Part shown: positions 1 through 30,886 of the stretch, piece by piece
Position numbering within the stretch: the stretch's first letter is position 1
How the letters are laid out: each line of letters starts with the position of its first letter
IMG/VR virus record: IMGVR_UViG_3300016643_000098
Coordinates: 1 to 30,886 of that record
Source: a virus
Taxonomy: Duplodnaviria; Caudoviricetes
DNA length: 30,886 nucleotides
Reading direction: 5' to 3' (one strand)
Program-made: the position numbers and the translations under genes
The notes under the pieces: model-generated
What the model was told of the DNA's origin: nothing
The model's database searches: none
The model's input: only the letters and a program-made list of their open reading frames with translations

Positions 1-211
1 TTCCTCAGGCGGTGGAAAGGCGCGTTAATGCATTACTACCAGCATCACATCGGTGACTTTATAAAGGCTACGGCTAGGCTATCAGATAGCCAAACGATGG
101 CCTATTTACGATTGTTGTGGATGTATTACGACAGCGAAAAACCGCTACCAAACAACACAAAAGTGCTTGCATTTCAAGTTGGCGCAAGCGTGGAAGATGT
201 GGATTTGCTGT
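1..211. repeat. Terminal direct repeat, left copy (circular assembly overlap)
   Basis: 1-211 (TTCCTCAGGC...GGATTTGCTGT) is identical to 30676-30886. Confidence 0.97.
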
Positions 212-792
212 TGATAAGTTTTTTTACATTAGCAGATGATGGTTGGCACCAAGCGCGATGTGATCGAGAAATTGAAGACTATCGCGTTTTTTTGTCTAAA
301 AAAGCTAACGCTGGTCGAGCATCTGCTGAACGTCGGAAGAACATCAGTTCAACAGGTGTTGAACAGGTGTTGAACAGGTGTTCAACGGGCGTTCAACTAA
401 CCAATAACCATAAACCAATAACCATTAACCATAAACCAATAAAAAATACTAAGGCGACTATCGTCGCCGCGCCTGACGGCGTTAGTAGTGACACATGGGA
501 TGCGTTTGTTGTTTTGAGGCAAGCCAAAAAAGCGCCAGTGACAAAACGCGCCTTGGATGGCATACAAGCGGAAGCAACTAAGGCTGGCTGGACGTTGGAT
601 GCAGCCATGTCTGAGATGGCTGCGCGAGGTTGGACAGGATTCAAGGCGAAATGGGTTCAGGAGCGTCTTACAGCCTCTCAGGAGCGACGAAACACGATGG
701 ATGCACTTACCCGTGGTCTAGCCACGCCAAAGCCGCAGAAGCCGTTTTGGAGCGTTACAGAGGCATTGGGGGTAAACGATGTGGAAGGCTGA
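28..792 (+). CDS. YdaU/DUF1376-family phage replication initiator (lambda O analogue)
   Basis: N-terminus MHYYQHHIGDFIKATARLS...AYLRLLWMYYDSEKPLP is typical of DUF1376. The gene lies downstream of the Cro-like gene and contains an internal iteron array. Confidence 0.85.
   Translation: MHYYQHHIGDFIKATARLSDSQTMAYLRLLWMYYDSEKPLPNNTKVLAFQVGASVEDVDLLLISFFTLADDGWHQARCDREIEDYRVFLSKKANAGRASAERRKNISSTGVEQVLNRCSTGVQLTNNHKPITINHKPIKNTKATIVAAPDGVSSDTWDAFVVLRQAKKAPVTKRALDGIQAEATKAGWTLDAAMSEMAARGWTGFKAKWVQERLTASQERRNTMDALTRGLATPKPQKPFWSVTEALGVNDVEG
347..468. promoter_or_regulatory. Putative replication origin: iterons, AT-rich tract and inverted repeat
   Basis: Five GTTSAAC at exact 11-bp spacing (347, 358, 369, 380, 391); six WAACCAW heptamers (398-439); GGCGAC-tatc-GTCGCC (453-468). 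All lie inside the initiator gene, as in lambdoid origins. Confidence 0.75.
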
Positions 793-1168
793 AGACTTTT
801 GTGATTCGGACACGGGATTTGACTACGTGTTCACGAAAATGAGCGCGATCTATGGCGCGATGTTTGCAAACTTTTGGCGTGATGTCGATCCGGCGATGAT
901 TCGCCAGGTGTGGAAGGATGCCTGTGATCGTGGGTTGACCTACCGACCGAAGATGGACTATGCCTTGCGATATATCGATCCTGAGCGCCCACCGTCAGCG
1001 CTGGCTTTTGCGAAGTTATTGAACGAAGGGCCTGTGATTCCTGACAAACCAAACACGCAGATTGAGCGGCAAAAGACACAAGCGGAGCTGGCTGAAGACA
1101 AGCGCCGTGGTGACCTGGCGCGTGCCCAGCTGCGGGAGATGTTGGCCGGTATGAGGATGCCGAAATGA
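779..1168 (+). CDS. Putative replication protein P-like helicase loader
   Basis: Overlaps the end of the initiator gene. MSAIYG...W...W and PPSALAF resemble P-like proteins. The call is mainly positional. Confidence 0.45.
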   Translation: MWKAEDFCDSDTGFDYVFTKMSAIYGAMFANFWRDVDPAMIRQVWKDACDRGLTYRPKMDYALRYIDPERPPSALAFAKLLNEGPVIPDKPNTQIERQKTQAELAEDKRRGDLARAQLREMLAGMRMPK

Positions 1169-1368
1169 AAAAAACCTTACAGCAACTTTACCCAGGCCAA
1201 ATGTTTGTGCTGCGGAGAACTGGGGAAACCTTTCAGTTTTTGCGGCGGCGTTGGAAAGAAAAATCGAACTACGGCAACGCCGGTACTGAGTACCTGGTTT
1301 GGAATGTAGACCGTAACGAAGAAACGATTTTAAATCCGCAAGTTCAAGTTGAGGAGAAAAAAGCATGA
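1165..1368 (+). CDS. Hypothetical protein
   Basis: ATGA overlaps with both neighbours. Confidence 0.7.
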   Translation: MKKTLQQLYPGQMFVLRRTGETFQFLRRRWKEKSNYGNAGTEYLVWNVDRNEETILNPQVQVEEKKA

Positions 1369-1664
1369 GTAAGCCTGTAGCGTATGTGACGGGCTATTAC
1401 CAAGGACATTGCGTCATCCAACCAACTGATCCTGCTGTTGTTTTACCTGTCGGCATGGCCCTGCACCGCGCACCGACAGATTGGGTTGAGCTGACGGATG
1501 TGGAGCTCAAACAAACAAATGTAGGCATAGGAGAACGAGGAATGCAAAAGCGTGGATGGGTTGGGCTGACGGTAAACGAAGCACGAGAGTTTTACGAGAG
1601 CGAACTGAGCCGAGAGGATGTTATATACAAGATAGACGAGTTTTTGGAGGAGAAGAACACATGA
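1365..1664 (+). CDS. Hypothetical protein with two WVxLT motifs
   Basis: GAGGAG RBS upstream and ATGA coupling at both ends. Confidence 0.7.
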   Translation: MSKPVAYVTGYYQGHCVIQPTDPAVVLPVGMALHRAPTDWVELTDVELKQTNVGIGERGMQKRGWVGLTVNEAREFYESELSREDVIYKIDEFLEEKNT

Positions 1665-1891
1665 CACGAGCCGACATTGATGACTTAATGCGAGACAACG
1701 ACATCGTGGTAGTGGGTGAGGCTGTTTACGCTCTTTGCCAAATAGTCGCAGCACAAGAGCGTGAGAAGGTTGCCGCATGGATGATGGAGCGCAACTACGC
1801 AACAGGCCACGGCGACACGACCGAGGATCTTTTGAAAGAACTTGCGTGGCAGATTGATGAGGACTTGGACAAAGCAAGGAGTGAACGATGA
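1661..1891 (+). CDS. Hypothetical protein (MTRADIDDLMRD...)
   Basis: Start moved to ATG 1661 (GGAGGAG upstream, ATGA overlap) within the 1556..1891 ORF. Confidence 0.7.
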   Translation: MTRADIDDLMRDNDIVVVGEAVYALCQIVAAQEREKVAAWMMERNYATGHGDTTEDLLKELAWQIDEDLDKARSER

Positions 1892-2115
1892 ATGTATTCA
1901 AACTTATTAATCGATTGGCAAAAACCGATGATTTTGTCATGTTGCACAGCACTGAACTCGAAGCGATTCTTGAGTACATTCGAGATTTGGAAGGCAAGGT
2001 AAAGCAAGCGCGAATGCACTTAGAGCAAGCCTTTGTAGACTGTCCACCATGCAACAATCGATGTCATCAAGGCAGATTTTGTCCAGCCCATGAGAAAAGC
2101 CAAAGTAGACACTAA
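1888..2115 (+). CDS. Hypothetical protein with C-terminal CPPCxxxCHQGRxCP motif
   Basis: AGGAG RBS, ATGA overlap, Cys cluster. Confidence 0.7.
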   Translation: MNVFKLINRLAKTDDFVMLHSTELEAILEYIRDLEGKVKQARMHLEQAFVDCPPCNNRCHQGRFCPAHEKSQSRH

Positions 2116-2383
2116 CCAAGAAGTCATTGTGCAAGCCTTGAGAGCTGCGGGGGCAACGGTACAAAGCCTGGCTGCAGTGGGGCATGGCGTGCCGGATCTG
2201 TTGGTTGGATTTAGGAATCAGACCGTGTTGCTGGAAGTCAAGGACGGCGCAAAACGGCCATCACAGCGACGATTGACCGAAGATCAGATCAAGTGGCATG
2301 GACAGTGGAATGGCGGCGTATTGGCCATCGTAGACAGTGCTGACAGCGCGTTACGCGTGTTAGGAGTCATCAATGAATCCTGA
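2090..2383 (+). CDS. VRR-NUC-like PD-(D/E)xK nuclease / putative resolvase
   Basis: GVPDLLVG...LLEVK...LTEDQIKW motif. Confidence 0.8.
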   Translation: MRKAKVDTNQEVIVQALRAAGATVQSLAAVGHGVPDLLVGFRNQTVLLEVKDGAKRPSQRRLTEDQIKWHGQWNGGVLAIVDSADSALRVLGVINES

Positions 2384-2702
2384 AGAAGCTGCGGAGTTGA
2401 TTCGAGAAAAAGCTGCCGCGTTTGGCAAAAGCAAAGCGCAGCGGGTGTACCTCGAAGAATTTAGGCGAAGCAAAAAAGCCATGTTGATGAAAGACAGTTT
2501 GACGATGGGCGTGGAAGCTGCAAACGCGCAAGAACGCGAGGCGTTAGCCGATCTAGAATATGTGGCGTTGCTCAAAGGTTTAAGGGAAGCTGTGCAGCAA
2601 GAAGAGACGTTGAAATGGGAGCTGGAAGCAGCTAGGCTTGACATTGAGATTTGGCGAACACGGCAGGCCACGGAACGCATGGTGATTCGTGCCCATGAGT
2701 GA
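2373..2702 (+). CDS. Helical/coiled-coil phage protein of unknown function
   Basis: AGGAG RBS, overlaps its neighbours, charged helical sequence. Confidence 0.75.
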   Translation: MNPEEAAELIREKAAAFGKSKAQRVYLEEFRRSKKAMLMKDSLTMGVEAANAQEREALADLEYVALLKGLREAVQQEETLKWELEAARLDIEIWRTRQATERMVIRAHE

Positions 2703-3042
2703 GATTGCAAAACACAAGTATGTGCGAAGCAAAAAGCTGTTGAAACTGACGGCGCAGCTGCCGTGCCAGTTATGCGGTGCCGAGCACCAGGTGCAAGCGG
2801 CGCACTGTAATTGGGGTGGCGGCAAAGGGTTTGGCATCAAGGCTGATGACAACCTGGTAGCGGCACTTTGTTATGAGTGCCATCATGACGTAGACCAGGG
2901 GCACCGGTGGTCAAAACGCGAACGACAGCAGGCATGGTGGTATGCCCACCGCAAAACCGTTGAGCGGTTAGTGGAAATGCAGTTATGGCCTGTTGACATT
3001 CCGTTGCCGAATGAGCAAGAATGGCATCGTCTCCTCACTTAG
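2695..3042 (+). CDS. Zn-binding HNH-like nuclease (DUF968/DUF1364/NinG-like)
   Basis: PCQLCG...AAHCN...GFGIKADD...LCYECHHDVD motif. Confidence 0.7.
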   Translation: MSEIAKHKYVRSKKLLKLTAQLPCQLCGAEHQVQAAHCNWGGGKGFGIKADDNLVAALCYECHHDVDQGHRWSKRERQQAWWYAHRKTVERLVEMQLWPVDIPLPNEQEWHRLLT

Positions 3043-3066
3043 CGGGCTATCGGCCCGCACTTTTTT
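3042..3066 (+). terminator. Putative intrinsic terminator closing the replication/nin block
   Basis: GCGGGC-tatcg-GCCCGC followed by AC and TTTTTT, directly after the stop codon. Confidence 0.55.
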
Positions 3067-3079
3067 GGCATATCATCAC

Positions 3080-3442
3080 ATGATGGATGATGACGCAGCC
3101 GAATTTATCGCCGCCTTGTTGCATAGCAGCACGGTGACGCATTTCATGCATTTATCGACGGATTCGTATTCCGCGCACAAAGCACTTCGCAAATACTATG
3201 ACAAGATCATCGATCTGACGGATGATTTTGCCGAAGCCTATCAGGGTCGATACAACAAGATCAAAGCGTATCCGGAAGAATTTCACATGAGCAAAGATCC
3301 TGTGAAATATTTGAAGACGATGCAGCAGTTTGTTGATGAGAGCCGCGACGATTTACCCCAAGACAGTGAAATTCAAAATATCATTGATGAAATTAGTCAA
3401 TTGATTGATTCAACCTTGTACCGCCTTAAATTTTTAGATTGA
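3080..3442 (+). CDS. Ferritin/Dps-like four-helix protein (DUF5856-like)
   Basis: THFMHLST..YSAHKAL..YY......DDFAEAYQG resembles the Dps H...D...E metal-ligand pattern. Start set at ATG 3080 (3083 is an alternative). Confidence 0.7.
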   Translation: MMDDDAAEFIAALLHSSTVTHFMHLSTDSYSAHKALRKYYDKIIDLTDDFAEAYQGRYNKIKAYPEEFHMSKDPVKYLKTMQQFVDESRDDLPQDSEIQNIIDEISQLIDSTLYRLKFLD

Positions 3443-3450
3443 AAGGAACG

Positions 3451-3681
3451 ATGATGAAGAAAGACAATGCAGAGATGCAACCAGCGGGTTATGGTTATGG
3501 CAGCAATGCCAAGATGCCCAAGGGCGCAGATGCAGCGGATGCCAACGGTAACCGCCGTGAGAAAGTGGTCAATGGTATTGGCATGGGCAAAGCCGATGGT
3601 GTGGGTTCCGACATGCCATTTGATGGCGGGCGCATGAAGGGCGTTTGCTATACGCATGAACGCAAGTCTTACCAAAAGTAA
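3451..3681 (+). CDS. Small Gly-rich hypothetical protein
   Basis: AAGGA RBS before ATG 3451; TAATG coupling to the next gene. Confidence 0.75.
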   Translation: MMKKDNAEMQPAGYGYGSNAKMPKGADAADANGNRREKVVNGIGMGKADGVGSDMPFDGGRMKGVCYTHERKSYQK

Positions 3682-4622
3682 TGGCTACGACATCGCTGGC
3701 TGACCTGGCAGGCAGAGGCCAGCAGCCGATACAGGCTGATTTAGCGGCGATGGTGCCGCAGCCGCCGATGAATGCTCCGATGGCCGCACCTATGGGAGGA
3801 GGCATCAATAAACAAATCGAGCAAGAATATTTTGATCGACTTGACAACGACTTTGAGGGTTTGAAGTCTGAGTATGCCCAGGTAGTCAATGCCCGCGGTG
3901 AGAATGTAACCGATGGCGGGCGAATCTTAAACACGGATGATGCGCGGGAGCTGTCACCGCACTATCGGGCAGACCGCACCAAATCGGCAGACGTTCACGA
4001 ACCAGCATCAGCGTTCGTTAAGCAAATGTATGCCGACAAACTGGCCAATCCTACGCCGCCAGGCATGGATAACACGGTTGTGTTCACGGCTGGCGGTACG
4101 GGCGCGGGTAAGACCACAGGTTTACAGCAAGCCATGGAAGTTGATCCGCGATTGGCGCAAGCGGAAATTGTTTACGATACAAACATGAATAAGTTTGCAT
4201 CTGCAGACCAAAAAATACGCCAGGCGCTGGATGCGGGTCGGAATGTGAGCGTGGTTTATACATTTCGAGATCCGACTGAGGCGTTGACGGAGGGTGCGTT
4301 GACGCGGGCCAGTAGGATGGAAGCAGAGCTTGGAACCGGTCGAACCGTGCCGCTTGATGAGCACTTCAAAACCCATGTCGGCGCGTATGAAGTGATGAAA
4401 CAACTTCAGGATCAATACGGTGACGATCACCGATTTTCGATGAAGATCATTGATAACAGCCGTGGCAGAAACCGCGCACGAGTGGTAAGCAGCCTTGACG
4501 AATTGCCGAAGTTGGATCATACTAAAGTTAGAAAGGAGCTTGATGATGCACTCGAAAATGCCTACCGTACCGGAAAAATTAGCCAAGCCATCTACCAAGG
4601 AACGCGTGTTAACGCCCGCTGA
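3681..4622 (+). CDS. Zeta-toxin-like P-loop kinase (apparently permuted)
   Basis: Walker A GGTGAGKT (aa 138-145), IVYDT strand, VSVVY...RA lid region, and an ILNTDDARELSPHY...VHEPAS segment. Confidence 0.75.
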   Translation: MATTSLADLAGRGQQPIQADLAAMVPQPPMNAPMAAPMGGGINKQIEQEYFDRLDNDFEGLKSEYAQVVNARGENVTDGGRILNTDDARELSPHYRADRTKSADVHEPASAFVKQMYADKLANPTPPGMDNTVVFTAGGTGAGKTTGLQQAMEVDPRLAQAEIVYDTNMNKFASADQKIRQALDAGRNVSVVYTFRDPTEALTEGALTRASRMEAELGTGRTVPLDEHFKTHVGAYEVMKQLQDQYGDDHRFSMKIIDNSRGRNRARVVSSLDELPKLDHTKVRKELDDALENAYRTGKISQAIYQGTRVNAR

Positions 4623-4716
4623 ACATCGCATGAAGCGCATGCACGACAAAAAGACGCAAGCCATGGCAGAGAGTATTGCGGCTGCGTTGAACCGAGCTGT
4701 TGTAGCGGGTAAGTAG
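4606..4716 (+). CDS. 36-aa helical peptide overlapping the kinase 3' end
   Basis: AAGGA RBS at 4597-4601 and GTG at 4606. It fills the gap and its TAG overlaps the next GTG. Confidence 0.5.
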   Translation: MLTPAEHRMKRMHDKKTQAMAESIAAALNRAVVAGK

Positions 4717-4919
4717 TGGTTAATTGCAAAAATTGTCGGTTTTTTGTGGCTGGCAATATTTTGGGGGTTTGTCGGCGTTATCCGGAAATGCACAATAAGC
4801 ACGAGATGGATTGGTGCGGTGAGCACTGTCCGGTGGTGACTGTAAAGGTGTATGACATCATGACCGATACCACGGTCGAAAAGAAGAGAGGAAGGCCGCG
4901 TGTTAAGACCGTTGCATGA
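4716..4919 (+). CDS. Small Cys-cluster (metal-binding) protein with KRGRPR tail
   Basis: C-x2-C-x11-C-x14-C pattern ending in DWCGE; C-terminal KKRGRPR. Confidence 0.7.
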   Translation: MVNCKNCRFFVAGNILGVCRRYPEMHNKHEMDWCGEHCPVVTVKVYDIMTDTTVEKKRGRPRVKTVA

Positions 4920-5160
4920 TCGCCTGGTGGTTCGCCCGACTGTTCGGCAGCTGTCGGATGTATTGGTGGTTAGAAACGACGAGCCTTTCAACGAGGGCGA
5001 AATTGTGGCGATTGGCCCGCGGGTACGCGATGCAAAACCAGGAGATCAGATTAAATATGGCAACGGTTCGTACTTGGATTGGCCGATCCATGAAATGGAC
5101 GGCCAGGTTTATCAGATCATTCAAGAAGCCGATGTAGCCTGTATTGTGGAGTCATCATGA
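4900..5160 (+). CDS. groES: GroES/Cpn10-like co-chaperonin
   Basis: LRPLHDRLVVR, GEIVAIGP, KPGDQI and IIQEADVACIV match the Cpn10 signature. Confidence 0.9.
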   Translation: MLRPLHDRLVVRPTVRQLSDVLVVRNDEPFNEGEIVAIGPRVRDAKPGDQIKYGNGSYLDWPIHEMDGQVYQIIQEADVACIVESS

Positions 5161-5429
5161 AAAAGCATGACAAGCCGATTCCACACACGACGACCGGCAA
5201 GGGCAAGAATTACAAGCCTACAGAACAAGGCGCTGGAATGACGGCCAAAGGCCGCGCAGAGTACAACGCTAAAAACAACGCCAATTTGAAGCCACCAGCG
5301 CCGAATCCCAAAACCAAGGCTGATGCTGGTCGCAAAGCCTCATTTTGTGCGAGGATGGAAGGTGTTGTTAAACATGCTAAAGGCCCAGCGACGCGGGCCA
5401 AAGCAAGCCTAAAAAACTGGAATTGTTGA
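5157..5429 (+). CDS. Small basic phage protein (DUF6321-like)
   Basis: GAGMTAKGR..YN....NLKPP and RKASFCARMEG motifs; Lys-rich. Confidence 0.7.
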   Translation: MKKHDKPIPHTTTGKGKNYKPTEQGAGMTAKGRAEYNAKNNANLKPPAPNPKTKADAGRKASFCARMEGVVKHAKGPATRAKASLKNWNC

Positions 5430-5439
5430 AAGGACAATC

Positions 5440-6033
5440 ATGCCAAATACACAAGCCATTGGTGTTGCCTACGCTGATCCATCATTGACGAGTTTTGAAG
5501 TAGGCACATCAGCTGTGCCTATTAGTGTGACCGCAGCGGGCAACCTGACACAGATTTATGCCACGGCAAGTCACACCACGGGCGATGCCCGCGGTTTATA
5601 TGCTCGCATGGACTTTGCAGCGGCGGGAGCTGGTGAAACGCTTCGTGCGTTTTCGAGGGTCACGGCAGCGCAGGGTTTGGGACAAACCACAAACGGTGCC
5701 CATGTAAGCCTATCAGTCAATACAGGCGGCACGATCAGTGGTGCGGGTAACGCGCTGCGGGCAACGATTGGCGGTTCATCGACCAATCCTGGTGGCACGT
5801 TGGCAGCGCTGCAGTTGGATTCAGATTTTGCATCGGGCGGTACGTGGTCAAACACATCGTTTTTGCGCGTGACCAACAGCGGCACCGGTGAAGTGGGCAA
5901 CTTTGCCGCCATGCCAGCGGTGAGCGCCACGGGTGTATTTCGCGCCAAGGTGGGAACACCGGCCTGTACGCATACGATTCCAGTCACCAGTGGTGGAACG
6001 ACTTATTACGTGATGGTCAGTACGATTGCGTAA
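5440..6033 (+). CDS. Putative virion decoration/fibre protein 1 (NTxxIGVAY N-terminus)
   Basis: AAGGA RBS; Ala/Gly/Thr/Ser-rich beta-type sequence. Confidence 0.6.
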   Translation: MPNTQAIGVAYADPSLTSFEVGTSAVPISVTAAGNLTQIYATASHTTGDARGLYARMDFAAAGAGETLRAFSRVTAAQGLGQTTNGAHVSLSVNTGGTISGAGNALRATIGGSSTNPGGTLAALQLDSDFASGGTWSNTSFLRVTNSGTGEVGNFAAMPAVSATGVFRAKVGTPACTHTIPVTSGGTTYYVMVSTIA

Positions 6034-6203
6034 TGGACATTACCCGCGAATTTATCGTTGAAGAGATGCGCCTGGTGCAAATTGAGATGGCGAAGGCGCA
6101 GACTTTCATGATTAAAGCGGAGACATCATTAGCAATTTACCGGATGTTATTGGAGCGCCTGGATCGACAGGAGACCATTGATAATTTTGGGGGCACTGAC
6201 TGA
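6033..6203 (+). CDS. 56-aa helical protein (not in ORF track)
   Basis: Hand translation MDITREFIVEEMRLVQIEMAKAQ...NFGGTD*; TAATG and TGATG coupling at both ends. Confidence 0.75.
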   Translation: MDITREFIVEEMRLVQIEMAKAQTFMIKAETSLAIYRMLLERLDRQETIDNFGGTD

Positions 6204-6367
6204 TGGCCAAGGGACTGTACGCCAACATTCACGCCAAGCGTGAGCGAATTGAAGCGCAGAAAGCCGCGGGCAAAAAGCCTGAGCGGATGCGTAGTCCAGG
6301 TGCGCCAGGTGCGCCAACAGCCAAAGCATTCAAGGAATCAGCCAAAACTGCCAAGAAAGCAAAATAA
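6203..6367 (+). CDS. 54-aa Lys/Ala-rich basic protein (not in ORF track)
   Basis: Hand translation MAKGLYANIHAKRERIEAQKAAGKKPERMRSPGAPGAPTAKAFKESAKTAKKAK*; coupled at both ends. Confidence 0.8.
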   Translation: MAKGLYANIHAKRERIEAQKAAGKKPERMRSPGAPGAPTAKAFKESAKTAKKAK

Positions 6368-7008
6368 TGGGCAATACAAAGTCTATTGGCGTTGCTTACA
6401 GCGACCAGGATTTAACAGGATCGACAATCACAGATCCTATCTTTGATTTTTCGGGATTGAGCGCAGTATCAACACCGTTGAGCGGCAGCGAGACCCTTGC
6501 ACTCATTCAGAGTGGCAGCACAAAACGCGCAACGGTTGCGAATCTGTACACCGGCATGCATTACGGCATGTTTCAGGACAATCAGACACAAACCAATGGT
6601 GGCGCAACCACTGCCAATGTGATGCTGATTCGCGTTACGGACTTTGCTAGCGGCATTTCTATTGCAAGCAATTCACGAATTACGATGAGCCGCACGGGTG
6701 TGTACAACATTCAGTTTTCATCGCAGTTTTCACGAGCTGGAGGCGTTGGGTTTTCCACAGTTGAAGTGTGGCTATCCAAAAACGGCACCAATGTGCCTGA
6801 GACCAACACACAGTTGAATGTGCCGCAAAGTGGTGGCAAAGCCGTGGCTGCGTGGAACTTTTTAGTGCAAGCCACAGCGGGTGATTATTACGAGCTTTAT
6901 TGGTCGAGTACAGATACAAGTGTGGAAATGTGGTATGCAGCGGCGGGCACCAATCCAACGCGACCGGAGACACCATCGATCATCTTGACAGTGTGTCAAG
7001 TCGGATGA
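6367..7008 (+). CDS. Putative virion decoration/fibre protein 2 with C-terminal beta-sandwich (C1q/BclA-like) domain
   Basis: N-terminus is paralogous to 5440; SRIT...TGVYNIQFS...WLSKNG...AGDYYELYW pattern. Confidence 0.65.
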   Translation: MGNTKSIGVAYSDQDLTGSTITDPIFDFSGLSAVSTPLSGSETLALIQSGSTKRATVANLYTGMHYGMFQDNQTQTNGGATTANVMLIRVTDFASGISIASNSRITMSRTGVYNIQFSSQFSRAGGVGFSTVEVWLSKNGTNVPETNTQLNVPQSGGKAVAAWNFLVQATAGDYYELYWSSTDTSVEMWYAAAGTNPTRPETPSIILTVCQVG

Positions 7009-7214
7009 GAGCATTTTTAGTGCAACGCCTGGCTGAAGTTCAAGAACTGGCAAAGCAGCATGAAATCGCCTTATTTCAACTCAGCGGCGCGATCCAAGAA
7101 TTGAATTTCCTACTCGCAACCTTAAAGGACGATCATGCCACTGACCAAATCCCCAACCAAGAAAGCATTCGAGAAGAACATCAAAGCGGAAGTGAAAGCG
7201 GGCAAGCCTGTTAA
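7005..7214 (+). CDS. Small coiled-coil protein
   Basis: ATGA overlap at 7005; heptad-like LAEVQELAKQHEIALFQLSGAIQELNFLL. Confidence 0.65.
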   Translation: MRAFLVQRLAEVQELAKQHEIALFQLSGAIQELNFLLATLKDDHATDQIPNQESIREEHQSGSESGQAC

Positions 7215-7278
7215 GCAAGCCGTAGCCATCGCTTACAACGTGAAGCGAGAGGCAAGTAAACCCAAGGGCAAGAAATGA
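7135..7278 (+). CDS. 47-aa Lys-rich basic protein (not in ORF track)
   Basis: AAGGA RBS; MPLTKSPTKKAFEKNIKAEVKAGKPVKQAVAIAYNVKREASKPKGKK*; ATGA overlap with terS. Confidence 0.8.
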   Translation: MPLTKSPTKKAFEKNIKAEVKAGKPVKQAVAIAYNVKREASKPKGKK

Positions 7279-7733
7279 AAGGCAGACCAACAAAGTATCG
7301 GCCTGAGTTTGCCGATAAGATGGTGGAGTTTTTCAGCCAGCCGCCCATCAGAGAAGTAACTACGGTAGACGCGAAAGGCAACGAAACCACGCAAGTGCTG
7401 CCAGGCCATTTCCCAACGCTAGCAAGGTTTGCAACCAACATCGGGGTGACCAAAGACACCTTACACGATTGGGCAACTGCTAAACATATTGAAACAGGCG
7501 AGCTAAAACATCCTGACTTTTCATCTGCCTACAAAAAAGCCAAGGATTTGCAAGAGGCAAACCTGGTGGAAGGCACGATTGCAGGGGCATACAACAGCAC
7601 GTTTGCGATCTTTACCGCCAAGAATGTTTTGGGCTGGCGCGACAAGGTCGAGCAAGAAATCACGGGCAAAGACGGTGGCCCGCTGCAGGCCATTCAAGTG
7701 ACATTTGTGGCACCGGATGGATCAGCAAGTTGA
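7275..7733 (+). CDS. terS: Terminase small subunit
   Basis: GRPTKY N-terminus and AIFTAKN.LGWRDKVEQEITGKDGGPL C-terminus; directly before terL. Confidence 0.85.
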   Translation: MKGRPTKYRPEFADKMVEFFSQPPIREVTTVDAKGNETTQVLPGHFPTLARFATNIGVTKDTLHDWATAKHIETGELKHPDFSSAYKKAKDLQEANLVEGTIAGAYNSTFAIFTAKNVLGWRDKVEQEITGKDGGPLQAIQVTFVAPDGSAS

Positions 7734-8988
7734 CATAGCCAAGGCAGAGTTTCCAGCCAAACTGCAAGGGCTATTTAAGAAGTCACGCTACAAGGTCTTG
7801 TATGGAGGCCGCGGCGGTGCAAAAAGTTGGGGCATTGCACGAGCACTGCTGATTATGGGTGCAAGAAAGCCCATGCGGATACTGTGTGCGCGGGAGTACC
7901 AAACCAGCATCAAGGATTCCGTGCATAAGCTGTTGTGCGATCAGATCGAAGCCTTGGGACTCCTGCAGTTTTACGAGATCACGCAAGCAAGCCTTCGAGG
8001 CGCAAACGGCACAGAGTTTGCGTTCATTGGATTGAAGAACAATCCAGCCAACATCAAATCGTTCGAGGGCGTGGATGTGTGTTGGGTTGAGGAAGCGCAG
8101 ACGGTCAGCCGCTTGTCTTGGAACATTTTGATTCCAACGATTCGCAAGGAAGGATCAGAAATTTGGGTGAGCTTCAATCCGGAGCTTGAGACCGACGAGA
8201 CTTACCAGCGGTTTGTAGTCAAGCCGCCAAGGGATTGCATCAGCATCAAGATCAACTATTGGGATAACCCGTGGTTTCCTGAAACGCTGCGCCTCGAAAT
8301 GGAAGCGTTAAAGGTTCGAGACCATCAGTCTTATCAACAAGTGTGGGAAGGTATCTGTCGGCAAACGGTGGATGGTGCCATCTTTGCCAATGAGCTGGCC
8401 AAAGCAGAGATGGAAGACCGAATTGGTAAGGTGCCTTATGACCCAACTAAGCCTGTGCATGCGGTGTGTGACCTTGGGTGGGCTGATGCGACCGCCTGGT
8501 GGTTTTTGCAGTTTATCGGCATGGAAACCAGGTTAATTCGATACTTTGAAGACACACAGCGCACGATGACAAGCTACCTGGCGCAGCTGCAGACCTACGG
8601 TTATGTGTATGACACGATATGGCTGCCGCATGATGCACAGAACAAAACCCTAGCGGCTGCAGGCCGATCTATAGAGGATATTGTGCGATCTAGCGGCTAC
8701 AAAACACGGATATTGGAGCGGGTGCCGGTTGTAGACTCGATTAACGCAGCACGCACGATATTCCCGAACTGTTACTTTGACCGAGAACATTGTGCGGATG
8801 GGCTTAATTGCTTGCGGCACTATCGGTACGAAGTTGATCCGGACACAGGGCAATTCAGCAAAACGCCGCTCCACGATCATTATTCACACGGCGCAGATGC
8901 ATTTCGGTATATTGCACTTATGATTCGGGAACCGCAGCGCATGCGTAAGAAAACCATGGTGACGCACGCTGGCAGCTGGATGAGTTAA
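7717..8988 (+). CDS. terL: Terminase large subunit (PBSX/XtmB family)
   Basis: YGGRGGAKS Walker A, WVEEAQ Walker B, SFNP, and nuclease motifs CDLGWAD and SHGADAFRY. Confidence 0.95.
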   Translation: MDQQVDIAKAEFPAKLQGLFKKSRYKVLYGGRGGAKSWGIARALLIMGARKPMRILCAREYQTSIKDSVHKLLCDQIEALGLLQFYEITQASLRGANGTEFAFIGLKNNPANIKSFEGVDVCWVEEAQTVSRLSWNILIPTIRKEGSEIWVSFNPELETDETYQRFVVKPPRDCISIKINYWDNPWFPETLRLEMEALKVRDHQSYQQVWEGICRQTVDGAIFANELAKAEMEDRIGKVPYDPTKPVHAVCDLGWADATAWWFLQFIGMETRLIRYFEDTQRTMTSYLAQLQTYGYVYDTIWLPHDAQNKTLAAAGRSIEDIVRSSGYKTRILERVPVVDSINAARTIFPNCYFDREHCADGLNCLRHYRYEVDPDTGQFSKTPLHDHYSHGADAFRYIALMIREPQRMRKKTMVTHAGSWMS

Positions 8989-8997
8989 GGACACGTT

Positions 8998-11148
8998 ATG
9001 GCACTGCAAGACATCGATTACGATTCACGCATCGGCGAGGCGATCAAGTTTTTGCGCCTGGTGGGAGAAGCCGACAGCCAAAACCGCGCTGAAGCCTTGG
9101 GCGATCTGAAGTTTGCAGCCGGTGACCAGTGGCCGGTGGAAATCCAAAACAGCCGCAACCTGGAATCACGGCCATGCCTTACGATCAACAAGATTGACGC
9201 TTATGTGCGCCAGGTGACGAATCAACAGCGCCAGCAGCGCCCGCGGATTAAGGTGCATCCGGTCAACAATGAAGGCGATCTAAAGATTGCCCAAGTGATT
9301 GAGGGCATCACCAGGCATATCGAGGTCAACAGCAACGCCGATACAGCCTATGACACAGCGTTCGAGTACGCAGTCAAAATGGGTTGGGGCTATTGGCGGG
9401 TCAATACCAATTACGTGAGCGAAGACAGTTTCGATCAAGAAATCTACATCGACGCGGTGGACGATCCGTTTTCGGTTTACTTTGATCCTAATTCTGTCAA
9501 TCCTGATGGTTCCGATGCCGAGCGGTGTTTGATTACCAGTGTGATGTCGAAGCGCGAGTTTCGGCAGCAATATCCAGGCGCAGACGATGGCGCAAACTTC
9601 AGTGCGCGAGCCACTGGCGACAGTGATGCGGAGTGGGTTACCAAAGAGGACATTCGACTTGCCGAGTATTGGTATGTCGAGCGGGAAAAAGCCACCTTAG
9701 TATTGCTGTCTGACGGCACCAAGGTTTACGAGGACGAGCTGCCGTCACCGGAGCTGCTGGACGCAGACAACATCACGATCATGGAAACGCGTTCATCGTA
9801 TCGGCGTAAGGTCAAGTGGTGCAAGCTGACCGCCATGGAGGTGCTTGAGGAACGCGAATGGCCAGGTAAGTTTATTCCGATCATTCCCTGCTATGGGGCA
9901 CAGGTGGTGGTCGAGGGCAAGCGCAAAAAGTATGGTTTGGTGAGATTTGCCAAAGACCCGCAGCGGATGTACAACTTTTGGCGCACGAGCATGACCGAAT
10001 CAATTGCTTTGGCACCCAAGCCAAAGTGGTTGATTGCTGAAGGCCAAGATGAGGGCCATGAATCCGAATGGGCGTTGGCTAACATTAAATCCACGCCAAT
10101 TCTGCGTTACAAGCAAAAAGACATTGAAGGGGTTCCAGCGCCGGTGCCGTCACGCATTCAACCTGAGCCGCCGCCTGACGGCATCATGGTGGCAGCGAGC
10201 GCGATTGCCGATGACTTAAAGACCGTGCTTGGCATTTTTGATCCAGCGCAAGCGCTGCCTGGCAACATGTCGGGCAAAGCCTTACAAGGCCAGCAGCAGC
10301 AAGTGGATCTGTCGAACTTTCACTTTTACGACAACATGACGCGCAGCATCAAGCAAACGGGCAAGATCATTTTGGATTTGATACCCAAAATCTACGACAC
10401 GACACGCGTGCTGCGAATCATCGGGGTTGATGGCAAACCGGACTTGGTGACCATCAACGAAATGCAAGCCACCGGTGAAGTGATGAATAACGTGACAGTG
10501 GGTTTGTATGATGTGGTCATGGAAACAGGGCCAGGGTACAACAGCAAACGCCAGCAAGCGGTGGATATGATGATGCCGCTGATGACTGAGCCACAAGTGT
10601 TCCAGGCAGCGGGCGATTTGTTGTTCCGCAACATGGATTTTCCTGGTGCTGATGTCATTGCAGATCGATTGGCTGCCATGAATCCCTTGTCGCAGATCGA
10701 CGATCAATCCGATGTGCCGCCGCAAGTGCAAATGCAGTTGTTACAAGCCCAAAAAACGATTGCAGACATGGAACAAAAGATGATTGCCATGCAGCTAGAG
10801 ATCAACAACCGTGGCCAAGTAGCGCAGATTAAGGAAGATGGCCAAAGCAAACGCAAGCTGATGGACGTTGTAAGCCGTGCTTACAATACGGACACGATCA
10901 ACGAGGCACGCGTCAATCAAAGCGCATTGAAGGCTGTGACCGATCAAAACCGCATGGAGCTGGATGCGATGGTGCGCCTGGTGCTCAAGGGCTTGCCAGC
11001 CGAAGCACTGCAAGCGGAAATGGCCAGGCGCGATGCAGAGCAACAGCAAGTGGTGCAATTTGCAGAGCAAGAAGTCAATCAAACGCAAAATCCTTTTATT
11101 TCCATGGGGCAAGCGTTGATGGCACCACAAGCGCCGCCGATGCAGTAA
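8998..11148 (+). CDS. P22-like portal protein
   Basis: 716 aa after terL; GDQWP, RPCLTINKI, AKDPQRMYN and SGKAL motifs; Gln-rich coiled-coil C-terminal barrel. Confidence 0.92.
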   Translation: MALQDIDYDSRIGEAIKFLRLVGEADSQNRAEALGDLKFAAGDQWPVEIQNSRNLESRPCLTINKIDAYVRQVTNQQRQQRPRIKVHPVNNEGDLKIAQVIEGITRHIEVNSNADTAYDTAFEYAVKMGWGYWRVNTNYVSEDSFDQEIYIDAVDDPFSVYFDPNSVNPDGSDAERCLITSVMSKREFRQQYPGADDGANFSARATGDSDAEWVTKEDIRLAEYWYVEREKATLVLLSDGTKVYEDELPSPELLDADNITIMETRSSYRRKVKWCKLTAMEVLEEREWPGKFIPIIPCYGAQVVVEGKRKKYGLVRFAKDPQRMYNFWRTSMTESIALAPKPKWLIAEGQDEGHESEWALANIKSTPILRYKQKDIEGVPAPVPSRIQPEPPPDGIMVAASAIADDLKTVLGIFDPAQALPGNMSGKALQGQQQQVDLSNFHFYDNMTRSIKQTGKIILDLIPKIYDTTRVLRIIGVDGKPDLVTINEMQATGEVMNNVTVGLYDVVMETGPGYNSKRQQAVDMMMPLMTEPQVFQAAGDLLFRNMDFPGADVIADRLAAMNPLSQIDDQSDVPPQVQMQLLQAQKTIADMEQKMIAMQLEINNRGQVAQIKEDGQSKRKLMDVVSRAYNTDTINEARVNQSALKAVTDQNRMELDAMVRLVLKGLPAEALQAEMARRDAEQQQVVQFAEQEVNQTQNPFISMGQALMAPQAPPMQ

Positions 11149-11177
11149 TTGACATGCAACAGATGAAAGCTGACAAT
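11149..11177 (+). promoter_or_regulatory. Sigma70-type promoter for the scaffold-coat operon
   Basis: TTGACA (11149-11154), 17-bp spacer, GACAAT (11172-11177). Confidence 0.65.
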
Positions 11178-11220
11178 TCGCCTACCAATGGGTTCATTGG
11201 GTCAATTCATAGGAACACCT

Positions 11221-12087
11221 ATGCTGGAAACGACAGATCGCGTTGCTAGTAACTTAGTGACGAGTGACACATTAGCTGAATTTACAGCCCAAAAATTGGG
11301 TTTAGTTGAGGCTGCGCCCGTGGCAGAAGATGTTTCTGAGCCGGAACCGCAAGTCGAAGTGGCAGACGAAGTAGAGGTTAAAAAACCAAATCCGAAGTTG
11401 GAGCGGCGGTTTTCTGATCTTACCAAGCAACGCGAACAAGCCAGGGCAGAAGCGCAACGGGAACGCGAAGCACGAGAAGCATTAGAAAACAGGCTGAAAG
11501 AACTCGAATCAAAGATCAACCCACCACCGCAAGACACGCTTCAAGAGCCGCAGCCGGAGCAGTTTTCGGACATGTATGAGTACGCTAAAGCCTTAGCGGA
11601 ATACACAGCCGATAAACGCCTGGATGAGCGGGACAAGGAAGAGAAGGCACGCAAGGCCGCAGCTGAACAGGAAGTGAAGTTTAAAACCTGGGCAGACCGC
11701 GTGAACGCAGCCAAAAATGAGCTTCCAAACTTTGAAGACATGGTGCAATCCAGCGATGTGCGCGTGAGTGATCCAGTTCGAGATGCCATCATTGAGTCGG
11801 AGCACGGGCCGAAGATTTTGTATTACTTAGCGGAAAACGATGAGTTTGCAAGAAAACTGGCAGACATGTCGGTGGTATCTGCGGTGCGTGAAATTGGGAA
11901 AATTGAGGCGCGATTTGAGCGAGCCAAACCTGAACCTAAGTCTGTGAATGTATCAAAAGCACCAGCGCCGATTTCGCCTATTCGTGGTGCTGTGAACACG
12001 GTTGATGCCAATGTAGACGCAAACGGTGTGTTTCATGGCACGTATCAGCAGTGGAAAGCAGCACGCCAGGCCAAGCGCATTCGCTGA
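11221..12087 (+). CDS. Capsid scaffolding protein
   Basis: Acidic coiled-coil protein between portal and coat, with KAPAPISPI near the C-terminus. AGGA RBS supports ATG 11221. Confidence 0.85.
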   Translation: MLETTDRVASNLVTSDTLAEFTAQKLGLVEAAPVAEDVSEPEPQVEVADEVEVKKPNPKLERRFSDLTKQREQARAEAQREREAREALENRLKELESKINPPPQDTLQEPQPEQFSDMYEYAKALAEYTADKRLDERDKEEKARKAAAEQEVKFKTWADRVNAAKNELPNFEDMVQSSDVRVSDPVRDAIIESEHGPKILYYLAENDEFARKLADMSVVSAVREIGKIEARFERAKPEPKSVNVSKAPAPISPIRGAVNTVDANVDANGVFHGTYQQWKAARQAKRIR

Positions 12088-12111
12088 ACATCCATTTTTA
12101 AGGACTAGGAC

Positions 12112-13356
12112 ATGTCAAATACACTATTAACCATCAGCAAGATCACTAATGAAGCGCTGATGGTCTTGGAAAACGAACTGACGTTTACGTCAGAGGTCAA
12201 CCGCGAGTACGACGATCAATTTGCTGTCGTAGGCGCGAAAATTGGTAATACATTGAACGTTCGCCGCCCTGGCCGATTTATCGGTACGACAGGGCCAGCG
12301 TTGAATGTGGAAGATTTGAACGAAACCAGCGTACCGGTGACGTTATCCACACAGTTTCACGTGGATACGCAGTTCACCACGCAAGATCTAGCCTTGTCGC
12401 TTGACATGTTTAGTGACCGCGTGCTCAAGCCTGCTGTGGCTGCCATTGCCAACAAGATCGACTTTGATGGCTTGACCATGGCCAAAAATGCCACGGCCAA
12501 CATTGTTGGAACAGCTGGCACACCGCCCACTGGTTTGATTACTTACTTGACCGCACAAGCCTATCTTGATGCTGAAGGTGCGCCACGAGATGGCCGCAGA
12601 TCCTGTATTGTCGAGCCGTTTACCAGTGCAACGATTGTGGATGCGCTGAAAGGTTTGTTTAACCCCACAGCACAAATCAGTGCTCAGTACACCAAGGGTT
12701 TGATGGGCCGCGACAGTTCAGGCATGAACTGGAAGATGGATCAAAACGTGGTGAATCAGACGTTTGGTTCGTATTCCGACACGCTAGCCACCAACACCGC
12801 AACCTTTACGGGTTCGCTGACCACCGGTTGGGCATCGACTTCGACGATCACGCTGGTGTCGAGCGCGGGTACGGCAGCGCTGAAGCAAGGCGATGTGATT
12901 CAGATTGATGGTGTATATGCTGTCAACCCACAGAATCGTGCAGCCTACGGTTCCGGCAAACTGCGTAACTTTGTGGTGACTGCAAACGTTACGGTGGCAA
13001 GCGGTGGCGGTACATCGGTGACGGTGTCACCGGCAATCATCACTGGCGGGCAGTTCCAAAACGTCACGGTGACAACGACTAGCGCCACGGCAGTGGTCAC
13101 GCCGTTTAACAAGACTGGCAAGGTTAGCCCGCAAAACATTGTGATGCACCGCAATGCGTTTACGTTGGCCACTGCGGATCTGGAGCTGCCGGATGGCGTG
13201 CATTTTGCGGGTCGCGCATCGGACAAGGAACTTGGTTTATCGATTCGCGTGGTGCGTCAGTACACCATCAACAACGACAGCATTCCAACGCGTCTTGATG
13301 TGCTTTACGGTTGGGCACCGCTTTATCAAGAGCTGGCTTGCCGTGTTGCAGCTTAA
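12112..13356 (+). CDS. Major capsid protein, P22 coat (gene 5) family
   Basis: KIGNTLNVRRP, RVLKPAVAAIAN.ID, HRNAFTLA and RLDVLYG motifs. Confidence 0.95.
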   Translation: MSNTLLTISKITNEALMVLENELTFTSEVNREYDDQFAVVGAKIGNTLNVRRPGRFIGTTGPALNVEDLNETSVPVTLSTQFHVDTQFTTQDLALSLDMFSDRVLKPAVAAIANKIDFDGLTMAKNATANIVGTAGTPPTGLITYLTAQAYLDAEGAPRDGRRSCIVEPFTSATIVDALKGLFNPTAQISAQYTKGLMGRDSSGMNWKMDQNVVNQTFGSYSDTLATNTATFTGSLTTGWASTSTITLVSSAGTAALKQGDVIQIDGVYAVNPQNRAAYGSGKLRNFVVTANVTVASGGGTSVTVSPAIITGGQFQNVTVTTTSATAVVTPFNKTGKVSPQNIVMHRNAFTLATADLELPDGVHFAGRASDKELGLSIRVVRQYTINNDSIPTRLDVLYGWAPLYQELACRVAA

Positions 13357-13373
13357 TTTAAGGGGATAGACAA

Positions 13374-13796
13374 ATGAGCAATCCAGGCCCAGCAGTAACA
13401 AGCACCAATCATCCGACAAACCTGGCTTCCAACCAGGCGCTGCGGGTGATTGCCAGCGCACAAAGCGTGAACCTTAACGCTGTTGCAGATACCGTGGCGC
13501 AGATTTTTGCCGCGGGTAATGTGAGCGTGCAAAGCATCATTGTGACGAATGCAAGCATCAATTTGACCACAGCGCAGTTAGCTGTGTACACCGGTGCTGG
13601 CGCAACAGGAACGGCAGTCAAGACCGCTTATGCTTTGTCAGGTAACACCAGTTCAACGGTGGTGGTGGTCACAGCAGCAACGTCTACGGCGTTGATTACG
13701 GGTGACCAGCTGTACATTCGATGCACCACCGCGCAAGGTGCAGCCGCCACCGCGGATGTGTTTATCTACGGTTATGATCTGTCATTCTTGTTGTAA
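13374..13796 (+). CDS. Putative capsid decoration/cement protein
   Basis: Ala/Thr/Val-rich, 140 aa, between the coat gene and a terminator. Confidence 0.6.
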   Translation: MSNPGPAVTSTNHPTNLASNQALRVIASAQSVNLNAVADTVAQIFAAGNVSVQSIIVTNASINLTTAQLAVYTGAGATGTAVKTAYALSGNTSSTVVVVTAATSTALITGDQLYIRCTTAQGAAATADVFIYGYDLSFLL

Positions 13797-13818
13797 GAGA
13801 CCATGACTTGAGCGAAAG

Positions 13819-13847
13819 AGCCGCCTCCACAAGAGGTGGCTTTTTTT
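13819..13847 (+). terminator. Intrinsic terminator after the capsid genes
   Basis: AGCCGCCTC-cacaa-GAGGTGGCT followed by a T run. Confidence 0.85.
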
Positions 13848-13868
13848 CATCAAAACAAGGAAGAATCG

Positions 13869-14201
13869 ATGTCAACAGTCAATGCTTTTACCCCAAGGGG
13901 ATCAACGGTTTTAGTCAGCACTTCGTCGGTACAAGTGTTGACCGATGACAATGTCAATGCCATTTCATATCGGGTACGAAACATCCTGAACACGCCCGCA
14001 TATTTTGCGTGGGCTGCAGCTGATCCAACGGGCGCAGCCGTGACAGTGGGATCGACCACCGCACCGAGCGCCGGAACGCCAGCCTATAACGTCATTGGTA
14101 TGTTTGCCGAATCGGTGGAAGTGTTTACGCTGCCGCCCAAAGTGTGGATGAAAGCGGGCACAGCTAATGCTTTTGAAGTGACACCAGGCGAAGGCCTATG
14201 A
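13869..14201 (+). CDS. Putative virion structural protein
   Basis: AAGGA RBS supports ATG 13869; ends EVTPGEGL. Confidence 0.7.
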   Translation: MSTVNAFTPRGSTVLVSTSSVQVLTDDNVNAISYRVRNILNTPAYFAWAAADPTGAAVTVGSTTAPSAGTPAYNVIGMFAESVEVFTLPPKVWMKAGTANAFEVTPGEGL

Positions 14202-14332
14202 TCCGAGGATTGGGCATCCGCGCTTATCGGTTTGTGTGTACGCTAGGCATCGCCCATGTATTTGGCATTCTTTTGCAAGAAAACGGCGATGATTTGTTGC
14301 AAGAAGACGGTAGCAAAATTGTATTGGAGTAG
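14198..14332 (+). CDS. 44-aa protein with LLQExG repeats (not in ORF track)
   Basis: ATGA overlap; MIRGLGIRAYRFVCTLGIAHVFGILLQENGDDLLQEDGSKIVLE*. Confidence 0.7.
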   Translation: MIRGLGIRAYRFVCTLGIAHVFGILLQENGDDLLQEDGSKIVLE

Positions 14333-14336
14333 ATAA

Positions 14337-15050
14337 ATGGCTGTTTATTTGTCGCCATTTGGCGGCGTAGGAGCACAGTTTTTTGACAATACAGGCAATC
14401 CGTTAGCGGGCGGAAAAATTTATTCGTACGCAGCCGGAACCAACACGCCGCAAGCAACATATACGACCTATCTTGGTAACGTAGCGCACAGCAATCCGAT
14501 CATTTTAGACGCTGCGGGACGGACACCAGCGGGTGGAGAAATTTGGCTTGATGTCACGCAAGTCTATAAATTTGTGCTGCAGACTAGTGCCAATGTGTTG
14601 ATTGGCACGTTTGATAATATTTCAGGGCCAGGGGCGCTAGTATTTGATGTTAATAACTTTACAGGCAACGGCAGTCAATTAGTATTTATTTTGACAGCTG
14701 CGCCATATTCGGAAGACATCACGTTTATTTATATCAACGGCGTATATCAAAACAAAAATACGTACAGCATAAGTGGTACAAACATTACATTTAGTCAAGC
14801 ACCGCCAATAAGTGCAACTATTGAAGTGATGTACATACCTAGCGTGCAAAATGTTGGGTTAAATAATTTTACTGGTGATGGAACAACGGTGGCATATACG
14901 TTGACTACAGCGCCATTTAGCGAAAATTCCACATTTGTATTCATCAACGGTGTGTATCAACAAAAAAATACGTATACGGTAGTAGGAACAATACTTACTT
15001 TTTCCACAGCACCTCCAGCAACGTCCAGTATTGAAGTGGTATATACGTAA
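14337..15050 (+). CDS. Tail fibre/tailspike adaptor with two tandem beta domains
   Basis: N-terminal QFFDNTGNPLAGGKIYSYAAGT...NPIILDAAGR head-binding-like domain, then a duplicated C-terminal domain. Confidence 0.75.
   Translation: MAVYLSPFGGVGAQFFDNTGNPLAGGKIYSYAAGTNTPQATYTTYLGNVAHSNPIILDAAGRTPAGGEIWLDVTQVYKFVLQTSANVLIGTFDNISGPGALVFDVNNFTGNGSQLVFILTAAPYSEDITFIYINGVYQNKNTYSISGTNITFSQAPPISATIEVMYIPSVQNVGLNNFTGDGTTVAYTLTTAPFSENSTFVFINGVYQQKNTYTVVGTILTFSTAPPATSSIEVVYT
14649..15044 (+). repeat. Tandem 62-aa domain duplication (14649-14834 and 14859-15044)
   Basis: NNFTGxG...AP...INGVYQxKNTY...TFSxAPP...IEVxY occurs twice, 210 nt apart. Confidence 0.9.
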
Positions 15051-15058
15051 AGGAAAGA

Positions 15059-15979
15059 ATGATGGCCGATTTAAAAATTTCACAATTGCCCGCTGCAACA
15101 ACGCCGGTTGCTGGCACGGAAGTATTGCCAATCGTACAGAGTAGTGCGACAAAACAAGTATCTATCGCCAATTTAACAGCAGGCAGAGCGGTATCGGCAG
15201 CCAGTTTATCGTTAACCGGATCAGCGTTACCAGCGACCAGCGGAGGAACAGGTTCGGCAACAGCGTTTACTGCCAATGGAGTCGCGTACGCTTCATCAAC
15301 AAGCGCCATGACAACAGGAGCAAACTTAAGTTTTGACGGAACCAATCTGCAGGCTGCGGGCACTATGACAGGCGCGGGATTGGTATCTTCAGTCAATGGC
15401 ACACAATTAACTTTACAAAGACTTGGCCCGTCTGCTCAAAATTATATAGCTTGTGGTGGTTCTGGAGAATTGGTATTTACAAATTCGTCTGCAAACGCTT
15501 TTACGCTTTATAACACGTTTGCATTTTTCCCTACAGCGGCGACAACTGCGTCTGCTGCTAACGCATTTATTAACAATGGTTCTGCGGGATATGTTAATCA
15601 AATACTCAGATCAACATCGTCTATAAAATTCAAACAAAATGTAGAAGATTTGCAAGTAGAATTTTCAAAAAAAATATTTGAGTTGCGGCCTATTTGGTAT
15701 CGCTCTACTGCTGAAGCAGATCGCAAAGATTGGTCTTGGTATGGACTAGTGGCCGAAGAGGTGGCGGCGATTGAACCACGATTGGTGCATTGGACATACG
15801 AAGATACGCAATACGAATACACAAAAGATGAAAGCACAAATTGCACGTTGCGAACCTTGAAAGCAGGCGCAACGCCCGTACCCGATGGCGTGCAATATGA
15901 AAGACTTAGCGTTTTGTTGTTAAAAGAATTGCAAGCGTTGCGGCAAGAATTTGATGCATACGTTGCAGCGCATCCATAA
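15059..15979 (+). CDS. Tail fibre with C-terminal intramolecular chaperone (peptidase S74)
   Basis: SSIKFKQNV...LRPIWY...YGLVAEEV...VQYERLSVLLLKELQ followed by a coiled coil. Confidence 0.85.
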   Translation: MMADLKISQLPAATTPVAGTEVLPIVQSSATKQVSIANLTAGRAVSAASLSLTGSALPATSGGTGSATAFTANGVAYASSTSAMTTGANLSFDGTNLQAAGTMTGAGLVSSVNGTQLTLQRLGPSAQNYIACGGSGELVFTNSSANAFTLYNTFAFFPTAATTASAANAFINNGSAGYVNQILRSTSSIKFKQNVEDLQVEFSKKIFELRPIWYRSTAEADRKDWSWYGLVAEEVAAIEPRLVHWTYEDTQYEYTKDESTNCTLRTLKAGATPVPDGVQYERLSVLLLKELQALRQEFDAYVAAHP

Positions 15980-15994
15980 AGTGAAGGTATAAAC

Positions 15995-17317
15995 ATGTCA
16001 CTTACCAAAGTTTCTTATTCAATGATTACTGGATCACCAGTAAATGTGATGAATTACATGACAGCCGCGCAAATCGCCGATGTAATTTCGGGCGCGGATA
16101 CATTAGATGTGTCAAGTGCCATTAACGCAGCCATTACAGCTGCTGCGGCACAACAAGCAGCGAATCCTGTGCCAGGGCGACAACCAGGAAGTGTGTACTT
16201 TCCCGCTGGATCGTATCGGTGTGAATCAACAATCAACGCAGCAAGTATTGGTCAGTTGATTGGAGAATCACGAGACTCGGTAAAAATTCTTTGCTATGCA
16301 ACGCCAGCAGTTACTTGTGGGAATGCAACAAGTTTTTCAAACTTATATTTTCTAGGAAAAACGGGAAGCAGCACTTGTATTGCGTACCCAAGCGGCGCTT
16401 ATTTGCCACAAATTTTATGGAATGCGTTTAATTCATTCAACATTGGCATACATTTTCAAGGTTCATTTGGCATTACTAAGACATTAGTCGAAGGAAATTC
16501 GTTTGATTCAAATGTTACTGCGCTAAAAGCCGATGGCACATGTACAACATTAAGTGTAAAAAACAATCAATTTAACACTGGTGGAACATGTATTTTATGT
16601 GACAATTGTTTTAATTTTGAAATTACAGGCAACAACTTTGAAGATTACACGACACCGATAGTTGTCAATACGCAGTTAACTGTATCATTTATTGCTGTTA
16701 ATTGGTTTGAAAAAGCAGCCGCAGCCAGCGTAACGCCTTATACGGATAACACAGCGTCACCAGGATATTTTACGCTTAACAATTTCTTTTCTAACAGATA
16801 TATATCGACATCTACGCCGAATTATGGTATAAGTTCTATTGTTTCGGATGTTACCGGTTACTTGGAATACACAAAGCCGTCATTAGTAGATCCAAACGGC
16901 GGCGCACGGTATACAGTCACATCATATATTCCGTTACAAAATACAGCGGCAGCGTTTACCTCGCCTTATAGCTATACGTTTCGTACACAAGACGCGGTGG
17001 CATCGCAAACAGCGACCGGCGGCGATTTTGTGTTTCGCGCTGGAGCGGGATCAAACGGGGCAAGATATGGATCAATTAGACCTTATGCCGATACTAATGG
17101 CGTGTTAGGTGATCCGTCATATCGATGGAGTCAAATTTACTCACAAGAAATACGACCAGGTGGTGGAACCGTTATTTGGACATCTGGATCGGGAACGCCG
17201 GAAGCAGCCGTGACAGCGCCAATAGGATCATTATTTACAAGAACCGATGGCGGTGCAAATACAACCTTATATGTTAAGGAATCGGGAGCAGGCAATACAG
17301 GATGGGTAGCAAAATAA
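15995..17317 (+). CDS. Tailspike / beta-helix depolymerase (pectate lyase 3-like)
   Basis: AINAAI...VYFPAGSY cap, Asn-rich GNxF repeats, and C-terminal GSGTPE..VTAPIGSLF.RTDGGANTTLYVKESG. Confidence 0.85.
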   Translation: MSLTKVSYSMITGSPVNVMNYMTAAQIADVISGADTLDVSSAINAAITAAAAQQAANPVPGRQPGSVYFPAGSYRCESTINAASIGQLIGESRDSVKILCYATPAVTCGNATSFSNLYFLGKTGSSTCIAYPSGAYLPQILWNAFNSFNIGIHFQGSFGITKTLVEGNSFDSNVTALKADGTCTTLSVKNNQFNTGGTCILCDNCFNFEITGNNFEDYTTPIVVNTQLTVSFIAVNWFEKAAAASVTPYTDNTASPGYFTLNNFFSNRYISTSTPNYGISSIVSDVTGYLEYTKPSLVDPNGGARYTVTSYIPLQNTAAAFTSPYSYTFRTQDAVASQTATGGDFVFRAGAGSNGARYGSIRPYADTNGVLGDPSYRWSQIYSQEIRPGGGTVIWTSGSGTPEAAVTAPIGSLFTRTDGGANTTLYVKESGAGNTGWVAK

Positions 17318-17351
17318 CAAAGAAATAGATAGATAAGCTATAAGGCAAATC

Positions 17352-18326
17352 ATGGCAACACCGTATGACATTATTACGCGAGCAATGAAAGACATTGGCG
17401 CATTGGCTGCCGGAGAAATACCGACAGCGGATGAAGCCCAAGACGGATTAGATTTGCTTAATGACATGATTGCTCAGTGGTCAAATGAAAACATGATGGT
17501 GTTTTATCGCACGGAAATCATATTTCCATGCGTGCAAAACCAAATTCAGTACACCATCGGGCCAAGCGGCAACGTAGGTGCGGCGTTTACGGGGTCAATT
17601 AGTTTGACAACACTGACCGTTCCGTCGAATGCAGTGACATCCGGTGCCATCACCATCGGCATGACATTGACAGGCAGCGGCATCACGCCTGGCACGACCA
17701 TTGTGGGTTTTGGCACGGGTGCGGGCGGTAACGTCAATGAAGGCGGTACCTATACGGTCAGCATTTCCCAAACGGTGGCAAGCACAGCCATCACAGCGTA
17801 TTACGAGAGGCCACTGACTATTGAAAGCGCATTTGTGCGTGTCACGACAACAAGTAATGGCGTGCCGATTTACGGGGGTGGTTTGGACTATCCCATTACC
17901 ATTCTTAGCTTAGAAGAATACGAATCAATCGGTTTGAAATCGTTGAATGGGCCGTGGCCAAAAGCCTTGTATTACCAGCCATCGGAATTGTTGGGCACGA
18001 TTTACTTGTGGCCTAATCCAGCACAAGGTGAAATGCATTTGTTTACGCAAACCATCTTTCGAGAGTTTGGGGATTTGTACGGCACGATGCAGTTTCCGCA
18101 GGGCTACAACATGGCGCTGCGCTGGTGTCTTGCAGAGCGCATGATGCCGATGTACGGCAAGATGGGACAGCTGCAGATCCAACAGATCACCAATTACGCA
18201 GCGCAAGCCAAAGCAACCATCAAGCGAACCAACATGAAGCCGCCGCAAGTGTCCAAGTATCCGGACGTATTGATGACCGGACGGCCTAAAGATGCTGCGT
18301 TTATCCTTGATGGGGGCTTTAACTAA
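17352..18326 (+). CDS. Head-tail adaptor (P22 gp4-like) with inserted beta domain
   Basis: DIITRAMKDIGALAAGE.P...E..DGL..LNDM..W and FPQGYNMALRWCLA motifs; precedes the gp10-like gene. Confidence 0.75.
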   Translation: MATPYDIITRAMKDIGALAAGEIPTADEAQDGLDLLNDMIAQWSNENMMVFYRTEIIFPCVQNQIQYTIGPSGNVGAAFTGSISLTTLTVPSNAVTSGAITIGMTLTGSGITPGTTIVGFGTGAGGNVNEGGTYTVSISQTVASTAITAYYERPLTIESAFVRVTTTSNGVPIYGGGLDYPITILSLEEYESIGLKSLNGPWPKALYYQPSELLGTIYLWPNPAQGEMHLFTQTIFREFGDLYGTMQFPQGYNMALRWCLAERMMPMYGKMGQLQIQQITNYAAQAKATIKRTNMKPPQVSKYPDVLMTGRPKDAAFILDGGFN

Positions 18327-18337
18327 CGGGGACTTTG

Positions 18338-19909
18338 ATGCCTGATTTTGGGTTTGTTGGCGCGTCTTATACCACCAGGTCGATTTATCAAGATGACCAG
18401 GAATGCATCAATTTTTATCCGGAAATAGATCCGACCAAACAGCCAGGCAGCCGCGGTATTGTGGCGTTGTATCCCACGCCTGGCTTAGTCACAGAGATTG
18501 AATTGCCAGCAGCTGCGGAAGTGCGCGGCATGCGGGCGTTGTCGGGGCTGCAATATGCAATTGTGGTTTGTGGCAATGTGGTGTATCGCATCAATCAGGG
18601 TCTTGCGTATACCCAAGTTGGTACATTGACCACGAGTTCAGGGCCGGTGTCGATTACCGATAACGTGATGACAAGCCAAGGATTGACCGCATACATTGTG
18701 GATGGAGTCAATCGATACTATTACGTGGTGGCTACTAATACGTTTGTAACGCTGTCAGCATCTGATGGTGATTGGGTCGGTGCGACTGTCGTAGACACAG
18801 TGGACAACTACATCGCCTACAACGAGCCTGGCACGCAGAATTGGGCGGTTACGGATCTTGGTTCGCCGTTATCAACAACGGGACTATACGGTGCGAAAGA
18901 TGGTTCACCGGACACGTTGGTGGCATTGATTGTCGATCACCGCCAAGTTTATTTGTTGGGTGAGGTGACATCGGAAGTATGGATTGATGTAGGCAGTCAG
19001 ATCCCAGGACTAGTAACGTTTCCATTCCAGCGGATTTCCGGTGCGTCAAGTCAAAACGGCATTGGTGCCGCGTTTTCAATTGCGCGATTTGCAGAAACCT
19101 TTATGTTTTTGTCACGCGATACCTTGGGAACGGCCACGATTGGCATGATGAAGGGCTATGAATACCAAAGAGTATCAACCCATGCGGTGGAAAACAGCCT
19201 GGTTGGATACGATGTCAGCGATGCGCGGGCATGGGCATTTCAGATTGAAGGCCATGAGTTTTACGTCATCAGTTTCCCGCAGATCGATTTGACATGGGTC
19301 TATGACCTAGCCACGCAGCAATGGTTCAAATGGCTTTATTGGAATGCACCAGCAAGTGTGTATGAGCGGCATCGGGCGCAGTGCGGTATTGCGTTTGCCA
19401 ACAAAAACTTGGTTGGCGACTATGAGAACGGCAAGATTTACAGCCTTGACTTTGATACGTATACAGACGCGGGCAATCCGATACGGCGGCTGCGGCGGGC
19501 ACCGCACTTAACAACAGACTTACAACGGCAGTTTTTTGAAGAATTTCAGATCCAGTTTCAGCCTGGTGTTGGTTTGACGGGAACGATGGGTTTACCAACA
19601 ATATATTTGACAGTAGAAACAAATGAATATTTGATTACCGAAGCAGGTGATTTTTTAATTGCCGATCAAACAACACCTATTGTTCAAGGAAGTGATCCGC
19701 AAGCAATGTTGCGGTGGTCAAACGATGGCGGGTCAACCTGGTCGAATGAACATTGGACAACGATTGGAAAAATTGGCAGTTATCAAAATCGCGCGATTTG
19801 GCGGCGATTGGGTTGGTCGCGTGATCGAATCTTTGAAGTGGCCATCAGCGATCCAGTGAAAGCAGTCATTATTTCCGCGAATTTGAAAGCCAGTGCGGGT
19901 GACAACTGA
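18338..19909 (+). CDS. Tail hub / DNA stabilization protein (P22 gp10-like)
   Basis: ECINFYPE, LYPTPGL, RVSTHAVE, WVYDLAT and LRWSNDGGSTW motifs. Confidence 0.88.
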   Translation: MPDFGFVGASYTTRSIYQDDQECINFYPEIDPTKQPGSRGIVALYPTPGLVTEIELPAAAEVRGMRALSGLQYAIVVCGNVVYRINQGLAYTQVGTLTTSSGPVSITDNVMTSQGLTAYIVDGVNRYYYVVATNTFVTLSASDGDWVGATVVDTVDNYIAYNEPGTQNWAVTDLGSPLSTTGLYGAKDGSPDTLVALIVDHRQVYLLGEVTSEVWIDVGSQIPGLVTFPFQRISGASSQNGIGAAFSIARFAETFMFLSRDTLGTATIGMMKGYEYQRVSTHAVENSLVGYDVSDARAWAFQIEGHEFYVISFPQIDLTWVYDLATQQWFKWLYWNAPASVYERHRAQCGIAFANKNLVGDYENGKIYSLDFDTYTDAGNPIRRLRRAPHLTTDLQRQFFEEFQIQFQPGVGLTGTMGLPTIYLTVETNEYLITEAGDFLIADQTTPIVQGSDPQAMLRWSNDGGSTWSNEHWTTIGKIGSYQNRAIWRRLGWSRDRIFEVAISDPVKAVIISANLKASAGDN

Positions 19910-20703
19910 TGGCAAGTCTTACAAACACGAGGTTTCCAACAAGCCCGTTTATTGAACCGGTCACTGGCAGGCCATCGAGAGAATGGATTGTGTGGCTGCA
20001 AAGCCCACAATTTGTGACGTTGAATCTTAGCGTTGCTTTAGCCATTGATTCAGGTGGCACAGGGCTAAACACGTTACCGACTAACGGCCAATTGTTGATT
20101 GGTAACAATAACGCGTATTCGTTGAATACCCTGACGGCGGGCACCGGCATATCAGTGACCAACGGGCCAGGCACGATCACGATTGCCAATACCGGTGTGT
20201 TGTCGTTTTCTGCGGGTGCAACGGGATTAACGCCCAACACGCCGACCACGGGCGCTCTAGTCTTAGGCGGGGTGTTGAATGCAGCCAGTGGCGGTACAGG
20301 GCAATCATCTTACACAGTGGGTGATTTGTTGTTTGCATCCGGAATTACAGCGCTTTCCAAATTGCCGGATGTGGCCACGGGAAATGCGTTGATTTCAGGC
20401 GGTGTAGGGGTAGCGCCGTCTTACGGAAAGATTGGTTTGACCACACATGTCAGCGGCATCTTGCCTGTGGCAAACGGCGGTACGGGCGACAGCACTTATA
20501 CCAATGGTCAATTGTTGATCGGTAACACCACGGGCAATACGTTGACCAAAGCCACGCTGACAGCGGGATCGAATATTGCGATTACCAACGGCACGGGATC
20601 GATTGCGATTGCGACAACAGGCGCAACCGGATCGTTTTTATCGGCAAATATACCGCCACTGACGGTCACCGTGGTTAACGGCATCATTACAAGTATTGTA
20701 TGA
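19909..20703 (+). CDS. Tail needle/fibre-like protein with GGTG repeats
   Basis: Occupies the gp26 position; three GGTG units, two of them with NGQLLIGN. Confidence 0.65.
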   Translation: MASLTNTRFPTSPFIEPVTGRPSREWIVWLQSPQFVTLNLSVALAIDSGGTGLNTLPTNGQLLIGNNNAYSLNTLTAGTGISVTNGPGTITIANTGVLSFSAGATGLTPNTPTTGALVLGGVLNAASGGTGQSSYTVGDLLFASGITALSKLPDVATGNALISGGVGVAPSYGKIGLTTHVSGILPVANGGTGDSTYTNGQLLIGNTTGNTLTKATLTAGSNIAITNGTGSIAIATTGATGSFLSANIPPLTVTVVNGIITSIV

Positions 20704-21053
20704 CCACCAAAATCACAGACAAGCGTGAAGTAGCACTGCGGATTGGCTATGATGCTACGGATTGGACAAAGCCTATGACGTTTGAAGCCTATCAACAAGG
20801 TTTGGCAGATTGGGATGTGCAGTGCATAGAACGTAATGATGAACCTATCGGTGCGATATTTCGTAAGGGTGATGAGTTGCATCTATCGGTGCTTCCGAAA
20901 TGGCGTGGAAACTGGTTGACCAAAGGCTTGTATAAAGAACTGTTTTTAGGCAAAAAAGTGGTGACGCAAGTTACGCCAGGGTTTGAGCAAATGTATGCTG
21001 TGCTTGAGCGACTAGGATTTCGTAAAGAAAACGGTGTGTTAGTAAAGGAATAG
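20700..21053 (+). CDS. GNAT-fold protein (P22 gp14 position)
   Basis: ELHLSVLPKWRGNW and LERLGF motifs; lies before the ejection genes. Confidence 0.65.
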   Translation: MTTKITDKREVALRIGYDATDWTKPMTFEAYQQGLADWDVQCIERNDEPIGAIFRKGDELHLSVLPKWRGNWLTKGLYKELFLGKKVVTQVTPGFEQMYAVLERLGFRKENGVLVKE

Positions 21054-21055
21054 AC

Positions 21056-21784
21056 ATGGGCATTGAAACCGCTTTACTTGCATCGGCAGCCGCTTCGTTG
21101 ATTGGTGGCGGCATGCAAGCGAGTGCTGCGCGATCAGCTGCAGCAACGCAAGCACAAGCCGCACGAGAAGCGCAAGAGATCCAAGCACAGCTAGGCCGTG
21201 AAAATTTGGGCTTTCAGCGTGAAGTCTATGGCAAAGGCTTGGAACTTAGCGAGCCATATCGTCAAGCAGGCTATGGAGCATTGACACGGATTGGTGAGCT
21301 GCTGCCTGGTCTAACGTCACCGGTAAGCCGCCAGGAAATCATGGGCTTGCCTGGCTATCAATTTGCCATTGAGCAGGGCACCGGTGCTGCAAGACAAATG
21401 GCGAATGTGGCAGGCGGTGGATCGAATGTGGATCGAGCAGCGCAGAAGTTTGCGATTGATTACACCGTAGGCACGGCAATGCCGCAAGTGTTGGCGCAGC
21501 GGTCAAATATTTACAACACGTTGGCAGGCATTGCAGGATTAGGGCAAACAGGATCGGGACAAGGCATTACGGCAGGCACGGCTGCGGGCACGAACATCGG
21601 CAACATTTACGGAAACCTTGCGGGTGGTTTAGGACAAACGGCCATTGGTGCCGGAAGTGCGTTAGCAGCCGGTCAAATTGGATCAGCTAATGCCTTAGCC
21701 GGTGGTTTGGGCAATATCGGCAATACAGCACTTATGTATCAATTGTTGCAACGACCGCCAGCAACCATACCCACGCCAGGTTAG
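21056..21784 (+). CDS. DNA ejection/pilot protein (P22 gp7-like)
   Basis: Ala/Gly-rich, with PYRQAGYGAL and PGYQFAIEQG motifs. Confidence 0.8.
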   Translation: MGIETALLASAAASLIGGGMQASAARSAAATQAQAAREAQEIQAQLGRENLGFQREVYGKGLELSEPYRQAGYGALTRIGELLPGLTSPVSRQEIMGLPGYQFAIEQGTGAARQMANVAGGGSNVDRAAQKFAIDYTVGTAMPQVLAQRSNIYNTLAGIAGLGQTGSGQGITAGTAAGTNIGNIYGNLAGGLGQTAIGAGSALAAGQIGSANALAGGLGNIGNTALMYQLLQRPPATIPTPG

Positions 21785-21792
21785 GAAAGGCC

Positions 21793-23427
21793 ATGACTAC
21801 ATCATTAACTGTCAATCCTGTAGCCACGCAAATCAAACCGATGCCCACGATGAGTTTGGGCGAGATGATGAACTTTGCGCGTGGCGCACAACAATATCAG
21901 CAAGAACAAATTGCGTTGACGCTGGAGCAACAGAAAGAACAGGAACGCGCACGCATTCAGGAATTGATGCGTGATCCGGCGTTGTTTCAAACGCCTGAAG
22001 GCCGCATGGACATCGAAAGGTTGAATCAATTGGTGCCGCGGATTGCACCGCTGACAGGGCCAGCATTGGTACAACAGCTGACAACTTTAGATACCAATCA
22101 AACCGCAGCCGCACAAGCCGCGCAGAATCTAACCCAAGATCAGCGCACGATGATTGCGTCACGATTGGCCATCATGGGTCGGTTAGGGGTCAAAGATCCA
22201 GGCGCTTATATCGCGGAATTAGATCAATTACGCGCAGAAAACCCCAACAATCCGCAGTTACATCGGTTGACCGAGGCATACAAAAACACGCTTAAAGTTT
22301 TGCCGCCTGGCGCAGATTTGCCATCGTTGGCCATTTCAGGGGCAAATTCGTTGCTGTCACCGCAAACGCAGCAACAAGCATTTACGCCACAGATAGGAAC
22401 CATCGGCACAGGTGCGGCGACATTCCAAACAACAACACGGCCATCGATTGCGGGCGAAGTGCCGACAGTTCAAGTGGCACAACAACCTATGGTGACCGCG
22501 CAACTACCACCAAGTGCGCGGGAAGTGCCGACAGGCCAAGTCGATGTGCAAAATCGTCCGATTGTCAACGTGTTTGATGCCAACGGACGTTTTGTGGGGC
22601 AACGTGTTGCAGCAGAAACGCCGACCGCAAAAGACATACCAGGTGCAACGCTGCCTACCCCTACGGGCCAACCGCCGATGCAGCCGCCGATGCAGCCTGG
22701 AATGCAGCCAGGCGTGCAAGTAAGCGTGGTGCGACCGGCAGACATCATACAAAGACCAGGACAAGAACCTACGCCGGTAGCACGGTTGCGCCCAGGCGAA
22801 ACACAGCAAACAAGTCAGGCGGCAGATCAAATACGTATGGGCGCAGCGAATGCTGCAGCGCAAGTGCCTTTGCAAACGTTCAATAACAATCAAATCATCA
22901 AACTGGCCGATGATGTCATTTTAGGCCGTGGCGCACAATTTATTGGCGCGTTGTCCGGTGGTTATGCAGCGCTGCCGTTTACAACAGACAATGCTACAAA
23001 TTTGAATCAGTTAGGGCATTACATGGCGCTGCAGACCGCATCACTAGCGCAGTCATCAGGATTGGCGGGCACGGATGCAGCACGAAATATTGCGGGTGAA
23101 GTTGCCGGAACAACGAATTGGACAGCACCGGCGATCAAACAAACCGCACGGGTCAATCGTTCATTATCGACAGCCACGGACTTGTTCAATCAAGGCGTGC
23201 AAAACGCATTTAATCGAACCAAAGATCCCATATCAGCACGAGACTTTCAAAATCAGTGGTCGCAAACGGTAGACATCAATGCGGTGCGATTGTTTGATGC
23301 CATGCGAAACAATGACAAGGAAGCAATTAGGGAAGTGGTGACGGCAGCGGGCGGGCCTAATTCGCCTGGTTACAAGCGATTGGTGACAAACATCGGAGCG
23401 ATGCAACGACTGATTCAGGGGCGATGA
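21793..23427 (+). CDS. DNA ejection protein (gp20 position)
   Basis: Gln/Pro/Ala-rich, 544 aa, between the gp7-like gene and the large ejection gene. Confidence 0.65.
   Translation: MTTSLTVNPVATQIKPMPTMSLGEMMNFARGAQQYQQEQIALTLEQQKEQERARIQELMRDPALFQTPEGRMDIERLNQLVPRIAPLTGPALVQQLTTLDTNQTAAAQAAQNLTQDQRTMIASRLAIMGRLGVKDPGAYIAELDQLRAENPNNPQLHRLTEAYKNTLKVLPPGADLPSLAISGANSLLSPQTQQQAFTPQIGTIGTGAATFQTTTRPSIAGEVPTVQVAQQPMVTAQLPPSAREVPTGQVDVQNRPIVNVFDANGRFVGQRVAAETPTAKDIPGATLPTPTGQPPMQPPMQPGMQPGVQVSVVRPADIIQRPGQEPTPVARLRPGETQQTSQAADQIRMGAANAAAQVPLQTFNNNQIIKLADDVILGRGAQFIGALSGGYAALPFTTDNATNLNQLGHYMALQTASLAQSSGLAGTDAARNIAGEVAGTTNWTAPAIKQTARVNRSLSTATDLFNQGVQNAFNRTKDPISARDFQNQWSQTVDINAVRLFDAMRNNDKEAIREVVTAAGGPNSPGYKRLVTNIGAMQRLIQGR
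22669..22716 (+). repeat. Four 12-nt tandem units encoding QPPM/QPGM
   Basis: CAACCGCCGATG CAGCCGCCGATG CAGCCTGGAATG CAGCCAGGCGTG. Confidence 0.8.
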
Positions 23428-26042
23428 TGGCCACAGAACTTTTTGATCCAGCAAGCATCGATGCTGCGGTGAACGACGCGTTTGGCGTAAAGCCGCCAAA
23501 ACAACAGCCGCCATCAAAGCAACAACCAGCACCGCTGCGAACCAACAATCCAGGCGCATTGATGCCTGGTGGCAAGATGGCGCAGTACGGCAGCATGGAA
23601 GAAGGGCTGCAAGCACTTGATCGCAATTTGCAATCCTATGGCAAGCAAGGCATCAATACGCTGGCTGGAGTCATTAACAAATGGTCGCCAGGCAATGCAC
23701 CAGGCAACACGCCGCAAGCCACGCAAAACTACATCAACCATGTAGCCAAGGTCACGGGCTTAAAGCCAGACCAACCCATCGATTTATCTAATCCTTTAGT
23801 GCGGTTGCAGCTTACCGCGGGCATTACGCAATTTGAGAGCGGGCCTGGTGCGATTTATGGGGCACCACCAAGACAAGCGCAAACAGCAAAGCCGCAGAAT
23901 TTGCCGCCGAGCATGCAACCGCCACCAAGAGCGCAGCTAACAGATGCAAGCCCATGGCGCGTTGATGTAGCGGGGGTTAGCGATGAATCAATGGCAGAAA
24001 TGCGTGCAGCGGAGAAAACGCCAAGCCAGTTGACGGTCGAAGACTTGATGAAACCGGAAGCCATTGATGCAGCAGTAGCTGAAGCCTTTAGTACACCGCC
24101 GCCGCCGACTAAAACCGAAAAAACCGCTAGTGCTGTGGGCGAAAAAGTGCGATCCTTTTTGCGCGGCAGCGCGGCATTAGCTGACACGCTTTATAGTCCA
24201 GTGCCCGCGGTGGCTGGCATGGTGACCTATGCCGGAGCGAGAGCTGCGGGCGAAACGGAAGAACAAGCCCTAGCACGCAAGGCGACTGTGGTAGGCACGT
24301 TAGAAAAGCCGATAGGCAAGGCAGCAGGCGTGACAGAAACGCCGGAGTATAAAGCCGAGGTATCGCAACGGTTAGCAGAATTTATTAGTGAGAATGTTGG
24401 CAAGGGCGCGGATTGGATCAGTGAGAAAACCGGCATACCTAAAGGCGATGTTGAATATTACTTAGAACTCGGAATGACGGCAGCGCCATTTTCGCGCACC
24501 AGTCAACGTGTCGGGCAAGCGGTAGGAACGGAGGCGGGCTACGCAGCTGAAGCAGCGCTTACAGGCGCAAGGGCGGTTACACCGCAAGTGATACAGCGGC
24601 CCATCGCACGAGCTGCGGAAGCAGTTGCACCAGGTGTCACGCAAAGATTTCCACCGGCACGGCCAACACCAGTTACACCACCGCCAAGAACAGAACCGCA
24701 AGTGCCCGCATTTGGCAGTGTTGGTGCGGCAGCTGTGCCGGATGTCGTAACCATTCGCCAGGCATTGCAATCAGCTACGCCGGAATTTCAGCAGATGTAC
24801 GGCAATATGCCTTTAGACAAAGCAAACATACGCGTACTTATGCGGGATTTAGAGGCTGATTCGTTGCCTATTCCTATGCGTTTGACGGAGGGGATGGCCA
24901 CACAAGACCCTGTGAAAATTTCACGCGAACAAAATTTAAGAGGGCAACAGCCAGAGATGGCATATCGCATCAATAAGTTGAACGAACAATTGGTAGAAAA
25001 CGTTCCATTGATCCGCGAACGCGCAGCGCCGGATGTCTATGCTACAAAAACAATAGAATCAAGCCAAGCGTTGATTGATGCTTACAAAGCCTTGGATGAT
25101 ACGCGCAGCGCGGAAATAAGTAAGGCATACAAAGCCTTGGAAGATGCAGCAGGCGGCGAATTTCCTGTTGATGGCGTGACGCTGGCGCAAAACGCCGAAG
25201 CAGCACTGGCCAAAAAACTTAAGACCGACTTTTTGCCATCAGGCATTAAAAATCAACTTGAACGGTTTAAGAACGGCGAACCAATGACGTTTGAGCAATT
25301 TGAGGCCATGCGTACAAACCTGGCAGCGGAAATCCGCAAAGCCGAAAGAACGGGTGACGGCAACGCAGCAATGGCATCAAGCATCGTGCGCGAAGCTCTG
25401 GAAAACTTGCCGCTTAAAGGAGAATCTGCCGCTTTAAAACCTTTGGCTGATACCGCTCGCAGCCTGGCCAAATCACGATTCGATGCGTTGAAAAAAGATC
25501 CAGCCTACAAAGCAGCAGTCGATGATACGGTGCCAGCAGACAAGTATTTTGATAAGTTTGTGATTGGTGGCATCAACAAAAACATCAACACCATGGTTAA
25601 TACACTGGGCCGCGATTCAGTAGCGCACCAACACATGAAAGCTGGCACGATCAATTGGTTGTCTGACAAAGCAGGCATCATCGAAGGGCGCGGCAATTTT
25701 AGCCAGGCCAACTACAACAAGGCCGTCAAAAAATTAGATGATGTAAAAAACTTTCAGGCTATTTTTGATCCTGAAAGCCAACTGCAGCTGCGTACTTTGG
25801 GCAATGTGGCGGCCTACACGCAATTCCAGCCACGCGGGGCATTTGTCAATAATTCCAATACCTTAGTGGCATATCTTGCAAGCAAGGGTGCAGGGGCACT
25901 AGAGCAAGCGGGCAATATCGCAGGGTTGAAAACTTTTGGTTATCCTTTAGGATCAGAAGCCAGGCGCGTGATTCGCAGCGCACGAGAGCGGCAAGAAGTA
26001 CAAAAAGCATTGCAACCTGGTGCGGGAAGATTTGAGGAATAA
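23424..26042 (+). CDS. Large DNA ejection protein (gp16 position) with N-terminal lysozyme-like domain
   Basis: RTNNPGAL...GINTLAGVINKWSP...NYINHV...ITQFESG resembles virion-associated muralytic domains. Confidence 0.75.
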   Translation: MMATELFDPASIDAAVNDAFGVKPPKQQPPSKQQPAPLRTNNPGALMPGGKMAQYGSMEEGLQALDRNLQSYGKQGINTLAGVINKWSPGNAPGNTPQATQNYINHVAKVTGLKPDQPIDLSNPLVRLQLTAGITQFESGPGAIYGAPPRQAQTAKPQNLPPSMQPPPRAQLTDASPWRVDVAGVSDESMAEMRAAEKTPSQLTVEDLMKPEAIDAAVAEAFSTPPPPTKTEKTASAVGEKVRSFLRGSAALADTLYSPVPAVAGMVTYAGARAAGETEEQALARKATVVGTLEKPIGKAAGVTETPEYKAEVSQRLAEFISENVGKGADWISEKTGIPKGDVEYYLELGMTAAPFSRTSQRVGQAVGTEAGYAAEAALTGARAVTPQVIQRPIARAAEAVAPGVTQRFPPARPTPVTPPPRTEPQVPAFGSVGAAAVPDVVTIRQALQSATPEFQQMYGNMPLDKANIRVLMRDLEADSLPIPMRLTEGMATQDPVKISREQNLRGQQPEMAYRINKLNEQLVENVPLIRERAAPDVYATKTIESSQALIDAYKALDDTRSAEISKAYKALEDAAGGEFPVDGVTLAQNAEAALAKKLKTDFLPSGIKNQLERFKNGEPMTFEQFEAMRTNLAAEIRKAERTGDGNAAMASSIVREALENLPLKGESAALKPLADTARSLAKSRFDALKKDPAYKAAVDDTVPADKYFDKFVIGGINKNINTMVNTLGRDSVAHQHMKAGTINWLSDKAGIIEGRGNFSQANYNKAVKKLDDVKNFQAIFDPESQLQLRTLGNVAAYTQFQPRGAFVNNSNTLVAYLASKGAGALEQAGNIAGLKTFGYPLGSEARRVIRSARERQEVQKALQPGAGRFEE

Positions 26043-26051
26043 GGGCCATTC

Positions 26052-26288
26052 ATGTTTGATGACACAAATTTTGATCCGGTCAAGTACGGCGTACTGTGGC
26101 AAAAAGTGCAGGATTACGAGCGCCGATTTGATGACATGGACAAAAAGATGGACAAGATGGAAGACAACCTGGAAAAGTTGGTTGCGCTTGCCAATCAAGG
26201 TTGGGGTGGCTTTTGGATGGGTATGGCCATTGTGTCTTTTATATCCACAGCCATGGGTTGGCTGATGTCTTGGATCAATAGACACTGA
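26052..26288 (+). CDS. Holin/antiholin-like membrane protein (coiled coil plus C-terminal TM)
   Basis: Coiled coil followed by the hydrophobic stretch GFWMGMAIVSFISTAMGWLM; first gene of the lysis cassette. Confidence 0.6.
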   Translation: MFDDTNFDPVKYGVLWQKVQDYERRFDDMDKKMDKMEDNLEKLVALANQGWGGFWMGMAIVSFISTAMGWLMSWINRH

Positions 26289-26677
26289 TGCTGCAAAACC
26301 TGATTCCGGCACTGTTGCCTGTTCTCGGAAGAGTCGTCGGAAACCTATTTCCTGATCCAGCTGAAAAAGCCAAAGCCGAAGCCGAGATGTTGCGCCAGCT
26401 GCTGGCCGCACAATCTGAGCTTGAGCAAGCCGCATCAAGAATCATACAAACCGAGGCAGCGAGCCAGCATTGGTTAGCTGCCAACTGGCGACCGCTCACT
26501 ATGCTGACGTTTGTGGTGTTGATTGTGGCCAGGTGGTTTGGTTGGGCAGCGCCCAATTTGTCAGAAACCGAATACATCAAACTGTGGTCAATTGTTGAAT
26601 TTGGGCTTGGTGGATACGTTGTTGGCCGGTCAGTGGAAAAAATTGCGCCAAGCATTGCCCAGGCGATGAAACGATGA
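26288..26677 (+). CDS. Holin (3TM/GTA-type family)
   Basis: FPDPAEKAKA...WLAANWRP...GLGGYVVGRSVEK motif with hydrophobic segments. Confidence 0.85.
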   Translation: MLQNLIPALLPVLGRVVGNLFPDPAEKAKAEAEMLRQLLAAQSELEQAASRIIQTEAASQHWLAANWRPLTMLTFVVLIVARWFGWAAPNLSETEYIKLWSIVEFGLGGYVVGRSVEKIAPSIAQAMKR

Positions 26678-27126
26678 GCTTTCAACTATCCGCACGATCT
26701 TTAGCGACTTTGGATGGTGTGGATGACCGCTTGGTGCGTGTCGTCTTGCAAGCTATTAAAGAAACCAAAGTAGACTTTGGCGTGATTGAAGGATTGCGAA
26801 CCATGGAGCGGCAGCGCGAGCTGGTCGCAGCGGGCGCGAGCCATACGATGACAAGCAAACACCTCGAAGGCAAGGCAGTTGATCTAATGGCTTATATCGG
26901 GCCTAGAGCGTCTTGGGAGTTGAACCTATACGATGACATTGCCGAGGCCATGCGAGCGGCTGCAATCGCGCAAAACGTGCCTTTACGATGGGGTGCCGCG
27001 TGGACAGTTAAAGACATTGGCAAGTGGCAAGGCACGATGGAATCAGCTATGAATGCCTACATTGATGAACGACGCGCCGAAGGTCAAAGACCTTTTATCG
27101 ACGCGCCGCATTTCGAGTTACTTTAA
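26674..27126 (+). CDS. Endolysin, M15-family Zn peptidase
   Basis: EGLRT.ERQ, SKHLEGKAVD (SxHxxGxAxD) and DAPHFEL. Confidence 0.92.
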   Translation: MSFQLSARSLATLDGVDDRLVRVVLQAIKETKVDFGVIEGLRTMERQRELVAAGASHTMTSKHLEGKAVDLMAYIGPRASWELNLYDDIAEAMRAAAIAQNVPLRWGAAWTVKDIGKWQGTMESAMNAYIDERRAEGQRPFIDAPHFELL

Positions 27127-27321
27127 ACGATAGAACCATTTGTGGCCGCGGCGTTGACAGGTGATGTGGTACCCATGTTGCCGCAGTTCAGCCACGATAC
27201 TATTCACCGCGCAGACTTGCGCCTGGTTGATGATGTCAAGGGTTGTAAATTCGCCTCCGCGTTTGAGTAACTTATAAACGCGCTGGAGGCGGTCTGATTT
27301 GTCAAAATCAGCGGCATTCAT
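27118..27321 (-). CDS. Winged helix-turn-helix protein
   Basis: RVYKLLKRG...TTLDI...SIVAELRQHGYHI...YRL pattern. Confidence 0.7.
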   Translation of the reverse strand: MNAADFDKSDRLQRVYKLLKRGGEFTTLDIINQAQVCAVNSIVAELRQHGYHITCQRRGHKWFYRLK

Positions 27322-27323
27322 GA

Positions 27324-27548
27324 TTAGAACGGAATGTCATCTTCAGGAATATCACGAGGCTTTGGATCGTTGAGATAGGCCCAGCCATCCCAGCCGCCTT
27401 CACGCAACGGAATCACATCGAGTTTAAGCATTTCGCCGTTGCGCGTGTTGATGATCGAACCGATACGTTGGTAGCGGTTTTTCTGTTGACCGGCGGCGTT
27501 CATGTATTGCCCGACAACACAAGAAATTTCTTTGACAACTTTCGACAT
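27324..27548 (-). CDS. Small SSB-like protein with DDIPF tail
   Basis: Acidic C-terminus EDDIPF; lies after the ERF and exonuclease genes. Confidence 0.65.
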   Translation of the reverse strand: MSKVVKEISCVVGQYMNAAGQQKNRYQRIGSIINTRNGEMLKLDVIPLREGGWDGWAYLNDPKPRDIPEDDIPF

Positions 27549-27549
27549 G

Positions 27550-28176
27550 TCATGCTCCTATAATTTTGTTGAGTGCTGCAACTTTGGCATCGACATCAGC
27601 CAAAAATTTGATAACTTCATCTTCCGCAACTTTTAGCCACAGATCATCGCGTTTGACGCGGGCAATAAAGAGCTGTGCTTTAGCGGGCATGCGTGGATCA
27701 AAGACCACGTAATCGCACCAGGCGCGATCAGCGCAGCGCATTTGCCATTGCATTTGTGCAAAGTATTTACCCTCGATGGGGTTGTCAGATAGCCAGCATT
27801 CAAGAGCGGTTTTGCTGTCAGGGCATTTGATTTCAACCATGCCATCTTGACCCACAAGGCCATCAGGAGACGCGCCAGCCATTTCAATCGTGGGGTGCGG
27901 TACAAAACCTACTTCATCCACAAAAATGCCTGTATGGGCTTCGTATGCCGCCCGCGCAAAAGGTTCCTGGTCAAGACCCCATTGCATGGCAGCGTTGGTG
28001 TACGAATCAGCCTTCGTGACGGTGATGCGTTCGAGCACAAGCTGCGTCATGTAGTTTGCGCGATCAGCGCCATAGCCGGTCTTGGTTTTGGCCAACACTT
28101 TGTGCAAGCTGCTGGCCGTCACTTTGCCCAGGCGGGCGGCAAACCATTCGTCAGTGCGTTGTTCAATTTCGTTCAT
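27550..28176 (-). CDS. YqaJ/lambda-exonuclease family recombination nuclease
   Basis: QRTDEWFAARLGKVTAS, ASPDGLV, EIKCP and YFAQMQWQM. Start set at 28176 (ATGA overlap). Confidence 0.93.
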   Translation of the reverse strand: MNEIEQRTDEWFAARLGKVTASSLHKVLAKTKTGYGADRANYMTQLVLERITVTKADSYTNAAMQWGLDQEPFARAAYEAHTGIFVDEVGFVPHPTIEMAGASPDGLVGQDGMVEIKCPDSKTALECWLSDNPIEGKYFAQMQWQMRCADRAWCDYVVFDPRMPAKAQLFIARVKRDDLWLKVAEDEVIKFLADVDAKVAALNKIIGA

Positions 28177-28439
28177 TTTTTGCCTTTCAGTTGTTTGAAT
28201 TCGATGCCTTTCCATTGGCACACTTTTTCGGGCTTGAGCATCATCACAAAGCCTTCAATGTCGCCGTCACCGCCAATGCTTTGAACTTCATACCCAAAGT
28301 CACCGCATTGAACAATGATTGGCGCATCGGGATTTATTAAGTCGGGCTTTTCTTCATCGCTGGATTCTTGCCACCTTTGCATAATGTCCATCATGGTCGC
28401 AAGAACCTGGCGCATGGTTTGTGACTTAAATTCAAGCAT
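28173..28439 (-). CDS. Hypothetical acidic protein
   Basis: Start set at ATG 28439 (AAGGA upstream); fills the gap between erf and the exonuclease gene. Confidence 0.65.
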   Translation of the reverse strand: MLEFKSQTMRQVLATMMDIMQRWQESSDEEKPDLINPDAPIIVQCGDFGYEVQSIGGDGDIEGFVMMLKPEKVCQWKGIEFKQLKGKK

Positions 28440-29058
28440 TTGTTTTTTCCTTTTCTTTTTTAGCGCGTTCGATGCGAGATTTCTTAGCTGCAATGACTTT
28501 GATTTGCAGTTCAGGATTGCCGCCACAAGCGTCATAGGCCGCTTTATAAGCTGCAGTCATTTCATCCGAGTTGCTGCTGGCTTCGATGGCTGCAAGATGG
28601 CTAGAGATGTCGGCAGCCGGAGCTGTAGGCCGTTTGGTTGCGGCGTTGCCGTCATCGTCTTCTGGTGCGATACCGCAAGCCGCCATGAGACTGTAGCGGC
28701 GGGCATAAGTCAGTGCTGATCCGTAGCCTTGAGCGTCTTGTTTGCTGGCGGGCACGTGCAGTTGGCCGCAATTAAGCATTTCGCCCGATTCATGCAAAAA
28801 CACGGTTTCGACAATCACGCCATCGTCGCAGGGATTCACGCGTTGCATCAGCGCGATGCCATGGTTGTTCAGAGCATCAATCACCGCTTCGACGCAAGTA
28901 GATAGATCTGCGTATCGGCTGCGGAAATGCGGATTGGTGGATGACTTGAGCGCAGGGCCAAAAGCCTTTTGTGCTCGCACGAAAGCAAAAGCAATTTTAG
29001 ATTGCATGTCGTATTCCTCTTGCCGTTGGACGGTTTCGTAAAATTCTTGATGACTCAT
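28432..29058 (-). CDS. erf: ERF-family single-strand annealing protein
   Basis: NPHFRSRYADL, HESGE and QGYGSALTYARRYSL...EDDDGN motifs. Confidence 0.93.
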   Translation of the reverse strand: MSHQEFYETVQRQEEYDMQSKIAFAFVRAQKAFGPALKSSTNPHFRSRYADLSTCVEAVIDALNNHGIALMQRVNPCDDGVIVETVFLHESGEMLNCGQLHVPASKQDAQGYGSALTYARRYSLMAACGIAPEDDDGNAATKRPTAPAADISSHLAAIEASSNSDEMTAAYKAAYDACGGNPELQIKVIAAKKSRIERAKKEKEKTNA

Positions 29059-29231
29059 TGGCACACCTCGACTTGTAAGTTACGAAGCGCTAGCTTGAGC
29101 GTGAGTGCCGCACAAAAAGCATTAGCGCTAAGTTTTCCCACCAATTCGGGATTACGAAATTGTTCCATGTCATACGATGTGATTCGGTCGAGCACGGAAA
29201 TCACTTCCACAATGTCTTTAGCTGTCAGCAT
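29055..29231 (-). CDS. Hypothetical protein (MLTAKDIVEV...)
   Basis: GGAG RBS before ATG 29231; ATGA overlap with erf. Confidence 0.65.
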   Translation of the reverse strand: MLTAKDIVEVISVLDRITSYDMEQFRNPELVGKLSANAFCAALTLKLALRNLQVEVCQ

Positions 29232-29409
29232 GATGTCTCCAGGTACGAAAGGTTTTGTGTTTGGCCATGGTGTCGGCGCATTCAGTGGACGGTGGAACCC
29301 ATCCATACTTGCGCCACACCAATTCGACGGGAATGCACCAGTTTTCAGGTTTATGCTGCTGGTTAAACAGCACAAGCCATTTTGGGATGTCTTGCAAAAT
29401 TTCGTCCAT
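29218..29409 (-). CDS. Hypothetical protein
   Basis: GAGG RBS; WRKYGWVPPS motif. Confidence 0.65.
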   Translation of the reverse strand: MDEILQDIPKWLVLFNQQHKPENWCIPVELVWRKYGWVPPSTECADTMAKHKTFRTWRHHADS

Positions 29410-29417
29410 TCGTTACC

Positions 29418-29501
29418 TCACAGATTGAAAAAAACAGCGCAGCCGAGGGCCACGCCGAACACAAGGGCAATCAACCAATCGATCAGCGTTTTAGAAATCA
29501 T
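29418..29501 (-). CDS. 27-aa single-TM peptide
   Basis: GAGG RBS; MISKTLIDWLIALVFGVALGCAVFFNL*; fills the gap between neighbours. Confidence 0.55.
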   Translation of the reverse strand: MISKTLIDWLIALVFGVALGCAVFFNL

Positions 29502-29691
29502 TCCAAGCCTCAACAGACAAAACATGCGCGGAGGGAAGCTCGCCAGTGACACTTTTGACACATCGCGCCCAGCTATTGCACAGATCCTGTGCCTGTGCTT
29601 TTGCATCTTCAAGCGAGGCAGCGCGGAATTGTTGGTAGGCTTGTTTGCCACCAACAGCCAATTTGGCTTCGTAATACTTAAATAGCATCAT
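29491..29691 (-). CDS. Hypothetical early protein
   Basis: GGAG RBS before ATG 29691/29688. Confidence 0.65.
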   Translation of the reverse strand: MMLFKYYEAKLAVGGKQAYQQFRAASLEDAKAQAQDLCNSWARCVKSVTGELPSAHVLSVEAWNDF

Positions 29692-29697
29692 ATTCTC

Positions 29698-29719
29698 CAA
29701 AAGAAGGGCCGAAGCCCTT
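29698..29719 (-). terminator. UUCG hairpin / possible terminator after the LPD29 gene
   Basis: Minus strand AAGGGC-TTCG-GCCCTT followed by CTTTT. Confidence 0.55.
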
Positions 29720-29724
29720 GGTTA

Positions 29725-30303
29725 TTACGCAGCAACTTTGCCTACGCTGTTGTATCCGTAACCGTCATCGCCAAGAAACGTGACGCGGTTGAACGTTTTG
29801 CTTTCGGCGGCATCAACTTCGCTGTAAGCAAAACACGCATCGTTCATCATGTTGCCGATGTACCGGTTGTCGAAGCCACGTTTTTGCGCGTCAGCGCTGA
29901 TGTTGATGGTGCTGACGTAAGCGCCGAATTTGTCATCGTTGATTTTGATGGCATCGCCAAGATCGTATTTGTCGCAAACAGATCCGGCGATAACAACCAA
30001 AGCAAAGTAGGAAAGTGTCCGGTTAACGAAAATGTAGTCAGCGCCGAAAGACACGGGCTGGCCGTCAAGGGCGCTGTAATTCGTGCCTTTGTAGTCGGTC
30101 ATGCCGCAGAAGTAAGAACCTTCGAACACGCCGACGATGGCTTTGACTTGCGCGGAAGACGGGCCATCGATGTAGGACACGTTGATGCTAGCGCCACCAG
30201 CGTAAACGCTGGATTTGACGCTGAACTTGACACCAGGGAATGCTTCTTTGAGTGCAGCGCGAACAAGTTTGGCGGTGTCGGCGCAACTGAGATACTGTTT
30301 CAT
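29725..30303 (-). CDS. LPD29 (large polyvalent protein-associated domain 29) protein
   Basis: AKLVRAALKEAFPGVKFSVKS...GASINVSYIDGP...F.GMTDY...FGADYIFVNR; AAGGA RBS. Confidence 0.8.
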   Translation of the reverse strand: MKQYLSCADTAKLVRAALKEAFPGVKFSVKSSVYAGGASINVSYIDGPSSAQVKAIVGVFEGSYFCGMTDYKGTNYSALDGQPVSFGADYIFVNRTLSYFALVVIAGSVCDKYDLGDAIKINDDKFGAYVSTINISADAQKRGFDNRYIGNMMNDACFAYSEVDAAESKTFNRVTFLGDDGYGYNSVGKVAA

Positions 30304-30358
30304 GTCTATTTCCTTTCTTAAAAGACCCCGAAGGGCGTTGTCATCTACTACAGTTCCA

Positions 30359-30387
30359 AGGTTAAGCTAGCTTGTACATCATGTCAA
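30359..30387 (-). promoter_or_regulatory. Leftward early promoter
   Basis: Minus strand TTGACA (30387-30382), 17 bp, TAACCT (30364-30359). Confidence 0.7.
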
Positions 30388-30440
30388 GCGGGCTTACAAT
30401 AAAAACCCAACATGTTGCAGAAATGCGAAAGGTGGCTTAC
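30364..30440. promoter_or_regulatory. Three operator-like AAG-N4-CTT palindromes
   Basis: AAGCTAGCTT (30364-30373), AAGCGGGCTTAC (30386-30397) and AAGGTGGCTTAC (30429-30440) overlap both promoters. Confidence 0.6.
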
Positions 30441-30443
30441 CAT
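30415..30443 (+). promoter_or_regulatory. Rightward promoter, probably giving a leaderless cro mRNA
   Basis: TTGCAG (30415-30420), 17 bp, TACCAT (30438-30443). The ATG is 7 nt downstream with no SD sequence. Confidence 0.65.
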
Positions 30444-30449
30444 TGAAAC

Positions 30450-30608
30450 ATGGACAAACAAACTGCAATTCAGAAAGCGGGATCGGCCATGGCGCTGGCG
30501 AAGTTGTTGGGCATCAAGCGCCAGGCGATCAGTCAATGGGGTGAAGCGCTGCCGCCAGCTAGGGTGTGGCAGCTGAAGGCGTTGAAGCCCGAATGGTTTA
30601 AGAATTAA
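30450..30608 (+). CDS. cro: Cro-like HTH regulator, 52 aa (not in ORF track)
   Basis: MDKQTAIQKAGSAMALAKLLGIKRQAISQWGEALPPARVWQLKALKPEWFKN*. Confidence 0.88.
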   Translation: MDKQTAIQKAGSAMALAKLLGIKRQAISQWGEALPPARVWQLKALKPEWFKN

Positions 30609-30690
30609 GGAAACACGGCTAGGTTGGAAGTCATGAGCCAACTGAAAGGCGTACCGCCCGCTTGCCGTGTTTTCTTTCCTCAGGCGGTGG
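30607..30690 (+). ncRNA. Putative structured cis-regulatory RNA upstream of the initiator gene
   Basis: Long closing stem 30607-30619/30664-30676 enclosing two hairpins. Confidence 0.55.
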
Positions 30691-30886
30691 AAAGGCGCGT
30701 TAATGCATTACTACCAGCATCACATCGGTGACTTTATAAAGGCTACGGCTAGGCTATCAGATAGCCAAACGATGGCCTATTTACGATTGTTGTGGATGTA
30801 TTACGACAGCGAAAAACCGCTACCAAACAACACAAAAGTGCTTGCATTTCAAGTTGGCGCAAGCGTGGAAGATGTGGATTTGCTGT
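30676..30886. repeat. Terminal direct repeat, right copy (repeats the start of the initiator gene, ATG 30703)
   Basis: Identical to 1-211. Confidence 0.97.

Follow-up and report, generated by a model that had tools for sequence, protein, structure and literature searches.

The streptococcal epsilon/zeta, PezAT (1GVN, 2P5T) and EzeT kinases have the canonical order of sequence blocks and are UDP-GlcNAc 3'-kinases whose product inhibits MurA, with a three-helix epsilon as partner, as set out in the accessible parts of PMC5923241 and PMC10532202. In ng_zeta1, the toxin of the ng_epsilon1/ng_zeta1 pair of Neisseria gonorrhoeae conjugative plasmids (6EPG, 6EPH, 6EPI), two sequence blocks have exchanged positions, a change described as 'topological rewiring' (Rocker 2018, PMC5923241). 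According to the accessible part of that paper, from which we also take the roles of the ng_zeta1 active-site residues, the enzyme phosphorylates UDP-MurNAc, UDP-GlcNAc and UDP-glucose at the C4'-OH, with Lys59 and Asn75 binding the lactoyl group of UDP-MurNAc, and the products are dead ends that do not inhibit MurA. A 2023 review of PezAT (PMC10532202) places ng_zeta1 in a distant clade and, in its accessible sections, has partners sought upstream. Polyvalent proteins have also been reported to contain zeta-like kinases, and phages to have them as fusions with MuF (Iyer 2017, PMC5512222); the accessible text of that paper makes no mention of the rewired subfamily, of an immunity gene or of an overlapping frame, and the words 'nested' and 'overlap' do not occur in the accessible text of PMC11964940. 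Titles and the opening lines of abstracts, with subscription papers outside the scope, yielded no relevant report of a nested zeta antitoxin or of a phage ng_zeta1 kinase.

The locus considered here lies in IMGVR_UViG_3300016643_000098, a complete virus record of 30,886 nt with direct terminal repeats, the whole of which we call the window. A Pfam and PHROG scan of the window found P22-like terminase, portal, coat, head-closure and DNA-ejection genes, a holin and an endolysin; the ORFs scanned, which took in a subset of the small ones, include neither an integrase nor a clear repressor. A kinase gene lies between a Nin-like region and the terminase. We consider it probable that this gene encodes an ng_zeta1-type kinase that phosphorylates UDP-sugar precursors of the cell wall or LPS, and that a 56-aa gene overlapping it encodes its inhibitor. 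The linkage of kinase and overlapping ORF is 1:1 across phages, Acidobacteria and plasmids, and in long genes the ORF is fully nested. What is new is this nested or overlapping partner and not the exchange of blocks, which adds nothing to the structure of 2018.

Fold and active site of the kinase

The kinase gene (3681..4622, plus strand) encodes a protein of 313 aa, P0001, with a disordered stretch at aa 1-42 and a kinase domain at aa 43-310 that contains D86, R89, K144, R209 and R221. The first-pass annotation had described a catalytic-Asp segment lying upstream of Walker A, and its reading frame and motifs hold: the catalytic-Asp and substrate-binding block occupies aa 82-110 (3924..4010, plus strand, with the D86 codon at 3936), Walker A, GGTGAGKT, follows at aa 138-145 (4092..4115, plus strand), and IVYDT lies at aa 163-167. 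The usual zeta order was also rightly given, since the canonical gonococcal zeta_2 runs from Walker A (aa 39-47) through VDAD (D67) to EGT (aa 113-115). In P0001, Walker A does not come before the D-x-D segment; the Asp block precedes the P-loop as it does in ng_zeta1 (alignment to 6EPH).

P0001 is a member of the already described rewired ng_zeta1 subfamily, and the segment swap is real and not new. Its AlphaFold model (mean pLDDT 83; aa 1-42 under 50) has ng_zeta1 (6epg_B) as best structural match by VIA, collinear over 252 aligned residues (Z 22.2, rmsd 3.3), and weaker matches to zeta (1gvn, Z 11.1), to the NAD kinase AvrRxo1 (4Z8Q, Z 11.0, rmsd 4.1) and to PezT (Z 10.2). With AvrRxo1 the zeta fold is held in common, at a much weaker level than with ng_zeta1, and PDB searches gave no sequence match between it and P0001. 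A phmmer search of the PDB returned one significant domain-covering relative, gonococcal ng_zeta1 (E 3.3e-7, aa 76-305), which was also the sole match of a 72-sequence kinase profile (A5; E 1.8e-22, nothing else at E 0.1). Hence the rearranged phage kinase proposed in the first-pass annotation stands, but its rearrangement had already been published (PMC5923241, accessible part). The annotation had counted collinearity with a known kinase family against a swap; the model is indeed collinear with one, ng_zeta1, which is itself rewired.

The canonical zeta kinases described above share with P0001 the nucleotide-kinase fold (Z 10-11) and a Pfam Zeta_toxin match, and are set apart from it by the features listed there. 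The best Pfam match covers only aa 161-246 (positions 96-177 of 199 in the profile), as expected for halves that are out of order. Against canonical zeta_2 the Asp block was undetected in a split-block profile search, with an hhalign probability of 1.1%, and the swap therefore rests on the collinearity with ng_zeta1 and on the published structural comparison (PMC5923241, accessible part). P0001 and ng_zeta1 have in common the order of the blocks, a collinear kinase domain, the catalytic Asp, the P-loop Lys, two phosphate-binding Arg and a partner of about 60 aa that is non-globular (for ng_zeta1, from the accessible part of PMC5923241). They differ in that P0001 is phage-encoded and lacks the C-terminal OB domain, at about 20-25% identity, and in that the partner gene is upstream for ng_zeta1, whereas that of the window runs over the 3' end of the kinase gene in the +1 frame and shows a motif resembling helix 1 only.

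The equivalent residues of P0001 and ng_zeta1 are D86 and D56, R89 and K59, S102 and N75, H106 and H79, K144 and K115, R209 and R175, and R221 and R181. Among 72 kinase domains with 30-74% identity to that of the window, D86, K144, D166, N168, R209, R221, H228, H232 and N259 are invariant (72/72), in agreement with the earlier assignment of D86 and K144 as catalytic; loss of D86 among homologues, named by the annotation as evidence against its reading, was not seen. R89, a conservative change from ng_zeta1 K59, is kept in 71 of the 72. The position of N75 holds Ser in 60 of these domains, Ala in 12 and Asn in none, and E131 of ng_zeta1 is replaced by Asp. Because the pocket differs at these three positions (N75 to Ser or Ala, K59 to Arg, E131 to Asp), the preference of ng_zeta1 for UDP-MurNAc may not carry over to P0001.

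As to the substrate, the first-pass annotation had offered UDP-GlcNAc, with a block of MurA, or NAD. The precedent of ng_zeta1 points rather to phosphorylation of UDP-sugars at the C4'-OH, which would drain precursors. We regard it as rather unlikely that the kinase-inhibitor pair is real and the substrate another nucleotide, either NAD-like as for AvrRxo1 or a defence signal, so that the kinase would be a counter-defence enzyme. Such a role would agree with the pocket differences, with the phage clade's own invariants (N168, H228, H232 and N259), with earlier substrate switches among zeta-fold kinases (PMC5923241, accessible part) and with the occurrence of relatives in polyvalent proteins with ddrB-ParB, LPD22 or SLT, which fits early host takeover. 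However, the phosphate-binding Arg and the UDP-MurNAc-contacting Asp, Lys and His positions of 6EPH are kept or conservatively changed, and the structural match to ng_zeta1 is far closer than that to AvrRxo1.

The N-terminus of the kinase was considered as a packaging signal of ejection proteins and rejected, its profile matching nothing else in 611 window frames or 213 long proteins. Some relatives (L024, L031-33, L058, L063) have longer N-termini with a G/A-rich hydrophobic repeat that recalls the pre-toxin segments of polymorphic toxins; a likeness to PT-TG noted by eye in L024 and L058 found no Pfam or PHROG support.

The overlapping +1-frame gene

The kinase gene had been described as stand-alone. 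It is not: of 72 close loci, window included, 4 do not reach the 3' end, and in all the others (68/68; 51 distinct ends) a conserved gene in the +1 frame overlaps that end of the kinase gene. In the window this is an unannotated ORF of 56 aa (4546..4716, plus strand), a putative antitoxin or immunity peptide, which overlaps the last 77 nt of the kinase gene and has a Shine-Dalgarno sequence (SD), AAGGAG, within the kinase coding sequence (4533..4538, plus strand), 7 nt before the ATG at 4546. Relative to the kinase stop, the start of the ORF lies 71-98 nt upstream and its end 85-118 nt downstream across the 68 loci. An SD match of at least 5 nt precedes the best ATG in 64/68 loci, as compared with 3/325 other +1 ATGs of the same genes, a comparison slightly favoured by the choice of the best ATG. 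In six loci (L002-L007) a stop codon stands immediately before the ATG of the ORF.

The N-terminal half of the 56-aa ORF is dictated by the kinase frame, and its conserved motif, a C-terminal helix-like h-x-x-x-L-N-R/K at about aa 38-52, is encoded past the kinase stop or, in other genes, within an unconserved linker. The window peptide has no match in Pfam or the PDB, and synonymous sites in the overlap show no excess of constraint (p 0.18, 9 sites). By analogy with ng_epsilon1, the ORF is likely the gene for a small helical inhibitor of the kinase that it overlaps. Partner genes that lie inside another gene in a different frame are familiar from phages in lambda Rz/Rz1, whose products are spanin subunits and not a toxin and its inhibitor; the overlap described here would be a natural case of toxin-antitoxin gene entanglement.

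A bicistron in the style of ng_epsilon1, with the antitoxin gene upstream, is not found in the window, where the constant partner is the one at the 3' end. A low-complexity ORF of 76 aa without a Pfam hit does lie upstream (3451..3681, plus strand), its stop overlapping the kinase start. It is present in 59/72 loci and kept only in the close clade, with other genes in its place in L012, L024, L031-33, L058, L063 and L066, and we rejected it as antitoxin or obligate partner, since divergent loci lack it.

Relatives in long phage proteins and on plasmids

A search with the kinase profile returned 1,012 clusters at E < 1e-30 and 2,643 at 0.001. At least 614 proteins of 549-2000 aa contain the kinase domain, which lies mid-protein in 111 of the 120 long matches listed and is accompanied by the domains named above. 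For the +1 frame we sampled 245 loci with the whole domain and 200 nt downstream, which form 74 clusters at 80% identity, and scored an ORF that starts 115-30 nt before the domain end and stops 60-260 nt after it. Such an ORF is present in 72/74 clusters, and in the +2 frame in 0/74, although the loci are related and the counts are not independent events. Of the short-gene clusters, 31/33 have it, among them 8 of the Acidobacteria type with identities of about 30%; in the long-gene clusters, whose proteins are often encoded among virion genes, it is wholly nested (41/41). Control anchors elsewhere in the long genes pass the same test in 710 of 3721 cases (19%). With an SD as an added demand, 141 of the 3721 anchors remain, as against 31 of the 41 long-gene clusters. 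A motif profile built only from residues encoded past the stop of short genes scores above 5 bits in 25/41 nested ORFs and in 0/243 control ORFs.

The two exceptions to the +1 test differ in kind. In L235 the ORF is present with a later start. L162 has no +1 ORF, and its kinase has lost R89, E90, S102 and H106 and has an N-terminus that by eye resembles a signal peptide. This gene (L162:4875-5750) is an Alcaligenaceae homologue with a degenerate substrate site, perhaps an exported, repurposed version.

Unlike the window gene, with its 313 aa and its place before the terminase, the long-gene relatives are embedded in long multidomain proteins among internal-virion genes. The large downstream gene, where scanned in long-gene loci, encodes the phrog_684 virion structural protein (9/9), and the phrog_418 internal virion protein is encoded upstream in two of these nine; from these neighbours, the long forms are likely ejected cargo. 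In a midpoint-rooted FastTree phylogeny whose deep nodes are poorly supported, the 21 short phage clusters, window included, form one clade (support 0.93) within the long forms. Since the short forms branch inside the long ones, they appear to have been excised together with the overlapping gene; the short form of the window would be one such module, still accompanied by its overlapping inhibitor.

Stand-alone kinases with an overlapping ORF of 62-68 aa and a strong SD also occur (L165, L167-L175, L178, L179), mostly on Acidobacteria contigs, some of them very large and chromosomal; the kinase of L178 stops early. A GenBank phage protein annotated as 'thymidylate kinase' (L266, MW202577, 2117-4753) has this kinase domain as its C-terminal end, and the helix motif recurs there in a +1 ORF (4707-4856), which scores 8.0 and 11.3 bits, reached by 0/300 shuffles.

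On plasmids, ng_zeta1 matches 96 records. Among the nine plasmid loci examined, epsilon1 lies upstream in N. gonorrhoeae and Eikenella, and the seven loci from outside the Neisseriaceae have no annotated upstream partner; each of the seven (7/7) contains, at the domain end, a +1 ORF with SD that is nested in the gene. A profile of these seven nested ORFs, with epsilon1 excluded, has ng_epsilon1 as its top match in the PDB (E 0.0026 of 177,635 sequences) and again when the 855 frames from the two Neisseriaceae loci are searched (E 1.4e-5; Eikenella epsilon1 E 1.3). The plasmid ORFs score 17.5 bits against ng_epsilon1, reached by 0/200 shuffles, and with a larger profile (A10) the PDB match to epsilon1 drops to E 0.081. 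These sequence comparisons make a strong case that the nested ORF of the plasmid branch is an epsilon1-type antitoxin. Unannotated epsilon1-like nested +1 ORFs lie at L258:4291-4554, L261:2291-2518, L262/L264/L267:1868-2068, L263:1910-2113 and L265:1889-2092, within zeta or polyvalent genes of Moraxella, Paraburkholderia, Burkholderia multivorans, Methylomonas and Sphingobium. In metagenomes, 22 of 36 loci cover the domain end; the +1 start lies at -89/-92 with SD in 13 and at -68 in one, four have a similar ORF from near the stop, one is of the gonococcal type and three have none in +1. Queries of the ng type had no matches among viral contigs. The gene for ng_zeta1 also has an open +1 stretch around the kinase-domain end (L259:12383-12613), which reaches from 179 nt upstream of that end to 52 nt downstream and has no epsilon-like tail; this stretch, which is not seen in Eikenella (L260), is possibly a remnant and possibly due to chance.

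The bridge from the phage peptide to epsilon1 is less direct. Profiles of the phage peptide (A2, A6) do not match ng_epsilon1, the window peptide does not stand out from its shuffles when scored against the ng-type profile (100/200), and the hhalign profile-profile comparison of phage and ng-type is weak (probability 1.9% and 7.7%). The tails beat 95% of shuffles in 8 of 23 ng-type cases and, in the reverse comparison, in 15 of 72 phage-type cases, shuffling being a lenient control for helices. Four Methylomonas loci (L263, L272, L276, L280) have the L-N helix motif of the phage peptide, and two of them lack the second helix of epsilon1, which helps to cover the ATP site and is also absent from the phage peptide. 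The window peptide is a putative antitoxin on the basis of shared position, frame, co-occurrence and weak intermediates.

That the +1 ORF is translated and yet has another function in the phage clade, as a virion or assembly peptide, as a device that couples the next gene or as a frameshift extension of the kinase, we judge to be improbable. The lack of a direct epsilon1 match for the phage peptide would suit such a function, as would the stop of the window ORF, at which, at position 4716, the next conserved ORF already begins. However, in long genes the stop of the ORF falls inside the long gene, where no further gene is available for coupling; the ORF has an SD of its own, and in L002-L007 a stop codon stands right before the ATG. 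It also accompanies the kinase into Acidobacteria chromosomes and onto plasmids, where the same slot holds the epsilon1 homologue, and it is absent from the one degenerate kinase, L162. It is very doubtful that the ORF only mirrors the codon usage of a kinase that stands alone: in this gene, chance yields an open +1 stretch of 25 codons in about 30% of cases, the kinase frame sets the first half of the ORF and synonymous constraint is not seen, but the position of the motif and the control comparisons of clusters, motif and SD all argue against it.

Proposed role and delivery

In the reading that we prefer, an ng_zeta1-type kinase paired with its overlapping inhibitor, the kinase would, by analogy with ng_zeta1, turn UDP-MurNAc, UDP-GlcNAc or UDP-glucose into products phosphorylated at the C4'-OH that lead nowhere. 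The peptide would cover the ATP site of the kinase as epsilon1 does, and so may hold the enzyme off in the cell that makes it. Virions would take up and eject the long relatives but not the peptide, so that the kinase would act in the next cell to be infected and the producer would stay protected. The window kinase, encoded in a late-looking cluster before the terminase, would most likely throttle host envelope synthesis during infection. The pair points to phages that attack UDP-sugar pools with a delivered enzyme, and a nested antidote would explain how a toxin against cell-wall precursors can travel as a cassette in ejection and polyvalent proteins without killing its maker.

For the family as a whole, we lean, if only slightly, towards the view that the rewired zeta kinases are a large family of toxins delivered by virions and plasmids, in which an epsilon1-type antitoxin ancestrally lay inside the toxin gene in the +1 frame and the upstream epsilon1 of the gonococcal plasmids is a derived exception. 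If this reading is true, toxin and antidote would be inseparable whenever the domain moves into ejection or polyvalent proteins, and only the toxin would be packaged and injected. Likewise, the apparent orphan zeta genes on plasmids of Burkholderiales, Sphingobium, Methylomonas and Moraxella would be complete toxin-antitoxin pairs, with the nested ORF, overlooked by annotation, supplying the missing antitoxin of many such 'orphan' genes.

P0001 belongs to no PHROG family, and tblastn with it matched 1 phage record and 0 plasmids. At most 0.10 of the words were present in RNA runs; those runs are contigs and therefore give no evidence of expression. Around the kinase gene, the window holds small conserved genes before the terminase (3439-7008) whose order is kept across related phages, among them the 76-aa ORF, a Cys-motif ORF that starts at 4716, a DUF6321 gene at 5157 and a basic 54-aa ORF at 6203; a DUF5856 ferritin-like gene lies at 2993-3442. 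At the other end of the window, a stand-alone gene for LPD29, a large polyvalent protein-associated domain (29725-30303, minus strand), lies in the leftward early operon together with the ERF and YqaJ genes for recombination.
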